Below are positions 1-59,802 of a stretch of 59,802 nt of DNA, piece after piece (positions within the stretch are counted from its first letter, which is position 1; every line of letters begins with the position of its first letter). The stretch is from Enterobacteria phage JenP2. The stretch lies in the sequence record NC_028997.1; one strand, given 5' to 3'. The notes beneath the pieces were generated by a model. It ran no database searches. It had not been told where the DNA came from and saw only the letters and a program-made list of their open reading frames with translations. The translations under genes were made by a program, and so were the position numbers.

Positions 1-552
1 ATGGTAAAGCCTATTCTACCTTGGACACGTAGCATTGAATACGAAGCCGATCTCACTAAAGAAGAGATGGCTATACGTGACTCTGTCGTTGAAGAATATC
101 TGTTCGATTATGATTGGGTTAATGCGTGTAAACGTGTTGGCATGAGCTCCGCAATGGCGTTTGATTATGCCAAACGTTTTCAGGATGATAGCTATTGCCA
201 AAGACGAATCAAAGAACTTCAACAGCAGAAAGCAAGAAGTGCTGAACGTGACCGCAAATATGAAATAGAACAAGAGCGCCAGCGCATCATTGAAGGTCTT
301 AGATTTGAATCCACTTATCGTGGTCCTGGATCTTCTCAAGCTGCTCGTGTTGCTGCATATAAACAATTATGTAGCATCTTTGGATTTGAAGCTCCTAAGC
401 AACAGAAGATGGATGTCGGTGTATCTACTGGTGTTATGCTGGTTCCTATGGTTGGTTCTATGGACGATTGGGAAAGAGTTGCTGGGGAGTCTCAGACTAA
501 GCTGCAAGAGGATACTTTAAATGGACTCAATGATTCAGACACCGTCCACTAA
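1..552 (+). CDS. putative terminase small subunit
   Basis: 183-aa ORF immediately upstream of and overlapping the large terminase gene; assignment is positional only. ATG at position 1, so the true start could lie upstream of the window. Confidence 0.4.
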   Translation: MVKPILPWTRSIEYEADLTKEEMAIRDSVVEEYLFDYDWVNACKRVGMSSAMAFDYAKRFQDDSYCQRRIKELQQQKARSAERDRKYEIEQERQRIIEGLRFESTYRGPGSSQAARVAAYKQLCSIFGFEAPKQQKMDVGVSTGVMLVPMVGSMDDWERVAGESQTKLQEDTLNGLNDSDTVH

Positions 553-2119
553 GGTAGTATGGAAACCACATCCAGGATCTCAGGTGTTGGCACTGAGTTG
601 CCCAGCCGATGAGATCCTTTATCATGGTACTCGTGGTCCTGGAAAGACTGATGCGCAGTTGATGCGTTTTCGTCGCTATGTTGGCATGGGGTACGGGAAA
701 CACTGGCGCGGTATCATTTTTGACCGAGAATACAAAAACTTAGATGACTTAGTGGCAAAGTCACAGCGTTGGTTTCCTGAATTTAACGATGGTTGTAAAT
801 TCTTATCTTCCAAGTCAGATTATAAATGGGTATGGCCTAGCGGCGAAGAACTAATGTTCCGTGTTGCTAAAAAACCTAAGGATTACTGGCTGTACCACGG
901 TCAGGAATTTCCATTTATTGGATGGAACGAATTAACTAAATATCCTGATAGTGGACTTTATGAAGCAATGAAGTCCTGTAACCGTACATCCTTTGTTGCA
1001 GAAGAGAACCCAATAATCATCGACGGTGATGTTTATCAAAGAACTGGACGTCTTGTCCTTGTTCAACCAGACCATGAATACGCAATGCGGTTCATACTAC
1101 CACCTTTGCCGTTGCAGATCTTTTCTACGACTAACCCATTTGGAGTTGGACATAACTGGGTCAAGAAATATTTTATTAACTCTTGTCCACTTGGGTCAAT
1201 GAAGAAGGAAGTAACGAACGTCTTCAACCCGCGTACACAGAAACGGGAAGACGTAGTTCGTACTCGCTGCCATATATTTGGTTCATATCGAGAGAACCGC
1301 AACTTGACACCTGAGTATGTTGCACAGCTTGTGAACATTGACGATCCTAACCTCCGTATGGCTTGGCTTGGTGGTAGCTGGGATATTACGTCCGGCGGAA
1401 TGTTCGACGACCTGTGGCGCCAGAATATACATGTGGTCAAGCCATTCCCAATACCTCACTCCTGGAGAATTGACAGATCATTTGACTGGGGCTCAAGTAA
1501 GCCTTTCTCAGTTGGATGGTGGGCAAGAAGTGATGGTAGTGATATCGTGTATCCGAATGGTCGTCGTGTACGAACAGTACGAGGTGACTTATTTAGGATC
1601 ATGGAGTGGTATGGTACTAACGGAAAACCGAACGAAGGTTTAAGATTATTGGATTCCGAAATTGCTCGTGGTATCATCGTCAGGGAAATTGAAGCTGGTT
1701 TATACGGTCGCGTAGTTCCAGGCCCTGCTGATAACAGCATTTGGGACGTTAAGGATGGTAACAGTACCGCAGCGACAATGTCTAAGCCAATAACTATCAA
1801 TGGTCGGTCTTATCCTGGTGTACAGTGGATCCGAAGTGATAAATCCCCTGGATCGCGTAAAGCAGGTTGGAAACGAATGCGGGAATATTTGGCTGCTTCA
1901 ATTCCGGATCCTAAGGTTGCTGCTTTACGTGAAAGACCTTCTATGTTTATTTTTGATAACTGTCATCACTTTATAGATCTTGTTCCAACTCTTGCTAGAG
2001 ACGAAGACGATCTTGATGATGTCGATACTGATTCTGAAGACCACATTGCTGACGAAGCTCGTTATCGAGTAGCCAACGAAGCACGTGGCGGTAGTATCGG
2101 TAAGACTGTGGGGACATAA
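521..2119 (+). CDS. terL: terminase large subunit
   Basis: 532 aa; Walker A-like GTRGPGKTD near the N-terminus; acidic C-terminal nuclease-like region; sits directly upstream of the portal gene. Confidence 0.85.
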   Translation: MDSMIQTPSTKVVWKPHPGSQVLALSCPADEILYHGTRGPGKTDAQLMRFRRYVGMGYGKHWRGIIFDREYKNLDDLVAKSQRWFPEFNDGCKFLSSKSDYKWVWPSGEELMFRVAKKPKDYWLYHGQEFPFIGWNELTKYPDSGLYEAMKSCNRTSFVAEENPIIIDGDVYQRTGRLVLVQPDHEYAMRFILPPLPLQIFSTTNPFGVGHNWVKKYFINSCPLGSMKKEVTNVFNPRTQKREDVVRTRCHIFGSYRENRNLTPEYVAQLVNIDDPNLRMAWLGGSWDITSGGMFDDLWRQNIHVVKPFPIPHSWRIDRSFDWGSSKPFSVGWWARSDGSDIVYPNGRRVRTVRGDLFRIMEWYGTNGKPNEGLRLLDSEIARGIIVREIEAGLYGRVVPGPADNSIWDVKDGNSTAATMSKPITINGRSYPGVQWIRSDKSPGSRKAGWKRMREYLAASIPDPKVAALRERPSMFIFDNCHHFIDLVPTLARDEDDLDDVDTDSEDHIADEARYRVANEARGGSIGKTVGT

Positions 2120-2131
2120 GGAGCTTAACAG

Positions 2132-3658
2132 ATGGCCATTTCTTCGGTTCATCCTAAATATTTACAGTTTAGTGCATTATGGTTGAAGATGCGAGACTGC
2201 TTCCTTGGAGCTGACCACATTAAGGCTCAAGGTACTTTGTATCTTCCACCGACACCTGCTATGCGTTATGACGGTATGAAACCAGGCGAAGATGGCTACA
2301 TCCGTTACAACGATTATAAAGAACGTGCAGTGTTCCCGGAGTATGTTGCCGATGCAGTAGTCAATCATGGTGGTATGCTCCATAGTAAGGCAGCTATCAT
2401 CCAGTTACCTGCTGCAATGGAACCCCTTCGTCAATCTGCTACCAGCAAACGCGAAGGTTTAGATCAGCTACTACGCCGCATAAACGAGCTACAGCTACGC
2501 GATGGTCGTCTTGGCCTTCTGTTGGAGCTGCCAGCGGGAAGTACCCGTGACACGCTGCCGTACATTGCGGTATACGAGGCGTTAAGTATACGAAACTGGG
2601 ACGACGGTGAGGATGATCTTGGTTCACTTAACCTTAACCTAGTTGTCCTGGATGAGTCCAAAGAAGTAATGGACAAGACTTCATTTGATTGGACTTATAA
2701 AGTTCAATATCGAGTTCTTGTTCTTGGAAGCGCCAATGTAGATGAACCATCAGATAGCGGTTACGTGTATGGACAGTATATGACAGAACTACTTCCTGGT
2801 GAAGATGACGAACCAGAAGAGGTGAGCTCTGACGTTGTAGTCCCTCAATATAAAGGTACTCCGCTTGAGCAGATACCTTTCGTATTTTGTAACGCTATGG
2901 ACTTAGTCCCAGAACCAGATAAACCACCGCTACTCGCATTAGCAAACAGATGTATTTCCATTTATCAGGGTGAAGCTGATTATCGACAGGCTTTGTTTAT
3001 GCAGAGCCAGGATACGCTGGTTGTTCGCGGTGGTATTACGAACAGTGACGCAATTGATGATAAAGCTCCTGTTCGTGTTGGTGCTGGTGCTCGCATTGAT
3101 GTATCTCCAGACGGTGATGCTAAATACATTGGCACTAACTCGCAAGGTTTACCGGAGCAACGTAAAGCACTTGAAGCTGACCATAAAGACGCGCAGGCCC
3201 GTTCCGGGCATTTGACCAGTGCAGAAAGTGCTTCTCAAGAATCTGGTGATGCACTGGAAACACGTCTTATCACCAAGACTGCTTCATTAGTTGGTATTGC
3301 TAAGACTGGTGCTGCTGCGTTAGAAAAAATCCTTCGTATTTGTGCTATATGGATGGGATTAAATCCAGATGAAGTTAAAGTTACACCTAACCTTGACTTC
3401 AGCAAAGCTAATATTGAAGGCCAGGAATTGGTGCAGGTGCAGACTGCCAAGAATCTTGGTGCTCCGTTATGTTCTGAGTCTATGCACAACTGGTTGCAGG
3501 ATAAGGGAATGACCTCTTTGACGTTTGAAGAGGAGATGAAACGGCTTGAGAAGGAGCGCGAAGAATACCCGTTCCTTTTACCTCAAGTTAAAAACGATCA
3601 GAACCAAATCCAGCAAACAACTGGAGAACAGACGGGGAATGAAAATGCCACTAAGTAA
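2132..3658 (+). CDS. portal protein
   Basis: 508 aa, directly downstream of terL, acidic C-terminus; size and position typical of portal proteins. Confidence 0.7.
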   Translation: MAISSVHPKYLQFSALWLKMRDCFLGADHIKAQGTLYLPPTPAMRYDGMKPGEDGYIRYNDYKERAVFPEYVADAVVNHGGMLHSKAAIIQLPAAMEPLRQSATSKREGLDQLLRRINELQLRDGRLGLLLELPAGSTRDTLPYIAVYEALSIRNWDDGEDDLGSLNLNLVVLDESKEVMDKTSFDWTYKVQYRVLVLGSANVDEPSDSGYVYGQYMTELLPGEDDEPEEVSSDVVVPQYKGTPLEQIPFVFCNAMDLVPEPDKPPLLALANRCISIYQGEADYRQALFMQSQDTLVVRGGITNSDAIDDKAPVRVGAGARIDVSPDGDAKYIGTNSQGLPEQRKALEADHKDAQARSGHLTSAESASQESGDALETRLITKTASLVGIAKTGAAALEKILRICAIWMGLNPDEVKVTPNLDFSKANIEGQELVQVQTAKNLGAPLCSESMHNWLQDKGMTSLTFEEEMKRLEKEREEYPFLLPQVKNDQNQIQQTTGEQTGNENATK

Positions 3659-3731
3659 AGGCGTGCAACGTAAAGCAAAAGCCAAGAGTAAAAAATAGTT
3701 GCTTCATTCTTAATGATGTATTAGTCTTTAT

Positions 3732-3760
3732 AGCGCGGTAGAACGGTCTATCGCGCTTTT
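3732..3760 (+). terminator. weak stem-loop plus T-run after the portal gene
   Basis: AGCGCG ... CGCGCT stem followed by TTTT; also a direct repeat G(T/G)GAACGGTC present twice just here. Confidence 0.3.
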
Positions 3761-3788
3761 AGTGGAACGGTCCACAATGGAGAATTTT

Positions 3789-4667
3789 ATGAACAAATAT
3801 CACATTCATCTAGCGGTAGCTTATTCCGCTGGCTTCTTCCAGTCCATGCCTCGTTTTGGTGCATTGGAACTTGAATATACTTCTGAAGATGAAATCCCGG
3901 AAAACGCGCGTGAGTATTATTCCCAAGAAGGCGATAAGTGGATCCTCACTGGTGTAAAGGGTGGTGGCAAACAGAATATTGACAGGTTGCAATCCGCACT
4001 TGAAAAAGAACGCAACGATCATAAAGCGGTCAAGAGTAAGCTAAGTAAGCTGAACGGACGTGATATTGACGAACTCTTGCAGCGAGACGCTGAATATGAA
4101 GAGCTTAAACTGCGTGCGGATAAAGTTGATGATGAAAAGTTGGAGCAAATCATTAACGTACGAATCCGTAACAAGTTAACTCCGCTTGAGCGTGAACGTG
4201 ACGAGCTGAAAAACAAACTTTCTACCTATGAGAAGCAAGTAGAAGAGCTGACCACAAAAGAGAAGAACCGCATCGTTAAGACCGCTCTGAGCAAGGCTGC
4301 AATGTCTGCTAAAGTGATCACAGAAGCTATTGACGACGTGGAACTGATTGGTTCTCGTTTGTTTGAGCTCACCGAAGACGGTCAGGTTGTAACACGCGAC
4401 GGTGTGGGCGTAACTCCTGGCATTACTCCAGAAATGTGGTTACAGGACATTCAGGATAAGAAACCTCACTGGTTCCCTGGAAACGTTGGCGGTGGTGCTG
4501 GTGGCTCACGTACTCCTGGCGCTGCTGGTAAAAACCCGTGGAGTGTCGAAGGTTGGAACCTTACTGAGCAGGGTAAAATTCTTCGTGAAAATCCTGAAAA
4601 AGCAGGCCGTCTGGCAGCCATGGCTGGCGTGGACTTGAAGCGTCCAGTACGTCCAGTTAAAAAATAA
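3789..4667 (+). CDS. putative scaffolding protein
   Basis: Lies between portal and major capsid; charged, coiled-coil-like K/E/L/R-rich centre; start moved to the ATG at 3789, which has a GGAGA Shine-Dalgarno 7 nt upstream. Confidence 0.5.
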   Translation: MNKYHIHLAVAYSAGFFQSMPRFGALELEYTSEDEIPENAREYYSQEGDKWILTGVKGGGKQNIDRLQSALEKERNDHKAVKSKLSKLNGRDIDELLQRDAEYEELKLRADKVDDEKLEQIINVRIRNKLTPLERERDELKNKLSTYEKQVEELTTKEKNRIVKTALSKAAMSAKVITEAIDDVELIGSRLFELTEDGQVVTRDGVGVTPGITPEMWLQDIQDKKPHWFPGNVGGGAGGSRTPGAAGKNPWSVEGWNLTEQGKILRENPEKAGRLAAMAGVDLKRPVRPVKK

Positions 4668-4686
4668 TAAAATTTGTTGACACTCC

Positions 4687-4719
4687 CTCCGGTTGGTGTT
4701 AGTTTTACATCAACCGGAG
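4687..4719 (+). promoter_or_regulatory. intergenic stem-loop between scaffold and capsid genes
   Basis: 9-bp perfect inverted repeat CTCCGGTTG / CAACCGGAG with a 15-nt loop, no T-run; possible attenuator or RNA processing site. Confidence 0.3.
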
Positions 4720-4805
4720 CACGGGCTCCGATCAATCAAGGATTATTGGAGCCTCCCACGGCGGTAGAGTTCCAAAGTAAATCGATTAACTTTGCGGAGA
4801 CTACC

Positions 4806-5909
4806 ATGTCTAAAATTCTGTCAGCTCCGATGCTTAATTTGCGAGCTACCAATTCAATTCTTCTGTCTGCTGTTCGTCGTGGTGCAATCACTCAACTTGC
4901 AGATGTTATCGTTCCAGAGATCTTCGTACCGTATGTGCAGAACCGCACAACTGAAAAGTCCCGACTGATTCAGTCTGGTGCTATTGAGATTTCTGAGCGT
5001 CTTAACGCCGCATTGATGGGTGAAGGTACTACCTTTAACCAGCGTTTCTTCAAAGACCTGGATCGTGACGAAGAAAACGTTTCAAGTGCAAGCGATTCAA
5101 CCGATTCTACTCCTGGTGGTATCAAATCCGGGCGTGAAATTCAGATCCGTCTGTCCCGTAACCATTCATGGGGTTCTGCGGACCTGCTGGACAGCTTGAT
5201 CTCCCCTGACCCGCTGGATGCTATCATTAATCTAGTGGCAAGCTACCGTCAGAGCCGTCTGCAACGTGCATTCGTTGCAACTGTCGGTGGTGTGTTCGCC
5301 ATGAACGCCGCTGCTCCGACTGGTTCCGGTGATAAGAAGTCTACCCATGTTCAGAACGATATGACCCACGATATCTCTGGTTCATCCTTCGTTGATGGTG
5401 TGACTAACTTCAACCCGGCTGGTGTTATCCTGGCTGCTGGTACTATGGGCGACTCCCTGAACGACCTGTCCATGATGATGGTACACAGTGTGGTTTACCA
5501 GCGTATGCAGCTCATGAACCTGATCGACTTCATCCCGGATGCCCGTGCTGAAGTAATGATCCCGACTTACATGGGCCGTGAAGTTATCGTTGATGATATG
5601 ATGCCTCACGACAACGGTAAGTACGAAACCTGGCTGGTCGGTCGTGGTGCGTTCCAGTTAGGTGTTGGTTCACCGAAAGTTCCTGTTGAAACTGACCGTA
5701 AACCTGCATCCTACAAAGGTGGTGGTTCTGAAATCCTGTATCACCGCTGGGAAAACATCATTCACCCTGTCGGTCACGCATGGGTTGGTACTGCCGCTGA
5801 AGGTGGCCCGGATAACGCCGCTCTGAAGACTGCTACTAACTGGGCTCGTGTATTCCCTGAGCGTAAACAGATTAAGATTGCTCGCCTGATCACTCGCGAA
5901 CACGCTTAA
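4806..5909 (+). CDS. major capsid protein
   Basis: 367 aa from the ATG at 4806 (GGAGA SD upstream); the track start at 4674 would read through the upstream hairpin. Position after the scaffold and a strong terminator downstream fit a highly expressed capsid gene. Confidence 0.8.
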   Translation: MSKILSAPMLNLRATNSILLSAVRRGAITQLADVIVPEIFVPYVQNRTTEKSRLIQSGAIEISERLNAALMGEGTTFNQRFFKDLDRDEENVSSASDSTDSTPGGIKSGREIQIRLSRNHSWGSADLLDSLISPDPLDAIINLVASYRQSRLQRAFVATVGGVFAMNAAAPTGSGDKKSTHVQNDMTHDISGSSFVDGVTNFNPAGVILAAGTMGDSLNDLSMMMVHSVVYQRMQLMNLIDFIPDARAEVMIPTYMGREVIVDDMMPHDNGKYETWLVGRGAFQLGVGSPKVPVETDRKPASYKGGGSEILYHRWENIIHPVGHAWVGTAAEGGPDNAALKTATNWARVFPERKQIKIARLITREHA

Positions 5910-5928
5910 TGCTTTAGCCATGTAATTA

Positions 5929-5953
5929 AAGGGGCCTATATGGTCCCTTTTTT
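5929..5953 (+). terminator. rho-independent terminator
   Basis: AAGGGGCC-TATAT-GGTCCCTT stem (one G-U pair) followed by TTTTTT, directly after the capsid stop codon. Confidence 0.6.
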
Positions 5954-5966
5954 GTTAGGAGGAAAC

Positions 5967-6401
5967 ATGCGTTATCAACGTCATTCAAGACATCGTCGTT
6001 ATGTACGTCATGAACGTCACGGTTCAGATGCAACACCTAAAGAGAAGATTAAGACTGTAGGTAAAGTTCAGTATTCAGCTGATGGTGAAAGTGGTTGGCA
6101 AGATACAATCCCTGCTGGTCTTATGAAAGTAAGTACACCACTGACTTTCTACATTCGTGCTAAAGAAGTAGATCCGGCGGACGATGGTTCTTATATCTAC
6201 AAGTTCAAAATTGCTGATGGAACTGGTGATGCGTTGTCCCTTCAAAATACGGACGTCAACAAAGCAAAAATCTCTGGTACAGCTCCGGAAGGTATGCTGA
6301 GTAAAACGTTCAGTGTCAACTGTACCGTTGAAGACAGTTATGGGACAGAAGTTACGGGAACTGCATTAACGCAAGCCTGGTCTGCAGCTTCCGTAGTATA
6401 A
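5967..6401 (+). CDS. hypothetical protein, possible head decoration protein
   Basis: 144 aa from the ATG at 5967 (AGGAGG SD); Arg/His-rich N-terminus (RYQRHSRHRRYVRHERH) then a beta-rich region; flanked by terminators. Confidence 0.5.
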   Translation: MRYQRHSRHRRYVRHERHGSDATPKEKIKTVGKVQYSADGESGWQDTIPAGLMKVSTPLTFYIRAKEVDPADDGSYIYKFKIADGTGDALSLQNTDVNKAKISGTAPEGMLSKTFSVNCTVEDSYGTEVTGTALTQAWSAASVV

Positions 6402-6426
6402 ACGTTAAATTGCTAGATGTTTTAAA

Positions 6427-6461
6427 GGGTGTTACACTTCGCTTGTAACACCTTTTATTTT
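6427..6461 (+). terminator. rho-independent terminator
   Basis: GGTGTTACA-cttcgct-TGTAACACC stem followed by TTTTATTTT. Confidence 0.7.
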
Positions 6462-6470
6462 GAGGAATGA

Positions 6471-7142
6471 ATGATGAAAGACAAGATCATTGAAGGGCTT
6501 CGTAAACTCAATATTGAGAATGACAATCATTGGACTGCCGATGGTCTGCCTAAAATTGAAGCATTGAAGTTTACAGTTGGCCCGTCTGTCACGCGAGAAG
6601 ATGTCAATTCTGTTGCGCCTGGGTTCACTCGTTCAAATCCTGTAATTGAGGACGTCGAACATGAAGAAAAGCAAGACACTTCCTCCATGCAGGAAACCGA
6701 ACAGACGGAAGTTGTTGCAGATACCGACAATGTACAATATGAATCCTTATCTACGGTTGAAGCAGACAAGGAAACTGTTAACGGTAAATCAATTGTCACT
6801 ACGCGAATAGCTTTAGACATTAACGTCAACGATGCAGTTAAGGCAATGTTGGAAGACATTCCGGTTATTGACTTTGAAACTGTTTCTGTTGAAGAGTTAA
6901 AAGAATACGAGAAAGCTCTTTTAGAACAAGTTAACGCAGACAACCAAATGTTATCTGCGATGAACGAACTCGTTGAAGCTCGAGCTAAACTGTATGCAAA
7001 AGTCAACACGGAAATTGAACGTCGTAAGCCTAAGACAGAACTAGCCCACACGTTAGCATCTTTCCGAGACCAGATGTCACAAGTTGCACATGTGGTCAAT
7101 CAGCCGCGTATGGTTGTTCGTAACGGTATTCGCACTCGCTAA
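6471..7142 (+). CDS. hypothetical acidic protein (head module)
   Basis: 223 aa; GAGGAA SD before ATGATG; acidic composition. Confidence 0.55.
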   Translation: MMKDKIIEGLRKLNIENDNHWTADGLPKIEALKFTVGPSVTREDVNSVAPGFTRSNPVIEDVEHEEKQDTSSMQETEQTEVVADTDNVQYESLSTVEADKETVNGKSIVTTRIALDINVNDAVKAMLEDIPVIDFETVSVEELKEYEKALLEQVNADNQMLSAMNELVEARAKLYAKVNTEIERRKPKTELAHTLASFRDQMSQVAHVVNQPRMVVRNGIRTR

Positions 7143-7150
7143 GGTGATAT

Positions 7151-7480
7151 ATGGCATTTCGAACAGACAAAAAGTTCTTGTTTCATATGATGCAACGTAA
7201 CAGACGTCGTCGAGATGCCACGTTGAATCCTGTAAGCGGTGTCCTGGGGTGGGTAACACCGCCCCCATCGACAGGTGTCGTAGATACTGATTACGTTATG
7301 ACGTGGCAAAATGGCCAGACGCCTTACGTTGTACAGGTCTTTAAAGATAAAGAATTGGTTTCACAGAATCAGTTTGATTTGCAGACCTTCACAATTAACA
7401 AATCATCTGCTGCAAGATATGATATTAAAATTATAAGCGCAGACGGTCAAATTCTTAATGCTACAATAGATATTGCCTGA
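7151..7480 (+). CDS. hypothetical protein (head module)
   Basis: 109-aa ORF in the co-oriented structural operon. Confidence 0.5.
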   Translation: MAFRTDKKFLFHMMQRNRRRRDATLNPVSGVLGWVTPPPSTGVVDTDYVMTWQNGQTPYVVQVFKDKELVSQNQFDLQTFTINKSSAARYDIKIISADGQILNATIDIA

Positions 7481-7487
7481 GGTGCAT

Positions 7488-7991
7488 ATGACTGTAACTA
7501 TCATTGTTGAAGATGGGTCTTGTGTACCTAATGCAAATAGCTATATTGATGTCGAATATGCTACGCAATATTTAGAAGACCGTGGGGTTACTGTCCCGGC
7601 GGAAGATAAGTTGAAACCTATGCTTATCAATGCGATGGATTTTATGGAGAGTCTTAACCGCTATAAGGGTAAGCGCACCAACCAAGATCAGGAGCTACAG
7701 TTCCCGCGCAGCGGCTTATACAGCGACGGTGTAGAGATTCCAGGTAACACCATACCTGTAGCAATTAAGCGAGCACAGGCCCAACTGGTCGCGGATACGG
7801 TGCAGAGCGGTAAGCCGTTATTAAGTAACAGTACCAGTTATGCACTGAAAAAGCGTGTTCTTGGACCACTGACGCTTGAATATGCAGTCGGTCAGAGTGC
7901 TGTATTAGAAAGTGCAACACCACATCCACGTTTCTGGGCTTTGATTAATGACTACCTGCGAAGCTCTAGCTCACAAGGAGTAATGCGATGA
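7488..7991 (+). CDS. putative head-tail connector / head completion protein
   Basis: Start at the ATG at 7488 with GAGGTG SD; position between head genes and neck genes; assignment mainly positional. Confidence 0.45.
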   Translation: MTVTIIVEDGSCVPNANSYIDVEYATQYLEDRGVTVPAEDKLKPMLINAMDFMESLNRYKGKRTNQDQELQFPRSGLYSDGVEIPGNTIPVAIKRAQAQLVADTVQSGKPLLSNSTSYALKKRVLGPLTLEYAVGQSAVLESATPHPRFWALINDYLRSSSSQGVMR

Positions 7992-8362
7992 CAATTGCTT
8001 CAGAATTTATTGCAATGGCACATGAAATGCTGAACGACCAAGAAATTGGTTTTGATGGAACACTCATTGTCAAAGTAAAAGAAGAGGGAAGTGAATCAAA
8101 GCCTTGGGCTCCGACTTTTAAAGAACAGGAAATACCACTACGTTTGTTCTATGACGAGCAGTCAAAGACTAACGTAAACGGTAGTATAATTCTTCAAGGC
8201 GAAAAGGTCTTTATCGCTTACGAACCGGACGGTATTAGTCTGGAAGATTGCATTGGTTTTAAATTTATTGACCACAAAGGGCGCTCGTTTGTCGTTAATG
8301 CAGTTGAGCCTATCGGTGCGGGTGGAACTACAATCATTAGTTACGTTAAGGTTGGTTCCTAA
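7988..8362 (+). CDS. hypothetical protein (head-tail joining module)
   Basis: 124 aa; start overlaps the upstream stop (translational coupling). Confidence 0.45.
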   Translation: MTIASEFIAMAHEMLNDQEIGFDGTLIVKVKEEGSESKPWAPTFKEQEIPLRLFYDEQSKTNVNGSIILQGEKVFIAYEPDGISLEDCIGFKFIDHKGRSFVVNAVEPIGAGGTTIISYVKVGS

Positions 8363-8781
8363 TGGCTAAGAAGAGCTTCCGTGATCAGTTTACCAGTGCT
8401 CAATTAAGAGCCATGCAAAAAGCCGCAGGTGAGGTGAAACAAAGACTTTATGGCTTCGTTAGTGCTGTTGTTGATGACACTCCTGTTAAGGACGGTGGAT
8501 TACGCGGAAGTTGGCAGATACAGAAATCACCCGACCTTATTGAGGACAATCTACCGGAAGACCCGTCCGGAGCTGCTACGAAACAAAGATTGTTTACTAA
8601 GATAAGATATCTCCCAATCCATCAAGATTGGGATATTTATTTTGGTAACGGTAAACCTTATGCTCAGAAGATTGAATATGAGGGTTACAGTAAGCAAGCG
8701 CCTAATGGGATGTTGCGTAAGAACATCGCAAGAGGTGGACAGGCATTCAGTGGATTTAAACTTGGGAGCTTTGATAAATGA
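8362..8781 (+). CDS. putative neck / tail completion protein
   Basis: 139 aa; overlapping start and stop with both neighbours; position upstream of the major tail protein. Confidence 0.4.
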   Translation: MAKKSFRDQFTSAQLRAMQKAAGEVKQRLYGFVSAVVDDTPVKDGGLRGSWQIQKSPDLIEDNLPEDPSGAATKQRLFTKIRYLPIHQDWDIYFGNGKPYAQKIEYEGYSKQAPNGMLRKNIARGGQAFSGFKLGSFDK

Positions 8782-9245
8782 TCCCGTATCCGTTTCATTG
8801 GGTCGAAGATACCCTGAAATCACACTTAGTGAATAACTATGCTGAAATGTCACACGCTATGGCGTGGAAGAACTTGACATTTGATGCCAGCGGCTTTAAA
8901 GTGTGGTTAAAGATTATCAATACCCCATCCAGTGAAGACCCTGTAACGTTAGGCCCTTATGGCGATAATGAAATGCGTGGGTTTTTACAGATTGGTGTAT
9001 ATTCACAGTTGAATATTGGTATTGAAGAATCTAATGCTGTTCTTGGGCATGTGAGTAAAATCTTTAGTGTACCAAGACAGCTCCAAGCACCAGACGGCTG
9101 CATGTTAAGACTGACAAGAAAGACGTTTTCTCAAGGTGGGCAGACGTCTATTGCAGACTTCACTCGCGGTGGTGTTGAGGGTGTTTGGGATGCTCAATAT
9201 GTAACAATCTACTGGCTCGCACGTGAGCCTAAACAGAGGATATAA
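8778..9245 (+). CDS. hypothetical protein, possible tail terminator
   Basis: 155-aa ORF immediately upstream of the major tail protein gene. Confidence 0.4.
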   Translation: MIPYPFHWVEDTLKSHLVNNYAEMSHAMAWKNLTFDASGFKVWLKIINTPSSEDPVTLGPYGDNEMRGFLQIGVYSQLNIGIEESNAVLGHVSKIFSVPRQLQAPDGCMLRLTRKTFSQGGQTSIADFTRGGVEGVWDAQYVTIYWLAREPKQRI

Positions 9246-9247
9246 CG

Positions 9248-10429
9248 ATGGCTGAAGGTTCACGTTATAGTAGCTATTACATCAAAGAACAAACCTCCGG
9301 TGTCACTCCGTCTAGCGGAACTCTGAAGGTCTTTCGTGCTACTAAATCGGGTCTGGATATTAAAATCGCTACTCTGCAATCTGAAGAAATTCGAGATGAT
9401 GCAGAAGTGGCGGATTTCCGTCTTGGTGCTCGTCACGTAGAAGGTACAGCAACGGGTGAATTGTCTTATGAGACATTTGACGACCTGTTGGGTGGTGCAT
9501 TACGTGGTACGTTTGCGGGAGAAGCGTTGACCGCAAGTATCGAGCGCCAATCTTTTACCTTTATTGACTATAATGCAGATATTCCAGATTTCCCGTATAC
9601 CATCTATCGTGGTTGTGAAGTTAACAGTCTTGCAATTACTGTAAGTGCTGAAGCTATCACCAGCGTGGAATTCGGTATCGTTGGTCGTACAATGGAACAG
9701 GCTGCTACCCTGCCGTCTGGTCTAAGTAAAGGTACTCGTACGACTACGTCACCTATGGATGGCTTCTCTGGTAAGCTAACTATGGGCGATGTGTCTGTTG
9801 ATGTTATCACTGAGATGGCTATTAACATTGAGAACGGCATCGAGCCTCGCTTCGTTGTTGGTTCCAAGTTCTCTATTAAGCCAAGCTCTAAACGTCGTCA
9901 GATCAGTGGTACACTGACCGCCTACTACGAAGATAACAAACTGCGTAGTAAGTTCCTGAACGAACAGGAAAGTGACCTGACTATCGATATCCTGGACGGA
10001 ACTACTGGTGCTGGTTATCGTTTCAGTATGCCTCGTATCAAGATTACGGAAGCTCCGCGTCCAATCGATGGTGAAGGCGATATCATGCTAAACATGAGTT
10101 ATACTGGTCTGTTGGATCAGGAAGAAGGTTACAGCATTCGTATTACCAAACTTCCTCCGATGTCTTTCACTACGGATCTTACCGCCAATAAGACAATCAC
10201 TAAAGGCCAGGCGCTAACACTGTCAGTTGTGGTTAAAGGTGGTGCGGAACCTTATACCTACGTGTGGAAGAAAGGTGGTGTTGTTATTCCAGATGCTAAA
10301 CAAGCGACATACACTAAATCTAACGCACAAGAAGCGGATGCTGGTCAGTATGTATGTGAAGTAACAGATTCACATGGTCGTACTATACCGAGCACACCTT
10401 GTCTTGTTGCTGTTAATCCTGGTGAGTAA
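9248..10429 (+). CDS. major tail protein with C-terminal Ig-like domain
   Basis: 393 aa; C-terminal ~90 aa has an Ig-like pattern (GQALTLSVVVKGG...YTYVWKKGG...DAGQYVCEVTD); followed by a terminator and then the G/GT chaperones and tape measure. Confidence 0.7.
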   Translation: MAEGSRYSSYYIKEQTSGVTPSSGTLKVFRATKSGLDIKIATLQSEEIRDDAEVADFRLGARHVEGTATGELSYETFDDLLGGALRGTFAGEALTASIERQSFTFIDYNADIPDFPYTIYRGCEVNSLAITVSAEAITSVEFGIVGRTMEQAATLPSGLSKGTRTTTSPMDGFSGKLTMGDVSVDVITEMAINIENGIEPRFVVGSKFSIKPSSKRRQISGTLTAYYEDNKLRSKFLNEQESDLTIDILDGTTGAGYRFSMPRIKITEAPRPIDGEGDIMLNMSYTGLLDQEEGYSIRITKLPPMSFTTDLTANKTITKGQALTLSVVVKGGAEPYTYVWKKGGVVIPDAKQATYTKSNAQEADAGQYVCEVTDSHGRTIPSTPCLVAVNPGE

Positions 10430-10433
10430 TTGA

Positions 10434-10458
10434 AACGGGGTGTAAACCCCGTTTTATT
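10434..10458 (+). terminator. rho-independent terminator
   Basis: AACGGGG-tgtaaa-CCCCGTT stem followed by TTATT. Confidence 0.6.
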
Positions 10459-10469
10459 AAGGAACGATT

Positions 10470-10898
10470 ATGTCTTCAGAAAATAAACAAGTATCTACTG
10501 AAGTTGCAAAGAAAGCTGTCGGTACATCTTTCCGTGACTTTAACTTGAAAAAGAAATTAGAAAACGCTCCGCTGCTGCATTACCCGCTTGTTTTTCCAGG
10601 ACAGGGCGATACAGGTCACTGGTTGAAAATTCGCAACCGCCATAGCGAAGAATTCCGTCAAGCAGATCTAAAAGCACAACGTCAGATTAGTGCGCTTGTC
10701 GTTGCTAATGGATCTTTTGAAAAGATTGATAAAGACATGCTTGATGATATCAATATGCGAGCGTTCTGTAAACTGGTTGCTTCGTGGAGCTTCGAAGAAG
10801 AATGCAACGAAGACAATCTTATTGAATTCTTTAATAATAACCCGTTTGCATATGACGACATTAATCGTCTGGCAGCGCAAGATTCCCTTTTTTTCTAA
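10470..10898 (+). CDS. tail assembly chaperone (G-like)
   Basis: 142 aa between major tail protein and tape measure; ends at a T-TTT-TTC slippery heptamer. Confidence 0.6.
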   Translation: MSSENKQVSTEVAKKAVGTSFRDFNLKKKLENAPLLHYPLVFPGQGDTGHWLKIRNRHSEEFRQADLKAQRQISALVVANGSFEKIDKDMLDDINMRAFCKLVASWSFEEECNEDNLIEFFNNNPFAYDDINRLAAQDSLFF

Positions 10899-11281
10899 GA
10901 TCCCGCGAAAAGTTAATTGATCACTTACTGCTCGAATGGCAATTGCACAGTTGTCCAGCGGGCAGTAAGACTCCAACAATTAAGCATCTCCAGCACGTTA
11001 AAAAAGTCACTGGTAAGACTCCCTCCTTACTAGCAAAGTACGAATCCAGCTCCGTACCGCACGAACTCAGATACATTTACAAGCTATTTCTTGACTTTTA
11101 TAATGGTGATAAATTCAGTTACAGCGAATTTAACGCCTGGCAAGAATACATAGGTGTAGAACTTGAGTTTAGAGAACGTGAATTAATTCGACAGATTTGC
11201 CTTGAAAGACAAGCGTTTGATATTAGACGTCAACAAGAACTCATAAATCACGCTCAAGTAAATAATAAAGGAGGTAAATAA
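10470..11281 (+). CDS. tail assembly chaperone frameshift product (GT-like), predicted -1 frameshift near 10889-10895
   Basis: The -1 frame is open from the slippery site T_TTT_TTC (10889-10895) to the stop at 11281 and coincides with the frame of track ORF 10943..11281; conserved G/GT arrangement of siphoviruses. Confidence 0.5.
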
Positions 11282-14200
11282 TGGCTGATGCAGCTGACAT
11301 CGTCATTAGAGTTCGTGCTGAAGGTATCCAGAATGCGGAAACAGCACTGCGACGCTTGCAAGCGGCAGGTGTAAGAGTTGAGACTGTCAGCTCGCGTATG
11401 GAAAATGGTTTTCAACGTGCAGCTACAAGTGCTGACGCATTCCATCAAGCCATTAGTGCAATTTATACGGTAATGACTGTAACCACACTGACGTCGTATG
11501 TCGGTGGGCTTGCTAAGTTATCAGATGCGTGGCTGGACGTTACTAACAAACTGGCTAACGCCAACTCTGCAAACGAGCAGATGGTTGATATTCAAGAGCG
11601 AGTATTTGGTATCGCTCAAAGAACTCGTACGAGCCTGGAAGCTACGTCAACTCTTTATGCTCGTATGGAACGTTCACTGAACCAGTACGGCGTAACTGGT
11701 AAACAGGTCGCTCAGATCACTGAAACAATTAACAAAGCGATGATTGTTTCTGGTGCGACCACTGCGGAATCCACTGCTGCTATTATCCAGTTCTCACAGG
11801 GTCTACAATCTGGTGTATTACGTGGGGATGAATTCCGTTCAGTAATGGAACAAGCTCCGCGTCTCGGTAAGATGATTGCAGATGGTCTTGGTGTTGGTAC
11901 TGCTGGTCTTCGCCAGATGGCTAACACTGGGCAGTTAACCGCTGACGTAGTCATTAACTCCATTTCTAAAGCTGCATCCACCATTGACGATGAGTTTGGT
12001 CGTACGATACCAACGTTCTCGCAGCGTATGGAGATCGCGAACAACAACTTAATTAAATTCGCGGGAACGTCAACCTCAGTACAAACTGTGGTCAATTCCA
12101 TGGGTGCTGTGATCGAAACTGCTACAGAGCACCTTACCTTGCTGTCAAATACGGCAATCGGTGTTGCTGCTATTGTCGGCGGTCGAATGATCACTGCTTT
12201 AGGTGCGCAGATTGCAGCATTCATAAAGCTCAATGCAATACAAGCAAGTAGCTCAGCTATAAACATTAAGACTATTGATGGTATCACACGATCCGCAGTA
12301 GCTCGCTATAACGAAGCACAAGCAACTTTAGCACAGGTTGCAGCCGAGCGCACAAAGATTCAGGCAGCATTGCAAGCCAACCAAACGTATTATAAAGGTA
12401 TAGCGACACTCAACGCATACATGCAGAATACGCGGCAGGTGCGCGAAGCTACGGAAGCGGTTGCTATTGCCCAGACTACCATGCAGGCGCGTATGGCTGC
12501 CGCGACTGTAGCGTCCCGTGTGCTTACTGTCACCATGACTGGTCTGCGGACGGTAATGGGACTGATGGGTGGACCTGTAGGTGTGGTCACATTGGCCGCT
12601 GCCGCATGGTTCATGTGGAGTCAAAACAGTAAACAAGCTGTTCAAGACGCACAGAATCTTGCATCTTCTCAGGAAGATTTAAAGAATAAGTTAAAAGAAA
12701 CAACTCTTGAACAGCAGAGAGCTCTTAGTGTTCAGTTGCAACGTGCCGCTATCACGTTGGATGAACAGATTGCTGCTGAAAATACAGAGCTGGCTGAATT
12801 AAAGAACCGTCTTAGCACTGTAACGCGCTATCAAGCTGAAGCAACTGAAGGTACTAGTGAGTATAACCGTCTCACTAAAGACCGTAAGGAGTTAGAAGGT
12901 GATATTGCAATCAAGATTGGTGAAATATCCGCTCTTGAGCAGAAAGCACAGCAAATTAAATCTAACTTAACGACCGTACTGAACAATTTAACTGCTGCTG
13001 TAATGGGTCATACCACTGCATTGAAGGCGGAAAATGAACAGTTAAATATTAATATCAGTTCTGCTGCTGGTCGTTCACAAGAGCTTGTGAGTGCAATACA
13101 GGCCCAGAATAACGAGCTTGATGTTGCCCAGTTAAAAATGTCTGGTCAGGCAAGGCAGGCGAGTATCTTAAAAGACGCTCAAACTGCTCTTGGTAAGAAG
13201 TATAAAGAAAACGAAGCGTTTATCAAGAATTATATTAGCGGTCATGCTGATGCAACTGCTGTATTAACCGATGAGCAGAGAGGACTAGTAGAGTTTATCA
13301 ACTTGTCTGGAAAGAACTATGACGTTCAGAAGAAGTTACATGACCAGCAAGAAAAGGAACGTCAAGGTAAACGTGACAATAAAGCTGCGGTACGTTACGC
13401 CGAGCAATGGGATAAGGCGTATGAGCGTGTCGAAGCTCGTGGTGCGACAGGCCTACAACGTCTTAATTTACAGCAAGAAGCAGAAGTTCGTGCTATCCGT
13501 GATAAAGCTGAGAAAGCTAAAGCATCAGAAGAACAATTACAAAATGCACTACTTGCTATTCAGCGCAAATATGATTTAAAACGTGCAGAACTGGCAGAGC
13601 AGTATAAACCAGGCGTTGCAATGGTGCGTTCTTATAAGGAAGCGCAGCAAGAGATAAATCAGCTACTCGAAGAGGGGTTGTTGACAGAAGAGCAAGCGTA
13701 TGTTGCTAGATTAAATCTTCAGGCTGATTATTATACAAAACGTTCTCAAATGCAATCCGAGCTGAACCCTGCTGGTCAAGCGAAAGATGAAGAAGCCGCT
13801 AAACTTGCAGAACTGAAGGCTCAATATGAAACAGCCATAGAATTGGCTGAGGGCAATGAAGAACAGCTAACAGCCATCAAGGAGAATTATGAGCGTAAAC
13901 GTTATGAGATTCAATTAAAATATGCCGAACGGCAAATGATGGCACAGAACCAGACTGCGATGTCCTACATTGAAAGTCTAAGTTCTATAGCTGGTTCAAT
14001 GACCACAATTATGCAAGCTGCTGGAGATGAGTCTTCCACGACTTACAAGGCCATGTTTGCAATGTCTAAAGCCTTTAACATTGCGCAAGCGTCTTTGAGT
14101 TTATCTAGTGCTCTCGCTCAGGTATTAGCGGATCCGACTGCTGTTACTCCAGCCCAGAAATTAGCTAACTATGCAACTATTGCAGCGGCCGGTGCAAGTT

Positions 14201-14541
14201 TAATATCCGCAATCAGTAGTGCCACTTTGACAGGTATGGCACATGATGGTATTTCCAATGTGCCATCAGAGGGCACATGGTTGCTTAATAAAGGTGAACG
14301 TGTATTAAGTCCTCAACAGAACGCAGATTTGACATCATTTATGAGGCAACAATCTCAGGGTGGGACAAATTCAAGCGGCAATGTTACCATACAGCAACAT
14401 ATCATAGTTCAAGGTAATGGAGACGCTGCTCTGAAACAAGCAATGCAGCAAGCGGCTCGAGATGGTGCAGAACAAGGTTATAACAAAGTTCTGCAAGATT
14501 TCGCAAATCGTGGTTCTATTAGGAAAGTGGCTTTGGGGTAA
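11281..14541 (+). CDS. tape measure protein
   Basis: 1086 aa; long Ala/Gln-rich coiled-coil regions and hydrophobic segments; canonical position after G/GT. Confidence 0.85.
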   Translation: MADAADIVIRVRAEGIQNAETALRRLQAAGVRVETVSSRMENGFQRAATSADAFHQAISAIYTVMTVTTLTSYVGGLAKLSDAWLDVTNKLANANSANEQMVDIQERVFGIAQRTRTSLEATSTLYARMERSLNQYGVTGKQVAQITETINKAMIVSGATTAESTAAIIQFSQGLQSGVLRGDEFRSVMEQAPRLGKMIADGLGVGTAGLRQMANTGQLTADVVINSISKAASTIDDEFGRTIPTFSQRMEIANNNLIKFAGTSTSVQTVVNSMGAVIETATEHLTLLSNTAIGVAAIVGGRMITALGAQIAAFIKLNAIQASSSAINIKTIDGITRSAVARYNEAQATLAQVAAERTKIQAALQANQTYYKGIATLNAYMQNTRQVREATEAVAIAQTTMQARMAAATVASRVLTVTMTGLRTVMGLMGGPVGVVTLAAAAWFMWSQNSKQAVQDAQNLASSQEDLKNKLKETTLEQQRALSVQLQRAAITLDEQIAAENTELAELKNRLSTVTRYQAEATEGTSEYNRLTKDRKELEGDIAIKIGEISALEQKAQQIKSNLTTVLNNLTAAVMGHTTALKAENEQLNINISSAAGRSQELVSAIQAQNNELDVAQLKMSGQARQASILKDAQTALGKKYKENEAFIKNYISGHADATAVLTDEQRGLVEFINLSGKNYDVQKKLHDQQEKERQGKRDNKAAVRYAEQWDKAYERVEARGATGLQRLNLQQEAEVRAIRDKAEKAKASEEQLQNALLAIQRKYDLKRAELAEQYKPGVAMVRSYKEAQQEINQLLEEGLLTEEQAYVARLNLQADYYTKRSQMQSELNPAGQAKDEEAAKLAELKAQYETAIELAEGNEEQLTAIKENYERKRYEIQLKYAERQMMAQNQTAMSYIESLSSIAGSMTTIMQAAGDESSTTYKAMFAMSKAFNIAQASLSLSSALAQVLADPTAVTPAQKLANYATIAAAGASLISAISSATLTGMAHDGISNVPSEGTWLLNKGERVLSPQQNADLTSFMRQQSQGGTNSSGNVTIQQHIIVQGNGDAALKQAMQQAARDGAEQGYNKVLQDFANRGSIRKVALG

Positions 14542-14544
14542 TAA

Positions 14545-15135
14545 ATGGCAATATTAACGTGGCCTGAAGCATTAAGACCGTCAAATATGGAGTGGAAATT
14601 AACGTCTAACTCCAAGGAATTTACAAGCCCCTTCACTGGGGCTTCACAAGTTGTATCCTGGCCAGGATCTAGATGGTCTATGAGCTTAAAATTTGAGAAT
14701 TTGGATGACTGGGAATCTAGGAAACTCGAAGTGCTCATTGCTAAACTGGACGGCATGGCTGGTATGATCAAAGTCGGAGACTTTGGTCGATGGGGAAGAC
14801 CTCCATTTGGAAAACCAGTTGTAAAAGGTTCGAATAATACTGGAACAGAATTACCTACTCGTGGTTGGGATGCTAACAGACTCGTGCTAAAAGAAGGTGA
14901 TTATATTACAGTCAATGATGAACTTAAATTAGTAACGGAAGACGTGTGGAGCGATGCTCAAGGTTTAGCGACAATAAAAATCTCACCGTTATTAAGAGAG
15001 ATGCCACCGGATGGTGCGACAATTGAAACTCAGAATCCATATGGTATATTCAGACTGAGTAGCAATGAAAACAGCGTAACAAGAGCTCCAGCGTTCAACA
15101 ATACAATTAACCTAGAGTTCAAGGAGACATTTTAA
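14545..15135 (+). CDS. minor tail protein
   Basis: 196 aa immediately after the tape measure, co-oriented and tightly packed. Confidence 0.5.
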   Translation: MAILTWPEALRPSNMEWKLTSNSKEFTSPFTGASQVVSWPGSRWSMSLKFENLDDWESRKLEVLIAKLDGMAGMIKVGDFGRWGRPPFGKPVVKGSNNTGTELPTRGWDANRLVLKEGDYITVNDELKLVTEDVWSDAQGLATIKISPLLREMPPDGATIETQNPYGIFRLSSNENSVTRAPAFNNTINLEFKETF

Positions 15136-15719
15136 TGATATTTAGCCCATTCAGTGAATCCGTGATGGACGCGATGGACAAAGATGTGGTTACTATGGTG
15201 CTCGCTGTAGCAATTTATTTCGATAGTGGTACAACTAGAGTTCATTCTGGTACTGGCACTATTGTAATAGATGGTCAAACATTTCTTGGTGTTGGTACAT
15301 TGGGTCAAGTGGGTAGTGTTACAGAAGAAAATACTACCAGCTCTAGCACAATGAGCCTTACATTAAGTGGGCTTGATATGACGCTTGTTGGTCAGACACT
15401 TAACGAAAATTGTATAGGTTCCAACGTGACAGTTTATGTTGGTGTGATGAACGAGCAAGGTCAAGTGGTAAGTGCTAACGTTCTGTTCGAAGGTTTTATA
15501 AGTGACACCGCAATGCAAGCGGGAAACACTAATGCAATATCCTATGTTGTGTCAAACGTGTTTGAAAAATGGTCGACAGGATTACCGGATCGTTATACAG
15601 ATGAAAGTCAACAACGATTACATCCAGGGGATCGCTTCTTCAGATATGTTGCACAGATGGCTGAACGTTCTATTTATTGGGGAAATAAAAAAGACGCTCC
15701 GGGGTTCCATTATGAATAA
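15135..15719 (+). CDS. minor tail protein
   Basis: 194 aa; start overlaps the upstream stop. Confidence 0.5.
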   Translation: MIFSPFSESVMDAMDKDVVTMVLAVAIYFDSGTTRVHSGTGTIVIDGQTFLGVGTLGQVGSVTEENTTSSSTMSLTLSGLDMTLVGQTLNENCIGSNVTVYVGVMNEQGQVVSANVLFEGFISDTAMQAGNTNAISYVVSNVFEKWSTGLPDRYTDESQQRLHPGDRFFRYVAQMAERSIYWGNKKDAPGFHYE

Positions 15720-16128
15720 GACACCAGGCTGGCAGACAAGATTGTTGACCACAGTTAAACAGCTCGAGGCAGTTCCTTTTGAATGGGGACAGAATGATTG
15801 TTGCATCTTTGCGGCTAAATGTATTGACGCTCAATATGGTACTGCAATTAGTCAAGATGTTATTGGTAAGTACAATAGTGAAATCAGCTGCAAACGCTTT
15901 ATGATTAGTCGAGTAAAAGACACGTCCTTACCTAAAGTGTTGGATTCCTTTTTACCAGTGCGAGTAGACCCAAGATTAGCTCAGAGGGGTGATGTTGTCA
16001 TGTTTAATACGGACAATGGATTGACAGCCGGTGTATTGTGGACTGGTTGCGTTTGGGCTATGGGCCCGAGTGGGGTCACTACATTTAAGCGTGCCGACAT
16101 AAAATTAATTGACGCATGGAGGGTTTAA
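15712..16128 (+). CDS. putative tail assembly protein (NlpC/P60-like Cys motif)
   Basis: 139 aa from the ATG at 15712 (ATGA overlap with the upstream stop); QNDCCIF motif with a downstream His; position equivalent to lambda K. Confidence 0.4.
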   Translation: MNKTPGWQTRLLTTVKQLEAVPFEWGQNDCCIFAAKCIDAQYGTAISQDVIGKYNSEISCKRFMISRVKDTSLPKVLDSFLPVRVDPRLAQRGDVVMFNTDNGLTAGVLWTGCVWAMGPSGVTTFKRADIKLIDAWRV

Positions 16129-16129
16129 T

Positions 16130-18754
16130 ATGCCACCAGCAATAATTGGAGCCGTTGTAGCTGTCGGTGCCGCTGTAGCTGGAGCCATAGGTGTTATCCC
16201 AGCTACAGTGGCACTTGTTGTGACTATTGCCGCTAGTACTGCTGGCGCATTATTGACTAAACCTAAGAGCTATGACTTTGGTGCTTATACACCTCAGAGT
16301 GAACGTAAACAAGTTATCCGAGCTGCCGCTGCTGCAAGAACAGTTATATATGGGACTACAGTATCTAGTGGTGTTCTTGTATTCGCTGAGGAAGAACCGG
16401 GAGAACAGGACGAAAACGAAAGGTTGACTCTTGTTGTCGCGTTAGCTGGCCATGAACTGACTGAAGTAGGGCAAGTGTGGTTAGGTGACGACACAATTGA
16501 AAGCTACGCTGAAAATGCAGAATACGAAGTCTTTAATAATCCGACAAAAGTAAGCCAGAAGATGTTGAAATCATGTCCTTCATGGAAAGAGGATATGATT
16601 GGTAAAGGTATTTGCTGGTTAAGATTAAGTTTAAAATTTGATTCTGAAAAATTCCCGTCTGGTTTACCTAACGTTAAATGCCTTAAGAAAGGTCGAAAGG
16701 TATTGGATCCAAGATCTAAACAGATGGTGTTCACAGCTAATGCCGCTCTTATTATCTTAGATTACCTTCGTGTGTATTTAAAAAGAACGGATGATCAAAT
16801 CTACTGGGACCAGTTTATTGAAGCTGCAAACATTTGCGACGAATATGTTGAAAACGTAGATGGATCATCTGAGCACCGATACACCATTAACGGAGAATTT
16901 GATATAGATGAAGCTCCAGCTAAAGTCTTGGAAGACATGTTGGATGCTTGTGGCGGAGAATTGACCTACATTGGTGGTAAGCACGGGATCCTAGTTGGTG
17001 CATATTATGGCCCTCCACAACACGTATTAGACGAGAGTTGTATTGCAGGTGATATTAAAATTACACCTGAAACTTCGTTCAAGGATCGCACAAACACTAT
17101 CACTGGTAAATATGTAGATCCACAACAGAATTATCAAGAAGCTGACTTCCCATCTGTTAGCATCAAAGAATACGTTGATGCAGATGGGCAAGAAATTACG
17201 GAAGATTACGACTATCGCTTTGTCACAAGTCCATACCAAGCTCAACGCCTTGCAACATTGACGCTACGTCGTAAACGTATCGGTCGCTCTATGGAAATAC
17301 CATGTAACATGAAAGGTTACAAGTTCCGTCCCGGAATGTACATATACGTTACAATTAAACAACTCGGAATTGAAAGAGTTGAAATGCGTGTCACTCAATG
17401 GCAGTTTGATCCACAAGGTGGCGTAACTCTGACCTTGCGACAAGACTTCGCGGAGTTGTGGGATGACGCAGTTGGTAAACCTGTAGAAAGACCAGACCTA
17501 GTTGAATTACCTACTGGTGGAGCTGTTCAACCGCAAAATCTGAAATACGAAGTTCTTGAAATTAGCGACGTAGTGCAGGGTGTTTTATCGTGGCAGAATA
17601 TTGGCGCTGTAGCCTATAACAGCGTGGTTATTAAGAAAGGTGGTGTAACCGTATTGACAGTGCAAGTACCGGGGCAGAGCACGCGGCTTACTGGGCTTAT
17701 TCGGGGTACTTATACCGCACATGTGAAAGCTACTGCTTACACTGGTGCAACTAGCCCCGAAGGTTACTTGGAATTTAATATTCAAGCACCTTCGACCCCA
17801 TCTTCAGTAGAAGTAACTCAAGGTTATTTTTCAATAACTTTAAAACCAAAATCTGCAGATTTAGCTAATGTTAGTACACAGTATGATTTCTGGACTTCTG
17901 GTGAAACGAGACTTCCATCTGCTGCTGTAGATATTGTAGAAAAACAAGCGACTCGTGCTGGTATGGGTACAACATGGACTTCGGAAGGGTTGCTCAATGA
18001 CCACACTTATTACTGGTACGTGCGAGCAATTAATGCGTTCGGTTCATCAGCATTCATAGAAGTAGCTGCAAAATGCTTTACTGATGCTGCTGGTCTTATT
18101 CCTCAGATTGACAAGGAATTCAAAGGTACAAACACTTATAAAGAGTTAATGTCTGAGATTGAAGGTGTCAGTGACGGGATTACATCTGTCAACGAAAGCC
18201 TTGTAGACGCGGAAAAGAGACTCAGCCAGAGTATTAATAGCGTCCAGGAGACTGTGGATGGTGTTAGTGCAACTGTGCAGGAAGTCAGTAAAGCTGTCGT
18301 AGATTTAGAAGGTAACGTTAACGCCCAATGGGGTGCTAAAGTTCAAGTTGACAACAAAGGTCAGAAATATGTTGCTGGTATCCAATTAGGTTTAGAGGGT
18401 TCCGGTGGAGCTGTTCAATCTTACTTCATGGTAAGCGCAAACAACTTTGCTGTATATAATCCCACTAACAGTACCGCTGATCTTGCATTTGCTGTCAAAA
18501 ACGGTCAGGTGTATATGAAGGCAACGTTTATTGAGAACGGTTCCATTGATAACGCTAAGATCGGTAACTATATTCAATCGAATAACTTCTCTGCTGGCTA
18601 CAGCGGATGGAGATTAAGTAAAGATGGTACATTTGAAAACTACGGAACTCCTACAAGTGAAGGTGCAATGAAGTTGACTAATAGCACGATCAGCGTAAAA
18701 GATTCCAATGGTGTACTCCGTGTACAAATAGGTCGTATAACAGGATCTTGGTAA
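16130..18754 (+). CDS. central tail fibre / host specificity protein (lambda J-like)
   Basis: GGAGGG SD before the ATG at 16130; clear resemblance to recalled lambda gpJ segments ([22 protein letters not shown] vs J [34 protein letters not shown]...[13 protein letters not shown] vs J HYVAGIGLSMED...FLVAANRIAFIDP); hydrophobic N-terminal segment. Confidence 0.8.
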   Translation: [874 protein letters not shown]

Positions 18755-18757
18755 TTT

Positions 18758-18786
18758 AAATGTGCACACATTATGTGTGCACATTT
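18758..18786. terminator. bidirectional terminator (perfect palindrome)
   Basis: AAATGTGCACACAT-T-ATGTGTGCACATTT, 14-bp arms, lying between convergent genes (J-like ends 18754 on +, minus-strand ORF ends 18789). Confidence 0.6.
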
Positions 18787-18788
18787 AT

Positions 18789-19403
18789 CTAGTCATATTT
18801 TGATGTGTTAATAACTAGAACCGTTCTTGAATAAATCTTTTTAATATCTCGTGTAATATTTCCGGAATACCACTGTCCGTTATATATTTCATTTCCAGTC
18901 GCACCGGTCATTGTCACATAAGTAGGCCTGTCATAGTCGGTACGTCTGTAATTATACACTCCAACCATAGCAGGCATTATTGCACACGGATAACCCATGT
19001 TTATTGTAAATTGCGGGTCGGAAATATTAACAAGTTGCGCATCCAAAGGCATCATCTCGCCATGATATACCATCTGACCGGATCTGTTATAAAAAGCAAC
19101 ACCATATCCAGAATGTGGTAACACCATATCAGAAAATGCGTAAACTGTTATGACACCTGGACTACCGTTAACTTGGTGCAATCTTAATGCGTTGTAGCCG
19201 TTCCTTTGTTCGTGCATAAACATCATGTTCGCCTTTGCACCACTTTTTATGAAGAAGAAACATGATTTGTTTGAAGGTATGGATGTTGTAAAAACAGAGT
19301 CCTTTGAAGTTCCCATCGTACCTTTATTAATTAAGTTCTGAGGTGTGAATTCAGGGCTCAACCACACATTTCCATTCGGTTGAGCAATAGACATCCCATA
19401 CAT
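18789..19403 (-). CDS. hypothetical protein (opposite-strand insert in tail module)
   Basis: 204 aa from the ATG at 19403 (GGGGG SD 6 nt upstream); beta-rich; shares a YG(V/F)A(F/V)YN(R/S) motif with the upstream ORF. Confidence 0.5.
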   Translation of the reverse strand: MYGMSIAQPNGNVWLSPEFTPQNLINKGTMGTSKDSVFTTSIPSNKSCFFFIKSGAKANMMFMHEQRNGYNALRLHQVNGSPGVITVYAFSDMVLPHSGYGVAFYNRSGQMVYHGEMMPLDAQLVNISDPQFTINMGYPCAIMPAMVGVYNYRRTDYDRPTYVTMTGATGNEIYNGQWYSGNITRDIKKIYSRTVLVINTSKYD

Positions 19404-19405
19404 AA

Positions 19406-19687
19406 TTACCCCCAATAAGTATAAATATAAGATCCAAGGCCCGTATATAAATTCGACCAACTAATTGTATTACCACTAATTACAACAGACGGAACTGGTA
19501 AGTCTATATAGTTATCGTTGTTAAAAGGAAATATAGACCAAACAGCCTTTAATGTCTTTCCAGGTGGTGGACTGTCGTATGTCTTAGAACCAGAAGATGT
19601 TGTGAATTTATCCAAAAAGAAGATTGGAGTTAAAATACCAGTGACATCTACACCTTTAGAATTGTATACAGCAAAACCGTATTTCAT
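19406..19687 (-). CDS. hypothetical protein (opposite-strand insert in tail module)
   Basis: 93 aa; stop lies 2 nt before the start of the downstream ORF; different frame from it. Confidence 0.5.
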   Translation of the reverse strand: MKYGFAVYNSKGVDVTGILTPIFFLDKFTTSSGSKTYDSPPPGKTLKAVWSIFPFNNDNYIDLPVPSVVISGNTISWSNLYTGLGSYIYTYWG

Positions 19688-19774
19688 TTATCACTCCAAT
19701 AATCAAATGTTCAAATCTAATACTAGAATAAAGCTATTACACATTTATATTATATACCTAATGCACATCTGAAT

Positions 19775-19803
19775 ACTTGTTATTACACCTGTTTAATTTT
19801 AAT
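19775..19803 (+). promoter_or_regulatory. candidate sigma70-type promoter for the side tail fibre operon
   Basis: TTGTTA - 17 bp - TAATAT in an AT-rich divergent intergenic region about 40 bp upstream of the 19840 start. Confidence 0.4.
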
Positions 19804-19839
19804 ATATGTATCTAGTATTCTCAATGTAAAGAGGCGAAC

Positions 19840-29425: not shown

Positions 29426-30055
29426 TTACTTTTTACACGCTTCAAGAAATTCCCGACGCCATGTATCACCAGTCACGTCCGGTAATACACCATCGCCCAA
29501 TGCAGTACGTCCGCGGAATGCTTTAGTGATGGTTGAGCTGCCACATACCTGTTTAACACCGCGCGACTCCATGCACATATGTTTTGCATCGATGTAGACG
29601 CACACAGCTTTCGGCTCTAAATGGTCACGGATGGCGTCCGCAATCTGGTTAGTTAGACGTTCTTGGACTTGCAAACGTCGAGCGAAAGCATCAACTACCC
29701 GAGATAACTTGCTGAGACCGACAATTTTTCCATTTGGAACATATCCAACCACCGCATGACCAATAATAGGAGCCATGTGATGCTCACAATGACTATATAC
29801 AGGGATATCGCGGACGATGACCATTTCATCGCAGTTTTCCCCACCATCTTCAAATGTCTTGAACAGGGATGCGATATCGACAGAATAACCCCCGAACCAT
29901 GTAGCATAAGCCTTAGCTACACGATCTGGAGTTTCTACTAAACCTTCACGAAGATCAGTAGTATCGTACCCTTCAATAACAGATAGAAGATTTCTTACAG
30001 CTACTTGAATTTGATGCTGATGAGATTTCAACTCTAAATAATTTACATTTGACAT
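29426..30055 (-). CDS. folE: GTP cyclohydrolase I
   Basis: 209 aa; conserved VYSHCEHHMAPI active-site motif. Confidence 0.9.
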   Translation of the reverse strand: MSNVNYLELKSHQHQIQVAVRNLLSVIEGYDTTDLREGLVETPDRVAKAYATWFGGYSVDIASLFKTFEDGGENCDEMVIVRDIPVYSHCEHHMAPIIGHAVVGYVPNGKIVGLSKLSRVVDAFARRLQVQERLTNQIADAIRDHLEPKAVCVYIDAKHMCMESRGVKQVCGSSTITKAFRGRTALGDGVLPDVTGDTWRREFLEACKK

Positions 30056-30081
30056 GGTTTACAGTTTCCTTGTGTGGTCAA

Positions 30082-30615
30082 TTATTTGCAATAGTTAACA
30101 TGGCATTTGGACGTTTCTTCAATGGTGCATTCTATCAATTCAACACCATATTGGTCAAGCAGTTGAGGACCAATTACGTCAACCATATATGCAGCTAAGT
30201 TTTCCGCAGTTGGGTTGAATGGTAAAGCTACCAAAGAATTAAAGAAAGGATCGTAATCTTCATCCGTCACTAAATTGTTCTCACGTGCAAACTTAGTTGA
30301 TGCAACAACAATGAGCGAATTAATCATGCTGTCTTGTTCCCAATGCAGGAACTTATGATCCCAGTTATCTTCCAACCACTGGCAAAGCGTAGTTTTAACC
30401 ACACTAAAGTCGATAACGCGACCTACGTCGTCCAAGGATCCTTCTAGAGCAAATCCACTTACAGACTTAACGTAGCCTTCCGACAATGTTTTCTTTGGTG
30501 CAACTTTAAAATGGAACTTATAGTTGTGACCATGAAGATGGCGACACTTACTTTCATGCCCTACGACACGATGCCCAGCGCAAATCTCATGTGAACGAAT
30601 AACAGTGTAACCCAT
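30082..30615 (-). CDS. queD: 6-carboxy-5,6,7,8-tetrahydropterin synthase
   Basis: 177 aa; zinc-binding CxxxHGH motif (CRHLHGHNYKFHF) and N-terminal CAGHR. Confidence 0.85.
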   Translation of the reverse strand: MGYTVIRSHEICAGHRVVGHESKCRHLHGHNYKFHFKVAPKKTLSEGYVKSVSGFALEGSLDDVGRVIDFSVVKTTLCQWLEDNWDHKFLHWEQDSMINSLIVVASTKFARENNLVTDEDYDPFFNSLVALPFNPTAENLAAYMVDVIGPQLLDQYGVELIECTIEETSKCHVNYCK

Positions 30616-30617
30616 TT

Positions 30618-32033
30618 TTATTCCTCGTTTTCGTATTTAATAACTTCTTGTGCGTTATTAATATTAAACGCAGTCCGACGCATCATGCAAGGGCCACAAG
30701 TACCGCAATGTAGATCCCCGTTACGGTAACAGCTCCAGGTGTGCTCCAACGGGGCCCCTAAACGTAGGCCTGTAGCGACAATTTCGTGCTTCATTAAGTT
30801 ACCTACTGGCATGAGCACTTCAACGCGCTTACCGTCGCCTACAGCGAATGGTAGCACCTGATTAAAGCGGTTAATAAACTCAGGCTCGTTGTCCGGATAG
30901 GCTCCAGCTTCTTCTAAGTTGTTACCAAGAACAATATAGTCGAAACCATTAGCTTCTGCGTATGCAGTAGCAACAGAAAGCATCACAAGGTTACGGGCTG
31001 GAACCCATTCATGGGCAAACTCAGCGCCTTCTTCACCGCCCGCAATTGCAGCATCTTGATCAAATAACGGGCTATCTTTCTTATCGTAAATTGGGATTGG
31101 GAATTCAACTAATGGAACTTCCATCACTTCCGCAATTTTACGAATAGCCTTCAACTCGTTAGTTTCAGCACGACAACCATACTGGAAGTTAATCAAAGTA
31201 ACATCCAAACCGTTGGACTTACACATCTGAGCTGCCACTGTGCTGTCCATACCACCACTGGCGACAACTAACGCCCGTTGAGTCTGCTTATTTGGAATAA
31301 GATCGACCTCGCTGCATACACCAGTCGATGTGACCACATTACAGGTGTAGGGTTTCAACATTTGCTTAATAGCGCGGGTAGGTAACATGTCTTCCTGACT
31401 GGCGAAATACATACCCGTATGAGTCTTACCAATCCAAATTGGACGGTAATTACATGCTGCAAACACATACCCAGGAATTGAATCATGCGTTGCAAGGATT
31501 GCGTAACTCCCTTTCAACTTGCGAACAACTTCATGGAATACGTTATAAAGGTAATTTAAATCAGACAGACACATTTCATCTGTTGAAAGTGTGCATTCTG
31601 CTAACTGTTCAACAATTGCAGCACTATCAATCTTAGTCTGCAGTGCATAGGTACGAAGGTCTTTATCGTTCGCAATAGTACCGTTATGAACAATAGTCCA
31701 ACTATCGAGATGATACGGTTGTTGATCCCATTCGTTCTTGTCGACGACCCACTCTGTAGTCGGTTCAGCGCGAGCGTTACCAATCATTGTGAAGCTACCA
31801 ATAGCTCCAGCGTGAGATGCAATGCGCCCGACTTTAACAAGACGTTCCAGCGATGTTTCCTTACCGACGCTGACGATACGTTGCGGGTGTATACTGTGGT
31901 CACCATGCGTGAAGCGTACACCAAGACCATCACGACCACGGTTAATACTAGCTTTAATAAGATCGTCAATGTCGTTACGGATGATAAGACTTTCAGGTTG
32001 ACCGTTAGTAATGACACCAAAGATAGAGCACAT
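30618..32033 (-). CDS. queC: glutamine amidotransferase-QueC fusion (7-cyano-7-deazaguanine synthase-like)
   Basis: Start set to the Met of MCSIFGV (class II amidotransferase N-terminal Cys, as in AsnB) with AAGGAAGG SD; C-terminal QueC PP-loop VVASGGMDS and Cys cluster CYRNGDLHCGTCGPC. Confidence 0.85.
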   Translation of the reverse strand: MCSIFGVITNGQPESLIIRNDIDDLIKASINRGRDGLGVRFTHGDHSIHPQRIVSVGKETSLERLVKVGRIASHAGAIGSFTMIGNARAEPTTEWVVDKNEWDQQPYHLDSWTIVHNGTIANDKDLRTYALQTKIDSAAIVEQLAECTLSTDEMCLSDLNYLYNVFHEVVRKLKGSYAILATHDSIPGYVFAACNYRPIWIGKTHTGMYFASQEDMLPTRAIKQMLKPYTCNVVTSTGVCSEVDLIPNKQTQRALVVASGGMDSTVAAQMCKSNGLDVTLINFQYGCRAETNELKAIRKIAEVMEVPLVEFPIPIYDKKDSPLFDQDAAIAGGEEGAEFAHEWVPARNLVMLSVATAYAEANGFDYIVLGNNLEEAGAYPDNEPEFINRFNQVLPFAVGDGKRVEVLMPVGNLMKHEIVATGLRLGAPLEHTWSCYRNGDLHCGTCGPCMMRRTAFNINNAQEVIKYENEE

Positions 32034-32034
32034 A

Positions 32035-32793
32035 TTATTTACCTTCCTTAACCATTTCAATTTCACGCTCAACGGATACAATAATATCGTTGAGGTCTTC
32101 CAGTAAGTCTTTATGTCCACGTTCACCAGCACACAGCACTTTCTTCAGTGCATGTTGCATGGGCCCACTGGTTACATTAAATGCTTTAATTACATCGTAC
32201 ACGTCAACCCATACATCAATTTCAATTGGGCTACCGTTAATATCATGCGATTCAAAAGTCTTGATTTTGCGCATATATTTATTTGGACGTGGAGCTTTAA
32301 TATCCTGGATACAATCCGTGTCGATAAACGCTTCATTAATGGATACTTCCGGATCACCTTCTTTGTTACGATCAACTTTAAAGACGCTCGTAAGTACATC
32401 TTCCATGATACCAGCTAATTTCTGAGTAGATGTTGTGTACTTCTTCACATTTTCTGCTTCTTCTGCTGCTTTCTGACTTCTACTGACAGAAGTATTAATA
32501 CGCCATTTATAAAGTGCATTACTTGGAGGCGTCACATGCGTGTTGTAAACTGTCTTTAAACCCATGAGATCTTGTCCATCCATACCTTCAATAAAGACAG
32601 TAAGTGTAGGACTGCTATCATTCAAGACATCTACTACATATCCTTCTCGAATTACAGATGCAAGAGCTGCATGGGACGCAGCCTGTGAAGCTGTGGTCAC
32701 ATAATGTTTTACAAATCCGTCTTCATCGAACAGACACTGGTTTAACACATTTTCTGGAACAATTTCACCGAGTAATTGAACGTGCTTATTCAT
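32035..32793 (-). CDS. hypothetical protein embedded in the 7-deazaguanine cluster
   Basis: 252 aa; stop abuts the gat-queC start (translational coupling); no motif recognised. Confidence 0.55.
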   Translation of the reverse strand: MNKHVQLLGEIVPENVLNQCLFDEDGFVKHYVTTASQAASHAALASVIREGYVVDVLNDSSPTLTVFIEGMDGQDLMGLKTVYNTHVTPPSNALYKWRINTSVSRSQKAAEEAENVKKYTTSTQKLAGIMEDVLTSVFKVDRNKEGDPEVSINEAFIDTDCIQDIKAPRPNKYMRKIKTFESHDINGSPIEIDVWVDVYDVIKAFNVTSGPMQHALKKVLCAGERGHKDLLEDLNDIIVSVEREIEMVKEGK

Positions 32794-32905
32794 AATAATT
32801 TACCTTATTAGTTGAACATACCATGTCTTCTAGCGCGTTGACCGTCACCAGCATAATGGTCATTAGCCACAGCAATCATCCACGCGTTTTTGAATATGTA
32901 TAACT

Positions 32906-33670
32906 TCACTCTACACCTAAATATTTGTGGATCTGCAATTGCACGATGTAATTGTGCTTGATTGCATATTTAACGACAGCTTGGGCGTTTGCTTTATTAG
33001 CATCGTCGTCCTGTTCATCCATAGGTTGAAGATAAATGTTACCTTTAAAGTGTACAGGCGGACGTGCGATAAATGGTGTCGCACGGTGATCCAGTGCCTG
33101 CAACGGTAATCCATCTTCCTCGTTGACGTTTCCGCTTTTCATTACATATTTGAAAGCATCCGCTCGAGCGGAAACGCTAGGGTGAACCTTTGCTGCCTTA
33201 GGACTACATACTACCACACAGTTATAGTTGAGTTCACGCGGGATAGGCATAGTTCCGTTAGTTTCAACCTGTACACGATATCCTTTCATATCGATAAGGT
33301 AGTTGATAAAATTAACAACTTCAGGTTGACGGAAAGGTTCGCCACCAGTAATAACAACTAATTTAGTCTTGGCTTCACCAGTGACACGAACAATCTCCTG
33401 CCAAATATCACCGTGACTCATCTTCTTACGATTAGACGTATAGTTTGTATCGCAACCTGGGCATTGCAAGTTGCAACCAGCTAATCGGACAAATACGGCA
33501 GGTTGACCACAAAATGGGCCTTCGCCTTGAATGGTATGAAAAATGGAATGTACGTCAAGAATACCACGTTCACGAACTAACTTCTCAGGATCCTGAGTAT
33601 TAATAATTTTCATATGATTTCCAAATTTGGCTTGAGCCCAGTGGTGGGCGATAATGGCTTGTGCAAACAT
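32906..33670 (-). CDS. queE: 7-carboxy-7-deazaguanine synthase (radical SAM)
   Basis: Radical-SAM Cys motif CNLQCPGC; start set to the Met with a GAGG SD (the track ORF extends to 33694). Confidence 0.8.
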   Translation of the reverse strand: MFAQAIIAHHWAQAKFGNHMKIINTQDPEKLVRERGILDVHSIFHTIQGEGPFCGQPAVFVRLAGCNLQCPGCDTNYTSNRKKMSHGDIWQEIVRVTGEAKTKLVVITGGEPFRQPEVVNFINYLIDMKGYRVQVETNGTMPIPRELNYNCVVVCSPKAAKVHPSVSARADAFKYVMKSGNVNEEDGLPLQALDHRATPFIARPPVHFKGNIYLQPMDEQDDDANKANAQAVVKYAIKHNYIVQLQIHKYLGVE

Positions 33671-33738
33671 TTGAACCTCGGGGTAAGATAACAAAGGGGC
33701 AGTAAATGCCCCTTCTGAGTTTCCGAAGTGTCTACAGA

Positions 33739-34563
33739 TTACTCTGCAGATTTCTGAGACGGAATTTCTACGTTAGCGGCCGCCTGTGCAATATTAGCAG
33801 GTACTGGAACTGATACGCGACCAGTAATGCCCATGTATTTCTTCCAGCGAGCGTATTCCGCTTTGACGTTCGCTTCGTTCAGGCCTTTGTCCAGTGCAAC
33901 CGGAAGAACGTAGCTGATCGGTGCAGTCTGGCCCAGCTCCAGTGTGACAGCGTCAAAGATATCCCATGCAGCACGGCACAGAGTGCCAACACCAGGCTTA
34001 CGAATACCATTCTGTTCCGGCTCTTTCTTAGCTTCACGTTCTGCCGCTTTACGAGCGCGCTCTTCGTCTTGCAGACGTTTCTTCTCAGCGCGTTCTGCGT
34101 CACGTTGCGCTTTTTCAGCGGCTTTAGTGGCTTCGCGGGCAGCGGATACACGGCCTTTAACATCTTTCAAAGTGGATTCAATACCAGAAACCAGATCTTC
34201 AGATGCTGCAACGGCAGTTTTCAGTTGATCGTTGTCTTTAACTTTACGTGCTGCCGCTTTAACAGCTTTCAGACCTTCTTTAGCGGTCTTCAGTTGAGCG
34301 GTAACTACACCTTCAACTGCTTTAACTTCGTCCAGCAACGAACCTTCGTTCAGGGTCGCGAACTGTTCTTTAACAGCGGACACAGCACCTTCGATTACAT
34401 TGTAACCGGCAGTAGCTTCGTTCATTGCCGCGTCAACTTTAGCCTGCAATTCACGTGCTGCTTTTTCTTCAGCTTCACGTTTTTTCTTTGCTTCAGCTTC
34501 TTTTGCTGCTTTCTTTGCTGCTTCTTCTGCTTCCAGTTGCTCTGGAGTTTTCTCTTTAGCCAT
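33739..34563 (-). CDS. Lys/Ala/Glu-rich coiled-coil protein (unknown function)
   Basis: 274 aa; highly charged low-complexity N- and central regions, globular C-terminal ~90 aa. Confidence 0.5.
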   Translation of the reverse strand: MAKEKTPEQLEAEEAAKKAAKEAEAKKKREAEEKAARELQAKVDAAMNEATAGYNVIEGAVSAVKEQFATLNEGSLLDEVKAVEGVVTAQLKTAKEGLKAVKAAARKVKDNDQLKTAVAASEDLVSGIESTLKDVKGRVSAAREATKAAEKAQRDAERAEKKRLQDEERARKAAEREAKKEPEQNGIRKPGVGTLCRAAWDIFDAVTLELGQTAPISYVLPVALDKGLNEANVKAEYARWKKYMGITGRVSVPVPANIAQAAANVEIPSQKSAE

Positions 34564-34659
34564 GATTTAAATCCTCACAGTGTGGTTATTGGTTGTGAAC
34601 TACGTTCTAAGTGGTTGCACTATAACCCCTCTAAAAGAACTATGCAATATTTTAGTTAA

Positions 34660-35382
34660 TTAATTTAAGCCACGTTCTTTTACCCAGACCCCTAATGTAT
34701 TACTTGATGTATTACGCTTCACACCTTGTGCCTCTAAACGATCCATCATTTGTTTTCTAAGCTGAAGGATTTCCTTCTTGTCAAGAGGTTCACCAGCTTC
34801 TTTCCACATTTCGTCAGCAACAGCGAAAATAATATCGCGAGTGCCGGCTGTACGCGACGTTGCGGCACGTTTTTCGTTTGCCGGTGCGCTAGTACCTTGC
34901 CGCTCTTTTGTCGGTGCCCATGCCCGTTGTATGCCCATATTTGTTTGTACGGTTGGGCCGTCAATGATGGTGGATTCCAATGAACTATCATTCCGTACTT
35001 GAATATTAGGCTCCTCCCCCAAATCTGGAACAGAGCTGCCTTCGCGGTACATGCACTCACCCTCTTTATTACTAGTAATTGCCCAGTCCGCTTGTTCAGC
35101 CACATCCGCATCTATTACTGTCTCCGGTATTTCATTTAAAAAGTAATGAATGATCTTACTGATCATTTTCTTTGGATATAAAGCACCTTGCTTATTACCC
35201 GTTAAGTTGATGTACAAAAGTTGCATTTGCACATCATCGAACTCTTTATACAGTTCTTCAACTTCTAATGGAAGAACTACAGAACTTTCGCTACAGCATA
35301 GAATTCCATACTCATGAAGACGTTGGAAGTTTGGATGCTTAGCTAATATCTGCATCCGATCGTAATCAATTAAGACGTACAT
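34660..35382 (-). CDS. hypothetical protein
   Basis: Start set to the Met of MYVLIDYD so that it does not overlap the upstream small ORF. Confidence 0.5.
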   Translation of the reverse strand: MYVLIDYDRMQILAKHPNFQRLHEYGILCCSESSVVLPLEVEELYKEFDDVQMQLLYINLTGNKQGALYPKKMISKIIHYFLNEIPETVIDADVAEQADWAITSNKEGECMYREGSSVPDLGEEPNIQVRNDSSLESTIIDGPTVQTNMGIQRAWAPTKERQGTSAPANEKRAATSRTAGTRDIIFAVADEMWKEAGEPLDKKEILQLRKQMMDRLEAQGVKRNTSSNTLGVWVKERGLN

Positions 35383-35383
35383 G

Positions 35384-35623
35384 TTAATCCTTCCACCACT
35401 CGGGCCCACAATACATTCCACGTAGTTCTTCACGAATGTAATTTTCAAACTCGTCTTCAATGTTGATTACTTGACTTTCGTGAAAAACTGCCACACCATG
35501 AATAAATCGTTTAGCTCTTTCCCCTTTAATTACACCGTAACCTAACTCCTCCCACTCTTTAAAAGTCTTCCATTCACCTTCTTCCGGTGAATGGTCGTCA
35601 CTTCTAAACGTCATCTTTACCAT
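35384..35623 (-). CDS. hypothetical small protein
   Basis: About 80 aa from the Met of MVKMTF (GAGG SD); downstream of the helicase. Confidence 0.4.
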   Translation of the reverse strand: MVKMTFRSDDHSPEEGEWKTFKEWEELGYGVIKGERAKRFIHGVAVFHESQVINIEDEFENYIREELRGMYCGPEWWKD

Positions 35624-35630
35624 ATAAGCC

Positions 35631-37634
35631 TCAAAATGGAATGTCGTCATCAAAATCTGGTGGTAGCTCTTTACCGTTACCAGTAAGAATATGTTGATTA
35701 GACGTAGAATGCAATACTGTCGTACGGGAATCAGTCTGTTCATCTTCATCAAACTTATTCGTATAACTGCCACCAAACTGGGACAGACCATTCATTGCTG
35801 CGATCTGTACAACCGGACGTTCGTTTGTTGCTTCTTTCTTACCGAATTCACTACCATCGTAACAACTATTCAACACTTCAGGGAATTTACCCTTTAAATT
35901 GACATAAATGTGCGTCGGTACACGAAGTTGGCTGACCACATTGAGGGCTTCGTCAATGTTAGCTGGGATTGCCAAGCTACAATGCTCACGCCACCAGTTA
36001 CGCGCTTTCTTACCTGCAAAGCCAGTATGGAACAGGCAGATGTATTGTTGAATAGTTTGTGATCCGCAAAGATAATCAACACGAAGTGTCGGTGGCTTAG
36101 AACGGTCACCCCTGTTCTCATGACGATAGTAACTCACCATATCAACTTTCAACACTTCAGTAACTGGTAAATCGTTCTTGATAATAGCTTTCGTACTTGC
36201 ACTCGCCATCAGTTTCTTCTCAAAAGTAAACTCATGACCGCAATAACCAGCACGACACGCTTTATTATTTGTAATTGTATAACCTAATCCTTGTAGATAG
36301 AGTATTTCTTCATGAGACATGCTGCTTGTGTCGAATGGTTTTAACCCACCACAGTAGCGAACTGACGCATGGTTCCATGTCTTACATACCGGGCATTCTT
36401 TGACAGGTGCAGCGGATTTTCCTTTCTGTCCTGGACGCTTAGGAATTACAGGGTCGTTAATAGGCCCAAGACGTCTCGTATTACCTGCGTAATCCAATAC
36501 AAGACAGTTCTGTTTGTGCGAAGCCGAGATAGCTTGCAAACGACCTTCCGTTGTGGTCAGATCAAAACCATCAGCATAATCAGGTCGAGTACCACGTCCA
36601 AGCATTTGAACCCATAGGCGGGAAGATTGAGACGGTCGCATACCAATTATTAAGTCAAGACCCGGATGGTCAAAACCTGTCGTTAATACGTTGTTGTTCG
36701 CTATTGCCTGCAAACGACCAGCTTTAAAGTCAATAAGGTACTGGTCACGCAAGGCTTTCGGTGTATCACCAGTTACAACTTCACAACTAATACCGCGCTC
36801 ATTGAGATAGTCTTTGACATCTTTTGCATGGTCTACACCAGCGCAAAAGATAAGCCAACTCATTCTATTCTCTTCTTCCGCAATACTAATTGCATCATCT
36901 AATAAATGGCGCGTTACATCAGGGTCATTTACAACCTTCTGAAGTTCACTTTCAATGAACTCACCGCCTCGAGTATGAACACCACTTACATCATACTCTT
37001 TCTTTGTTTTACGTGGTACTAACGGAACCAGATAACCTTCATCAATGAACCAGTTGAAGCACTCTACGGTACACGCGTTAAATACAATTTCATCAAATAG
37101 AGCGTTAGGTGCATAATCATCCTTGATAATAGAACCAAAACCAAGACGCCAACTTGTAGCAGTGAGACCGATAATCTTTAGATATGGATTCTTTTCACGA
37201 ATCTGCGCAAAGAACTTCTGATAACTTGTTTGCTGATTTGGACTAATAAGGTCACATTCGTCAACTATAATAATATCAACGTCCTCAAAGTATTTAGCTT
37301 GTTTTGCAACAGACTGAATACCTGCGAACGTTATCATTGCGTTCTTATCTTTGCGACCCATACCAGCACTATAAATACCAGTCGGTGCTTCAGGCCACAA
37401 CTTCTTGAATTTATCGTGGTTCTGGTCTATCAATTCTTTTACGTGAGTAATTACCATCATGCGGGTACTACCCCAGTTATCATGAATTGTCTTTAATAGA
37501 CCAGCAATTACAAGGGACTTACCAGTCCCTGTAGGCAACAAGATAACAGGATTTCCTGACTTTTCACCATGCTTGATGAAATAGCGCAATGTACTATTTA
37601 CAGCTTCTTGCTGATAATCACGTAGTTTGAACAT
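35631..37634 (-). CDS. SF2 DEAD/DEAH-box DNA helicase with C-terminal SSB-tip-like tail
   Basis: 667 aa; motifs LPTGTGKS (I), VDECD (II), LTAT (III), TTGFD (V), QMLGRGTR (VI); zinc-ribbon-like CPVCK...C; ends in DFDDDIPF. Confidence 0.8.
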   Translation of the reverse strand: MFKLRDYQQEAVNSTLRYFIKHGEKSGNPVILLPTGTGKSLVIAGLLKTIHDNWGSTRMMVITHVKELIDQNHDKFKKLWPEAPTGIYSAGMGRKDKNAMITFAGIQSVAKQAKYFEDVDIIIVDECDLISPNQQTSYQKFFAQIREKNPYLKIIGLTATSWRLGFGSIIKDDYAPNALFDEIVFNACTVECFNWFIDEGYLVPLVPRKTKKEYDVSGVHTRGGEFIESELQKVVNDPDVTRHLLDDAISIAEEENRMSWLIFCAGVDHAKDVKDYLNERGISCEVVTGDTPKALRDQYLIDFKAGRLQAIANNNVLTTGFDHPGLDLIIGMRPSQSSRLWVQMLGRGTRPDYADGFDLTTTEGRLQAISASHKQNCLVLDYAGNTRRLGPINDPVIPKRPGQKGKSAAPVKECPVCKTWNHASVRYCGGLKPFDTSSMSHEEILYLQGLGYTITNNKACRAGYCGHEFTFEKKLMASASTKAIIKNDLPVTEVLKVDMVSYYRHENRGDRSKPPTLRVDYLCGSQTIQQYICLFHTGFAGKKARNWWREHCSLAIPANIDEALNVVSQLRVPTHIYVNLKGKFPEVLNSCYDGSEFGKKEATNERPVVQIAAMNGLSQFGGSYTNKFDEDEQTDSRTTVLHSTSNQHILTGNGKELPPDFDDDIPF

Positions 37635-38585
37635 TTACTCACCGTAATAATCTGCTGCTTCGTATTGACCACATGCTGCCATCTGATCTTCCTTCGTTAA
37701 TACACCTTCAGTTCCATCGGTGATGTATGCAGTAGCGGAAGCTACTTTGATTGCACATCTCCAGGTTCCATCTTCAAGCGGATAAGAGTGCTTACAGGTG
37801 CGACAGTTAACTTCAGGCATCTTATTGTTGCGACATACCGCTTTGTGGTCACACCATTTGCATTTATAGTAAGACTTACTTTCATTAATCTTAGGTGGTG
37901 GGCATTCTGCCAGTGCAATTACAAATCCACGGTCTTTGTAGCGTTCTGCGGTTTCTTTATCAAACGGTACAAGCTCTGCCCAAATCTCGTCCGTGTTCTT
38001 ATTAACTGCAATATAAAGAGCGGCTGGGAGCCCATAGTACAACATGTATTCCTGCATCTGAACATAGTGCTCCCATTTGGATTCCATCACACCATTAACA
38101 ACAAGTTTCTTGAACGAATCATTATTGTGCGTTTTCATCTCCGTTAAGATTGGTGTAGAAGGTTGCGGCATGTCAGGACAACCAATGACAATACCATCTA
38201 TCGCGGAGCCAAAGTGCCCATTGAGATAGCTAACTCGATACTGGCTGCCATTTTCGTCTTGCTGGATGACTTGCATACCGGCGGTAAGTAATAAGGCCAC
38301 GAAGCGACCTTCTTCAAGATGCCCGCGATTGAATAGACGTAAGGTTTTACCGTTAAAGTGTGGTTTTGTTGCCCATCGCCACCCGTAGAAGATTGCTCTA
38401 CTACACTCTTGCCCGATAAGACTAATCCCAAGATGCGAACGGAATCCGCCATCTCCCTCTCTATATGCGTCTTCAATATGCGGTAATACTTTTCCGAGCC
38501 ATACTCTGTAAGCGGATCCTTGATCTCGTTCAATACAGTCATTGAATAACTCCATGGTCTTAGTAGCAGGATAAAAATGTGGCAT
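37635..38585 (-). CDS. PD-(D/E)xK exonuclease with C-terminal Cys cluster (RecB/Cas4-like)
   Basis: 316 aa; E-M-K and QxxxY-like motifs (ILTEMKT, VQMQEYMLY); C-terminal CKWCDHKAVC...CRTC cluster. Confidence 0.6.
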   Translation of the reverse strand: MPHFYPATKTMELFNDCIERDQGSAYRVWLGKVLPHIEDAYREGDGGFRSHLGISLIGQECSRAIFYGWRWATKPHFNGKTLRLFNRGHLEEGRFVALLLTAGMQVIQQDENGSQYRVSYLNGHFGSAIDGIVIGCPDMPQPSTPILTEMKTHNNDSFKKLVVNGVMESKWEHYVQMQEYMLYYGLPAALYIAVNKNTDEIWAELVPFDKETAERYKDRGFVIALAECPPPKINESKSYYKCKWCDHKAVCRNNKMPEVNCRTCKHSYPLEDGTWRCAIKVASATAYITDGTEGVLTKEDQMAACGQYEAADYYGE

Positions 38586-38647
38586 ATCATAATCCTATAT
38601 AGAAAAATAAAGCTCCCGGAGGAGCTTTATTATAACATGATTTTTAA

Positions 38648-39577
38648 TTACTGTGCAGCGTCATCGCCTTCAGTGGAACGTTTCCACGGTGGAGTCTTGG
38701 TCTGAGCTGCTTTAGCGATATCGTCCTGGACTTCAGGTTCTGCATGGTTAGCAGTACCAGTGTTCTGAGCTTGAGTTTGCGGTTGCTCTGCTCCAGGCTG
38801 TACCTGCTGAGTTGCCCAGTTAGGCTGTTGTGTGGTTTGTTGCTGCGGCTGCTGCGCACCAGTAGCCCACGGTTGAGATTGCGCCGCACTGTTAAAATCA
38901 ACTGTTCCAGACTGCTGCGGCTGCTGCCCAAATGCACCCGGGAAACCCTGCTGCTGTTGTTGCTGCGGTTGCTGGAACCCCTGAGTCTGAGGTTGTTGCT
39001 GCTGTTGCTGCGGCTGCTGCCCAAATGCACCCGGGAAACCCTGCTGCTGTTGTTGCTGCGGTTGCTGAGTACCACCGAACGCACCGCCACCAAATGCTGG
39101 AGACTGTGCTGCCGCTGCCGGAGTTGATTTAGGCAGGTTAGCCACATCCGCTTTAGTTGCGTATACAACGCCTTCCATATTATCAATTGCTTGATAAATC
39201 TGAGGTTCGTTGTTTGGCTCATAGCCAGGTTGCTGACGAACTTTTACTTTCAGGTTGAACGGAATACCGTGCAGTTGTTCGGTATCGTTCCAAACTGGAA
39301 CTTTAACAGCACGAGATAACTCTGCCAGTTCTTCCATTGCAATCTGTACAGCGACAGGGTTCGCGTTTTTGACGTTGTAACCGCCAAACATTACACGACC
39401 AGCAAAATCACCCTGCATAATCTTAAACTGAAGATTCAGACGCGCACCGCCTGGAGTTTTAGTCGGTTTGATCTCAGAGTTTACAATCTGAACAACATAC
39501 CAACCAGCGGGCATCAAACTATTGTGTTGACGCTCTGCGTGTTGTCCAGCGTTAAATTGCATTCCTAAACCGGCCAT
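38648..39577 (-). CDS. putative ssDNA-binding protein with Q/P/G-rich linker
   Basis: 309 aa; N-terminal ~150-aa globular domain then a Q/G/P low-complexity region resembling an SSB linker; no terminal DIPF. Confidence 0.5.
   Translation of the reverse strand: MAGLGMQFNAGQHAERQHNSLMPAGWYVVQIVNSEIKPTKTPGGARLNLQFKIMQGDFAGRVMFGGYNVKNANPVAVQIAMEELAELSRAVKVPVWNDTEQLHGIPFNLKVKVRQQPGYEPNNEPQIYQAIDNMEGVVYATKADVANLPKSTPAAAAQSPAFGGGAFGGTQQPQQQQQQGFPGAFGQQPQQQQQQPQTQGFQQPQQQQQQGFPGAFGQQPQQSGTVDFNSAAQSQPWATGAQQPQQQTTQQPNWATQQVQPGAEQPQTQAQNTGTANHAEPEVQDDIAKAAQTKTPPWKRSTEGDDAAQ
38923..39067. repeat. intragenic near-perfect direct duplication (~60 bp units, 84-bp period)
   Basis: The unit GCTGCGGCTGCTGCCCAAATGCACCCGGGAAACCCTGCTGCTGTTGTTGCTGCGGTTGCTG occurs twice, encoding the repeated peptide QQPQQQQQQGFPGAFGQQPQQ. 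Confidence 0.6.
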
Positions 39578-40323
39578 TATTGTACCCCTTTGATTTTGTT
39601 AATGATTGCACCGAGATGTGGATATTCCATCTGTTCTAACGAACCAGAACGATCTTTACATACATTTGACAGATCTGGTCTGGTCAGCAGATAACGAAAA
39701 TCTGCTTGAGTATTTTGGTCTTTACCAACACTAATTTTGAAAACTTCATCAAAAAAGTATGGTAATTCTGGACCTAATTTTGCACCAGGCATAGAAGGGC
39801 CATAAGACGTAATACCTGTCAACTCGTCCTTATTACGGGACATTTTAGCTGCCATGTATACGTTAAGTCCAGGGATATCTCGAAAAGCACGAACCAAAGT
39901 TTGCATCTTCTCAATGAGATCCCCATAAGCCTGACGCGGATCTTTCACAGTACGCTTCGCATTGTTAAGGCACTTTTCAGCAATCTCAGTAAGTGAATCC
40001 AGCGCAAGAGACTGAAAGCGCGGTAAACCATCTTCACCTACAGGATTGTTTGCAGGGTTAGTTGCCCAAACATAAGCCTGCTCCACATCCTGAATATTTT
40101 CAACCGTAATGGTTGGAATATCGTAACAGATATCTGGTCTGTTTTCACCAAACACACGAGCAATGTTATTCGGTGTTAAAGACAGAAGCCCAGACTCTGC
40201 AGAAATCAGCAACGGTCTTGGAAGAGTTGCTGTAAGCATGGTCTTACCCATACCGGATTCACCATACACAAGCATCTTGACACCAGTGTCCAGAACTGCC
40301 TGCGCGGTAGTTGTAAATTGCAT
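39577..40323 (-). CDS. RecA-fold ATPase (Sak4-like recombination protein)
   Basis: 248 aa; Walker A GESGMGKT; adjacent to the SSB-like and exonuclease genes. Confidence 0.55.
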   Translation of the reverse strand: MQFTTTAQAVLDTGVKMLVYGESGMGKTMLTATLPRPLLISAESGLLSLTPNNIARVFGENRPDICYDIPTITVENIQDVEQAYVWATNPANNPVGEDGLPRFQSLALDSLTEIAEKCLNNAKRTVKDPRQAYGDLIEKMQTLVRAFRDIPGLNVYMAAKMSRNKDELTGITSYGPSMPGAKLGPELPYFFDEVFKISVGKDQNTQADFRYLLTRPDLSNVCKDRSGSLEQMEYPHLGAIINKIKGVQ

Positions 40324-40387
40324 AAGTTATTCCTTGTGTGGTTACGGTTGCAATACTAGGACCTAATTAACTTGAATGCAAACGTGA

Positions 40388-41332
40388 TTATTCACTAATA
40401 TCTGTTGGGTCACGGAAACTTTGATGCGTAGGAATACGCAATTTGTCCTTCATACCATGAGCAAAGAATTTCCATTTAGAAATCTTCCCAATGAATTCAT
40501 CAGGATGCTCAAAATAATATTTACGTTCTTCGTGCGTAAGACGACCAGCACCTACACGCATCTCTTGTCCGACTTCAATAAGACCTTCGAGGCCTTCTGG
40601 CACTGTAAGCACACGTACATCAAATGAGCCAACCATACCATTTGGAACCATATTGGCTTGATGACTTGAACGATAAGTCTGCCCTAATTCATTAATCTGG
40701 GCTTCATTCTCATTGGTGCAACCTTCGATAATACGAATGATCTCACCTTCACCATCAGTGAAACGTTTAATGCGGAGATAACCGCCTTCACGCTGCGTAC
40801 TACGACCCCATTTATATTTCGCTTCAAGGTCACGGATAATAACACCTTCGTATCCCATATCAAGCCAAATATTTTCCCACTCCAGGAGTTCTTGTTCGTT
40901 GTTGACCACATACAGTGGAACAAGCTTCACGTCCATTAACTCGCCGTTAGCGTGGCATTCGTCCACGTACTTCTTGAGCATATCATAACGCTCTTTGTAC
41001 GGTAGATGCGCGACATTTGGTTCGCACAAATCAAACACATGCCACGTCCAAACGTATTCACCTTCAATTTTAGATGTTGCACTACTTGTCTTGCGACATA
41101 AATCAAAGTCCGTTTCGTTCCCAACGGCAAGCTCACCGTCCATACCATCATAGATGGGAGATCCAAATACCTTTGCGACCTGCTTATTTGCAAAAGATTT
41201 AAGACTTCGTCCAACAAGCTCCCCAAACGGTTTCATCCCACGAACTCCGTCAATTTTAGGCATGATGCCTACGGGATATTTCTGTTTAGCTGAATCCCAA
41301 TCTGTTGCTAGATAAGGTTTAAATCGAGCCAT
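40388..41332 (-). CDS. ATP-dependent DNA ligase
   Basis: 314 aa; adenylation motif I KIDGVRG and downstream nucleotidyltransferase-like motifs. Confidence 0.85.
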   Translation of the reverse strand: MARFKPYLATDWDSAKQKYPVGIMPKIDGVRGMKPFGELVGRSLKSFANKQVAKVFGSPIYDGMDGELAVGNETDFDLCRKTSSATSKIEGEYVWTWHVFDLCEPNVAHLPYKERYDMLKKYVDECHANGELMDVKLVPLYVVNNEQELLEWENIWLDMGYEGVIIRDLEAKYKWGRSTQREGGYLRIKRFTDGEGEIIRIIEGCTNENEAQINELGQTYRSSHQANMVPNGMVGSFDVRVLTVPEGLEGLIEVGQEMRVGAGRLTHEERKYYFEHPDEFIGKISKWKFFAHGMKDKLRIPTHQSFRDPTDISE

Positions 41333-41909
41333 TGAAATTTACCTTTGTGTGTTCCCGAACAAGAAGTTTTAACTTCCTAACCCAAGATTGCTGTTTCTCA
41401 ATGTTAACTTTCTTCGGTTTAGGAATAACGGATTTTGCTGTATCTACTTTTAATTTATCGTAGTCCATGCGTCGTCTACCTGTTCGCATGTGCATACCCG
41501 CAATTTCATCGCACTTGTCTTGTGCAAGGCTACGGGAATCCATCCTACCTGAATGACCTTTAACATGACGGAATTGGAAACTAAGCCTATTCTCGACAAT
41601 AGTATCCATGAACCATTTATATACTTGCTGCTCTTCTCCTCTCGGTGGACGTTTACCTTCGAACATATGGATAGCTGCTTTGCAATCCGTCTGGAACAAT
41701 ATAACGTCGTTTGTGTAGATAAGTCCAGCCTCTATACCATGATATAAACCGTTAGCTACTGCAATACATTCAACTACGGTATTATCTGTGTGACCATGTG
41801 CAGGGCCACCAAAAGCCTTCTTACCCCGTTTGGAGGCTACCCAAATCCCATAGCCTCCACATTTAGTACGGTGACAAAACGACGCATCCGATATTATCGT
41901 GATGAGCAT
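41319..41909 (-). CDS. ribonuclease H
   Basis: 196 aa; RNase H-like catalytic pattern (IISDASF ... VECIAVANGL ... LFQTDCKAAI ... HVKGHSG). Confidence 0.7.
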   Translation of the reverse strand: MLITIISDASFCHRTKCGGYGIWVASKRGKKAFGGPAHGHTDNTVVECIAVANGLYHGIEAGLIYTNDVILFQTDCKAAIHMFEGKRPPRGEEQQVYKWFMDTIVENRLSFQFRHVKGHSGRMDSRSLAQDKCDEIAGMHMRTGRRRMDYDKLKVDTAKSVIPKPKKVNIEKQQSWVRKLKLLVREHTKVNFNGSI

Positions 41910-42335
41910 TTAACCCTTCTTAACAGCGATCTTAACCTGTGGCGAACCCGGAGTTGTGGTCACACATTCGTCAAAGATCGCCAACTGTTCAGCTGTGAGC
42001 TTACGATATGCAGCCACACGGAGTTCTACTTTAGTTTCAGTAACTTCGTTGACATCCACACCAGCTTCAATAAGGTCTGGCAGAATCTGACTAAAGATCG
42101 CCTTATCAACTTTACGCGTATAAGGTTGAGTAACAACAAGATCATCACCTGTATCAAGTTTAATCTTGTTAGTATTTTCGTTAAGACCATCTGGAAAGAA
42201 GACGCTAACCACACTTTGGCGCAGTGCGCGTTCTTGCGCTTGTACTTTGGCTAATTCTTCTTTCTTAGAATACCAGTTGTAAAGGAGTTCGTACTTCTGT
42301 TCTTCAGTTAAGTTCATTTCTGGTAACTGGACCAT
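41910..42335 (-). CDS. hypothetical protein
   Basis: 141-aa ORF with a GAGGG SD; first gene downstream of the candidate promoter at 42367-42395. Confidence 0.5.
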   Translation of the reverse strand: MVQLPEMNLTEEQKYELLYNWYSKKEELAKVQAQERALRQSVVSVFFPDGLNENTNKIKLDTGDDLVVTQPYTRKVDKAIFSQILPDLIEAGVDVNEVTETKVELRVAAYRKLTAEQLAIFDECVTTTPGSPQVKIAVKKG

Positions 42336-42366
42336 GTTATCGCCCTCGTTGTTTGCTAGTAGGGGT

Positions 42367-42395
42367 ATAATACTTAGAATTAAATTCCTTGTAAA
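42367..42395 (-). promoter_or_regulatory. candidate sigma70-type promoter (minus strand)
   Basis: On the minus strand TTTACA - 17 bp - TATTAT, about 30 nt upstream of the start at 42335; embedded in an 8-bp inverted repeat AGGGGTAT/ATACCCCT. Confidence 0.45.
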
Positions 42396-42410
42396 TACCC
42401 CTAAATATGA

Positions 42411-42929
42411 TTACAACTTACCAGTAGAACCAAAACCCCCGCGACCTGTTTCTTCTACAATACCAGAAACAATGCGCGTACGAACCAACTGCACAAGACG
42501 CGCTTGTGCAATACGTTCGCCAACCTGGACTGTGTAAGGTGCATAAGAGTCATTATGCAGACGTATTTTCAACTCGTCGCGGTAATCATGATCAATGATA
42601 CCCGTACAATTACCTAAACGAACCCCGTGTTTAAACCCGTGACCGCTACGTGAATAGACTTCCATACCGTAACCATGAGGGATCTGCAGCTTAATACCTG
42701 TGTTGAACGTATAAGCACGACCGGCATAAATAGTTACAGGTTCTGGTTCATCCGCATAGATATCAAAGCACATAGAACCTGGAGTGGCAAATCGTGGTAT
42801 TTGAGCAGTGTCCGTAAGGAGTTCCACAATTAGCTGTTCCACAGCGCCATCTTGAACCGCAATAGTACCTTTGACACTTACATCTTTGATAATATCAGAC
42901 ATATTGTCTTTCTTAGTCATGTTTTTCAC
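42411..42929 (-). CDS. dut: dUTP diphosphatase
   Basis: 172 aa; dUTPase motifs RSGHGFK, GIIDHDYRDE, RGGFGSTG. Confidence 0.85.
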   Translation of the reverse strand: MKNMTKKDNMSDIIKDVSVKGTIAVQDGAVEQLIVELLTDTAQIPRFATPGSMCFDIYADEPEPVTIYAGRAYTFNTGIKLQIPHGYGMEVYSRSGHGFKHGVRLGNCTGIIDHDYRDELKIRLHNDSYAPYTVQVGERIAQARLVQLVRTRIVSGIVEETGRGGFGSTGKL

Positions 42930-43068
42930 TCTCTTTATTAGACAGACGTTGTTCCCATTGTTGCTTTAACTGATAATAACGATAAGCGTCCTCACCAGTT
43001 TCAGCTTCCCGTTGCATACGTTCACACCATTGAACGGGACTTTCCTCACAACTCACTTCTTACACCTC

Positions 43069-43530
43069 CTAAGCGTGGCCGTTTCTCTTAATGTATTCGT
43101 AAGCATGTGATTTAAAGATTATCCGAAAATCTTCCAGGGATATTTCACATCTCGGCGGATCTTCGGGGTGATGTTTCGCTTCATCAGCGAAAAGCATGAT
43201 AGGGTTCATATACAGGACTACGCGCCAGGGCTTTTTATTCTGACGGTACATAAGAACTGGAAACTTGTCTGCTTCCAATGCACTCTTAACACACTGCGCC
43301 CACCATGTGTTAATTGATAGCTGCTCCTGTCGTTTAACTTCTACCGCATAGAAACAGGTATTTGTGATATCGCAACCACCTACAGCACTCTGATTCTGGT
43401 TACGTTGTGCTATGGGCTTTTCTGGATAAGTCATTCCAAGAGCGGCGTAAACTTCTTCGTAGATGTCATTAAAGAATTTACAAATTTCACGCTCACCTGT
43501 CTGACCTTTAGTACGAGGATTAGCTCCCAT
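43069..43530 (-). CDS. putative PD-(D/E)xK-type nuclease
   Basis: Start set to the Met of MGANP (GGAG SD), because the longer track ORF runs through an intrinsic terminator hairpin; GGCDI ... AVEVK resembles D...(E/D)xK. Confidence 0.4.
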   Translation of the reverse strand: MGANPRTKGQTGEREICKFFNDIYEEVYAALGMTYPEKPIAQRNQNQSAVGGCDITNTCFYAVEVKRQEQLSINTWWAQCVKSALEADKFPVLMYRQNKKPWRVVLYMNPIMLFADEAKHHPEDPPRCEISLEDFRIIFKSHAYEYIKRNGHA

Positions 43531-43545
43531 GTTATAAATCTCCAT

Positions 43546-43575
43546 CCAAAAAATAGGGGGTACACAAGTACCCCC
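43546..43575 (-). terminator. rho-independent terminator (minus strand)
   Basis: GGGGGTAC-acaa-GTACCCCC stem followed on the minus strand by TATTTTTTGG. Confidence 0.5.
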
Positions 43576-43716
43576 GAAAGCGAAGCATATAATAGATAAT
43601 AACATGTCAGCGAGAGGCAGCCTTCGAAAAGGGGTAATCTACCAACCACTCTCGCAAATAATGTTAACCTGTTTACGTGTTTGATTACAATACACGAATT
43701 CGTCAGAATTCACAGG

Positions 43717-43992
43717 TCATACCGTACATTTTTGCCAATGGCCCATAGAAAATGACAGCGAAGTGCAGACAACTTCCAACCCGTCATCATCACGCACCAC
43801 GGGCAAAGCTAGGCCGCTGCGGGCGTTATGTACAGTGCGGTGTACTCTATACACAGAGTTATGCGTAAAGCGCCGCGTGTTCGCGTTTGTGCAGCGTAAT
43901 AACGCTCCGATATGTACAAGTGGAGCAGGCATAGTGAAGCCAATCATTAGATCCTTCTCTTTCTTATTAGGCTGGCGTACAGTTACATTCAT
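43717..43992 (-). CDS. hypothetical protein
   Basis: 91-aa ORF; ATGA start/stop overlap with the upstream small HTH ORF. Confidence 0.4.
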   Translation of the reverse strand: MNVTVRQPNKKEKDLMIGFTMPAPLVHIGALLRCTNANTRRFTHNSVYRVHRTVHNARSGLALPVVRDDDGLEVVCTSLSFSMGHWQKCTV

Positions 43993-44168
43993 TGTGTCGT
44001 CCCCTCATTTAAAGATTCCAGACGCTCACCTAACAAAATGAGCGATTTAATTTGATGCGGTTTCTTACCAAGATGTTCAGCAATGTGGTTATAAGTAAAA
44101 CCTTTCTCCCGCATACGATAAGCAGTAATAGCGGCATTGCGATTGCGGATATCGGTTTTCTTACTCAT
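43989..44168 (-). CDS. small helix-turn-helix DNA-binding protein (not in the ORF track, 59 aa)
   Basis: Hand translation MSKKTDIRNRNAAITAYRMREKGFTYNHIAEHLGKKPHQIKSLILLGERLESLNEGTTQ; HTH-like GFTYNHIAEHLGKKPHQIK; ATGA overlaps with both neighbours; AAGGAG upstream. Confidence 0.45.
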   Translation of the reverse strand: MSKKTDIRNRNAAITAYRMREKGFTYNHIAEHLGKKPHQIKSLILLGERLESLNEGTTQ

Positions 44169-44473
44169 GGTAAACTAATTCTCCTTAATTTAGCTTCAAT
44201 ACGATTAATTAACATCGACATACTACGATCTGCAACCATATGATGCGGTTCGTAGTAACCATATGCCCAATAGTTTACCTCTTGCCCACAATGATTACAA
44301 TTAATCTTTGACTCGCACACAGGCGAATAGTAGCCATCAATTTGATCTACGACGGTCTCTGTAAACTCAGTGTGACCACACTTTGGGCATCGTACGCACT
44401 TCATTTCCTTGTCGTAGTTTGAGCGAAAAGTATAAGGCTTCCATCCTAATACTTTATATATTTTACTAGGCAT
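44165..44473 (-). CDS. zinc-ribbon protein
   Basis: 102 aa with CxxC pairs (CVRCPKC ... CESKINCNHC). Confidence 0.5.
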   Translation of the reverse strand: MPSKIYKVLGWKPYTFRSNYDKEMKCVRCPKCGHTEFTETVVDQIDGYYSPVCESKINCNHCGQEVNYWAYGYYEPHHMVADRSMSMLINRIEAKLRRISLP

Positions 44474-44715
44474 TAGTGTAGATTCTCTTTAGGTTGTTCT
44501 TCGCTCGTCATAAGATGAGCTAATACGCTACATGTGTTTGATTTCTGCCAGGCTTTCTCAATTTCATCTAACGCGGATTCTGGTTTACATAAGCGATAGG
44601 CTTCTATGAAGGAATTCTGGGCTGCTTCAATGATTGCCAGAGACACTAACACTCTTTCGTCTATCATCGTCATCATTTCTTCACATTTATCACACATATT
44701 ATTTCTCCAACTCAA
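44473..44715 (-). CDS. hypothetical protein
   Basis: 80-aa ORF in the tightly packed minus-strand early block. Confidence 0.45.
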   Translation of the reverse strand: MSWRNNMCDKCEEMMTMIDERVLVSLAIIEAAQNSFIEAYRLCKPESALDEIEKAWQKSNTCSVLAHLMTSEEQPKENLH

Positions 44716-44920
44716 TAATGTTTAGAATAATAACAACATCAAAGGAATTTGATTCTTTAAGGTGTTGAACAATACCTTCAATCGTGTCCCTGCTAATACA
44801 CGGAGCCTTTACAAATACATGTCCAAATCCTGGAGATATCATGTGACCTTTGTGGTAACTATAGGATACGAAGAACTCCCTCGTCTTTTGTTCACAAACT
44901 ACTAATTCTTTATCTGCCAT
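44699..44920 (-). CDS. hypothetical protein
   Basis: 73-aa ORF, co-oriented and overlapping its neighbour. Confidence 0.45.
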   Translation of the reverse strand: MADKELVVCEQKTREFFVSYSYHKGHMISPGFGHVFVKAPCISRDTIEGIVQHLKESNSFDVVIILNIIELEK

Positions 44921-44935
44921 TTAAACACCTCAAAG

Positions 44936-45133
44936 TTAGAAGAATGTACCAGTAAGCACATACAGGACAGCGTCACGTAGTGTTGGTAACAAAGGCGAGC
45001 AGTTAGGAACACTGTAGAATTTACGTGATCCAACTTTAACACTGACGATTGTAATAGAACGTTTATTGCGCTCTACTGCGTAGAGACCACCACCGAGACG
45101 ACGGACTTTATACAGAGGTTGATGCTTTTGCAT
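44936..45133 (-). CDS. hypothetical protein
   Basis: 65-aa basic ORF. Confidence 0.4.
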   Translation of the reverse strand: MQKHQPLYKVRRLGGGLYAVERNKRSITIVSVKVGSRKFYSVPNCSPLLPTLRDAVLYVLTGTFF

Positions 45134-45150
45134 GTTTTAACTCCTTTCGT

Positions 45151-45429
45151 TTATTTGCTGACACGTATGGCTCTACCTGTTAAGAAGGTGTATCCACAGT
45201 GTCGCATTAAGTCACGTTCTTCTATTACACTTCGTAACTGGCGTGACAGCGTTTCATAGTAAGGACGGACTTCGTTCTTACTTATGGCTAAAGCATAGGC
45301 GAACAGTTGTTCCGAGTCAATACGATTAGACTTGATTCTTTTGATTGCCTGCTCAATTCCTGGGAATTCCTCATCCTGGTATAGAGCACCGTACACAATT
45401 TTAATAGCTGCTAGATTGTAACTGGACAT
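45151..45429 (-). CDS. hypothetical protein
   Basis: 92-aa ORF, first gene of the minus-strand unit next to a divergent intergenic region. Confidence 0.45.
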   Translation of the reverse strand: MSSYNLAAIKIVYGALYQDEEFPGIEQAIKRIKSNRIDSEQLFAYALAISKNEVRPYYETLSRQLRSVIEERDLMRHCGYTFLTGRAIRVSK

Positions 45430-45464
45430 TTGACCCTCGGACGTAAAATAATTCTTGATACCTA

Positions 45465-45492
45465 TTGCATTCCTAAGGAAATGCTCTATAGT
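45465..45492 (+). promoter_or_regulatory. candidate sigma70-type promoter
   Basis: TTGCAT - 16 bp - TATAGT about 35 nt upstream of the 45528 start, which has a GGAGGA SD. Confidence 0.45.
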
Positions 45493-45527
45493 ATGTATTA
45501 TACAGTTTGTAAGCGGAGGAACACAAA

Positions 45528-45752
45528 ATGACTCACCAAGATCTTATAAAAAGAAACATCAGAACTGCAATGAACAAGTCGGAAGACTTCTTATTTGAGC
45601 AAGGTAGTTCAATAATAAAATACGAATATATGGGATCCTCAACTGTGGTTACATTTGAGAAAGATGAGTATCACGTTGGAGATTTTTCAACACCAGATTA
45701 TGATGTGATGTTTGAATATGTCGTATGTGAGTTTTTAAAGTTGCACGAATAA
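45528..45752 (+). CDS. hypothetical protein (single plus-strand gene inside the minus-strand block)
   Basis: 74-aa ORF with its own promoter-like sequence and terminator. Confidence 0.45.
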   Translation: MTHQDLIKRNIRTAMNKSEDFLFEQGSSIIKYEYMGSSTVVTFEKDEYHVGDFSTPDYDVMFEYVVCEFLKLHE

Positions 45753-45756
45753 TATA

Positions 45757-45785
45757 ATGGGCGCATATAGCGCCCATTTTTATAA
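45757..45785. terminator. bidirectional rho-independent terminator
   Basis: ATGGGCGC-atata-GCGCCCAT stem followed by TTTTTAT on the + strand, with a T-rich tract on the minus side; between convergent genes. Confidence 0.6.
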
Positions 45786-48329
45786 CTTAATAACCTCGTT
45801 CATTCTTTCAATGTCTACCAAATAACATTTCATTCTCGGTGGTGTAAACTCCGCACCGAAGAAACTTGAAAAGTCCATTGGCCTCATCTCAGTAAGAACT
45901 TCCATAGACATCAAACCATAGATTGTATTGTCTATGACCTGCAAGATGTTGTCATTTCTTGTTTGTTTAAAAGCCTTGAACTGGCGACACACTGTGCATA
46001 GATCACTTCGTGTGACAATAAACGCGTCCTTAAACATCGGGAACCGTTTATACACACCAGCTTTAACTTCTCCATCCAAGAACTTCTTGATGGAGTTGAG
46101 CATTATCTTCTCACGACTTGTACTATCCGTAGAACCAATCTGCCCACTGTTACGCTTCTCTAAGAAACGCTCGTTACCCTGATCAATAAAGGACTCAGCC
46201 CAACGATAATGTTCCATAGTAACAACAGGTCGTTCACTGTTATCCGCAACAGCAAGAAGAGAGGCAATACGCAATACCTTTAGCGCCTTTCTTGTGTACA
46301 TCTGACGGATAACTTCGTCTTGTACCTGCTCACCATCATTACCGCTATTCAGGAACTTCGCGACAACATTATCAAGATTATCAAATGCTTCGTGTACCTC
46401 TGCTTCCATTTCAACATAACATGGAGCGGTTCCTGACATAATACGCACAGCTTGTTTATAGATAGCTCCAATAGTGCGCAGGATTGCTTCTGGATATTCC
46501 AGAAGCATACTCTTATTCATCAACGGGCGGTTAGCTGTACATTCCCATGCAATAATACGAGACATGAAACCACTTGACATCATGCGGTCATCAACGTTCC
46601 CGTAAAATTCATCTGGTGTCGTTTCACCTGCAAAACTATACGCCTTAACCTTACCGCCAGCTGTCGTATTATCTTTACTAGAGTGCTTTGAACCGCCAGA
46701 GAAAGCATAGAAATGCCCCTTATCATAAAGGGAAAGCATTTCATCCATAATGTCTTTAGCTTTACCGACTTCCATCTTACCGTTACGGAAAAACGCACCG
46801 ACTTCAGTCTTATAGTTAATAGATGAGCCACAAGACATAACAGATGTATCCATTATGACGTCTTTGCGCAATGCAGCATCAGACGCATAGGTACTAGTAT
46901 CTAAAACACGTTCAATGCCGAATATCTGCTGCCCATCCTGACCGCCGTAATTGGATACTTGAGAAAGAATAGTTTCAATGTTAGAGCGAAACGCTTCTTT
47001 ACCAATACCAGAACGTGCAATTAATACAAAGTAGTTGTTCAGACCGCTTCGTGTGACTGTGTTCCACGCCTTACCGCACATACCACTGAATAAAGCAAGA
47101 GCAGACAGAATACTAATGTCTTTAATAGGCAACAAGCTCGCTTTATACATATTACGAGCAACTTCGCCCATAAAGCCTGGAGGCCAAGCTAGACCATCCG
47201 CCTGCTCTTCAGTGTAATTACCATCTGTGGTCAACACTTCTTCAGGTGGGCGTTCTGGTGTAGTTGCTTGACGTAGTTTTTCCGTGCGCTCTATAGCTGC
47301 ATTAACGTTATTCTGAACTATCTGCATAAGTCCCATAGATTTAACATGGGCATCATAGCGATAGTTGCGAATCATTCTATCCAGGTGGTACGGACGTTTA
47401 ATTTTTTCACCAGGCATACGACGTGAATCATCATAACGACTACTCATTGGTGAATACATGAATAGACGTCTTACCTGGAAATTGTACTTACTCTTAAAGC
47501 AAAGAAAGTCAATTAATGCAAATTCTGCTTCAGACTGAGAAGGGAAACAACGTTCGCCGATAGAAGTATCAACTTCTTCAGCTCTCCAACGACCTTCCCA
47601 TAGTTGTTTAAACAATGTTCCGTTTTCTTGTTCGCACAACTGGATATAAACATCCTGGTCTTCCATTGCATATGGGTCATTACTGAAATCTTCTTCAGTA
47701 AGTTCCAGCATTTGGAAGCCATCAGACTCATTAATCTCACTCATCTCAGACATAAGTTGATGAATGAGATTAGCGATATACCCTTCGCTTTCACTGCCTG
47801 GAGCACCAGACACAGTACGCGGAGTAATATCCCAGTGATCGCCTGTACAGATAATAAAACGATACTGTGAATACACTTCCACACCATCACGGCGCTTACC
47901 AGCCTGAGGGATGGAATAAATCCATGTGTGCAACCCATCACCACTTCTGGAAATTTCCGTATAGCTATGGAACGATTCAACAATCTTCTTATATCGTTCA
48001 CCAGCAACTTTCTTTTCCATTTCAGACATGGTATCTTTAATGTCCATGTCTATACAACAGAACGGGTCACTTGGAAGTAGATAGAAACCTAAACGCAAGT
48101 TATGTCCAATCTCGTTATAATAACGAATGCAGCGTTCAGCATCTTCAAAAGACATTAATAAATGTAGGTTAGACGGCTTTTTATCATTGCCGTCTTTACG
48201 AAGTGGAACCATATCCCCTAAATCATCGTCCCACACATAAGGTTGTTTTTCTGATGATGTACCTGGATGGAAACCGCAGACAGCCCACTGTTCGTATTGT
48301 TTAATTTCTTGAGGAAAAAGTTCCAGCAT
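45780..48329 (-). CDS. putative DNA primase/helicase (primase-polymerase-like N-terminus, P-loop NTPase C-terminal half)
   Basis: 849 aa; P-loop-like segment VLIARSGIGKE in the C-terminal half; large multidomain protein in the replication block; domain assignment is tentative. Confidence 0.55.
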   Translation of the reverse strand: MLELFPQEIKQYEQWAVCGFHPGTSSEKQPYVWDDDLGDMVPLRKDGNDKKPSNLHLLMSFEDAERCIRYYNEIGHNLRLGFYLLPSDPFCCIDMDIKDTMSEMEKKVAGERYKKIVESFHSYTEISRSGDGLHTWIYSIPQAGKRRDGVEVYSQYRFIICTGDHWDITPRTVSGAPGSESEGYIANLIHQLMSEMSEINESDGFQMLELTEEDFSNDPYAMEDQDVYIQLCEQENGTLFKQLWEGRWRAEEVDTSIGERCFPSQSEAEFALIDFLCFKSKYNFQVRRLFMYSPMSSRYDDSRRMPGEKIKRPYHLDRMIRNYRYDAHVKSMGLMQIVQNNVNAAIERTEKLRQATTPERPPEEVLTTDGNYTEEQADGLAWPPGFMGEVARNMYKASLLPIKDISILSALALFSGMCGKAWNTVTRSGLNNYFVLIARSGIGKEAFRSNIETILSQVSNYGGQDGQQIFGIERVLDTSTYASDAALRKDVIMDTSVMSCGSSINYKTEVGAFFRNGKMEVGKAKDIMDEMLSLYDKGHFYAFSGGSKHSSKDNTTAGGKVKAYSFAGETTPDEFYGNVDDRMMSSGFMSRIIAWECTANRPLMNKSMLLEYPEAILRTIGAIYKQAVRIMSGTAPCYVEMEAEVHEAFDNLDNVVAKFLNSGNDGEQVQDEVIRQMYTRKALKVLRIASLLAVADNSERPVVTMEHYRWAESFIDQGNERFLEKRNSGQIGSTDSTSREKIMLNSIKKFLDGEVKAGVYKRFPMFKDAFIVTRSDLCTVCRQFKAFKQTRNDNILQVIDNTIYGLMSMEVLTEMRPMDFSSFFGAEFTPPRMKCYLVDIERMNEVIKL

Positions 48330-48338
48330 GTCATTGCC

Positions 48339-48575
48339 TTAAAACGTAGCGGGATTAATTTCAAATAACGAACGGGATGGTACAACATCAAAGTTGACAT
48401 CTACCAGCTTAAAAGAATTCGTGTAAACACACCATGTACCGACCTTTTCATTAAAGACGGGCTTGTCATTATTAAATGCGTACACGCAACCATCAGAATC
48501 TGTTGCAATATATCTTGTGTCTTTTGGTACTTCTACATCTGAACCATGATAATGAATGGTAATTAAATCTAACAT
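48339..48575 (-). CDS. hypothetical protein
   Basis: 78 aa; shares a DxDG..xAF-like motif (IATDSDGCVYAF) with ORF 49543..49935 (LAVDEDGTLTAF). Confidence 0.4.
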   Translation of the reverse strand: MLDLITIHYHGSDVEVPKDTRYIATDSDGCVYAFNNDKPVFNEKVGTWCVYTNSFKLVDVNFDVVPSRSLFEINPATF

Positions 48576-48648
48576 GTTATTCTCCTACGATCCATTAGGA
48601 CACACATAGTATATACTGATGGATCGCAGGGGGTTAACCCCCTGCAGA

Positions 48649-49047
48649 TTATGGTACTAAAACCCAACGACAGGTGATAGGTTTACACATTATCTGTTCT
48701 TTAGAGATACTAATCCTATCCTTGAACATTATTCTCGGATAAAAATACTTCATGTAATTATCCGAATCCGTTTTACATTGTGCATTCAATATGCGAGAGC
48801 TGACAATAAACTTTAAATCCGCCCAATCCTCCATAGAATCAGAAAAAGATAAAATACGCCCATTTCCACGAACTTTAGCTGTTGACTCAACTGGTAGTCT
48901 GTGGTTAATATCACACGGTAAGTCTAAAGCAGGTATCTTTCCTTTGATTAATTTATCTGTATTAAAAGAGCCAATTTCCAAAGTATGGATATTCTGACCT
49001 TTAATTGGTTCTTCAAACTTAACATCAACAACAAGTTTGACTAACAT
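48649..49047 (-). CDS. hypothetical protein
   Basis: 132-aa ORF. Confidence 0.4.
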   Translation of the reverse strand: MLVKLVVDVKFEEPIKGQNIHTLEIGSFNTDKLIKGKIPALDLPCDINHRLPVESTAKVRGNGRILSFSDSMEDWADLKFIVSSRILNAQCKTDSDNYMKYFYPRIMFKDRISISKEQIMCKPITCRWVLVP

Positions 49048-49062
49048 AGCTTACCTTTATAA

Positions 49063-49332
49063 TCACCATGAAATTTCTACACTCGCAGTATCCAGTTGGC
49101 TCACTGCTTTATTATATTTAATCTTATATCCAAGCGAAACCAGCTTTTCAGTAACCTTTCTCATTGCTGGACGCCCGTTAGGACTGCCAATCTCATTATA
49201 GGGGCGATGAACCAGTTTAATATGATCTGCACCTTCCGTGGATGCTTTAGTAATACAATTATGAAGATAGTTAGTGTATTCAGTGATATCCAAACTTTCA
49301 CTATTTGTACGTGCTTCTTGTGCTGTAATCAC
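49063..49332 (-). CDS. hypothetical protein
   Basis: 89-aa ORF. Confidence 0.4.
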   Translation of the reverse strand: MITAQEARTNSESLDITEYTNYLHNCITKASTEGADHIKLVHRPYNEIGSPNGRPAMRKVTEKLVSLGYKIKYNKAVSQLDTASVEISW

Positions 49333-49334
49333 GA

Positions 49335-49550
49335 TTATTGCTCCATAGCTTGTTTCATCAACGCGTCATAAATACGTTTCGTACTAGACGCGTTCCACAG
49401 TTGTTCGTCAGTCTGAACTTCCTGGTTCCATTGCTTGTCCAATAAACCTTCTTCATACGCATCTTTAATACGCTTGCACAAAGTAAGGATGTCGGTCTGA
49501 AGAATATCAATTTCTTTTTGAGTTAACGTAGTTTGGAGTTCTTTACTCAT
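49335..49550 (-). CDS. hypothetical protein
   Basis: Start set to the Met of MSKELQ (AAGGTGA SD); the longer track ORF would overlap the upstream gene extensively. Confidence 0.35.
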   Translation of the reverse strand: MSKELQTTLTQKEIDILQTDILTLCKRIKDAYEEGLLDKQWNQEVQTDEQLWNASSTKRIYDALMKQAMEQ

Positions 49551-49935
49551 CTTTATCACCTTCTTTATTCTGTTGACCACATTGAGGCTTCCATTCACCC
49601 TGCAATTCACGCGTATATTCGCCTTTGCGCATACGTTCGAACCATTCAGTGTGGTCATGCGGATTGTCGCTTACTTTATAGTCTATATTAACACACGTTT
49701 CTTTGAAATCCATACCTTCAAGATCCACGTTATAACAGATATCGATTTCAATACCTGGCTCAGTTAATACCCAAAAACCATCGCCATTAATACATTCACA
49801 CCACTGAGGCTCATTCTCAAACGCAGTTAAAGTACCGTCCTCGTCTACCGCAAGATATTTCGCCCACACTGGAACAAAGAACACTTCACCGAAGTATCGC
49901 ACAGCCTTCTGAGTAAGATTAATTTGCATCTTCAC
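49543..49935 (-). CDS. hypothetical protein
   Basis: 130-aa ORF; see the motif shared with 48339..48575. Confidence 0.4.
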   Translation of the reverse strand: MKMQINLTQKAVRYFGEVFFVPVWAKYLAVDEDGTLTAFENEPQWCECINGDGFWVLTEPGIEIDICYNVDLEGMDFKETCVNIDYKVSDNPHDHTEWFERMRKGEYTRELQGEWKPQCGQQNKEGDKDE

Positions 49936-50272
49936 CTCCCGATACTATTTCCAAAGTCTCACGAAGCAGACGCTCGAGCTTCGATTTATTTTTGATAAGC
50001 TGATATTGCCGATCCACCACAAGCGCCTTCTCACGGTTACGCATAAGGTATTCGAACGCACCTTGAAAATCTTCGACTTCACCTTCATAACCTAAAGCCT
50101 TCGCGACGTGAGACACACGATGGAGCAGGAAGTCCGCCGCGTCCATAACTTCCATTGCATTCACAATAACGTCAAGTAAATCTGAATTTGTAATCGGGTT
50201 GAGCTGTTTAGCTTGTTCAAGAAGTCGCACCTTTGCTTTATATAAAGGTGAATTGCTTACTGTTTGCATCAC
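49919..50272 (-). CDS. hypothetical protein
   Basis: 117-aa ORF. Confidence 0.4.
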   Translation of the reverse strand: MMQTVSNSPLYKAKVRLLEQAKQLNPITNSDLLDVIVNAMEVMDAADFLLHRVSHVAKALGYEGEVEDFQGAFEYLMRNREKALVVDRQYQLIKNKSKLERLLRETLEIVSGGEDAN

Positions 50273-50613
50273 TTGTCCTTAAATGGATAGTATTGAGGAT
50301 TCTTCTTGTAGAAGTCTTTAAGCCACAACTTTGCTTCAGCAATGCTACTGAACTCTTCCTTAGAGAGTCCTGTGCGGTGTTCTCCGCCAATTTTGAAGTA
50401 TATACGGACTTTCAGACGTAGGTCTGTTGCCCTTGCGTAATGACCTTCATACCCATCACGGTTAAGACTCACAATGGTTGCAAGCACATCGCAATCTTCT
50501 TTATCAGGATTACCGTTGTAACAAGTCGGCCACCCTCTACGTTGGAAAGACCTGTATGGCCCTGTTGGCTCAGGATCCACGTACCATTTTAACTTGATCA
50601 TTCCCACCATCAC
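50269..50613 (-). CDS. hypothetical protein
   Basis: 114-aa ORF. Confidence 0.4.
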   Translation of the reverse strand: MMVGMIKLKWYVDPEPTGPYRSFQRRGWPTCYNGNPDKEDCDVLATIVSLNRDGYEGHYARATDLRLKVRIYFKIGGEHRTGLSKEEFSSIAEAKLWLKDFYKKNPQYYPFKDK

Positions 50614-50909
50614 TTTCTCCAGATATCACGCGATTCTTTAATACGGATGTTGTACCGTATAAGTTGTTGCATAACTTTATGCAGGTCATCAAGATGCTTC
50701 CTTAAACGAAGACGTTTCTTGATAGCCCACAGGTTCTTCATATCCGTTTCTTGGAGCTCCTCCCTTAAATACAATGAAAAGTCAGTCTGGTGATCTAAGA
50801 TAAATTGGATACGCATCAAAGTATCTGACTTACGATAATCAGGATACCATTTAGGAATAACATCTTGTTCGCCAACCATCTTACGCTCCAAACTGATCAA
50901 TGTATTCAA
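50610..50909 (-). CDS. hypothetical protein
   Basis: 99-aa ORF. Confidence 0.4.
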   Translation of the reverse strand: MNTLISLERKMVGEQDVIPKWYPDYRKSDTLMRIQFILDHQTDFSLYLREELQETDMKNLWAIKKRLRLRKHLDDLHKVMQQLIRYNIRIKESRDIWRK

Positions 50910-51501
50910 TGAGCTCTTGCAATTCTTGCTGTAACTTCACATTACCACTATTATTCGTCTGAAGTCTAACGAGGCGTTCCTTGATATGTGCAATGTGGTT
51001 AGTGCTCATCCGTCGCTTCTGTACATCACACCAGCGAACAACACCATCTTCAATATATGCACGACGTGCTTTACCACGCGGGTATCGCATCGGCCGAACT
51101 TCACACTTATCGCCCACCCACTTGAAGCCCAGGATCATAACGGCGTTACCTTCCGTATCAGGACACACGTCAAAGCAACTGTTGAACCCTTTACTGCGCA
51201 TATACTTGTCGAGCGGAATCACGCAATCCACATCCAACAACCAGTACCCGAAGTAAATGTCGACAGTGAACATCATACCCAACATCGGAGCCGACCAGCA
51301 CATATACATCCGCCCGTCATCTAACTTCTTAACCGCATTCGGCCGCAACACGAGGCCAGCCGCCTTCCACGCTTTGACCACATTACTTAGGCTGTCATTA
51401 TGCTGCTCTAATATGGTCACCGCTTTGGCGTACATCTCTTCGTCGTAACCGAACATTTCTTGTACGTGTGCGTTTGTTATTTCAATTTTACGATTGCGCA
51501 T
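50881..51501 (-). CDS. hypothetical protein (first gene of the long minus-strand early/replication block)
   Basis: 206 aa; GGTGAGG SD; lies immediately downstream of the palindrome-rich non-coding hub. Confidence 0.45.
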   Translation of the reverse strand: MRNRKIEITNAHVQEMFGYDEEMYAKAVTILEQHNDSLSNVVKAWKAAGLVLRPNAVKKLDDGRMYMCWSAPMLGMMFTVDIYFGYWLLDVDCVIPLDKYMRSKGFNSCFDVCPDTEGNAVMILGFKWVGDKCEVRPMRYPRGKARRAYIEDGVVRWCDVQKRRMSTNHIAHIKERLVRLQTNNSGNVKLQQELQELIEYIDQFGA

Positions 51502-51559
51502 AACCTCACCCTTGATAATAATAAATCGACTGATTTTGAAATTCAGTTGCCAAGTTTTA

Positions 51560-51680
51560 ATTTATGCAAAGTTTTTGCTATTTGCAACCGTGATATTTTG
51601 CGGTGTTTGTATGTGCAATGTTTTTGCTTTTGCAAAAAATTACAACAGTCTGAAGGTGAAAATTTGCAAATTTATAAAGA
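51560..51680. promoter_or_regulatory. array of TTTGCAAA-type palindromic motifs (operator/promoter-like)
   Basis: At least five copies of a TTGCAA core within ~120 bp, including the perfect palindromes TTTTGCAAAA (~51628) and AAATTTGCAAATTT (51660-51673); AATTTATAAAGAT repeated twice nearby; a TTGCAA-17 bp-TAAATT arrangement on the minus strand. Confidence 0.4.
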
Positions 51681-52473
51681 TCGGTGAAAAAATGTACAAT
51701 TTATAAAGATTCAGCAATATACGAAAACGGCGAAGCGAAGTGTATGAAAAATAAGGGAAATTTTTGAGGATTGGGAGGTTTATAGTGATTTATATTATTT
51801 ATAAAGGGGTCTCGTGGGGTCGTCAGTAGACAACTCAAAAACAAAAAATCTTTATAAAATTTATATAAATACACACATATACACATTTTTACCTTATTTT
51901 TCATGCACTTACCTCCTTTCATTTCGTATATTAAGCGGCAATATACGAGCAATATAAGAAATATTTGTTGCGCAACAACGAGGCGCTCACAAGCTCGCGC
52001 ACGCGCATAATGCGGGCACGCGGTCTAACACAAAAGAAAATTGAATTGCAAGCGATTTTTGCTGAGGTAACTCTCGAAGCGAAAGCGATTTGCGAGTATG
52101 AATTTTTGTAGCCCGAAAACGATTCTATTTTATGGTATAAATGTCGGATTTTTCGGTGAAAGCGAGCTTTTCGGTGAGGTTGGGTGGCTGGGATCGGTGT
52201 AACTGGTAGCCCATAAAGCGAAAATAGCCGCGAAAACGGGGCGCGCAGCGCGATTAAATGGTTGGATCAGTGTAAGGGTGGCGGTGAGGGGCGAAAATGC
52301 CGCAAAATCGCTTACAGGGATGCAGGGAGTGGATCGCTATAAGGGCGTATAAGGCGATTAAATTGGAGTCTATGGTAAGGTATGGAAGAGGATTTAGGCT
52401 CTTAGAGCGCGAATGCCGGAGCTATGGGTGAGGAATATGTGGTCAGCAGGGTAGCGCGGGAGGTGGTGCGGGT

Positions 52474-52512
52474 ACAAAAACGAAAGCGCCCCGTTGGACT
52501 TCAACAGGGCGC
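52474..52512 (-). terminator. rho-independent terminator (minus strand)
   Basis: GCGCCCCGTTG-gactt-CAACAGGGCGC stem (one mismatch) followed on the minus strand by TTTCGTTTTTGT; lies downstream of the gene ending at 52536. Confidence 0.6.
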
Positions 52513-52535
52513 GGATTGTATAATGCAGTTAGAAG

Positions 52536-52784
52536 TTATTTACTAGTTAATAATACCGCCCAGGTATTATCTGGAAGCGTACCAACTCCAAGTATCTTAA
52601 ACTGAAGTGACTTGTTCTGCATGTTGTAGTTGTCGAGTAACTCCTGGGCAGCGGCAGCGGCGTTCGCTTCACCGTTCAGGTTGTAGTCGTTTGCAGTTAT
52701 TGCACACATACCGAGGCCGACTGCTTTGAAGCGCATACCTTTGGATTGAGTCGGTGCCAGTGCTTTGATATGGATAGCGTTCAT
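52536..52784 (-). CDS. hypothetical small protein, family A paralog 1
   Basis: 82 aa; paralogous to 53315..53560 (shared AAAxEL, K(I/E)(L/V)GxG(T/E)LPD motifs). Confidence 0.45.
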   Translation of the reverse strand: MNAIHIKALAPTQSKGMRFKAVGLGMCAITANDYNLNGEANAAAAAQELLDNYNMQNKSLQFKILGVGTLPDNTWAVLLTSK

Positions 52785-52813
52785 ATTATTTATCTCCGTT
52801 ACAATTTTAGACG

Positions 52814-53071
52814 TTAGCAGTTTTTTAACAGGTTGATGAAGCCCGCCAGCGTGGACGCTGTTGCAACCAGGCGGCCCATAGTATGCAGTTCCGCGTGAAC
52901 TGTACCGTCGTCGAATACAGTTAAATAAACGTTAAGACCATTGCAACGGACGCGATATTTGCGCGCGTTATTACCGAAAGTTTCTAGCTCTGCGGTAATA
53001 GTCGCAAGATTAGCTATACGTTTGCCGATAATACGGCGAGTGATAGTGGACTGGTTTAATACTGTAGACAT
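52814..53071 (-). CDS. hypothetical small protein, family B paralog 1
   Basis: 85 aa; paralogous to 54386..54691 (ITRRIIGKRIANL vs ITKRIIGKRLHQL; DDGTVHAE...GRLV vs EDGTVSSY...GRPV). Confidence 0.45.
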   Translation of the reverse strand: MSTVLNQSTITRRIIGKRIANLATITAELETFGNNARKYRVRCNGLNVYLTVFDDGTVHAELHTMGRLVATASTLAGFINLLKNC

Positions 53072-53139
53072 AATAATTTCCTCAGTTAACTATGCGAAGT
53101 GCATATTATTGCCCACGGTTACTATGGGCAATGTATATG

Positions 53140-53304
53140 TCACTCAGCGGTCACATATTCTAACGCTTCTGATAGTGTAGCGAAGTGACCATCACTCATC
53201 AGATTAATAGCGTACTCAAGTTGATCTCGGGTCAGGTTGCGAAACTTGTTGCGGATGTGATAGCAACGACCGCGATAAATAACCTGGAAATAGTTGCGTT
53301 CCAT
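53140..53304 (-). CDS. hypothetical small protein
   Basis: About 54 aa from the Met of MERNYF; the track N-terminal extension would overlap the upstream gene. Confidence 0.3.
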   Translation of the reverse strand: MERNYFQVIYRGRCYHIRNKFRNLTRDQLEYAINLMSDGHFATLSEALEYVTAE

Positions 53305-53314
53305 AATTATCCCC

Positions 53315-53560
53315 TTATGCAACGATGAACGCGTAACCGCTTTGATCTGGAAGCTCGCCGCCGTCAACAATCTCAAACTCAACGCCCGCTTTATCGTTGA
53401 ACTTTTTGATAAGCTCTTCCGCTGCGGCGCGGTGGTTGCCGTAAACGCCCAGATCGTCACGCCATGTGATAGTCAAGGAGCCGTTCCAGCCTGTTGCTTT
53501 TACGCGCGGGTTACGGGTAGCAGTCGGGTTCATGAATTTTGTGATGATAGCTTGAGCCAT
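53315..53560 (-). CDS. hypothetical small protein, family A paralog 2
   Basis: 81 aa; see 52536..52784. Confidence 0.45.
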   Translation of the reverse strand: MAQAIITKFMNPTATRNPRVKATGWNGSLTITWRDDLGVYGNHRAAAEELIKKFNDKAGVEFEIVDGGELPDQSGYAFIVA

Positions 53561-53565
53561 GATAA

Positions 53566-53751
53566 TTACTCCGGTAAAATTACAGTGACGTTAATATTTG
53601 CAATGCGAGCACACTCGCGGAAACCTTTTACATAAGCATCCATTTCATCATAGGATGCGAAAGTTGCGTCCGGGACTGGTCCGTTGTTAATATTCACGCA
53701 ATATTCGTGATCGTCCAGGTCCACCCAACAATACAGAACTATAGTTTCCAT
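53566..53751 (-). CDS. hypothetical small protein
   Basis: About 62 aa from the Met of METIVLY; GGAGGG SD lies inside the upstream micro-ORF. Confidence 0.4.
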   Translation of the reverse strand: METIVLYCWVDLDDHEYCVNINNGPVPDATFASYDEMDAYVKGFRECARIANINVTVILPE

Positions 53752-53752
53752 A

Positions 53753-53827
53753 TTATTTGCCCTCCGTATAGTACAGACCTGCAACTATTGGAGCTCCGAA
53801 CACTAAGAAAGCTAATAAGTAGAACAT
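53753..53827 (-). CDS. 24-aa hydrophobic micro-protein (not in the ORF track)
   Basis: Hand translation MFYLLAFLVFGAPIVAGLYYTEGK; GGAGG SD 8 nt upstream; stop overlaps the next start (TAATATG). Coordinates derived by arithmetic from track frames. Confidence 0.4.
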   Translation of the reverse strand: MFYLLAFLVFGAPIVAGLYYTEGK

Positions 53828-53829
53828 AA

Positions 53830-54324
53830 TTAGTTGCCTCCTTTATTGTTGAGCCCGTTGAATTTACGCCATGCGTAGAATTCAATCGTTGCATTATTAA
53901 TATTCCAACCATTAGCTTTCGCAAGGTCACGGACGTTACCAATAGTTGGCACACCATCAGGTAACATATTATCCAGGGCATTCCAAACGTCTGCGCATTT
54001 ACCTTTAATCGGGCGACGAACCCCGTTGCGCGTTTCGCTGCGCGTTTTGCTCTTGGCGAGAGCGACCGGAGCTTGTTGTGTGGTCACTTCCACGACAGTC
54101 GCTTTATCAGCTTCGACCAGATCGTTAGCCGCCTTATTAACCGCGCCTTCGCTGAACCAGTAGCGGCCACCGTCTTCCAGCGGCTCCTGGTGAATGAAAC
54201 TGTTAGCGGTCGCAGTGTCCACATCCAGAACCTTTTTCAAGGCACGGCGAGCGTTAGACATGTTGGTGAAAAAGCGAGCATCTTTCGCTACGCGAGTGAT
54301 AGTTGCCATTGTAAATATCTCCAT
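53830..54324 (-). CDS. hypothetical protein
   Basis: 164-aa ORF (the true start may be the Met of MATITRV at about 54309). Confidence 0.45.
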   Translation of the reverse strand: MEIFTMATITRVAKDARFFTNMSNARRALKKVLDVDTATANSFIHQEPLEDGGRYWFSEGAVNKAANDLVEADKATVVEVTTQQAPVALAKSKTRSETRNGVRRPIKGKCADVWNALDNMLPDGVPTIGNVRDLAKANGWNINNATIEFYAWRKFNGLNNKGGN

Positions 54325-54385
54325 GTTGTTCTAGCGGATTGCTAGTGGGAGCCCACTGTGACAATGGGCAACCATTAGCACGCTA

Positions 54386-54691
54386 TTATTGTTGAATAGC
54401 TTTAGCTATCATTGTGATGAAGCAGAACACAGACCAAAGGCTATTCGCTTGGCATACTGGGCGACCATACATTACGCTATAAGAGCTGACAGTGCCGTCC
54501 TCGTTAATGCGAATGTATAACGCGGTGCTGGAATATTTTTCGTTGCCCGGGAGCATTACCAGATACTCGTCGAAATCCCAATCCCCGTCGACCTTTTCCG
54601 CTGTAAGGCCCAGCTGATGTAGGCGCTTGCCGATAATGCGCTTAGTAATCTGAGATTGGGACATGGAACGCGGTAAGTAGATAATGGACAT
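54386..54691 (-). CDS. hypothetical small protein, family B paralog 2
   Basis: About 101 aa from the Met of MSIIYLPRS; see 52814..53071. Confidence 0.45.
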   Translation of the reverse strand: MSIIYLPRSMSQSQITKRIIGKRLHQLGLTAEKVDGDWDFDEYLVMLPGNEKYSSTALYIRINEDGTVSSYSVMYGRPVCQANSLWSVFCFITMIAKAIQQ

Positions 54692-54880
54692 AATGCAATC
54701 TCCCTTCGGGTGAGGCGGGCGCGGAACCCGTGTCCCGCTTAAAAACCCCCTTAACCCTACGCAGTTATAGTATGACAACGGGGTATCAGATGCAACTATT
54801 ATCTGCATTATTTTAGAACTTTTTTAGTTGTGTTTCATAATAATAACATCCGGGACTACACGGTAGATGGTGTGCCGGAA

Positions 54881-54945
54881 ATACCAGGTAGCGCGAGCGT
54901 GTCGAACATACCAGGTAACAGCACACGCCGAACATACCAGGTAGC
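54881..54945. repeat. three tandem 26-27 bp direct repeats (iteron-like)
   Basis: Core ATACCAGGTA(G/A)C at ~54881, ~54908 and ~54934 within a ~490-bp non-coding region between divergent gene blocks. Confidence 0.6.
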
Positions 54946-55296
54946 ACATACATAGACAGCATATAGTGGGCAGGTGGATAGTAACAGATGTAATTATACT
55001 GGACTGTACAGTATAGTCATGTAATAGATAGCATACTAATCAAATAAAAAATAATAACGCGTGTAATAATAAACAACGTTACAGTAGAGCGCGCAACAGT
55101 CACATGACGTAACAATCACCTCACTGACGATCACGGGACGTTATAGTAACGCCGCGGGGCGGCTCTTAGATCTCTGCCAAGGATTCATCGTTTGTAGATT
55201 ATCTCGTCGCTAGACACTTTATATCCTCACCTCACCTGCCCTATATTGTTCGTATAAAGTTAATTCTGTATGTAAATACTCGAGAGGAGATCTGTT

Positions 55297-55584
55297 ATGT
55301 TCGTTCTGGCTTTCAGTAGTGCAATATGGCTAGGTATCAACTGGATCCTTGCAATTATATTAGGTCTTGTGATTTGGTATGTGCCGTTTATGCGTTACGC
55401 TGTTATCATTTCGCTTGCATATTTAGTTGTTAAACATTTCTTCGTATGGTGTGTATGCAACCCACAAGCTGCAAACATCAAACGTAAGAAAGCGAACTTC
55501 TTTACTGTGCTTATTTTAGGTTCACTGATTGTGTACGCATGGTTGCTCGGTGCGCAGAACTTAGGTTGGTTCACGTTGCCTTAA
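55297..55584 (+). CDS. small integral membrane protein
   Basis: 95 aa; three predicted hydrophobic helices; GAGAGGAGA SD; first gene of the plus-strand right-arm block. Confidence 0.5.
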   Translation: MFVLAFSSAIWLGINWILAIILGLVIWYVPFMRYAVIISLAYLVVKHFFVWCVCNPQAANIKRKKANFFTVLILGSLIVYAWLLGAQNLGWFTLP

Positions 55585-55669
55585 TGTGGTCACTAATTGT
55601 TGCGGCCGGCTATGTTAATCAACTTGCGTATCCTGTTATAGTTATTCCGTTAACGTTAAAGGGGGTTAT

Positions 55670-56035
55670 ATGAACGAGAATATAGTTAAAGCCTGGTCTA
55701 TCTTACGACCACAGTTGAAAGACGATCGTGTCGCTTTTGTTTTATGTCCTGCCAACGAATATCGCCGGAAGCTCGAAGAAGTGTTGCGCGAAGATCCTGA
55801 GTTCGTTCGCTGTGTGCAACTGTCGCGCGAGTCATCTGTTGTACAGTTTGATCGATTTCATCTTCGTTTGGTTTCTCATCACAGAGCCTCGTATGAAGAC
55901 ACTGTTATTCGTACGAGTGGGTTCCATTGTGATATTGCAATCCTTGACTGCAAATTGGACATTGGGCAGAAACAAGATTTATATAATCTCGCTCATGAAC
56001 GTCACGGTGAACTGTTAATTGTGGAAGTACAATAA
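55670..56035 (+). CDS. hypothetical protein
   Basis: 121-aa ORF. Confidence 0.45.
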   Translation: MNENIVKAWSILRPQLKDDRVAFVLCPANEYRRKLEEVLREDPEFVRCVQLSRESSVVQFDRFHLRLVSHHRASYEDTVIRTSGFHCDIAILDCKLDIGQKQDLYNLAHERHGELLIVEVQ

Positions 56036-56373
56036 TGGCTAAAGATATCGTTATTCCGAAAATGTATTGCCAGCTCCGTGATACTTTATTACAGAGCGGT
56101 TGGATTATTAGTCACAGCGATGTAAATGACACTTATATTGTTCTTATACCACCTGAAGGAACAATATCTTGTATTCTGCATTATATGCCTGAAGCGAAGA
56201 CGGTTTATCCGAACGGGTCGTTCTTGCTTCGTCTGCGCTCCGATACATGGAAGATCCAGACGGATACCTGTGCAATTGACGAGAATACCAGTAAAGAGTT
56301 TATTCGCAAGCTAACTCAGCTGAATAAAATCTACGAGCATGTTAAATTTGATTTGTTTAAGGAAGTCTTCTAA
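56035..56373 (+). CDS. hypothetical protein
   Basis: 112-aa ORF; overlapping start and stop with neighbours. Confidence 0.45.
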   Translation: MAKDIVIPKMYCQLRDTLLQSGWIISHSDVNDTYIVLIPPEGTISCILHYMPEAKTVYPNGSFLLRLRSDTWKIQTDTCAIDENTSKEFIRKLTQLNKIYEHVKFDLFKEVF

Positions 56374-56813
56374 TGCTTACTGTTAATGACCGCATCACCC
56401 ATAAAACTCAACCGACAATGATGTCTTGCATGGCAGCCTGTCTGGCTATGCTTCTTGACAGGGATGTTGAAGAAGTTGACAACGAATTCAGCTTAGACTA
56501 CGTTCGTGGGTATATTGACGTCGCCAGTTATCTTTATAGACAAGGTATCTTTGCACAGCCACATATCACTGCCGGTATGCACCAAATATATCCAGGGCGC
56601 TTATATCTTGCTACTGTACCTTCTTTGCAGTTACCTGGGCTTTTCCATCAGATCATTATTGACGCTCGTTTTGACGGTGTAACCGTATACGATCCAGCTA
56701 AAGGTCTGGAAGGGAAACAATATTATTCCTATGACCACATTGCAGAAGAAAATGAGCTGGCGTATCCTTTGCGGTCTTTCTTGATTGATTACGAAATTAT
56801 ATTACCGGAGTGA
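56373..56813 (+). CDS. putative papain-like cysteine peptidase (C39-like)
   Basis: 146 aa; Gln about 6 residues before a Cys in QPTMMSCMAACLAML, and a downstream HQIIIDARFDG His/Asp pair, consistent with a papain-like catalytic arrangement (motif-level inference). Confidence 0.4.
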   Translation: MLTVNDRITHKTQPTMMSCMAACLAMLLDRDVEEVDNEFSLDYVRGYIDVASYLYRQGIFAQPHITAGMHQIYPGRLYLATVPSLQLPGLFHQIIIDARFDGVTVYDPAKGLEGKQYYSYDHIAEENELAYPLRSFLIDYEIILPE

Positions 56814-56816
56814 TTC

Positions 56817-57170
56817 ATGAGCTTGCAACGTTTTGACAATGCAGAACTCGCGTGTGAATTTGCAAAGCGCAAGTTCGCTAAAACAGGTACGCCGCGATGC
56901 GTGCACGCGGCTATTGGGCAAAATGGGGCAAAGTATTGGTACGTTGGTACAGTAGCTCAGATCAAGCGAAGATTCGCGACTACGCTCGAAATGCGCCGGC
57001 TTGGGTCCCCTACACTTGTACGAAACAGGCACTTGGATAAAGAGGAAATTTATCAATTTCTCAGAAATTACACTGGTAAAGAGAATAGATTTCAGGTTGC
57101 AGCGAAAGAGTTTAATATTGGTCTTTCCACTGCTTATAAAATTTATCACATATATGGGCGTTTAATATGA
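56817..57170 (+). CDS. putative DNA-binding protein (C-terminal HTH)
   Basis: 117 aa; C-terminal FQVAAKEFNIGLSTAYKIY resembles a helix-turn-helix. Confidence 0.45.
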   Translation: MSLQRFDNAELACEFAKRKFAKTGTPRCVHAAIGQNGAKYWYVGTVAQIKRRFATTLEMRRLGSPTLVRNRHLDKEEIYQFLRNYTGKENRFQVAAKEFNIGLSTAYKIYHIYGRLI

Positions 57171-57661
57171 CCGCAATTGCTTATCGTAATGGGATATTAG
57201 CTGTAGATCGACAGGTTACATGGGGTAATATTGCAACGACTACGAATAAAGTTCATACTATCAGTATTCCAGGGATTGGTCTGTGTCTTGTTGCCATGTC
57301 TGGTAAACTACGTGCTGTAGATGACATTGTAGAACATTTACAAACTACGTCACGTGGACGCAAAGAACCTTTCTCAGATTTAAATCCAGATTCGCGTTAT
57401 GGTATTGCTGTGACGCAGGAACTTGTCGTGTACCCCATCTATGGTGATGGTAAATTAGGTCTACCGGACACTAACGAATTTATTGCGGAGGGTAGTGCGT
57501 TTGAGTTCTTGATGGGTACAATGGCGGCAGGTTGCAGTGCGGAAGATGCTGTGCAATTGGCGTGTGTATATTGCGATAGCTGTGGTCAGGGTGTCAACTT
57601 CTATGACGTAGCTTATACTCTGAAAATGGCGCAGTGTAAACCCGAGGAGGAACCATTTTGA
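57167..57661 (+). CDS. HslV/proteasome-beta-like Ntn hydrolase
   Basis: 164 aa; N-terminus MTAIAYRNGILAVDRQVTWGN parallels the recalled E. coli HslV [24 protein letters not shown], with Thr at position 2; Lys about 28. Confidence 0.5.
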   Translation: MTAIAYRNGILAVDRQVTWGNIATTTNKVHTISIPGIGLCLVAMSGKLRAVDDIVEHLQTTSRGRKEPFSDLNPDSRYGIAVTQELVVYPIYGDGKLGLPDTNEFIAEGSAFEFLMGTMAAGCSAEDAVQLACVYCDSCGQGVNFYDVAYTLKMAQCKPEEEPF

Positions 57662-57849
57662 AGAAGCCTAAGACTGGTCTGTTCCTTTGTGTTGGTGGAC
57701 CTTTTGACGGTAAGCGTATACGCTTAACAACATCAGATTTGTATCCAAGTTCCTCCGTTTTCTCTGTTCCATCCTATAAAAATGGTGAGAAGGGGAAATA
57801 CGTCTACAATGATGAAATTCGAAATAGTGTAATCTGGAGAACATCGTGA
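57658..57849 (+). CDS. hypothetical protein
   Basis: 63-aa ORF overlapping the upstream stop. Confidence 0.35.
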   Translation: MKKPKTGLFLCVGGPFDGKRIRLTTSDLYPSSSVFSVPSYKNGEKGKYVYNDEIRNSVIWRTS

Positions 57850-58073
57850 GTGATCCTACAAATGCGCAATTAGCGGCTGCTAGAGTGTATATGCGCGGAG
57901 CTGCCGCTGAGATTGAGGCCTTGCCACAATTTGAAAAGCATGTACAGCAACTTGAACATAAATTTAAGGCTCTTAAAGATCTAGGGGATAAGAAGGACGC
58001 TATAGCATTTCTTCTTGCTCTTCAATATTTTGTTATGGGGTCTGATGAGAAACTATGTTCCTTAGAAGAATAA
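57846..58073 (+). CDS. hypothetical protein
   Basis: 75-aa ORF. Confidence 0.4.
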   Translation: MSDPTNAQLAAARVYMRGAAAEIEALPQFEKHVQQLEHKFKALKDLGDKKDAIAFLLALQYFVMGSDEKLCSLEE

Positions 58074-58555
58074 TTAGTATGGTTGCACCTTGGCTACCAC
58101 TTGTCATAATTGTTATTCTAGCCAACTGGGCTTATGACAATGCTATAGAATCAGCTAGAAAGGAGGGTTTCGATGCCGGTGTGTCGTACCAAAAAGAAAC
58201 TCAGAAAGCGGTTGATTTCGAGGAGGAGAAACGAAGAGCATATGAGAAAGACGCTATCGAACGTCAGTACCAATCTCGCATTGAGTCTTTGGTTGCCGAT
58301 CTTAATAATTATCGCGCTACTAATGACAGGTTGCACAACGAAATCGCAACCGTCCGTAAGTACCTCGGTGACGCTACCGGCCCTCAGCCCGACAGCAAGA
58401 CAACCGCCCAGATCGCCCGTGTGCTCACCGAGCTGTATTCAGAAAGCGTCACAGAATACAGACAAGTGGCAGAAGAGGCTGAAAAGTATCGTGTTGCCGG
58501 CGAGCAGTGCGAACTACAGTATGATGCAATGCGAAATCCGCGTAAAGAAAGGTGA
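58055..58555 (+). CDS. i-spanin (Rz-like)
   Basis: 166 aa; N-terminal transmembrane helix (VAPWLPLVIIVILANWAY) followed by a charged coiled-coil periplasmic domain; contains the o-spanin ORF in another frame. Confidence 0.6.
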   Translation: MFLRRIISMVAPWLPLVIIVILANWAYDNAIESARKEGFDAGVSYQKETQKAVDFEEEKRRAYEKDAIERQYQSRIESLVADLNNYRATNDRLHNEIATVRKYLGDATGPQPDSKTTAQIARVLTELYSESVTEYRQVAEEAEKYRVAGEQCELQYDAMRNPRKER

Positions 58556-58586
58556 TAAACTGCAAAGTCCTTGCTGGATTGCGTAA
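58242..58586 (+). CDS. o-spanin (Rz1-like lipoprotein), overlapping the i-spanin
   Basis: Frame within the i-spanin gene; signal peptide with lipobox LLMTGC, Pro-rich mature region; extends 31 nt beyond the i-spanin stop. Start assigned to the Met of MRKTLSN. Confidence 0.55.
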   Translation: MRKTLSNVSTNLALSLWLPILIIIALLMTGCTTKSQPSVSTSVTLPALSPTARQPPRSPVCSPSCIQKASQNTDKWQKRLKSIVLPASSANYSMMQCEIRVKKGDKLQSPCWIA

Positions 58587-58677
58587 CTAAACGTTCAGTC
58601 TTAATTGCACATAATTGATTGTGTGCATGTGATAATTCAACTATGCTCTATTCGGTTTAACTGAATGGAGCTTTTTT

Positions 58678-59112
58678 ATGACTGTGCAACCACGAGGCAT
58701 CCGGAATAACAATCCAGGAAATATTCGTTGGGGTGATAACTGGAAAGGTCTTGTTCCAGAAAACAAACGAACTGACCGTTCTTTTTGTCAGTTTATCGAT
58801 GTAAAATACGGTATTCGCGCCATTGCGCGTATTCTACTAAACTACCGCAACCGCGAAGGGATGAAGCGTGTCGGCAATAAAGGGATTGACACTGTACGGG
58901 AAATTATTTCGCGCTGGGCTCCGCCGAATGAAAATAATACTGAAGCCTATATTCAATCCGTGTCTAAGGCTTGTGGTGTTGGTGCAGAACAGCCGATTTC
59001 ATTGACCGATGATAAAATCATGCTTGCGATCGTGAAAGCGATTATCAGACATGAGAACGGTGTGCAACCTTATTCCGATAAAGATTTGCTCGCGGGTATC
59101 CACATGGCATAG
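58678..59112 (+). CDS. hypothetical soluble protein, candidate endolysin (positional)
   Basis: 144 aa; between spanins and holin; conserved-looking NNNPGNIRWGDNWKG segment; no catalytic family confidently recognised. Confidence 0.35.
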   Translation: MTVQPRGIRNNNPGNIRWGDNWKGLVPENKRTDRSFCQFIDVKYGIRAIARILLNYRNREGMKRVGNKGIDTVREIISRWAPPNENNTEAYIQSVSKACGVGAEQPISLTDDKIMLAIVKAIIRHENGVQPYSDKDLLAGIHMA

Positions 59113-59125
59113 TAAGAGGTTATAA

Positions 59126-59434
59126 GTGTCGCCGAACTGGGATTGGAATATAGTCTTTATTCTCACTGCCATTGCGATGGTAGGGGGTTCCCTTGGCTAC
59201 GCTGCAAGAACCCATGATGCTAAAGAAAGGTTCAGACTCAGTGTCTTCATTCAAGAGGGTGCTTTTTCTGCATTCTTTGGTTTCTTGATAGGTGTAATTA
59301 ACGTGGAACATGGTGTCTCACTGGGGCTCAGTGGGGCGTTCATAGGTGTGCTATCTTGGTCAGGTTCAAGAACCATGCTAAAGTTTCTACGGAGAAAAAC
59401 GGAAGCATGTGACCGAGAAAAGGAAAGAGGTTGA
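59126..59434 (+). CDS. holin (three transmembrane segments)
   Basis: 102 aa; three hydrophobic helices and a highly charged C-terminus (RRKTEACDREKERG). Confidence 0.55.
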   Translation: MSPNWDWNIVFILTAIAMVGGSLGYAARTHDAKERFRLSVFIQEGAFSAFFGFLIGVINVEHGVSLGLSGAFIGVLSWSGSRTMLKFLRRKTEACDREKERG

Positions 59435-59673
59435 TTATGCGTCACTTCATCAATGATCTTCTTATATTGTGTAAGAAACCGCGATTGCTTTTCATCTATA
59501 TGATGATTGGACTTGCACAAATTGGAGTCAGTGCTATCGCCATTGATCAGATGCACAAGAGACATAGGGTAAACCTGCAACCTTCAACACCACCTGTTTA
59601 TGTGGTCAACAAGGTTGAACAAATCAAACAAGACATCCGGGAGATAATGTACATTCCTAAAGCTGAAATGTAG
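59431..59673 (+). CDS. small membrane protein (second holin/antiholin-like)
   Basis: 80 aa; one or two hydrophobic helices; overlaps the holin stop; followed by a strong terminator. Confidence 0.4.
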   Translation: MIMRHFINDLLILCKKPRLLFIYMMIGLAQIGVSAIAIDQMHKRHRVNLQPSTPPVYVVNKVEQIKQDIREIMYIPKAEM

Positions 59674-59687
59674 ATTGGTTTATAAGT

Positions 59688-59726
59688 AAAGCCCGCTCCT
59701 TGAATTTATATCGAGCGGGCTTTTTA
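59688..59726 (+). terminator. rho-independent terminator
   Basis: AAAGCCCGCTC - loop - GAGCGGGCTTT stem followed by TTTTATT at the end of the lysis cassette. Confidence 0.75.
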
Positions 59727-59802
59727 TTGACATTTACTATAACCCTTGCAATTACTTAATCCACCGCTTATATTCGTGTCAAGAATCGACAGGAGTAACG
59801 TT

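What the first reader, a model, noticed from the sequence alone, without database searches (positions are those of the whole stretch)
18758..19803. Opposite-strand two-gene cassette inserted between the J-like fibre and side fibre genes
Seen in sequence: two minus-strand ORFs (18789-19403 and 19406-19687) interrupt the plus-strand tail module. They are bounded by a perfect-palindrome bidirectional terminator (18758-18786) and an AT-rich divergent promoter region (19688-19839), and share a YG(V/F)A(F/V)YN motif. Inference: a separately regulated unit such as a receptor-blocking or superinfection-exclusion factor, an alternative receptor-binding component, or a fibre chaperone; neither ORF has an obvious signal peptide.
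Basis: partly seen in the sequence, partly recalled or inferred. Interest (0 to 1): 0.5.

Follow-up and report, generated by a model that had tools for sequence, protein, structure and literature searches.

The report
Phage tail-tip receptor-binding gene pair
The two backward-facing genes are most likely this phage's swappable receptor-binding module, which clips onto the tip of the central tail fibre; this kind of locus is already known, and this is a divergent version whose receptor is undetermined.

The parts
16109..18754 (+). J-like central tail fibre (tail-tip) protein, 881 aa from the TTG start. The JenP1 annotation implies a start at the ATG near 16130.
   Evidence: Pfam Phage_Tail_Tip PF09327 (1.4e-43, aa 723-858) and Ig_J_second; phrog_31 central tail fiber J.
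18630..18754 (+). Allele-specific last ~40 aa of J (...EGAMKLTNSTISVKDSNGVLRVQIGRITGSW). This is the proposed docking element for the A/B pair. It contains hairpin-motif copy 1 (aa 860-873, nt 18686-18727).
   Evidence: J is 64-92% identical to other Nonagvirus J proteins up to about aa 850. The last block is only 16-25% identical to them. The last 120 aa of J are 51-57% identical to J of the BtuB- and FhuA-type phages. Hairpin HMM hit of 10.9 bits.
18757..18787 (.). Perfect palindrome, probably a bidirectional intrinsic terminator shared by the convergent J and A genes.
18789..19403 (-). ORF A, 204 aa: predicted receptor-binding protein (phrog_425) with two beta-sandwich domains. Hairpin-motif copies lie at aa 2-16 (nt 19356-19400) and aa 100-114 (nt 19062-19106).
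18819..18962 (-). Variable segment of A (aa 148-195), a candidate specificity determinant. It is the 'class I' version, shared with Stx phages, phage-plasmids and some T1-like contigs.
   Evidence: 10-15% identity to the BtuB-type proteins here, against 29-62% elsewhere in the protein. Identity to 933W and Cyrano is an even 56-88% along the whole length. Both classes are visible in alignment A1.
19406..19687 (-). ORF B, 93 aa: small partner or adaptor protein (phrog_557). Hairpin-motif copy at aa 3-16 (nt 19640-19681).
   Evidence: phrog_557 3e-27. 51-53% identity to bas04_0024 and bas06_025. AF2 pLDDT 85, small beta-sandwich. B always sits immediately upstream of A. Natural B-A fusion proteins exist. 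Hairpin hit of 11.7 bits.
19688..19839 (.). AT-rich non-coding spacer with promoter-like sites for the B-A operon on the minus strand (19830-19801 and 19824-19796). It holds no third gene, so there is no exclusion lipoprotein.
   Evidence: Similarity to Nonagvirus ESCO3 resumes at 19839.

Best explanation
ORFs B and A form the receptor-binding module of the central tail fibre of a JenP1/BRET-type Nonagvirus. They occupy the hypervariable 'RBP locus' just downstream of the gpJ homologue. B and A are probably transcribed leftwards from the AT-rich spacer, translated as a coupled pair in the cytoplasm, and terminated at the palindrome shared with J. All of this is predicted from sequence only. 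A is the receptor binder. Its two beta-sandwich domains resemble the solved LptD-binding RBP of phage Oekolampad. Its variable C-terminal segment (aa 148-195) probably contacts an outer-membrane beta-barrel protein and triggers irreversible adsorption (inferred). B is a small adaptor that acts with A (inferred). Docking to the J trimer probably uses a shared beta-hairpin motif (G-h-x-h-x-D/N-x-x-G-x-x-h). That motif ends J, begins B, and occurs twice in A (inferred). The nearest relatives with a known receptor depend on BtuB. This allele differs from them in two ways: a different C-terminal segment ('class I') and no companion exclusion lipoprotein. The receptor is therefore unresolved: BtuB about 0.3, another outer-membrane protein about 0.7.
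For: Position and variability. The pair lies directly after the J-like gene. Within Nonagvirus this slot varies and J length varies with it. The window has J of 881 aa plus A and B. Bas20 (LptD) has J of 925 aa plus one 321-aa RBP. Phage 9g has J of 1029 aa plus only a lipoprotein. JenK1 has J of 1042 aa plus a 96-aa secreted protein. DNA similarity to other Nonagvirus genomes is lost near 18171 and returns at 19839.

Homology. A is 41% and B 51-53% identical, full length, to bas04_0023/0024 and bas06_0024/0025. Those loci have the same convergent geometry, and both phages depend on BtuB. A and B are 25-30% identical to the FhuA-type pairs of Bas05 and Gluttony.

Literature. Alleles of this locus match the terminal receptor without exception (PMC8594841). 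They are treated as bona fide RBPs supported by AlphaFold3 models (preprint 10.64898/2026.04.02.716166). The LptD allele has been proven by cryo-EM (PMC12685063).

A and B act as a unit. They are always adjacent in the order B then A, in six phage types. Proteins of 310-325 aa fuse a B-like N-terminus (E about 1e-7) to an A-like body.

Hairpin motif. A 15-aa HMM trained only on other phages puts its top four hits, among 432 six-frame ORFs of the window, on B, the J C-terminus and A twice (8.7-11.7 bits; next best 3.0). These hairpins are the low-confidence parts of otherwise confident AF2 models.

Localisation. Neither protein has a signal peptide or a transmembrane segment, which fits a virion protein.
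Against: No experiment addresses this allele. I found no receptor data, virion proteomics or knock-outs for JenP1 or BRET.

In Stx2 phage Sp5 the homologues ORF72 (92 aa) and ORF73 (205 aa; its 933W and VT2-Sakai counterpart is 61% identical to A) were each deleted. Neither was among the nine genes essential for plaques or lysogeny on K-12 (PMC5155283). In that podovirus the pair is therefore dispensable.

The pair also occurs away from tail genes: 60 kb from J in the SSU5-like phage-plasmid Cyrano, and in a small integrated island.

The module sits on the opposite strand from the late tail operon and has its own sigma-70-like promoter sites. This also holds for the proven LptD allele, so it is weak counter-evidence.

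Sequence searches do not link A to the Oekolampad RBP. The link is by fold only, at 11% identity, and uses a predicted model.
Confidence: 0.75

Rival explanations
1. The pair is an accessory, non-essential host-range extension. It would be a second receptor binder riding on the J tip, while J itself or the lateral fibres provide the essential recognition.
For: The Sp5 homologues ORF72 and ORF73 are dispensable on K-12, whereas the J-like ORF71 is essential. The pair occurs in prophages just before the moron lom, and in elements that lack their own J.
Against: The window's J is the shortest of the Nonagvirus J proteins. It ends at the docking tail with no extra C-terminal receptor domain, unlike 9g and JenK1, which lack a separate RBP. 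In BASEL phages with the homologous locus, infection depends strictly on the receptor that matches the allele.
Confidence: 0.13
2. The pair is a superinfection-exclusion or receptor-blocking moron. It would be made early from its own promoter and would mask the receptor from inside the cell.
For: It sits on the opposite strand with its own promoter-like sites and terminator. It occurs in lysogens next to lom, and in phage-plasmids and islands outside tail modules. PHROG labels the two families 'membrane associated protein' and 'outer membrane protein'.
Against: There is no signal peptide, lipobox or transmembrane helix, while the known exclusion proteins of sister loci have clear ones. In BtuB, FhuA and LptD loci exclusion is assigned to a separate lipoprotein encoded beside the RBP (PMC12685063). 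A has the fold of a proven RBP. There is no PADLOC hit. The PHROG names trace back to unverified annotations (note).
Confidence: 0.04
3. Only A is a virion protein. B is a non-structural chaperone needed for folding or attachment of A, comparable to tail-fibre assembly proteins.
For: B is small (93 aa), translationally coupled upstream of A, has no informative fold match and is always co-inherited with A.
Against: Natural B-A fusions argue that B-like domains stay attached to A-like domains. B carries the same hairpin motif as the J terminus and A, which suggests a structural joint.
Confidence: 0.08

Closest known systems
BtuB-associated RBP locus of Drexlerviridae (BASEL Bas04 FritzSarasin bas04_0023-0025; Bas06 KarlJaspers bas06_0024-0026; tonijn gp16-18)
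   Same: The geometry is the same: J, then a bidirectional terminator, then a 204-aa gene and a ~92-aa gene on the opposite strand. A is 41% and B 51-53% identical over the full length. The J tail (...ISVxDxNGVLRVxIGRITGxW) is the same, and so are the hairpin motifs.
   Different: Those loci carry a third gene, a lipoprotein (MKKLIAV...LTGC), which this window lacks. Residues 148-195 of A are only 10-15% identical. BtuB dependence is shown for those phages but not for this allele.
RBP of phage Oekolampad (bas18_0025, PDB 9RPT/9RPW/9RQI) with its SE lipoprotein; Rtp44/Rtp45 of phage Rtp
   Different: It is a single 321-aa chain with no B partner. There is no detectable sequence similarity. The J tail differs (...GGGRVKVGTW). 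It binds LptD and is paired with a lipoprotein.
FhuA-type pair plus Cor (Bas05 bas05_0023-0025; Dhillonvirus Gluttony gp57/gp58/cor; Webervirus Alina gp23/gp24)
   Same: Homologous B-like and A-like proteins (25-30% identity), the same PHROG families, the same J tail and the same hairpins.
   Different: The pair is co-directional with J. It is followed by a Cor lipoprotein on the opposite strand. The C-terminal half of A is divergent.
Stx-phage ORF72/ORF73 of Sp5 (ECs1234/ECs1235), equivalent to 933W L0126/L0127
   Same: These are the closest characterised homologues of the class I allele (A 61%, B 58%). They lie directly after a protein with a J-type C-terminal domain (ORF71) that ends in the same hairpin, and there is no lipoprotein.
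   Different: The virion is a podovirus and the phage is temperate. The pair is co-directional with the tail genes and is followed by lom. It is experimentally dispensable on K-12.
T5 pb5 (oad) and Llp
   Same: It works the same way: a separate monomeric RBP attached non-covalently to the tip of a trimeric central fibre and recognising an outer-membrane beta-barrel (PMC9586334, as cited).
   Different: It is not homologous, is much larger, sits at a different locus, and is paired with an exclusion lipoprotein.

Membership tests
'Bona fide RBP locus' downstream of gpJ in small siphoviruses (Maffei 2021) | Encoded immediately downstream of the gpJ homologue | tested here: met
   J ends at 18754 and A ends at 18789 on the opposite strand.
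'Bona fide RBP locus' downstream of gpJ in small siphoviruses (Maffei 2021) | Hypervariable slot among otherwise syntenic relatives, with alleles shared across genera | tested here: met
   Four different contents of the slot occur within Nonagvirus. The same allele family occurs in Drexlerviridae, Dhillonvirus, Webervirus and Stx phages.
'Bona fide RBP locus' downstream of gpJ in small siphoviruses (Maffei 2021) | The allele matches the experimentally determined terminal receptor | not testable with these tools
   No receptor data for JenP1, BRET or this allele were found in the papers searched.
'Bona fide RBP locus' downstream of gpJ in small siphoviruses (Maffei 2021) | A cognate superinfection-exclusion lipoprotein is encoded alongside (frequent, not universal) | tested here: not met
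   The 152-bp spacer holds no ORF. tblastn with six exclusion lipoproteins and one signal-peptide protein (bas10_0024) against the whole window gave nothing below E 0.4. Class I alleles elsewhere also lack one.
BtuB-specific RBP family of Drexlerviridae and related taxa (2026 preprint criterion) | [quoted passage not shown] | tested here: met
   41% identity over 204-205 aligned positions to bas04_0023 and bas06_0024.
BtuB-specific RBP family of Drexlerviridae and related taxa (2026 preprint criterion) | Conserved C-terminal (putative receptor-contacting) segment and the BtuB-type lipoprotein partner | tested here: not met
   aa 148-195 are 10-15% identical. There is no lipoprotein. Class II proteins (Bas04, Bas06, tonijn, P0014) all have the lipoprotein.
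BtuB-specific RBP family of Drexlerviridae and related taxa (2026 preprint criterion) | Infection depends on BtuB | not testable with these tools
   This needs plating on a btuB knock-out or a genome-wide screen.
PHROG 425 / PHROG 557 | Full-length profile match | tested here: met
   A: 5.6e-69 over 1-204. B: 3e-27 over 1-93. The PHROG names ('membrane associated', 'outer membrane protein') are not supported by the sequences.
Oekolampad-type RBP fold (PDB 9RPT chain C) | Structural superposition clearly above background | tested here: met
Oekolampad-type RBP fold (PDB 9RPT chain C) | Detectable sequence homology | tested here: not met
   The profile search of PDB found nothing. There was no blastp hit to bas18_0025.
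Superinfection-exclusion lipoproteins (Cor, Llp, Rtp45) | N-terminal signal peptide with a lipobox cysteine; small periplasmic protein | tested here: not met
   A and B have no hydrophobic N-terminus: maximum KD(10) in the first 30 aa is 0.09 and 1.92, against 2.4-3.2 for the lipoproteins. Neither has a lipobox.

The most novel reading that the evidence does not exclude
The B+A pair may be a self-contained, plug-in receptor-binding module. It would dock through a shared beta-hairpin 'code' onto any J-type fibre tip that ends in the same hairpin, and could therefore work in trans. The class I version in this window is shared with Stx podophages, SSU5-like phage-plasmids and a small integrase/TerS/tape-measure island in the eut operon, and it never has an exclusion lipoprotein. 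It would then recognise a receptor other than BtuB, FhuA, LptD or YncD. It would also let satellites or co-resident elements retarget another phage's tail.
Probability: 0.15. Interest if true: 0.7.

Novelty: new member of a known kind. Interest (0 to 1): 0.3.

Why it matters
The locus type is already used to predict the receptors of small coliphages from sequence. This allele shows where that prediction breaks down. By the published identity criterion it falls in the BtuB family, yet it has a replaced C-terminal segment and no exclusion lipoprotein. Determining its receptor would test how far family-level prediction can be trusted. The four-fold hairpin motif (J end, B start, A twice) and the natural B-A fusions give a concrete, testable picture of how separate RBPs attach to J-type fibre tips. 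That is useful for engineering receptor swaps. The fold match to the Oekolampad RBP suggests that the RBP families described as unrelated share an ancestor.

Tried and rejected
- Pfam, NCBIfam and PADLOC gave no hit for either ORF.
- Sequence and profile searches of PDB found nothing for A, B, or the BtuB- and FhuA-type homologues.
- I tested whether A is a tandem duplication of a B-like module. hhalign aligns only the 14-residue hairpin (probability 6.8%), so this is not supported beyond the motif.
- I looked for a hidden exclusion lipoprotein. tblastn found none. My lipobox regex over all ORFs also returned nothing, but it may be too strict, because it did not flag any spanin either.
- I searched for receptor or proteomic data on JenP1 and BRET and found none.
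- The T1 cryo-EM paper could not resolve the distal fibre, so it says nothing about the pair.
- The RBP gene identifiers in the 2026 preprint's table use a re-annotation. They could not be mapped unambiguously to the A-type gene, so I did not rely on them.
- BamA, the reported receptor of short-tailed Stx phages (from memory: Smith et al. 2007), is an unlikely target of the pair, because the Sp5 homologues are dispensable.

Full report
WHAT IS THERE. The window is a Nonagvirus (Queuovirinae) genome. The region 18600-20000 is 97.4% identical to phage JenP1 and 96% to phage BRET. The plus-strand tail module runs through the tape measure, the distal tail proteins and a J-like central fibre (16109-18754). 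The J-like protein carries Pfam Phage_Tail_Tip at aa 723-858 and matches phrog_31. Two minus-strand ORFs follow: A (18789-19403, 204 aa) and B (19406-19687, 93 aa). The plus-strand lateral fibre starts at 19840 (Prophage tail fibre N-terminal domain).

- A perfect 15+15-nt palindrome lies at 18757-18787. It folds at about -19 kcal/mol on either strand, z about -5, and scores as terminator-like in both directions.
- A 152-bp spacer of 24-27% GC carries two 10/12 sigma-70-like sites on the minus strand. Promoter-like sites are not significantly enriched there, so this is weak evidence.
- B's stop and A's start are 2 nt apart, and a G-rich Shine-Dalgarno sequence sits inside B. Homologue alignments fix A's start at ATG 19403.

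WHAT FAMILY. Pfam, NCBIfam and PADLOC are silent. PHROGs places A in phrog_425 (5.6e-69) and B in phrog_557 (3e-27). The PHROG names 'membrane associated protein' and 'outer membrane protein' have no support in the sequences. Neither protein has a signal peptide, a lipobox or a hydrophobic stretch. tblastn finds A-type genes in 468 phage records. In every locus inspected, B lies immediately upstream of A.

The pair abuts a J-type protein in these cases:
- Warwickvirus tonijn, convergent with J.
- Dhillonvirus Gluttony, co-directional with J and followed by Cor.
- Webervirus Alina.
- BASEL phages Bas04, Bas05, Bas06 and Bas10.
- Metagenomic T1-like contigs.
- Stx phages 933W and VT2-Sakai, where it follows a 422-aa protein with the J-type C-terminal domain and precedes lom.

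THE SLOT IS THE PUBLISHED RBP LOCUS. Maffei et al. (PMC8594841) showed that allelic variants of the locus directly downstream of gpJ match the terminal receptor without exception. This held in Drexlerviridae, Dhillonvirus, Nonagvirus and Seuratvirus. A 2026 preprint confirmed it with genome-wide screens and described FhuA, BtuB, LptD and YncD families with accessory proteins. Dunbar et al. (PMC12685063) solved the LptD-type RBP of Oekolampad bound to LptDE. They also showed that the neighbouring small lipoprotein (Rtp45) is the exclusion factor.

Using the BASEL receptor table, I fetched loci of known specificity and compared proteins.
- A is 41% identical, full length, to bas04_0023 and bas06_0024, both from BtuB-dependent phages.
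- B is 51-53% identical to bas04_0024 and bas06_0025.
- Both are 25-30% identical to the FhuA-type pairs.
- The BtuB loci have the same geometry as the window: J, a bidirectional terminator, then the 204-aa and ~92-aa genes on the opposite strand.

VARIATION WITHIN NONAGVIRUS. The slot behaves like an RBP slot within the genus.

| Phage | J length | Slot content |
|---|---|---|
| Window / JenP1 / BRET | 881 aa | A (204 aa) + B (93 aa) |
| Bas20 (LptD) | 925 aa | one 321-aa RBP |
| 9g | 1029 aa | a 77-aa lipoprotein only |
| JenK1 | 1042 aa | a 96-aa secreted protein |

J is shortest where a separate two-protein module is present. The window's J is 64-92% identical to the other Nonagvirus J proteins up to about aa 850. 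The last block is only 16-25% identical to them. Over its last 120 aa the window's J is 51-57% identical to J of the BtuB- and FhuA-type phages. The J tail is therefore co-inherited with the pair. At the DNA level, similarity to other Nonagvirus genomes is lost near 18171 and returns at 19839.

THE MOTIF.
- hhalign between the B and A families aligns only this stretch.
- I built an HMM from 23 such segments taken only from other phages: B N-termini, A N-termini, A mid-segments and J C-termini of BtuB, FhuA and YncD loci.
- I scanned all 432 six-frame ORFs of at least 50 aa in the window.
- The top four hits are B aa 3-16 (11.7 bits), J aa 860-873 (10.9), A aa 2-16 (9.6) and A aa 100-114 (8.7). 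The fifth hit scores 3.0.

The motif marks the end of J, the start of B, and the start of each domain of A, and nothing else in the phage. These hairpins are the low-confidence parts of the monomer models. The tail-proximal part of the Oekolampad RBP is disordered in the complex. I infer that the hairpins form the joint between J, B and A. This has not been shown. Natural proteins of 310-325 aa combine a B-like N-terminus (E about 1e-7 to 1e-5) with an A-like body. This supports the view that B and A work as one unit.

WHAT IS DIFFERENT HERE. There are two differences from the BtuB-type loci.

First, BtuB loci (Bas04, Bas06, tonijn, contig L021) carry a third gene, a lipoprotein. FhuA loci carry Cor, and the Oekolampad (Bas18) LptD locus carries a small lipoprotein. 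The window has none, either in the spacer or elsewhere by tblastn.

Second, identity between A and the BtuB-type proteins is 29-62% along most of the chain but only 10-15% in aa 148-195. Identity to 933W (56-89%) and Cyrano (79-100%) is even along the whole length.

Two classes of this segment exist. Class II is the BtuB type, and all four loci inspected have the lipoprotein. Class I is the type found in the window, JenP1, BRET, T1-like contigs L022 and L023, Stx phages, phage-plasmids and an integrated island. None of those inspected has the lipoprotein. By the preprint's rule (over 30% identity, over 99% coverage) the window falls in the BtuB family. The replaced segment and the missing lipoprotein make a different receptor at least as likely. 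I found no published receptor for JenP1 or BRET.

COUNTER-EVIDENCE. Mondal et al. (PMC5155283) made in-frame deletions of Sp5 ORF72 (92 aa) and ORF73 (205 aa), the class I homologues. Neither is among the nine genes essential for plaques or lysogeny on K-12, whereas the J-like ORF71 is essential. In that podovirus the pair is dispensable.

The pair also sits 60 kb from J in the SSU5-like phage-plasmid Cyrano. Cyrano's J nevertheless ends in the same hairpin. The pair also occurs in a roughly 12-kb island inserted in the eut operon. These facts keep two ideas alive: an accessory role, and a role in trans. They do not favour exclusion, because the proteins cannot leave the cytoplasm by any recognisable route.

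VERDICT. The cassette is a divergent (class I) member of the known family of gpJ-downstream RBP modules. A is the likely receptor binder and B its adaptor, and both dock on an allele-specific J tail. Confidence is 0.75. The receptor is unresolved. Novelty: a new member of a known kind. Interest: 0.3.

Noticed in passing
L013:2093-14215, L014 and L015 (E. coli chromosomes; island between eutB and eutA, or next to a LysR gene): A ~12-kb integrated element carries an integrase, an AlpA-type HTH, an HNH endonuclease, a B homologue (94 aa, 64% identical to B), an A homologue (211 aa, 46%), a cyclophilin-type PPIase, a small terminase (Sf6_terminase / phrog_1482) and, in L015, a 731-aa tape measure protein. 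It has no capsid genes, no other tail genes and no J. It looks like a phage satellite that brings its own TerS, tape measure and receptor-binding pair.
   Followed up: partly
L002:5963-6861 and L017 (phage Cyrano, OV696614): In this 108-kb SSU5-like phage-plasmid the pair (83% and 76% identical to A and B) sits among Ea22/Eaa/TciA-like accessory genes, about 60 kb from its J gene (17690-22417). Cyrano's J still ends in the same hairpin (...IDVYDDNNVLRVRIGRL). The element also carries CobT- and CobS-like cobalamin genes (43137-46576).
   Followed up: partly
P0070, P0082, P0083, P0100, P0117, P0118, P0120, P0131, P0132, P0140, P0141, P0147 (one search hits, 309-325 aa): These are single-chain proteins with a B-like N-terminal ~85 aa followed by an A-like body, with conserved endings ...YDxYYxxALG. 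They are natural fusions of the two ORF types. Their genomic context was not examined.
   Followed up: partly
L003:6768-6995 (933W ST933Wp64) and L012:3768-3995 (VT2-Sakai p65): The RefSeq B homologue is annotated as 75 aa starting at an internal GTG/Val. The Sp5 paper lists the same gene as 92 aa. The annotated start cuts off the N-terminal hairpin motif, so it is probably mis-called.
   Followed up: no
window:16109-16130 and 15502-16128: The mechanical ORF list starts J at TTG 16109. JenP1 annotates the equivalent gene from the ATG 21 nt downstream (MPPAIIG...). The upstream ORF, 208 aa from a GTG start, is annotated in JenP1 as a 138-aa protein. These start sites are uncertain.
   Followed up: no
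window:23390-24103 (+): A 237-aa ORF downstream of the fibre genes has a long glycine-rich N-terminus (GGLGGGFGGEAGAAAVGGGIGG...GWGGRGGWGGG) and a cysteine-rich end (...CCCETN...GCCGC). It is annotated only as hypothetical in JenP1.
   Followed up: no
L019:8639-8872 (phage 9g gp69) and L020:8677-8967 (JenK1 gp21): In Nonagvirus relatives with a longer J and no separate RBP, the slot holds only a small lipoprotein (9g) or a Gly-rich secreted protein (JenK1). These are presumably exclusion factors for receptors bound by J itself.
   Followed up: no
L010:6099-7473 (Bas10, YncD-dependent): The YncD locus also has a B-like gene (101 aa, MPGLQAWDASGNLVVD...) and an A-sized gene (217 aa with two hairpin motifs), plus a signal-peptide protein. 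blastp sees no similarity to the window pair. The motif suggests that all of the families described as unrelated share one architecture.
   Followed up: partly

What the first reader, a model, noticed from the sequence alone, without database searches (positions are those of the whole stretch)
32035..32793. Uncharacterised 252-aa ORF embedded and translationally coupled inside the deazaguanine cluster
Seen in sequence: the ORF sits between queE and gat-queC on the same strand; its stop codon directly abuts the gat-queC start, with the gat-queC Shine-Dalgarno inside its 3' end. I recognise no known Que/Dpd motif in it. Inference: co-transcription and coupling with the pathway enzymes make it a candidate extra pathway component, for example a base-tailoring enzyme, a DpdA partner or a self-immunity factor.
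Basis: inference. Interest (0 to 1): 0.75.

Follow-up and report, generated by a model that had tools for sequence, protein, structure and literature searches.

The report
Two-domain accessory gene beside QueC
This is a real, conserved phage gene of unknown function that always sits next to the enzyme making the modified-base precursor preQ0; it joins a domain found only in such gene clusters to a widespread phage domain distantly related to the T7 nucleotide kinase, and it is not needed for the base chemistry itself.

Summary
The window is phage JenP2 (Nonagvirus). The 252-aa ORF is real. It lies on the minus strand (32035-32793) between queE and gat-queC. Its TAA stop is followed by one base and then the gat-queC ATG, and an AAGGAAGG Shine-Dalgarno lies in its last codons. 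It is the ortholog of phage 9g gp07, annotated as hypothetical everywhere.

It has two domains.
- **N-domain (aa 1-105):** it has about 11 phage relatives among 1.84 billion representative proteins. In every locus read it lies inside a 7-deazaguanine cluster and touches queC or gat-queC, in two different gene orders. It sometimes occurs without the C-domain. Its fold matches nothing solved.
- **C-domain (aa 170-252):** it is as constrained as the flanking enzymes (dN/dS 0.058). It belongs to a large unannotated phage family. That family links weakly to DUF3310 / T7 gp1.7 nucleotide kinase through a shared PHROG and Foldseek hits, but it fails the Pfam model.

Published work shows that 9g dpdA plus gat-queC alone make dG+. 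Vid5, iggy and Seuratvirus lack the N-domain and still modify their DNA.

The gene is therefore not a base-tailoring enzyme or an obligatory DpdA partner. The best reading is a lineage-specific accessory factor acting at the QueC/preQ0 step. The mechanism is inferred, not shown.

The parts
32035..32793 (-). The ORF 'X' (252 aa plus TAA stop). It is the ortholog of phage 9g gp07 and a member of PHROG 18443.
   Evidence: 100% identical to JenP2 AVU33_gp36
32479..32793 (-). N-domain (aa 1-105). This module is specific to deazaguanine clusters. Invariant residues are H30, S40, Y83 and W97; G26 and N92 are nearly invariant. The predicted fold is alpha/beta and matches no known structure.
   Evidence: dN/dS 0.14
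32287..32478 (-). Variable acidic linker (aa 106-169). It is absent or different in distant homologs and has low model confidence.
   Evidence: dN/dS 0.37; pI 4.65
32038..32286 (-). C-domain (aa 170-252): a beta-hairpin followed by three helices. The motif is NKYxRxxK ... VDVYDVI ... QHALKKxLxxGxRGHKD..DLxDI..S..R. It belongs to a large unannotated phage family and is probably a distant relative of DUF3310 / T7 gp1.7.
   Evidence: dN/dS 0.058
32042..32049 (-). AAGGAAGG Shine-Dalgarno for gat-queC, inside the last codons of X.
   Evidence: a GAAGG-type purine run lies before TAA-N-ATG in 8 of 9 N+C loci; the P0314 contig has AAAGGGG
32031..32037 (-). Coupling junction TAA-T-ATG (X stop, one base, gat-queC start).
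32803..32806 (-). AAGG Shine-Dalgarno-like element 9 nt upstream of the X start codon.
   Evidence: ATAAGGTA conserved in five Nonagviruses
30618..32033 (-). gat-queC (471 aa; glutamine amidotransferase fused to QueC), the downstream coupled gene.
32906..33670 (-). queE (254 aa from the ATG shared with 9g), the upstream gene.
28403..30615 (-). Rest of the cluster: queD 30082-30615, folE 29426-30055, dpdA 28403-29356.

Best explanation
X is a lineage-specific accessory protein of the Queuovirinae 7-deazaguanine module. It acts at the QueC/preQ0 step and not in base chemistry or DNA insertion.

- **N-domain.** This roughly 105-aa domain is the part specific to the pathway. I infer that it binds either preQ0 or a close intermediate, or the QueC/Gat-QueC enzyme itself. 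It would retain or hand on the precursor made by QueC or imported by YhhQ.
- **C-domain.** In Nonagviruses the N-domain is fused, through a variable linker, to a generic phage early-protein domain. That domain is probably a distant relative of DUF3310, the domain of the T7 gp1.7 dGMP/dTMP kinase. I infer that it binds a nucleotide or is kinase-like, possibly helping guanine-nucleotide supply for FolE.
- **Expression.** The gene is translated in step with gat-queC through a conserved stop-1nt-start junction.

Shown here: gene reality, domain architecture, exclusive cluster association, adjacency to queC, junction conservation, and dispensability for dG+ chemistry. Inferred: any ligand, partner or catalytic activity.
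For: 1. A profile of the N-domain searched against 1.84 billion representative proteins finds 13 proteins. Eleven look phage-derived and two are long repeat proteins.
2. Contexts were read for 8 of those 11 phage representatives (a ninth, P0310, is covered by close relatives in loci L030 and L031; a look-up for P0311 found nothing), and for further loci: five Nonagviruses including this window, eleven metagenomic contigs, EC151, Kpn2-P2 and five IMG/VR contigs. In every one the gene lies in a que cluster.
3. Wherever a queC-type gene is on the contig (all but two short ones), the N-domain gene is adjacent to it, in two different orders. Type A is queE|X|gat-queC. Type B is queE..queC|X|yhhQ|queD. 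Adjacency kept through a rearrangement argues for a functional link and against frozen synteny.
4. N-domain-only genes (112-118 aa) occupy the same slots in both cluster types, so this domain carries the cluster-linked function.
5. The invariant residues are polar or aromatic (H30, S40, Y83, W97, plus G26 and N92). This suits a ligand pocket.
6. The TAA-N-ATG junction with gat-queC is conserved in 9 loci, down to 25-40% protein identity. A purine-rich Shine-Dalgarno of GAAGG type precedes it in eight of them.
7. The gene is under purifying selection, and the C-domain is as constrained as the enzymes.
8. The link from the C-domain to DUF3310 rests on phrog_25460. It is hit by 32 of 105 family members (best E 6.8e-5; 0.032 for X itself) and by T7 gp1.7-type proteins (E 1e-3 to 1.7e-5). 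The hits fall on overlapping profile positions (91-142 against 73-139), which lines up VDVYDVI with IEAIEVI and QHALKK with GNILKY.
9. Foldseek against BFVD lists two 'nucleotide kinase' proteins and one DUF3310 protein after the in-family hits (probabilities 0.63-0.92).
10. T7 gp1.7 carries PF11753 at residues 122-184.
Against: - All N-domain loci belong to one related group of phages with the same replication-module backbone. Inheritance of a syntenic block could explain part of the association.
- The gene is not needed for dG+ formation in E. coli.
- Clusters without it work well: Vid5 has dG+ at 7.55% of G, CAjan has 32% preQ0, and iggy has 16.5% dPreQ0 (abstract). Absence of both domains from Vid5 and iggy, and of the N-domain from Seuratvirus phiG7, is shown.
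- The C-domain occurs in about 750 phage genomes, mostly without que genes, so its function is generic.
- The DUF3310 link is weak. The Pfam model gives no hit even at E<=10, hhalign probability is below 1%, and Foldseek E-values are 0.016-0.33.
- No ligand, partner or activity has been tested. The N-domain model is only moderately confident (pTM 0.73, with residues 69-75 below pLDDT 50).
Confidence: 0.45

Rival explanations
1. X is a generic early, nucleotide-metabolism or host-takeover protein. Its activity resides in the widespread gp1.7/DUF3310-like C-domain. It sits in the que cluster only because that cluster lies in the early replication region of this phage lineage, and it has no direct role in DNA modification.
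For: - The C-domain is the most constrained part of the protein (dN/dS 0.058).
- It is found in 754 phage records and more than 2400 protein clusters, often as a stand-alone 68-100-aa early protein in phages without que genes, such as Jerseyvirus, Drexlerviridae and Casjensviridae.
- Seuratvirus keeps a C-domain protein with a different N-terminus in its cluster.
- dG+ is made without the gene.
Against: - The N-domain has never been seen outside que clusters.
- It keeps its adjacency to queC or gat-queC in two different gene orders, and it persists where the C-domain is lost.
- The coupling junction to gat-queC is conserved across deep divergence.
Confidence: 0.28
2. X is a counter-host factor tied to deazaguanine biology. 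The N-domain would bind and block a host protein that drains or senses the pathway. Candidates are QueF or Tgt, which consume preQ0/preQ1, or a defence protein that recognises modified DNA.
For: - It is a small phage-specific domain with no catalytic signature, encoded in an early operon.
- The N-domain profile weakly resembles a single ankyrin repeat, a protein-binding motif.
- DUF3310 proteins are toxic or sensed by defences in other systems (PMC10700055; PMC11897194).
Against: - Phage 9g, which carries the gene, is still blocked by the deazaguanine-targeting glycosylase Dag1.
- Invariant buried-type residues (H, S, Y, W, N) fit a ligand pocket better than a fast-evolving host interface.
- Adjacency specifically to queC is not explained by this reading.
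Confidence: 0.17
3. X is a catalytic base-tailoring enzyme, or an obligatory subunit of DpdA, that determines the final modified base.
For: It is co-transcribed and coupled with pathway enzymes, and the residues of both domains are highly conserved.
Against: - dpdA plus gat-queC alone give dG+ at 9-18% of G, and dpdA alone inserts preQ0.
- Vid5 lacks the gene and has dG+.
- The gene occurs with both QueC (dPreQ0-type) and Gat-QueC (dG+-type) clusters.
- It is never adjacent to dpdA.
- No enzyme family or fold is detected.
Confidence: 0.05

Closest known systems
T7 gp1.7 nucleotide kinase / Pfam DUF3310 (PF11753; 'SaV-like')
   Same: The C-domain has the same size and the same order of elements. 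A Tyr-containing strand comes first, then an acidic amphipathic helix (VDVYDVI in X, IEAIEVI in gp1.7). A helix ending in L-K-K/Y-x-L-x-A-G-x-K/R follows, then a loop and a D-L helix. Both families hit phrog_25460 on overlapping profile positions. Foldseek retrieves DUF3310 / 'nucleotide kinase' viral models. Both occur as small early phage proteins, alone or behind variable N-terminal regions. P0066 has a Cys-rich N-terminus, as gp1.7 does.
   Different: The PF11753 model gives no hit, even at E<=10. hhalign is not significant. The signature residues differ: QH..KK and GxRGHKD in X, against GN..KY and AGKK in gp1.7. No kinase activity has been tested, and no structure exists for either family.
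Phage 9g gp07 / PHROG 18443 (hypothetical protein of Nonagviruses)
   Same: It is the direct ortholog: 252-253 aa, the same position, about 87% amino-acid identity, and a full-length PHROG match at E 5e-169.
   Different: Nothing differs. The family simply has no assigned function in any record or paper searched.
Known accessory genes of phage deazaguanine clusters (YhhQ/Vut_1 preQ0 transporter; DpdL, DpdM, DpdN tailoring enzymes)
   Same: These are extra genes embedded between the core que genes and present only in some lineages. In type B clusters X lies directly upstream of yhhQ.
   Different: X has no sequence or fold similarity to any of them. It is soluble in JenP2, although two homologs carry a hydrophobic segment (P0306, P0311). 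It is not tied to a particular final base.
Ankyrin repeat
   Same: N-domain profile positions 13-70 align to single repeats of an ankyrin protein (GW..H ... S..LL ... G..VD...DG), at about 8-10 bits per repeat.

Membership tests
DUF3310 / T7 gp1.7 nucleotide kinase (PF11753) | Match to the Pfam PF11753 model at or above the gathering score (24 bits) | tested here: not met
   X and seven homologs give no PF11753 hit even at E<=10. T7 gp1.7 itself scores 81.5 bits.
DUF3310 / T7 gp1.7 nucleotide kinase (PF11753) | Detectable remote homology, either profile-profile or through an intermediate family | tested here: inconclusive
   hhalign probability is below 1%, although it aligns the expected motif. 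The bridge through phrog_25460 has E 0.032 for X, a best family value of 6.8e-5 (32 of 105 members), and 1.7e-5 for gp1.7-type proteins, on overlapping profile positions.
DUF3310 / T7 gp1.7 nucleotide kinase (PF11753) | Shared fold | tested here: inconclusive
   Foldseek against BFVD returns 'nucleotide kinase' models at E 0.016 and 0.07 (probabilities 0.63 and 0.92) and a DUF3310 protein at E 0.33 (probability 0.80). No solved structure is available for comparison.
DUF3310 / T7 gp1.7 nucleotide kinase (PF11753) | Phosphorylation of dGMP/dTMP | not testable with these tools
   This needs a biochemical assay.
Core Que/Dpd enzymes (FolE, QueD, QueE, QueC, Gat-QueC, QueF, ArcS, DpdA, DpdL/M/N, YhhQ) | Match to the corresponding Pfam or NCBIfam model | tested here: not met
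   No family matches in Pfam or NCBIfam. The flanking genes do match.
Deazaguanine-cluster accessory gene (operational definition) | Found only inside que/dpdA clusters, with a conserved position relative to a core gene across divergent clusters | tested here: met
   Every locus read has the N-domain inside a que cluster. It is adjacent to queC or gat-queC wherever such a gene is on the contig (all but two short contigs), in two gene orders. All loci come from related siphophages.
Deazaguanine-cluster accessory gene (operational definition) | Required for, or changes, the DNA modification | not testable with these tools
   Literature shows it is not required for dG+ in a heterologous system or in Vid5. 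A quantitative effect in its own phage has not been tested.
Ankyrin repeat | Match to ankyrin models, and a helix-turn-helix repeat fold | tested here: not met
Anti-phage defence proteins (PADLOC) | Match to any PADLOC model | tested here: not met

The most novel reading that the evidence does not exclude
The N-domain would be a previously unrecognised small carrier or chaperone protein that binds 7-deazaguanine (preQ0). It would capture preQ0 as it leaves QueC or enters through YhhQ, keep it away from the host QueF/Tgt route, and pass it to Gat-QueC or DpdA. In Nonagviruses it would be fused to a gp1.7-like guanine-nucleotide-binding or kinase domain. That would make it the first dedicated metabolite-channelling component described for a DNA hypermodification pathway.
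Probability: 0.2. Interest if true: 0.7.

Novelty: new variant of a known kind. Interest (0 to 1): 0.5.

Why it matters
Phage 7-deazaguanine DNA modification is treated as a five-gene pathway: FolE, QueD, QueE, QueC or Gat-QueC, and DpdA. This gene is a sixth conserved resident of the cluster in Nonagviruses and their relatives, and it has been drawn as an unlabelled 'hypothetical' box in every published cluster figure.

The analysis here gives concrete starting points for experiments:
- One domain is exclusive to these clusters and always touches queC.
- The gene is translationally coupled to gat-queC.
- It cannot be the source of the base chemistry.

These points narrow the plausible roles to precursor handling, enzyme assistance or host interference. 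They also say which deletion and binding experiments to run.

Separately, the C-domain family (more than 2400 clusters, no Pfam entry) is a large uncharacterised group of phage early proteins. A tentative link to the T7 gp1.7 kinase fold would give that whole family a working hypothesis.

Tried and rejected
- **Direct sequence annotation.** Pfam, NCBIfam, PADLOC and PDB sequences gave nothing.
- **Foldseek of the full model against PDB.** No hit had E<=0.001.
- **afdb50 library.** It was unavailable.
- **hhalign of the C-domain profile against T7 gp1.7, single sequence and alignment.** Not significant. The gp1.7 homologs retrieved were all at least 73% identical to T7, so the DUF3310 profile was shallow.
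- **Ankyrin lead from the representative search.** P0309 scored E 1e-13, but this is the sum over about ten repeats of 8-10 bits each. It is not supported by Pfam, PDB or structure, so I rejected membership.
- **Is the Seuratvirus partner (phiG7_12) N-terminus, or the neighbouring phiG7_11, an N-domain homolog?** No. phiG7_11 is the YhhQ-like membrane protein.
- **Is the unexplained C-terminal extension of phage iggy QueC a fused N-domain (a Rosetta-stone link)?** No.
- **DNA mimic or DNA-binding idea from charge.** The pI values are unremarkable.
- **Primary T7 gp1.7 papers.** They are not in the library. gp1.7 activity is cited second-hand from PMC11897194 and PMC10700055.
- **The search for related loci with the N-domain alignment or with several single queries.** These returned few or no loci.

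Full report
**Identity of the window and check of the observation**

The ORF product is 100% identical to hypothetical protein AVU33_gp36 of Enterobacteria phage JenP2. The contig length (59,802) equals the window. JenP2 is a Nonagvirus (Queuovirinae), the genus of phage 9g.

The ORF runs on the minus strand from ATG 32793 to TAA 32035-32037. Upstream on the same strand is queE (32906-33670). Downstream are gat-queC (30618-32033, product starting MCSIFG), queD, folE, dpdA, the sliding clamp and the polymerase.

The 3' junction reads AAGGAAGGTAAA-TAA-T-ATG. The stop is separated from the gat-queC start by one base. The 5' side is looser in JenP2, with a 112-nt spacer and an AAGG 9 nt before the ATG.

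**It is a real gene**

All 16 phage records that carry this gat-queC at megablast level also carry the ORF immediately upstream.

Mean pairwise dN/dS among JenP2, 9g, BRET, PD328 and SE1:

| Region | dN/dS |
|---|---|
| Whole ORF | 0.19 |
| Residues 1-105 (N-domain) | 0.14 |
| Residues 106-169 (linker) | 0.37 |
| Residues 170-252 (C-domain) | 0.058 |
| queE | 0.059 |
| gat-queC | 0.057 |

**No direct annotation**

Pfam, NCBIfam, PADLOC and PDB sequence searches give nothing above noise. PHROGs places the full length in phrog_18443 (unknown function). Residues from about 165 to 250 also fall in five other PHROGs, one of them labelled 'ATPase'. Every database record calls the gene hypothetical. 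The deazaguanine papers searched do not discuss it.

**Two domains with very different distributions**

Alignment with homologs shows three parts: a conserved N-terminal block, a variable acidic linker, and a highly conserved C-terminal block.

*C-domain*
- It has 23 invariant residues in a 16-sequence alignment. The motif is NKYxRxxK...VDVYDVI...QHALKKxLxxGxRGHKD..DLxDI..S..R.
- The C-block alone retrieves more than 2400 protein clusters and 754 phage genomes.
- It often forms a stand-alone 68-110-aa early protein in phages without deazaguanine genes. Examples are Jerseyvirus Ent1, Drexlerviridae Sd1 and Casjensviridae.
- None of these proteins carries a Pfam domain.
- AlphaFold2 models it confidently (pLDDT 83-93) as a beta-hairpin followed by three helices.

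*N-domain*
- A nine-sequence profile of residues 1-111 was searched against 1.84 billion representative proteins. It finds only 13 proteins.
- Eleven are phage-like. The other two are long proteins: P0309, an ankyrin-repeat protein, and a 5,908-residue protein (P0315) that I did not read.
- P0309's score is the sum of about ten weak single-repeat matches.

**Genomic context of the N-domain**

I read the context of every homolog for which DNA could be obtained. This covered five Nonagviruses (this window, 9g, BRET, PD328, SE1), eleven metagenomic contigs, phages EC151 and Kpn2-P2, and five IMG/VR contigs. I located QueE, QueC/Gat-QueC, YhhQ, QueD, FolE and DpdA in them by tblastn.

All loci are deazaguanine clusters. 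Wherever a queC-type gene is on the contig, the N-domain gene is adjacent to it. Two short contigs, L014 and L019, end before one.

Two architectures occur:
- **Type A:** queE | X | gat-queC ... queD | folE | dpdA.
- **Type B:** queE ... queC | X | yhhQ | queD | folE | dpdA. EC151 is the isolated example.

In both types there are versions consisting of the N-domain alone, 112-118 aa (Kpn2-P2, L030, L031, L017, L018). No C-domain lies within the fetched flanks of L017, L018 or L021 (Kpn2-P2), and the tblastn map shows none in L030 or L031. Two homologs carry a hydrophobic segment (P0306, P0311).

The TAA-N-ATG junction with gat-queC is kept in nine N+C type-A loci, although their proteins are only 25-40% identical. 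A purine-rich Shine-Dalgarno of GAAGG type precedes it in eight of the nine. Outside Nonagvirus, the queE stop overlaps the X start.

Seuratvirus phiG7 has queC | yhhQ-like | a C-domain protein with an unrelated N-terminus | queD.

Vid5 (gat-queC) and iggy (queC) have neither domain. Vid5 has an unrelated 63-aa ORF in the same slot with the same one-base junction.

**What the C-domain resembles**

By eye the motif recalls DUF3310. T7 gp1.7, the dGMP/dTMP kinase, carries PF11753 at residues 122-184 (activity as summarised in PMC11897194 and PMC10700055).

| Test | Result |
|---|---|
| PF11753 model against X and seven homologs | not hit, even at E<=10 |
| hhalign against gp1.7 | pairs QHLLKKALASGQRGH with GNILKYRLRAGKKSE; probability below 1% |
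| phrog_25460, hit by X | E 0.032 |
| phrog_25460, hit by C-domain family | 32 of 105 members, best E 6.8e-5 |
| phrog_25460, hit by gp1.7-type proteins | E 1e-3 to 1.7e-5 |
| Foldseek against BFVD, after in-family hits | two 'nucleotide kinase' models (E 0.016 and 0.07; probabilities 0.63 and 0.92) and one DUF3310 protein (E 0.33; probability 0.80) |

The two sets of phrog_25460 hits cover overlapping profile positions (91-142 for X, 73-139 for gp1.7 types). That overlap lines up VDVYDVI with IEAIEVI and QHALKK with GNILKY.

No solved structure exists for either family. I conclude that a distant DUF3310 relationship is probable, at roughly 0.6, but not demonstrated. Membership of the Pfam family fails.

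**What the N-domain resembles**

With the enlarged alignment, AlphaFold2 gives pTM 0.73. The model has N-terminal helices, a long helix at 34-49, a beta-hairpin at 54-67 and further short strands.

The invariant positions are H30, S40, Y83 and W97; G26 and N92 are nearly invariant. Charge is unremarkable.

**Constraints from the literature**
- Expression of 9g dpdA alone puts preQ0 into E. coli plasmid DNA.
- dpdA plus gat-queC gives dG+ at 9-18% of G, against about 25% in the phage (PMC6884629; PMC10516641).
- Vid5, which lacks the gene, has dG+ at 7.55% of G (PMC8306585).
- CAjan (Seuratvirus) reaches 32% preQ0. phiG7, of the same genus, has no N-domain.
- 9g is still sensitive to the deazaguanine-directed glycosylase Dag1 (bioRxiv 10.1101/2025.10.29.685425).

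The gene is therefore neither the source of the G+ chemistry nor an obligatory DpdA subunit. It is not a Dag1 inhibitor. It is also not universally needed for high modification levels.

**Interpretation**

The common denominator of the genes X touches (QueC, Gat-QueC, YhhQ) is preQ0. The N-domain is exclusive to these clusters. It stays next to queC through a change of gene order, works without the C-domain, and has a polar and aromatic invariant core.

I therefore favour an accessory role at the preQ0 step: binding the precursor or assisting QueC/Gat-QueC. In Nonagviruses this would be coupled to a generic gp1.7-like domain that may bind or phosphorylate guanine nucleotides. Confidence in the general statement is 0.45, and lower for any specific ligand.

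The main rival (0.28) is that the conserved C-domain performs a generic early function and the cluster location reflects shared ancestry, since all N-domain loci come from related siphophages. A host-factor inhibitor is possible (0.17). A tailoring enzyme or DpdA partner is nearly excluded (0.05).

**Novelty and interest**

The gene itself is catalogued as a hypothetical protein, so its existence is not new. As far as the searched literature shows, these points are new:
- the domain dissection;
- the exclusive association of the N-domain with queC in two architectures;
- the conserved coupling junction;
- the tentative gp1.7/DUF3310 link for a very large unannotated phage family.

It is a plausible sixth component of a known system, not a new kind of system, and it is dispensable for the chemistry. 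Interest is moderate (0.5).

Noticed in passing
window 32808-32879 (-): A 23-codon ATG ORF (MIAVANDHYAGDGQRARRHGMFN) fills most of the 112-nt queE-X spacer. The spacer length varies among Nonagviruses: 34 nt in BRET, 62-63 nt in 9g and SE1, and 368 nt with two annotated small ORFs in PD328. This looks like an insertion hot spot. Whether the JenP2 mini-ORF is expressed is unknown.
   Followed up: partly
window 33693-33715 (-): A terminator-like GC-rich hairpin (GAAGGGGCATTTACTGCCCCTTT followed by a T-rich tail) lies just upstream of the queE start, between the 274-aa Lys/Glu/Ala-rich protein gene and queE. It may mark the start of a separate que transcription unit.
   Followed up: no
L032 10115-10306 (-) (Pantoea phage Vid5 gp39): Vid5 has an unrelated 63-aa ORF in the same queE|?|gat-queC slot, with the same stop-1nt-ATG junction (GAGAAATAACATGTGC). 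A short coupled ORF upstream of gat-queC seems to be conserved even when its content is not.
   Followed up: partly
L008 6983-8389 (Aeromonas phage A18P4 gp37, 468 aa): The C-domain family also occurs at the N-terminus of a 468-aa protein. UniProt names it DNA ligase, and it sits next to a PAPS-reductase-like gene. This is one of several fusions of the domain to larger proteins seen in the BFVD hits.
   Followed up: no
L025 16406-17467 (-) (Pseudomonas phage iggy QueC): iggy QueC carries a C-terminal extension of about 140 aa with no known match, as noted in PMC10484667. It is not related to either domain of X.
   Followed up: yes
P0306 (L019 1607-2089) and P0311: Two N-domain homologs carry a hydrophobic, probably membrane-spanning segment, C-terminal in P0306 and N-terminal in P0311. 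In type B clusters the gene directly precedes the YhhQ-type preQ0 transporter. This hints at a link to the membrane or the transporter.
   Followed up: partly
window 38648-39577 (-): The DUF669-type single-strand-binding protein has a long Gln/Pro/Gly-rich internal repeat (…PQQQQQQGFPGAFGQQPQQ… appears twice). It produces long spurious ORFs in other frames and on the opposite strand.
   Followed up: no
phrog_17613 and GenBank records (e.g. Shigella phage Sd1 gp68, Pseudoalteromonas phage BS5): Stand-alone C-domain proteins are annotated 'ATPase' or 'terminase ATPase subunit' in several records. Nothing in the sequence supports this, and it looks like propagated misannotation.
   Followed up: no

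Follow-up and report, generated by a model that had tools for sequence, protein, structure and literature searches.

The RadD-family SF2 helicase of Enterobacteria phage JenP2 carries at its extreme C-terminus the eight residues DFDDDIPF, the same tip that ends the SSB (single-stranded DNA-binding protein) of Escherichia coli. Judged from its conservation among related helicases, this tip is a short motif under strong selection and not a chance resemblance. We infer that it serves as a portable docking tag of the SSB type, by which the helicase is linked in trans to proteins that have pockets for SSB tips, a reading in which our confidence is about evenly divided. The window, that is, the whole 59,802-nucleotide stretch of DNA analyzed here (NC_028997.1), is a Nonagvirus (9g-like coliphage) sequence.

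The helicase ends in the E. coli SSB tip

The helicase gene lies on the minus strand at 35631-37634 and, according to the list of open reading frames (ORFs), encodes 667 amino acids, with the stop codon counted in the coordinates. Read on that strand, 35631-35666 gives GAG CTA CCA CCA GAT TTT GAT GAC GAC ATT CCA TTT TGA, which translates as E L P P D F D D D I P F stop. The protein therefore ends in ...ELPPDFDDDIPF, followed by its TGA stop codon at 35631-35633 (minus strand). The tip DFDDDIPF, residues 660-667, occupies 35634-35657 on the minus strand. It matches the C-terminus of E. coli SSB (SSB-Ct; sequence from PMC10238739) at 8/8 residues and sits at a true C-terminus with a free carboxylate. 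An earlier note on this DNA had reported that the 667-residue ORF ends like E. coli SSB, and the minus-strand reading bears this out; the range 35631-35660 in which that note placed the feature comprises the stop codon, the eight tip codons and one proline codon.

An exact C-terminal 8-mer is expected by chance at about 20^-8 per ORF. Among the 271 ORFs of 50 aa or more in the window, the helicase alone has a C-terminus that fits [DE][DE]x[ILV]P[FW]. The second match to this pattern, EEAIPW in a 62-aa ORF at 15618-15806, falls one residue short of the end. An HslV-like peptidase ending in PEEEPF was the sole other tip candidate among the window ORFs and was judged unrelated.

The helicase, including its tail, is at least 99% identical at the protein level across 14 GenBank phage records. 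This agreement disposes of the concern, also raised in the earlier note, that a sequencing error might have displaced the true stop. At the DNA level, a 2301-bp stretch round the helicase gene is 90-98% identical in 16 records, and the 90%-identity cluster to which the protein belongs has 205 member sequences.

The carrier of the tip is a RadD homolog

An SF2 helicase of the RadD family, the phage protein is clearly homologous to E. coli RadD. BLASTP aligns the two with 37% identity over the motor domains (E=2e-73). A search of the PDB found RadD (6jde) at E=6.8e-64, with the next match at 3e-14, and the top 8 Foldseek matches were all RadD structures (E about 1e-35, ~645 columns, TM 0.45-0.54). 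Pfam assigns ResIII/DEAD and Helicase_C domains, and PHROG places the protein in phrog_16, 'DNA helicase'. The full set of SF2 motifs ascribed to it from its letters is confirmed by these domains: Walker A GKS, DExx, TAT and the motif VI signature QxxGRGxR are all present, and G38-K39-S40, D125-E126, A159-T160, Q343, G346-R347-G348 and R350 are invariant in the family.

Two RecA-like motor domains, defined by the SF2 motifs, span approximately residues 1-405 (36420-37634, minus strand) and include the region that corresponds to RadD's SSB-Ct pocket. As in RadD, a zinc ribbon follows motor domain 2. Its four cysteines (C414, C417, C428 and C465; region 36225-36404, minus strand) are invariant in 114 homologs, in tip-bearing and tipless groups alike, and the CPVC of the phage protein aligns with the CPAC of E. 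coli RadD. Beyond it lies a folded C-terminal domain of the RadD type at approximately residues 490-620 (35775-36167, minus strand), where AlphaFold2 pLDDT is mostly >90 and which falls inside the Foldseek RadD alignments. Neither Pfam nor PHROG gave an OB-fold or SSB family match to the helicase, and its fold is RadD-like. The protein is not an SSB; it shares the tail only.

The tip is conserved at the end of a predicted disordered linker

Between the folded domain and the tip, residues 621-659 (35658-35774, minus strand) form a linker that is predicted to be intrinsically disordered. In the AlphaFold2 model, a monomer built from a 114-sequence alignment, pLDDT is 34-39 over residues 621-667, compared to a whole-model mean of 87.6. 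Conservation divides this region sharply. Across 113 homologs, identity to the window protein is 83% in the last six residues, 7% in the linker and 51% in the core, and the linker is unalignable between homologs. In the family, 15-112 aa (median 41) separate a conserved DG[ST]xF[GN] motif (residues 593-598 of the window protein) from the C-terminus, a stretch in which some 20 residues are folded and the linker and tip make up the remainder.

The earlier note had proposed looking for the same tail in related helicases, and the family has it. Of 235 distinct helicase tails, 181 end in PF, with the consensus D-x-DDDIPF; position by position, the consensus of 184 family tails is D at -7, F/L/M/D at -6, and then D, D, D, I, P and F. 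Helicases of Lentisphaerae-associated loci, with identity as low as about 32%, still keep the tip. DDDIPF occurs twice in four homologs of the helicase, and this duplication suggests avidity toward a partner in trans. E. coli SSB-Ct (MDFDDDIPF) shares with the phage protein the last eight residues, their place at the extreme C-terminus and a disordered linker ahead of them, as well as the same position-specific consensus of an acidic run, a hydrophobic residue at -6 and Ile-Pro-Phe. The carriers differ, the phage tip being borne by an SF2 helicase with one tip per polypeptide rather than by an OB-fold tetramer.

These data bear on two other explanations. One is a chance resemblance, a mis-called stop or a neutral relic, for which the shortness of the motif is the single point in favor. 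Such conservation of the tails beside an unalignable linker refutes it; the identical tail also recurs in many independent genomes, and where a helicase has lost the tip, another polypeptide has often retained it. We give this explanation practically no credence. The other, an option already raised in the earlier note, places the tip in the DNA-binding groove of an SSB, either the host SSB or the phage's own DUF669 protein, where it would help the helicase to displace or reposition SSB on ssDNA. Acidic SSB tails are indeed reported to contact their own OB fold weakly (discussed in PMC5928155). However, strict conservation of Ile-Pro-Phe-COOH is the signature of docking into a pocket and not of a purely electrostatic DNA mimic, and binding to the groove seems highly improbable.

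The neighboring phage SSB lacks the tip

A conserved recombination/replication module of the phage encodes a Sak4-like protein, a DUF669 SSB, a Cas4 nuclease and, as its final gene, the helicase. The gene for the Cas4-domain exonuclease (37635-38585, minus strand; PHROG phrog_1990, E=2e-113) is directly upstream, with its stop abutting the helicase ATG, and it adjoins the helicase in nearly all related loci. The DUF669 SSB-like protein, which is 309 aa long and Gln-rich in its tail, is encoded at 38648-39577 (minus strand; Pfam DUF669; phrog_6015 'single strand DNA binding protein', E=3e-98), and the gene for the Sak4-like (AAA_24) ssDNA-annealing ATPase is at 39577-40323 (minus strand; Pfam AAA_24, E=7e-23; phrog_124 'Sak4-like ssDNA annealing protein'). 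The phage also has genes of its own for a polymerase (25432-27405), a clamp-like protein (27402-28394), a primase (45780-48329), a ligase and FEN; no clamp loader was recognized in the window.

The DUF669 protein ends in ...TPPWKRSTEGDDAAQ and is without an SSB-Ct tip, just as had been remarked of this neighbor from the sequence. What it has instead is a PPW motif near its C-terminus (38684-38692, minus strand). In related loci, P[PA]W occurs within the last 16 residues of 79/84 distinct DUF669 tails, and an [IVL]PF ending was found in 0/84 distinct DUF669 tails from loci encoding these helicases. Phage HK620 offers a parallel, with a Sak4-like ATPase beside a DUF669 SSB whose tail NDYPPF (the last six residues) is required for Sak4 stimulation (PMC5928155). 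The PPW of the window protein is related to that tail, and by this analogy it probably serves Sak4. Because the tail of the phage SSB differs in this way, the canonical hub peptide would be supplied by another protein of the module, here the helicase. HK620 is different in this respect, as no tip on a non-SSB protein has been described for it.

The tip changes carriers among related loci

In some relatives, the helicase itself is tipless. In one viral clade, each of the 19 tipless helicases has directly downstream a CxxC protein of 62-78 aa (phrog_23504), and five further tipless helicases, on bacterial-genome contigs, have a 75-123-aa ORF of the same CxxC-protein family. Every CxxC protein of these tipless loci (24/24) ends in an [IV]P[FY] tip, usually with an acidic residue ahead; named examples are orf25 of Vibrio phage VpKK5 and gp66 of Rhizobium phage RHEph06. 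An HMM of this small family found the CxxC protein in none of the 58 tip-bearing viral loci. Since the viral tipless loci with the CxxC protein form a single clade, the complementary distribution there represents few independent events.

Other proteins can carry the tip as well. In the Pseudomonas phage Ab26, Stenotrophomonas phage Bhz58, Rhodobacter phage RcSpartan and one further locus (L128), the gene after a tipless helicase encodes a clamp-like protein whose last residues are ...DDIPF or ...DEIPF. A 201-aa protein encoded upstream of the helicase in a Brucella Tb-like phage ends in ...DLDDEIPF, and in two loci (L134 and L180) the tip is on the DUF669 SSB itself. The presence of the tip on a CxxC protein, a clamp-like protein or an SSB in relatives points to a hub tag at the level of the module rather than a trick specific to the helicase. 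Within the flanks examined, no tip was found in Acetobacteraceae prophage-like loci, Salmonella UPF_BP2, Bcep43 or XPP9; as some relatives have no tip nearby, the tag is not indispensable to the helicase family.

A survey of viral ORFs ending in DDDIPF extends this picture. It was a non-exhaustive sample, restricted to a pattern with a TAA stop, and yielded at least 113 ORFs. Among the 113 listed, only 33 have a Pfam SSB match, and a primase, a DnaB-like helicase and a clamp-like protein also carry the tag. The cultured hosts are all Proteobacteria with the same DDDIPF SSB tip. Host labels of metagenome-assembled contigs are unreliable.

Downstream of the helicase in the window, a small ORF of 79 aa (MVKMTF...CGPEWWKD; 35384-35623, minus strand) starts 7 nt past the helicase stop and has no tip. 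It belongs to phrog_24889, of unknown function, with a weak ArdcN match below the Pfam cutoff. We considered whether it might be a tipless homolog of the CxxC tip protein, which ends in GCPEW..EIPF, and rejected the idea. The two fall in different PHROG families (phrog_24889 and phrog_23504), the Cys pattern is absent, and the small-family HMM matches nothing in the tip-bearing loci, although three of these (L002, L003 and L005) carry the ORF. The region 3' of the helicase differs in phages 9g, JenK1 and ChristophMerian, where DNA similarity begins exactly at the helicase stop.

A possible RadD-type pocket on the helicase itself

E. coli RadD has a pocket for SSB-Ct, bordered by R21, R49 and R145, and binds it there with a Kd of about 5 μM; the SSB-Ct peptide by itself stimulates the RadD ATPase (PMC10238739). 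This ATPase is reported to be DNA-independent and SSB-stimulated, and RadD to speed RecA strand exchange (PMC10238739; PMC8887467). RadD ends in ...LAHELRG without a tip; it is the SSB-Ct receptor, whereas the phage protein carries the ligand. Because the phage helicase is homologous to an SSB-Ct binder that the peptide stimulates, self-docking is a serious rival to docking in trans. The tip would then occupy the helicase's own RadD-type pocket, which lies on motor domain 1, whether in cis or from one molecule to another. Such binding would stimulate or gate the ATPase, or assemble the molecules head to tail, and it would make the enzyme independent of the SSB tip that is missing from the phage SSB.

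Several pocket positions are retained. The hydrophobic residues are kept, with L/I/F at the equivalents of RadD L44, L113 and L147. F19 of the phage helicase is F in all homologs but one, which has Y. K153, the equivalent of RadD R145, is K/R in 120/121 sequences, and R58, the equivalent of R51, is R/K in 117/121. Of the three arginines that frame the RadD pocket, each essential in E. coli, R21 and R49 have no conserved equivalent: the R21 equivalent is Q/G/R/E/S, often Glu in the tipless clade, and the R49 equivalent is N/G/S and adjoins a 5-residue insertion at the pocket rim of the phage protein. The conserved pocket residues remain conserved in tipless helicases that have the tip on a neighboring protein, a pattern that would fit docking of the CxxC protein or clamp onto the helicase.

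Other evidence speaks against self-docking. AlphaFold2 confidence does not rise at the tip (39, 35, 34, 38 and 36 in the last blocks), and a tail of uniformly low confidence lends no support to docking in cis in what is a monomer model. A permanently tethered activator would bring no regulation. In addition, the tag is also found on carriers other than RadD, namely primases, DnaB-like helicases and SSBs. Taken together, these points leave us doubtful that the helicase reads its own tip.

A proposed docking tag acting in trans

Our preferred reading is that the tag docks in trans. The RadD-family helicase would bear a functional SSB-Ct-type peptide, held out on a disordered tether some 40 residues long. 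The peptide would enter basic-rimmed hydrophobic pockets that recognize SSB tips, and docking would tie the helicase, together with its branched or gapped DNA, to at least one partner protein. Given a peptide identical to that of the host, binding by host SSB-interacting proteins such as clamp-loader chi, PriA, RecG and ExoI is to be expected; a protein of the phage replisome is a candidate receptor on an equal footing with these host proteins. The earlier note had suggested that the helicase may mimic SSB to recruit or titrate host SSB partners. An SSB-Ct-type tail under strong selection, its predicted disordered tether and a phage SSB without the tip support that view in part; recruitment or titration of host partners is one possible purpose of the tail.

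Phage T7 offers a precedent for such a tether, and both of its tails, on the gp4 helicase-primase and the gp2.5 SSB, end in Phe. The acidic C-terminal tails of the T7 helicase bind T7 polymerase (PMC8472574), so that gp4, too, is a phage helicase tethered to a partner by an SSB-like acidic tail. However, gp4 is a hexameric DnaB-like SF4 enzyme whose tail is not DDDIPF, whereas the JenP2 protein is an SF2 RadD-like helicase with a host-type SSB-Ct. The analogy is functional only. In the open-access papers that we searched, we found no description of this tip on a phage helicase or of SSB-Ct mimicry.

A tip identical to the host's could also compete with it, and competition is the basis of a further explanation in which the tip is a decoy. 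It would titrate host SSB-interacting proteins (such as ExoI, RecJ, RecQ and PriA) from host SSB or from phage DNA, protecting phage intermediates or shutting down host repair. Such competition is chemically plausible, and with no tip on the phage SSB, phage ssDNA would not attract host partners. Moreover, Bas52_0087, a coliphage protein from the BASEL phages with the host-type tip FDDDIPF, has been proposed to interfere with ExoI and triggers DRT10 (bioRxiv 10.64898/2026.04.29.721553). It resembles the JenP2 helicase as a proposed interface to host ssDNA-processing factors such as ExoI, but is SSB-like with OB folds and not a helicase. Yet a decoy need not be fused to a large, presumably low-copy enzyme, nor need it keep its position on a helicase or clamp across distant phages. 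The Seuratvirus tails, DDPDYVPF, are also off the host consensus even though the host is E. coli. We consider a decoy unlikely.

A related reading of the docking tag, possible in our view although we lean against it, treats the tip as a transferable hub tag of phage modules whose DUF669 tail is specialized for Sak4, with the tip plugging the phage replisome into host SSB-tip readers. The tip would have passed to whichever neighboring protein is located at the DNA junction. In Nonagvirus, Seuratvirus and Nipunavirus this is the RadD-like helicase; in Septimatrevirus and Titanvirus it would be a beta-clamp-like protein, and in VpKK5 and RHEph06 the CxxC protein. Host clamp-loader chi could then load the phage's own beta-like clamp, and PriA at recombination intermediates would be another possible host reader.

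Implications

The SSB C-terminal tip is a central address label of bacterial genome maintenance and also a drug target. It is usually regarded as a property of SSB itself. Here, a phage helicase bears the exact label of the host, and the cellular homolog of that helicase is a protein that reads the label. For annotators and for designers of SSB-Ct inhibitors, this carries a warning that the bearers of the tip are far more diverse than SSBs. The shuttling of the label among a helicase, a clamp, a tiny zinc-type protein and an SSB argues for a modular, selectable part that viruses have re-wired. Cultured phages (Nonagvirus, Seurat, PaMx25, Ab26 and VpKK5) and one-residue mutants provide handles that could reveal which host or phage proteins a phage replisome has to recruit and how the peptide controls RadD-type motors.

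The phage helicase is a RadD homologue with the host SSB tip

The phage is a Nonagvirus (9g-like coliphage, Queuovirinae), with vB_EcoS_ESCO3 as its top DNA match (98.3%). An earlier note had called an SF2 helicase ending in the E. coli SSB C-terminal docking peptide (the tip). The 667-aa protein (35631-37634, minus strand) indeed has ResIII/DEAD and Helicase_C domains, and positions 35631-35666 (minus strand), from GAG CTA through CCA TTT to TGA, encode ELPPDFDDDIPF before the stop, so that the final DFDDDIPF is identical to the host's peptide. Of the 271 ORFs in the window that reach 50 aa, the helicase alone has such a C-terminus. An HslV-family peptidase-like ORF (57167-57661, plus strand; phrog_1040) has the C-terminus ...KPEEEPF, which is acidic and closes with Pro-Phe, probably by coincidence. 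The helicase tail is not an assembly artefact, because it or the gene recurs in 16 GenBank phages (90-98% DNA identity across a 2301-bp region spanning the gene), in 14 protein records at least 99% identical over residues 1-667, and in a 90% cluster of 205 sequences. The full-length matches in the 14 records also answer the concern about a sequencing-error stop: the stop stands.

Four lines of evidence identify the helicase as a RadD homologue. E. coli RadD matches residues 1-421 at 37% identity (E=2e-73) and is by far the best hit in a PDB sequence search (6.8e-64; runner-up 3e-14). When an AlphaFold2 model (mean pLDDT 87.6) was queried with Foldseek, the top matches were RadD crystal structures only (E ~1e-35, ~645 columns; next 1e-15). 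Finally, the four zinc-ribbon cysteines are invariant in the helicase family. E. coli RadD ends in ...LAHELRG and has no tip. It is itself an SSB-tip receptor: the peptide occupies a pocket of motor domain 1 bordered by R21, R49 and R145 (Kd ~5 μM), and by itself stimulates the RadD ATPase (PMC10238739). Therefore, the phage helicase bears the ligand read by its own cellular homologue.

With RadD as precedent, the tip could bind a putative RadD-type pocket on the helicase itself. F19 is nearly invariant, the R145 position is K or R in 120 of 121 sequences, and the pocket hydrophobics are conserved. However, the equivalents of R21 and R49 are unconserved, though E. coli RadD cannot do without either, a five-residue insertion lies at the pocket rim, and AlphaFold2 gives no docking signal. 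We consider self-docking unlikely. One 995-aa homologue (P0031) contains an intein, with Hint and homing-endonuclease Pfam domains, within its Walker A loop (PTG / intein / TGKS) and retains the tip (...EEDFDDIPF).

Selection maintains the tip at the end of a disordered tether

A survey of related helicases, suggested in the earlier note, found the tail to be widespread: 181 of 235 distinct tails (all sources pooled) end in PF, and ~116 of the best 120 homologues, down to 44% identity, have an acidic run and an [IV]PF end. By position, the consensus is D (-7), F/L/M/D (-6), D, D, D, I, P, F, which is the pattern of bona fide phage SSBs sampled independently; chance resemblance is scarcely credible. 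Mean identity to the window helicase is 0.51 in the core, 0.07 over residues 621-659 and 0.83 over the last six residues; for the 11 closest relatives, it is 0.73 in the core, 0.33 in the linker and 0.98 over the last eight residues. AlphaFold2 pLDDT is 34-39 across residues 621-667. From the conserved DG[ST]xF[GN] motif to the C-terminus, family members have 15 to 112 residues, of which ~20 are folded and the remainder make up linker and tip. Four homologues (P0059, P0087, P0098 and P0105) contain a second, internal DDDIPF 20-30 residues upstream, a tandem duplication inside the disordered tail. The helicase is built like SSB, with a folded body, a disordered linker and then the tip, which is under selection.

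The SSB of the module lacks the tip

Upstream of the helicase, all on the minus strand, lie a Cas4-domain exonuclease (37635-38585), a DUF669 single-strand-binding protein (38648-39577) and a Sak4-like AAA_24 annealase (39577-40323). Of the loci that the family alignment retrieved (80 viral, 72 genomic), nearly all keep the order Sak4, DUF669, Cas4, helicase. The SSB-like neighbour had been noted to lack the tip. Among 84 distinct DUF669 tails taken from related helicase loci, not one ends in [IVL]PF. P[PA]W occurs within the last 16 residues of 79 of them, usually 3-12 residues before the C-terminus (38684-38692, minus strand, in the window's protein). This motif resembles the NDYPPF tail of the HK620 DUF669 SSB, six residues that the SSB requires to bind and stimulate Sak4 (PMC5928155). 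By analogy, the PPW/PPF tail likely serves Sak4, and DDDIPF on another module protein likely serves something else. Binding of the tip to an OB fold is highly improbable in our judgement.

Seven nucleotides 3' of the helicase is a 79-aa ORF (35384-35623, minus strand; phrog_24889) with a weak, sub-threshold match to the ArdC N-terminal ssDNA-binding domain. It is found in ESCO3, JenP1, BRET and SE1; in 9g, JenK1 and ChristophMerian the region is replaced, and similarity starts exactly at the helicase stop. Elsewhere in the window is a 7-deazaguanine DNA-modification cluster typical of Queuovirinae (28403-33694, minus strand), with a tRNA-guanine-transglycosylase-like DpdA (phrog_887) and ORFs that resemble GTP cyclohydrolase I, QueD, a QueC-type amidotransferase fusion and QueE.

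The tip can be relocated among module proteins

In viral loci, the tip is present on 58 helicases and absent from 20, 19 of which group as a single clade in a neighbour-joining tree. Directly 3' of the tipless helicase, all 19 clade members encode a 62-78-aa C-x2-C...C...C protein (phrog_23504, no known function), its start codon usually overlapping the helicase stop, that ends in W..[DE][IV]PF (for example L066:5201-5401 and L043:4547-4744, among viral helicase loci L043-L080). An HMM of this CxxC family had no match in the 58 tip-bearing viral loci, and five further cases in bacterial-genome contigs accompany tipless helicases only. Named examples are Vibrio phage VpKK5 orf25 (L279:7745-7960, ...HWQIDIPF) and Rhizobium phage RHEph06 gp66 (L280:7676-7930, ...DIGDIPF). 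Overall, family members are 62-84 aa long (one genomic locus has the ORF called at 123 aa), their C-terminal tip is [IV]P[FY], most often in the form W..[DE][IV]PF, and their gene always comes directly after that of a tipless RadD-like helicase, never beside a tip-bearing one.

Elsewhere, a clamp-like protein (phrog_947) directly after the tipless helicase carries the tip. This occurs in Pseudomonas Ab26 (L275:5875-7038, 'replicative clamp'), Stenotrophomonas Bhz58, Rhodobacter RcSpartan (L276:5640-6803 and L277:5665-6894 among them) and a metagenomic locus (L128:6511-7686), with ends of ...EDDIPF, ...SDDIPF, ...DDEIPF or ...DDDIPF; these proteins belong to Septimatrevirus and Titanvirus phages. 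The phrog_947 protein of the window itself (27402-28394) is tipless, ending in ...VIVGFRL. A Brucella Tb-like phage has a 201-aa protein 5' of the helicase ending in ...DLDDEIPF, and two loci (L134 and L180) have the tip on the DUF669 SSB itself, together with the PPW motif. The helicase is the carrier in Seurat (...DDPDYVPF), PaMx25 (...DLDDDIPF) and Moraxella Mcat24 (...IDDMPF). Among more distant relatives, the examined flanks had no tip in Acetobacteraceae prophage-like loci, UPF_BP2, Bcep43 or XPP9. The Acetobacteraceae RadD-like clade (L213-L227, L250, L258) sits in large Roseomonas-type chromosome contigs; its helicases have a different, tipless C-terminus (...GQYTEIVAARFV), and 3' of them come genes for a Cys-containing protein of ~116 aa and for a primase-polymerase. 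In L214, a small protein of this ~116-aa type ends in ...MGEPPF.

Among the matches listed, at least 113 viral ORFs of at least 60 aa end in DDDIPF-TAA. Of these, 33 match Pfam SSB, and the others are mostly divergent SSB-like families by PHROGs. The listed carriers also include RadD-like helicases, the phrog_947 clamp-like protein, a primase (phrog_21866, L193), a DnaB-like primase/helicase (phrog_239, L144) and several small families without known function. One such family, phrog_1811 (73-76 aa), occurs at L086, L096, L102, L127, L156 and L186.

A model for tip function

The SSB-tip motif class is already known, as is the principle of an SSB-like tail on a helicase (T7), and a coliphage SSB-like protein with FDDDIPF has been reported (bioRxiv 10.64898/2026.04.29.721553). 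In the open-access literature searched, we found no account of RadD-family phage helicases that bear the canonical tip, nor of a tip that moves between helicase, clamp, SSB and small CxxC protein.

A host-identical SSB-type peptide is under purifying selection here, on a flexible tether, in a module whose SSB lacks it. We put the chances at about even that the tip docks in trans into an SSB-tip pocket on a partner protein, thereby linking the helicase with that partner. What points to a receptor distinct from the carriers is that the carrier varies (helicase, clamp, small protein or SSB), that duplicated tips occur, and that primases and DnaB-like helicases also bear the tag. Host SSB partners must be able to bind the phage tip, since it is identical to their natural ligand; that it serves as a decoy titrating them, as the earlier note had suggested, is a reading to which we give little credence. 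The selected receptor may be either a host SSB partner or a phage protein, possibly the polymerase by analogy with T7 gp4 tails (PMC8472574). The phage encodes a divergent B-type polymerase, the clamp-like 'processivity factor' (phrog_947), an AEP/D5-type primase, a ligase, a FEN/RNase H and a RusA-like resolvase. The window ORFs that were annotated included no recognisable clamp loader. In an attractive version of docking in trans, the tip would recruit the host clamp loader via chi, which may then load the phage's own beta-like clamp.

Follow-up and report, generated by a model that had tools for sequence, protein, structure and literature searches.

Sak4 of phage HK620 (HkaL) is an ATP-dependent annealase that is stimulated by a neighboring DUF669-type SSB (HkaK) via the last six residues of the latter, NDYPPF, and about 80% of sak4 genes adjoin an ssb gene (PMC5928155). 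A study that connected the DUF669 family to the N4 SSB also predicted an OB fold for it (PMC4889955), and an acidic C-terminal tail has been described for DUF669 SSBs (Kazlauskas 2016). Enterobacteria phage JenP2 (Nonagvirus), whose complete genome of 59,802 nucleotides (NC_028997.1) is the window analyzed here, carries an adjacent, co-oriented sak4-ssb pair as does HK620 (Hutinet et al. 2018). In both phages, Sak4 is a core-only RecA-fold ATPase of Pfam AAA_24 and phrog_124, and the SSB is of the noncanonical DUF669/N4 type; a Pro-Pro-aromatic motif lies at its C terminus or close to it (NDYPPF in HK620 and TPPW in JenP2). The two systems differ in the size of the SSB, which has 195 amino acids in HK620 and 309 in JenP2, where a disordered region takes up about 170 residues; in the place of the motif, as PPF is terminal in HK620, while PPW of JenP2 is followed by 11 further residues; and in the partner genes, which is abc2 (RecBCD hijack) in HK620, whereas JenP2 encodes its own Cas4-like nuclease and RadD-like helicase. 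Neither BLASTP nor hhalign detected significant similarity between the HK620 and JenP2 SSBs or Sak4 proteins, and the HK620 SSB falls short of PF05037 in hmmscan. Thus, the analogy between the two systems rests on family and on remote homology reported by others.

The JenP2 locus also resembles lambda Red (Exo/Beta) and RecET, in which a PD-(D/E)xK 5'-3' exonuclease fold lies beside a single-strand annealing protein. In contrast to these systems, the JenP2 annealase has a RecA fold (Sak4) rather than a Rad52-like one, the nuclease appears from its sequence to add Cas4-type Fe-S cysteines and a second Cys4 domain, and the block includes an SSB and a helicase as integral parts. The SSB itself has the same three-part architecture as E. 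coli SSB, in which a low-complexity, Q/P/G-rich linker joins the OB domain to a conserved terminal peptide; however, its OB variant is different, being closest to PrgE, and its tip is of the PPW type and not DDDIPF. PrgE of pCF10 (PDB 8s4s), which binds ssDNA and dsDNA as a filament (PMC11137577), is 11% identical to the JenP2 SSB without a profile-level sequence link; it has 144 amino acids and lacks the long linker and the PPW tail, both of which are present in the JenP2 protein.

A four-gene block conserved in synteny

The sequence-only reading had described three consecutive minus-strand genes as a recombination module. The three genes were confirmed as open reading frames, but the module extends to four genes, with a RadD-like helicase included:

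39577..40323, minus strand: Sak4-like core-only RecA-fold ATPase, 248 aa (Pfam AAA_24, phrog_124)
38648..39577, minus strand: DUF669-family SSB, 309 aa (Pfam PF05037, phrog_6015; YP_009216981.1)
39173..39577, minus strand: OB-fold domain at the N terminus of the SSB, residues 1 to about 135 (predicted structure)
38606..38631, minus strand: terminator-like hairpin between ssb and the nuclease gene, an 11-bp stem followed by a T-run
37635..38585, minus strand: Cas4-like PD-(D/E)xK exonuclease, 316 aa (phrog_1990, motifs, fold)
35631..37634, minus strand: RadD-like SF2 helicase of 667 aa, which completes the block as its fourth gene (RadD similarity, synteny)

The genes form a co-oriented, tightly packed early-gene block, in which the sak4 stop codon overlaps the ssb start (TAATG) and the helicase gene begins immediately after the nuclease stop codon. 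A terminator is annotated in phages HdSG1 and SP8 at the position matching the hairpin, which probably lets sak4 and ssb expression exceed that of the nuclease and the helicase. Sigma-70-like promoter matches in the region were not above expectation (14 found versus 15.6 expected from shuffles). The block is flanked by genes for ligase, RNase H, dUTPase, primase, and resolvase.

RefSeq lists the JenP2 products as Sak4-like annealase, DUF669 SSB, and Cas4-domain exonuclease, in agreement with our conclusions, and already uses the same names for JenP2, 9g, JenK1, JenP1, and SE1. The gene identities are therefore not new as annotation, and the block is an ordinary, previously annotated one. The same genes are present in the culturable BASEL phages Bas19 and Bas20.

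Using the nuclease alignment as a query to gather syntenic loci, we found that the four-gene block is conserved in 80 viral contigs from IMG/VR. All four genes were detected on one strand and in the JenP2 order in 38 of these 80 loci, and the order was kept as well where only two or three of them were detected. An HMM search placed Sak4 upstream in 55 of the 63 loci having at least 750 nt of upstream sequence.

The first gene had been read as encoding a RecA-fold ATPase with a Walker A motif, and its product indeed belongs to the Pfam AAA_24/Sak4 family. It matched AAA_24 (PF13479; 6.8e-23, 82 bits, cut-off 27) over profile positions 2-195 of 195 and phrog_124, "Sak4-like ssDNA annealing protein" (1.4e-54). 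The Walker A motif GESGMGKT spans G21-T28, and residues G24, G26, K27, T28, E43, and D109 reach a conservation of at least 90% in a set of 39 syntenic homologues. The protein thus shows the features of a core-only ATPase, namely, Walker A, a conserved Glu, and a Walker-B-type Asp, without an extra DNA-binding domain. E43 and D109 may be the residues with catalytic roles.

The SSB matched Pfam PF05037 (DUF669; 35.1 bits, cut-off 21) and phrog_6015, "single strand DNA binding protein" (3.4e-98); a DUF669 search returned 5547 cluster representatives at E<=0.001. The protein has no match to the Pfam SSB domain PF00436 and is not a canonical bacterial SSB. It consists of an OB domain, a disordered Q/A/P/G linker, and a conserved C-terminal peptide. 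When the SSB and the nuclease were compared with PDB chains, as single sequences and as profiles, the only matches were spurious ones to ankyrins, and the nuclease profile had no match among PDB sequences; thus, fold-level tests were needed for both proteins. The N-terminal domain of the SSB was modeled with high confidence as a b1-b2-b3-alpha-b4-b5 barrel that matches SSB-type OB folds, in line with its first description as SSB-like. The gp2.5-like fold that had also been suggested found no support: The protein did not match the T7 gp2.5/Enc34 SSB family (DUF2815, PF10991) in Pfam, and a gp2.5-like fold was not its best structural match.

The nuclease had been described as a Cas4/RecB-like PD-(D/E)xK exonuclease with one cluster of four cysteines. 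The assignment is borne out by the catalytic and Cas4 cysteine motifs and by a Cas4/lambda-exonuclease fold; the cluster is also present, but it is one of two invariant four-cysteine sets. The protein matched phrog_1990, "Cas4-domain exonuclease" (2.3e-113), while Pfam (including Cas_Cas4 and PDDEXK_1, even at E<=10) and NCBIfam gave no match, and a precomputed match to PF12705 was found in only one homologue, P0069. The RecB-nuclease motifs (D, ExK, and QhxxY) are present, and D130, E149, K151, Q176, and Y180 together with eight cysteines are invariant in 30 homologues with 50-81% identity. Four of these cysteines, C61, C242, C245, and C251, form the Cas4-type motif C-Xn-C-X2-C-X5-C and are predicted Fe-S ligands, and the second set comprises C261, C264, C277, and C305. 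The top Foldseek match of the model was Cas4 SSO0001 (4ic1; E 2e-5, probability 1.0), with a modest TM of 0.35-0.53, followed by ACE1, lambda exonuclease, MGME1, and Exo5; RecE was likewise among the matches.

In fold and motifs, the enzyme belongs with the Cas4-family nucleases, which include the Argonaute-associated ACE1 proteins, and phage Cas4-like proteins elsewhere have been proposed to interfere with spacer acquisition. The enzyme might therefore serve counter-defense, CRISPR manipulation, or host DNA degradation and not recombination. We consider such a role highly improbable: The gene is fixed between ssb and the RadD-like helicase gene in all 80 loci, where no CRISPR-cas locus surrounds it, it is translationally abutted to the helicase, and the recombination exonucleases lambda exonuclease, RecE, and LHK-Exo match the fold equally well. 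The nuclease is thus Cas4-like but not a CRISPR Cas4. Together, these data establish the gene identities, folds, motifs, and synteny of the block.

Repeat and length variation in the SSB linker

A near-perfect direct duplication in the ssb gene had been noted with a period of 84 nt and a start at 38923. The duplication is real; however, its period is 93 nt and the array starts at 38913. A repeat search resolved it into two 100%-identical 62-nt copies, which lie in frame with a start-to-start distance of 93 nt, corresponding to 31 codons:

39006..39067, minus strand: repeat copy 1, the more upstream one in the gene, which encodes QQPQQQQQQGFPGAFGQQPQQ; exact 62-nt copy and putative donor
38913..38974, minus strand: repeat copy 2, downstream in the gene; exact 62-nt copy and putative recipient of gene conversion

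The longest exact internal duplicate in 12 orthologous genes of related phages measured 0-19 nt, and by sequence comparison the 62-nt repeat is far beyond chance for the composition of the linker. A period-48 row reported by TRF arises as a composite from the degenerate CAG/CAA background. Open reading frames in other frames of the CAG/CAA tract (38644-39222, minus strand; 38744-39127 and 38932-39132, plus strand) were dismissed as low-complexity artefacts, since it is the SSB frame that all relatives conserve.

A comparison of copy number among about 29 alleles found the exact 62-nt duplicate only in JenP2. Copy 2 stands where all other alleles carry ...QQPQQPVQQQ..., and the copy 1 allele is also found at the corresponding position in the relative P0291. 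Rather than a simple gain in copy number, the repeat is a sequence homogenization that is unique to JenP2 and looks like intragenic gene conversion. In this recent, in-frame event, copy 1 would have overwritten the degenerate second unit of an older repeat with a 93-nt period. The expectation that linker length varies was correct, as the SSB is polymorphic among relatives, ranging from 266 to 315 aa. The deletion alleles P0002 and P0003, present on contigs of 58-59.5 kb, demonstrate that the repeats recombine in nature. The most variable 60-column block of the alignment falls in the linker, with 40 of 60 columns varying, as compared to 3-6 in each of the OB-domain blocks. The linker repeats also yield natural deletion alleles, and the length of the linker accordingly drifts around a constant OB domain and C-terminal peptide.

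An error of sequencing or assembly in the JenP2 record could also produce a duplication of this kind, since the allele is known from a single contig, about 28 other alleles lack it, and an exact search of IMG/VR and JGI metagenome contigs did not find the diagnostic junction of the converted allele. Such an error is, however, very hard to reconcile with the sequence: The two copies and their spacer make up 155 nt, short enough for a single short read to span them, the reading frame is preserved, the resulting length of 309 aa lies within the natural range (301-315), and both flanks are colinear with relatives, in which the same repeats recombine naturally.

We also considered that the duplication is adaptive. 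The E. coli SSB linker is reported to affect cooperativity and phase separation, and a doubled aromatic GFPGAFG "sticker" might tune these properties of the phage SSB, or its condensates, instead of being neutral drift. The converted segment gives the Q-rich disordered linker two more Phe, and tails in the family alternate A/Q/P spacers with aromatic PW motifs, which recur 2-7 times per tail. We nonetheless regard adaptation as unlikely because the duplicate occurs in only 1 of about 29 alleles, viable near-complete genomes have zero copies of the motif, and no part of the gene varies more than the linker, a signature of weak constraint. The repeat is ordinary low-complexity turnover.

C-terminal tips of the SSB and the helicase

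The SSB was said to lack the acidic DIPF tip that the nearby helicase carries. This is correct, as the SSB ends in ...PPWKRSTEGDDAAQ, while the helicase ends in DFDDDIPF. The SSB is, however, not devoid of a conserved element, since a different motif, PPW, is found near its C terminus:

38651..38737, minus strand: conserved C-terminal peptide of the SSB, PEVQDDIAKAAQTKTPPWKRSTEGDDAAQ, with few or no changes among 13 Nonagvirus alleles
38684-38692, minus strand: PPW motif, SSB aa 296-298, 11 residues before the end
35634..35657, minus strand: C-terminal DFDDDIPF of the helicase, equal to the last eight residues of E. coli SSB

PPW was found within the last 22-23 aa in 63 of 66 syntenic SSBs and in 100 of 159 DUF669 family representatives. 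The tail also contains an acidic patch, EPEVQDDI, and ends in EGDDAAQ; what is conserved in it, however, is PPW with K/R-containing residues after it. The internal "QDDIAKAAQ" was considered as a remnant of an ancestral DDIPF end and rejected, as DDIA(K/Q)AAQ...PPWKR is conserved in closer relatives with 64-71% full-length identity. Because the JenP2 PPW is not at the very C terminus, we assume, by analogy, that it would be the equivalent of the terminal PPF tip of HK620.

The helicase is 37% identical to E. coli RadD over 431 aa (E 2e-73), which covers the motor and the zinc region. It scored 293 bits against the NCBIfam RadD model (NF053632; cut-off 720) over profile positions 1-389 of 573, and by this sequence measure it is a RadD-like homologue and not an equivalog. 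In contrast, its C-terminal 250 aa are unrelated in sequence to RadD and end in the mimic of the SSB tip (E. coli SSB sequence as quoted in PMC10238739). E. coli RadD binds the SSB tip, whereas the JenP2 helicase carries one. Among the syntenic helicases, 55 of 72 have a PF end, which nearly always follows an acidic run (DDD[IVL]PF), while none of 1533 other open reading frames of at least 100 aa in the same loci has a strict [DE][IVL]PF end. A literature search found no publication on a phage helicase with an SSB-tip mimic. In T7, the gp4 helicase-primase and gp2.5 have acidic C-terminal tails ending in Phe that serve in protein docking, and both bind the phage polymerase. T7 thus has such tails on both SSB and helicase, whereas JenP2 has one on the helicase only, with the host SSB sequence.

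These patterns offer a tentative view, which we hold as somewhat doubtful, that the two jobs of a bacterial SSB are split in this phage lineage, with the SSB coating ssDNA and serving phage partners and the helicase carrying the host tip. The SSB, with several PPW motifs per tail of which the last is conserved, would contact partners such as Sak4, while the helicase tip could tether host SSB-interacting proteins to phage DNA freed of host SSB. Candidates for such partners are the Pol III chi subunit, PriA, RecO, RecQ, ExoI, and RNase HI. Alternatively, the tip might dock into the RadD-type SSB-Ct pocket of the helicase itself, in cis or between protomers, which would make helicase activation independent of host SSB. 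The presence of an SSB tip on the helicase and of PPW on the SSB is what appears to be new here, and we regard it as a modest, testable novelty.

Proposed role of the block

We infer the biochemical activities of the block and the contacts between its partners from the features described above. The block is likely to be a recombination and repair cassette composed of a Sak4-type ATPase, a DUF669 SSB, a Cas4-like exonuclease, and a RadD-like helicase. In such a pathway, the nuclease would resect double-strand ends to 3' single strands, which would be coated by the N-terminal OB domain of the SSB. The PPW peptide at the end of the long disordered linker, as a counterpart of the HK620 PPF tip, would then recruit Sak4, and the latter would anneal complementary strands in an ATP-dependent manner. 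Last, the RadD/UvsW-like helicase would remodel the branched products, with recombination-dependent replication and the formation of concatemers as the outcome. In E. coli, RadD speeds up RecA strand exchange (PMC8887467), and a Queuovirinae orthologue of the helicase triggers Retron-Eco11 like T4 UvsW and T5 D10 (PMC12746101).

The SSB is probably also the replicative SSB of the phage, and thus, the label "recombination module" may be too narrow. It is even conceivable, albeit rather unlikely, that the block is chiefly replication-fork machinery, with the DUF669 protein as the sole replicative SSB, the AAA_24 ATPase as an accessory factor or loader, and the nuclease acting on primers or flaps. 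DUF669 proteins are treated as replicative SSBs of viruses without other SSBs (Kazlauskas et al., PMC4889955), the neighbors of the block include the ligase, primase, and other genes named above, and no match to a second SSB family was seen among the open reading frames examined. However, the sole biochemistry on a Sak4/DUF669-type pair demonstrated annealing and recombineering, not loading (PMC5928155). Furthermore, the RadD/UvsW-like fourth gene points to branch processing, and a Cas4/lambda-exonuclease-type nuclease beside an annealase is the classic layout of a two-component recombinase. The fork reading and the recombination cassette that we favor are compatible, since replication of such phages is often recombination-dependent.

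Our findings mainly confirm the existing annotation of a well-sampled phage genus. They also reveal a natural series of SSBs that carry zero, one, or two GFPGAFG units, measure 266-315 aa, and are otherwise near-identical, which could be used to probe the function of disordered linkers. The pairing of a PPW-tipped SSB with a helicase that bears the host SSB tip is a lineage-wide pattern and, if functional, would give a virus a new route into, or around, the host SSB interaction hub.

A conserved four-gene block with a probable role in recombination

The sequence-only reading described an exonuclease, an SSB-like protein and a RecA-fold ATPase encoded consecutively on the minus strand at 37635-40323. 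We found the three ORFs in exactly this arrangement, and the three assignments match the product names that RefSeq already gives for sak4, ssb and the nuclease gene in five phages (9g, JenK1, JenP1, SE1, and JenP2). Thus, that interpretation coincides with existing public annotation. The relevant features are as follows.

39577-40323, minus strand, sak4, Sak4-like ssDNA annealing protein (RefSeq name), 248 aa
38648-39577, minus strand, ssb, single strand DNA binding protein (RefSeq name), 309 aa
38606-38631, minus strand, terminator-like hairpin in the ssb-nuclease gap, AATAAAGCTCC-TCCG-GGAGCTTTATT followed by a T-run
37635-38585, minus strand, Cas4-domain exonuclease (RefSeq name), 316 aa
37635-37805, minus strand, second Cys4 region of the nuclease (aa 261-316), C-terminal of the Fe-S motif
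35631-37634, minus strand, helicase gene, 667 aa
35634-35657, minus strand, helicase C-terminus DFDDDIPF, identical to the C-terminal octapeptide of E. coli SSB

The DNA of 37635-40323 is 95-96.5% identical to that of 9g, JenK1, JenP1, SE1, ChristophMerian, FritzHoffmann (BASEL), and other Nonagvirus (Queuovirinae). The sak4 stop and ssb start overlap in TAATG, and the helicase gene starts directly at the nuclease stop codon. The 62-nt spacer between ssb and the nuclease gene holds the T-tailed hairpin with an 11-bp stem, and a terminator is annotated at the corresponding spot in HdSG1 and SP8. Plausibly, this hairpin 3' of ssb allows sak4 and ssb to be expressed above the nuclease and helicase. 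A promoter-like TGCACA-17-TATAAT match (38657-38629) overlaps the hairpin. In the same operon, a DUF7173 protein (41910-42335, minus strand; Pfam 2e-37), which is annotated as "putative DNA binding protein" in 9g, lies between the dUTPase and RNase H genes.

We gathered 80 IMG/VR loci through alignment to the nuclease (46-99% identity). The order sak4-ssb-nuclease-helicase, all on one strand, was found in 38 of them and ssb-nuclease-helicase in 25, while the other loci were mostly truncated. A Sak4 HMM detected the ATPase in 55 of the 63 loci whose upstream sequence extends for 750 nt or more. Therefore, the unit is a conserved four-gene block.

The ATPase belongs to AAA_24 (82 bits; cut-off 27) and to phrog_124 "Sak4-like" (1.4e-54). 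Its Walker A residues G24, G26, K27, and T28, together with E43 and D109, are at least 90% conserved among 39 syntenic homologues (43-100% identity). HK620 Sak4 shares both the Pfam and the PHROG family, and its similarity to the JenP2 ATPase was undetectable in pairwise comparison.

The nuclease had no Pfam or NCBIfam matches, and it matched phrog_1990 "Cas4-domain exonuclease" at 2e-113. Across 30 homologues (50-81% identity), the PD-(D/E)xK residues D130, E149, and K151 and the QhxxY residues Q176 and Y180 are invariant. The same holds for C61, C242, C245, and C251, which form the Cas4/AddB/Exo5-type C-Xn-CxxC-x5-C signature, and for a second set comprising C261, C264, C277, and C305 (NCRTC...W-C...Q-x3-C). 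Thus, a four-cysteine cluster is present as had been proposed, although there are two such sets rather than one. This additional set may be either a zinc ribbon or another cluster; in the 9g record, a Trm112p-like domain is noted at this place. The best match of the AF2 model (pLDDT 86) was Cas4 SSO0001 (E 2e-5), followed by the Argonaute-associated Cas4-family ACE1, lambda exonuclease, LHK-Exo, MGME1, Exo5, and RecE. The protein is a Cas4-like exonuclease of the recombination type, outside any CRISPR context; a role as a counter-defence nuclease appears highly improbable.

The SSB: OB domain and Pro-Trp tail

The SSB belongs to Pfam DUF669, where it scores 35.1 bits (cut-off 21), and it also hits phrog_6015 "single strand DNA binding protein". 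An exhaustive HMMER scan returned 5547 cluster representatives at E<=0.001, the best 150 of which span 117-336 aa. Searches of the PDB by sequence only, including with a profile, gave no matches, while structural matches confirmed an OB fold in the N-terminal domain; those lower in the list were RPA70, Teb1, baculovirus LEF-3, Rim1, PriB, and Pf3 SSB. Because neither gp2.5 nor Enc34 structures occurred among the 60 best structural matches, we rejected a gp2.5-like fold. The OB fold is common among phage DUF669 proteins (BFVD). DUF669 has been linked to the characterised N4 SSB, with a diverged OB fold predicted (Kazlauskas et al., PMC4889955), and HK620 has, beside sak4, a DUF669-type protein that was shown to be a true SSB (Hutinet et al., PMC5928155). 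The module, already annotated, is of a characterised kind that pairs Sak4 with a DUF669-type SSB.

Past the OB core, the JenP2 SSB has a 173-aa tail (Q 29%, A 14.5%, P 10%, G 10%). It lacks a DIPF end, as the sequence-only reading stated; the C-terminal region instead carries a conserved PPW peptide near the terminus, and we therefore rejected the view of this SSB as tip-less. The motif (D/E)(D/E)IA(K/Q)AAQ...PPWKR is kept in closer relatives (64-71% full-length identity). Of 159 family representatives, 100 have PPW and 129 have PW inside the final ~22 residues; PPW is likewise found there in 63 of 66 syntenic-locus SSBs, none of which ends in an aromatic residue. Across this DUF669 subfamily (JenP2, 38651-39170, and the SSBs of the collected loci L013-L092), the disordered tails are ~72% A/Q/P and contain 2-7 Trp, 73% of which are Pro-preceded (xPW[AQ] motifs). 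JenP2 itself has QPW (aa 235-237), PNW (252-254), and PPW (296-298). This suggests that the repeated Pro-Trp motifs are multivalent short linear motifs. HK620 SSB uses its last six residues, NDYPPF, to stimulate Sak4 annealing and recombineering (PMC5928155). That tip reads PPF where JenP2 has PPW, and by analogy we infer that PPW may recruit Sak4.

Form and origin of the linker repeat

In ssb, the repeated sequence is present as two exact 62-nt copies, at 38913-38974 (copy 2, downstream) and 39006-39067 (copy 1, upstream), spaced 93 nt (31 codons) apart. A ~60-bp unit had thus been recognized correctly, while the 84-bp period and the start at 38923 were not. A period-48 row in the TRF output arises from the degenerate CAG/CAA background. 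Over this tract run long alternative-frame ORFs (38644-39222, minus; 38744-39127 and 38932-39132, plus) with Ser/Arg/Asn-rich, Leu-rich, or Ala-rich translations; we rejected them as genes, considering them by-products of the low-complexity repeat.

We aligned the proteins and DNA of ssb orthologues from 12 related isolates. Hardly any change is seen in the OB domain and the final ~60 residues, and the Q-rich linker accounts for every length difference (301-315 aa) and for most substitutions; 40 columns vary in the most variable 60-column block as compared to 3-6 in each OB-domain block. Two near-complete Nonagvirus-like metagenomic genomes carry natural in-frame deletion alleles without GFPGAFG: P0003 (275 aa, 57,953-bp contig), which lost about one 31-32-codon period, and P0002 (266 aa, 59,537-bp contig). 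In both, the linker segment between the same QQPQQQ direct repeats was deleted. Hence, the linker varies in length among relatives, as had been anticipated.

The comparison did not bear out a simple gain in copy number. In all 12 orthologous genes, the longest exact internal duplicate is at most 19 nt. Every other allele reads QQGFPGAFGQQP-QQQQQQPQTQGF-QQPQQQQQPQQPVQQQ across the linker segment where JenP2 reads QQGFPGAFGQQPQQ-QQQQPQTQGF-QQPQQQQQQGFPGAFGQQPQQ. In JenP2, the first unit of an old 31-codon repeat was written over its degenerate second unit, and the length barely changed. All 14 further alleles of the 90% cluster have one GFPGAFG each, and one of them, P0291, has the copy-1 sequence, making copy 1 the donor. 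From these alignments, the JenP2 repeat appears to have arisen by intragenic gene conversion or template switching rather than by copy-number gain. Neither IMG/VR nor the JGI metagenome contigs contained the junction that is diagnostic for the JenP2 allele. An artefactual duplicate is unlikely, as the whole array is only 155 nt, is in frame and has flanks colinear with relatives. We regard the repeat as ordinary turnover within a low-complexity linker, and there is little chance that it is adaptive. Altogether, the original observation was real, with a wrong repeat period, and its interpretation is supported.

The helicase tip and a proposed pathway

Over 431 residues, the helicase shares 37% identity with E. 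coli RadD (E 2e-73), and it scores under the RadD equivalog cut-off; its C-terminal 250 aa are unrelated to RadD. A Seuratvirus orthologue triggers Retron-Eco11, as do T4 UvsW and T5 D10 (PMC12746101). RadD speeds up strand exchange by RecA and is itself stimulated when the C-terminal tip of SSB binds in a motor domain 1 pocket (PMC8887467, PMC10238739). The phage helicase retains all six hydrophobic positions of this pocket (T15, L16, F19, L46, I121, and I155) and one of its three arginines, conservatively (K153); RadD R21 aligns with I20, and R49 lies in an insertion opposite S56.

The acidic DIPF tip ascribed to the helicase is indeed present, with DFDDDIPF ending both the JenP2 and 9g proteins. 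PF forms the C-terminal end in 55 of 72 complete syntenic helicases (loci L013-L092), nearly all as ...DDD(I/V/L)PF, and a strict [DE][IVL]PF end occurred in none of the 1533 other complete ORFs of at least 100 aa in the same loci. The only other ORF in the window ending in acidic residues plus Pro-Phe encodes a 164-aa protein (57167-57661, plus strand; phrog_1040 "peptidase HslV family"; ...KPEEEPF).

In the proposed pathway, the nuclease would resect DNA ends and the SSB, a predicted binder, would coat the ssDNA. Sak4, recruited via the PPW tail, would then anneal complementary strands using ATP, and the RadD/UvsW-like helicase would process branched intermediates. A ligase, an RNase H, and a RusA-type resolvase encoded nearby would supply the final steps of recombination-dependent replication and repair. 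That the roles of the block are chiefly replicative is a possibility, albeit the less probable one.

Searching the literature, we found no description of SSB-tip mimicry by a phage helicase, and the SSB tip on the helicase seems to be the only unreported part of the finding. Its interest is low to moderate and stems from the conserved pairing of an SSB tip on the helicase with PPW on the SSB.

Follow-up and report, generated by a model that had tools for sequence, protein, structure and literature searches.

Internal operon attenuators and leaky terminators are known from E. coli, at rplL-rpoB and rpsU-dnaG, and from the nin region of phage lambda, where intrinsic terminators lie upstream of recombination/resolvase genes. 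Antitermination in lambda relies on N and Q. The locus described here resembles the leaky operon terminators, as these are generally understood, in that a predicted intrinsic terminator likewise sits between genes of one direction, the ribosome-binding site of the next gene follows at a short distance, and downstream expression would depend on read-through. It differs from lambda in that an N/Q-type antitermination factor is known there, whereas Pfam searches of the neighbouring small proteins here found no N or Q homologue, antiterminator or elongation factor, and returned only sub-threshold zinc-ribbon matches.

The stretch of DNA analysed (the window) comprises 59,802 nucleotides of Enterobacteria phage JenP2 (NC_028997.1) and, judged by its alignments, belongs to Nonagvirus, the group of phages 9g and JenP2. 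Over 1.3 kb around the terminator, it shares 95–99% identity with 16 phage records in GenBank, every one of them 9g-like, among which are 9g, JenK1, JenP1, HdSG1, HdK1, BRET, SE1, ESCO3, SP8 and the BASEL phages ChristophMerian and FritzHoffmann. Every 9g-like record whose taxonomy was inspected is placed in Nonagvirus, Queuovirinae.

Several of these sister phages already carry annotations that bear on the locus. The HdSG1 record (MK373795) labels positions 52289-52308 as 'putative transcriptional terminator, -16.80, determined with ARNOLD', by a prediction method described with that genome (PMC6563267), and the HdK1 and SP8 records likewise carry a terminator feature here. The elements annotated in these three Nonagvirus relatives, themselves predictions, correspond to the one in the window, with the same sequence, position and predicted energy (-16.80, ARNold). 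The short form of the downstream gene is annotated in all eight distinct GenBank records checked (9g, HdSG1, SP8, ChristophMerian, FritzHoffmann, ESCO3, BRET and, via RefSeq naming, JenK1), with a length of 462 nt (153 aa), or 465 nt (154 aa) in FritzHoffmann. Both the terminator and the corrected start are already present in public sister-phage annotations, and the finding is correct, not novel; intrinsic terminators are, moreover, a routine find between early genes of phages. Our literature search found no transcriptomic, Term-seq or transcript 3'-end/read-through data for Nonagvirus or Queuovirinae.

A hairpin and T-tract ahead of the nuclease gene

The minus strand of the window carries the stem-loop GGGGGTAC-TTGT-GTACCCCC at 43556..43575, with its arms at 43575-43568 (GGGGGTAC) and 43563-43556 (GTACCCCC) and the four-nucleotide loop TTGT at 43567-43564. 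The stem consists of eight perfect pairs, six of them G-C, and its fold energy of -16.8 kcal/mol (z = -3.66) was matched by none of 200 shuffles. Directly 3' of the stem lies the T-tract TATTTTTT (43548..43555, minus strand), in which seven of eight positions are T and whose length varies by one T in either direction among relatives. An earlier note, made from the letters of the window, had described an 8-bp GC-rich hairpin followed by a T-run on the coding strand at 43546-43575, and both are indeed found there. The element lies in non-coding DNA downstream of a co-oriented gene, the stop codon of which occupies 43719-43717. Read on the plus strand, the stem is not followed by a T-run, and the predicted terminator would therefore be unidirectional and oriented with the genes.

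We consider it likely that the hairpin and T-tract at 43575..43548 form a rho-independent terminator, of a leaky or attenuator type, within a 186-nt non-coding gap, and that the nuclease gene starts beyond it at ATG 43530. RNA polymerase would be expected to terminate at this hairpin, and to do so only partially. That the hairpin should instead be a functionless chance palindrome deserves hardly any credence. Such a reading could appeal to the observation that a loose terminator-like pattern is not enriched across the window, and it was for this reason that a strict scan was run, requiring at least eight perfect pairs, at least six G-C pairs, a loop of 3–8 nt and at least six T in eight. Over both strands of the 59.8-kb window, however, the strict scan returned the terminator at 43575..43556 as its only match, against a mean of 0.02 matches per window in 100 dinucleotide-preserving shuffles. 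Also against chance, the stem is kept in all close relatives, and at least three other lineages have unrelated hairpins with T-runs at that position.

The close-relative alignment contained the window and 15 relatives from GenBank and IMG/VR, all Nonagvirus, and the stem is retained in 15/15. A G-to-T substitution cuts the stem to seven pairs in SP8, the loop is changed in locus L012, and FritzHoffmann shows an expansion of the G-run in which eight pairs are kept through G-U wobbles. The FritzHoffmann 5' arm (L021 ~785-800) holds ten G in place of five, with GTACCTC as the 3' arm and a stem of -14.6 kcal/mol; this 10-G run may be a true variant or else an error in sequencing a homopolymer.

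Across Queuovirinae lineages, the position of the putative terminator is conserved while the sequence of the stem differs. The Klebsiella-phage group (Kpn2-P2, K9PH25C2, Ec1-ASingh and locus L016) carries GGGGCGC-TTCG-GTGCCC(C) followed by T7, ending 20–21 nt before the ATG, and Vibrio phage 83AMN carries TACCGCC-TAAG-GGCGGTA followed by T7, 18 nt before the ATG. At IMG/VR locus L027, where protein identity is 48%, ACCGCGC-AACACA-GCGCGGT is followed by TATTTTT and lies 28 nt before the ATG. Hairpins also precede the gene in three more genera, as seen in Seurat (AGCCCAGG...CCTGGGCT then TTTTT, 79 nt upstream), in PSTCR7 (GACCTATC-TTCG-GATAGGTC then T8, 179 nt upstream) and in NP1 (a hairpin of -20.5 kcal/mol then TTTT, 37 nt upstream). 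Terminator-like sites of six pairs occur in the window at a background of 0.19 per kb per strand, so that chance falls far short of explaining four independent hairpins that all lie no more than 30 nt from the same orthologous start codon. No hairpin precedes the nuclease gene at some ten homologous loci of greater distance; the trait is therefore one of the phage-group layout and not of the gene family. The earlier proposal that the hairpin marks a transcription-unit boundary or attenuator gains support from these unrelated stems and T-runs at the same place in other Queuovirinae, as well as from the independent ARNold call in HdSG1.

The nuclease and its start codon

The gene behind the hairpin (43069..43530, minus strand) encodes a predicted PD-(D/E)XK nuclease of 153 aa that matches Pfam PDDEXK_15 (PF24608) at 52 bits, against a gathering cutoff of 27, and PHROG 244. 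Residues D54, E64 and K66 (D...E-x-K) are invariant in our alignment of nuclease homologues (A1), and a catalytic role for the three is probable. RefSeq and PHROG label the protein 'RusA-like Holliday junction resolvase'. Unlike this naming, its matches are to PF24608 and PHROG 244: the RusA family model gave no match, the Pfam scan (E <= 0.01) returned only PDDEXK_15, and NCBIfam returned none. The RusA label accordingly looks like a propagated misnomer, as far as profile matches can tell. A PDB profile search found no solved relative of the nuclease at E <= 1, a single-sequence AlphaFold2 model (pLDDT 54) was too poor to use, and we found PDDEXK_15 in no paper.

The longest ORF does run through the hairpin, as the earlier note had it, spanning 43605..43069 on the minus strand and encoding 178 aa. 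Relative to the 153-aa form it adds 25 codons (MLLSIICFAFGGTCVPPIFWMEIYN; 43531..43605, minus strand), which are a spurious, non-coding extension. The note had also pointed to a Met with a GGAG Shine-Dalgarno at 43530, and these are present, with GGAG at 43540..43543 (minus strand), nine bases before the ATG at 43530-43528. In the Klebsiella-phage group, GGAG stands ~7 nt before the ATG.

Were the 178-aa ORF the real gene, with its start at 43605, the hairpin would be coding sequence that folds by accident. This frame is open in the window, HdSG1, SP8, ESCO3, FritzHoffmann and loci L013-L015, but in 9/15 close relatives it is interrupted by an in-frame stop (TAG or TGA) at codon 20, by the gain or loss of one nucleotide in the T-run, or by both. 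Codon 20 (TGG, 43548-43546) reads TAG in five loci (L008-L012) and TGA in ChristophMerian and BRET; the T-tract is one T shorter in 9g and L012 and one T longer in BRET, so that the long ORF is frameshifted. The downstream protein is nonetheless 98–99% identical in the relatives with a broken extension, and the extension is therefore non-coding. No homologue examined has the extension. The domain matches likewise set in only at the short Met, with residues 30-136 of the long ORF covering positions 2-116 of the Pfam PDDEXK_15 profile and residue 25 falling on position 3 of PHROG 244. The extension would also place a hydrophobic peptide (MLLSIICFAFGGTCVPPIFW) on a DNA nuclease, which seems implausible. 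In a collection of 15 billion proteins, the 153-aa sequence occurs on 84 contigs and matches JenP2 YP_009216988.1 exactly, whereas the 178-aa and 158-aa versions of the exact sequence are absent from it. On these grounds we regard the 178-aa reading as extremely unlikely.

The N-terminus itself is conserved over larger distances. Homologues at 40–79% identity that have an upstream hairpin, compared in the Klebsiella-phage group and Vibrio 83AMN (L004-L007, L016), L027, Seurat, PSTCR7 and NP1, begin M-x-(I/V)-N-x-R-x-K-G-Q, matching ATG 43530, and the same start is seen at three further loci with a tblastn match reaching residue 1. The conserved start residues in distant homologues with a hairpin are MxxN-RTKGQTGERE.

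A third in-frame ATG (43545-43543), missed in the earlier note, overlaps the Shine-Dalgarno and would give a protein of 158 aa (MEIYNMGANPR...). It is present in all close relatives, and one 158-aa gene call exists in IMG within the protein cluster. This ATG, however, comes right after the T-tract, lacks a purine-rich ribosome-binding site and shares bases with the GGAG used by ATG 43530. The Klebsiella, Vibrio, Seurat and NP1 groups have no equivalent of it; there, a stop codon lies 3–15 codons upstream of the gene with no intervening start codon, and the eight GenBank annotations choose the short start. A start at 43545 thus appears very unlikely.

Taken by comparison of relatives, the predicted start of the nuclease gene is shown to be ATG 43530 (153 aa) and not 43605. 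The suggestion that the start be moved downstream of the hairpin is upheld by the in-frame stops and indels in relatives, by the domain matches and by the conserved N-terminus. In speaking of an 'annotated' N-terminus, the earlier note was right that a long ORF exists, but every public annotation examined uses the short start, and the gene is relocated only with respect to a longest-ORF rule. That rule miscalls the nuclease gene by 25 codons.

Leader, promoter-like sites and probable read-through

On one side of the predicted terminator lies a set of small genes, their functions unknown, the last of which ends at 43717; on the other lie the nuclease, a 47-aa ORF (43056..42913, minus strand) and dUTPase (42929..42411, minus strand). 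The last gene before the terminator encodes 91 aa (43717..43992, minus strand; PHROG 20894, unknown function) and is annotated in HdSG1, SP8, BRET, ESCO3 and the BASEL phages. The 47-aa ORF and dUTPase run in the same direction; they follow the terminator and precede the next promoter-like site, TTTACA-17-TATTAT (42367..42395, minus strand), a consensus match only (10/12) that falls in the gap after dUTPase. The latter site is flanked by an 8-bp inverted repeat, TAGGGGTA (42403-42396) / TACCCCTA (42367-42360), operator-like in appearance. A search for recurring operator or promoter motifs found no over-representation of TTACCCCTTTTC, GGGGTAC or AGGGGTA in the window.

The intergenic leader (43531..43716, minus strand; 186 nt) is predicted to contain two stem-loops in addition to the terminator (z = -3.37 for a 201-nt fold). 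Rfam gave no match, either over the whole window at gathering score or over 43450-43800 at E <= 5. No sigma-70-like site with a 16–18 nt spacer and at least 9/12 matching positions was found in 43716-43531, and a relaxed scan of the leader returned only CTGACA-15-TATGCT (43610..43584, 9/12) and a weaker 8/12 site. The distance from the T-tract to ATG 43530 is ~17 nt, too short for a promoter; together with the lack of a normal-spacing sigma-70 promoter in the gap, this argues for read-through as the most likely route of expression. The nuclease, the 47-aa ORF and dUTPase would then most simply be expressed by polymerase reading through the terminator. Such read-through in turn points to a leaky terminator or attenuator, owing to which the nuclease and dUTPase would be expressed at a lower level than the genes upstream. 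The T-tract is interrupted by an A at its second position, as would suit incomplete efficiency; this A and the required expression of the downstream genes together argue for incomplete termination. It is possible that phage-specific promoters unlike the sigma-70 consensus lie in the leader.

The weak promoter-like site at 43610..43584 would start transcripts at about the foot of the hairpin, thereby altering the role of the hairpin. It bears on a further reading, in which the hairpin would be mainly an RNA-stability element, acting either as a barrier to 3' exonucleases on processed mRNA from upstream or as a 5' protective stem-loop on a transcript from CTGACA-15-TATGCT. That site would indeed give a start near 43577, at the stem foot, and the downstream genes do require some source of transcript. 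Its 15-nt spacer is suboptimal, however, and it matches at only 9/12 positions; moreover, the Klebsiella and Vibrio leaders keep the hairpin and T-run, and no equivalent promoter-like site was seen in them by eye. A stability hairpin has, on established knowledge, no need of the conserved T-tract. A T-tract is the signature of intrinsic termination, and we hold a role mainly in RNA stability to be unlikely.

In a further reading, that of a regulated attenuator, 43636-43631/43626-43620 would form a helix with 43581-43569, tying up the terminator's 5' arm and thereby permitting read-through under some signal. Folding the leader without the 3' arm does predict this alternative helix, of 13 pairs, and its TACCCCTTTTC segment falls within a ~35-nt stretch that can be aligned with the Klebsiella-phage group. 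The helix nevertheless has a z of only -1.47, with 13/200 shuffles as stable, and the Nonagvirus sequences are too similar for covariation. The full-length minimum-energy structure favours the terminator over the alternative helix, and by inspection the alternative pairing is impossible in the Klebsiella group, where the terminator arm differs and the upstream motif is kept. The lack of an Rfam match to the leader also speaks against regulation of this kind, as does the candidate 24-aa leader ORF, which shows two synonymous and three non-synonymous changes and has lost its start in SP8. We judge a regulated attenuator quite unlikely.

The 24-aa ORF (43713..43639, minus strand) is annotated in the BASEL phages ChristophMerian and FritzHoffmann, with a GTG start 3 nt after the upstream stop. 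With no coding signature, and with the start lost in SP8, it is probably no gene.

Other features of the gap were noted in passing. SP8 carries an HNH homing endonuclease gene (L003 1985-2461) between the 91-aa gene and the terminator leader; the insertion corresponds to ~43716-43707 of the window, and homology resumes at ~43706. A mobile endonuclease has thus used this intergenic gap as a point of insertion. The alignable ~35-nt stretch (GAGAGTGGTTGGTAGATTACCCCTTTTCGAAGGC; ~43620-43655, minus strand) corresponds to ~1362-1400 of loci L005-L007 in the Klebsiella-phage group, the rest of the leader not being alignable, and could be a module-boundary or regulatory sequence. We rejected the idea that the leader is the decayed 3' end of the upstream gene of the Klebsiella phages, the upstream proteins being unrelated (E = 1.1). 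An inverted repeat that pairs both ATG contexts (I1; 43611-43599 / 43535-43523) was also set aside, with ~0.4 such pairs in this region estimated by chance and, by inspection, no counterpart in the Klebsiella group.

Place in the early block

Large ORFs of the window occupy the plus strand up to ~25.1 kb and from 55.3 kb onwards, and the minus strand in between, from ~54.8 to 25.4 kb. For phage 9g, Kulikov et al. described one 28-kb 'early or early/middle' region and proposed divergent promoters at its end (PMC4276943). The minus-strand ORF stretch of the window, a block of ~29 kb, fits this early-region layout (PMC4276943), and the terminator lies ~11 kb into it.

The early block of HdSG1 has six ARNold-annotated terminators on one strand, of which the -16.80 site is the most stable. 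Five of the six were matched, by position only, to terminator-like hairpins in the window, all on the minus strand, at 52512..52486, 45778..45756, 43575..43556, 38631..38606 and 33715..33693; a sixth terminator-like site of the block, also on the minus strand, lies near 29.4 kb, as judged from the HdSG1 record.

Two further observations concern the same block. A lone plus-strand ORF of 74 aa (45528-45752), the equivalent of 9g gp24, lies antisense within the minus-strand block, just downstream of the terminator-like hairpin after the primase gene. The 9g record describes gp24 as 'similar with transcription elongation factors'; Pfam found no match above threshold for the 74-aa ORF. ARAGORN called a tRNA-Ala (TGC) at 25835-25908 on the plus strand, inside a minus-strand 657-aa ORF (25432..27405) that corresponds to an annotated DNA polymerase subunit of HdSG1. 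With no tRNA found by Rfam at gathering score, this call is likely a false positive.

With its early block punctuated by six predicted terminators, Queuovirinae would need an as yet undescribed read-through or antitermination factor, whether protein or RNA, if internal promoters were insufficient; in a narrower version of the idea, the 186-nt leader is itself the regulated attenuator. We regard this proposal as rather doubtful. If it were true, the factor would be needed to reach the replication and 7-deazaguanine genes, and the hairpin at 43575..43556 would offer a natural assay point. Transcription may get past the six predicted terminators of the 29-kb block, and so to its distal polymerase and 7-deazaguanine genes, through internal promoters or antitermination. 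In the 9g-like early region, the terminator ahead of the nuclease gene would be one among several probable boundaries of transcription or points of attenuation, and attenuation at this site could account for low expression of a structure-specific nuclease that is potentially toxic.
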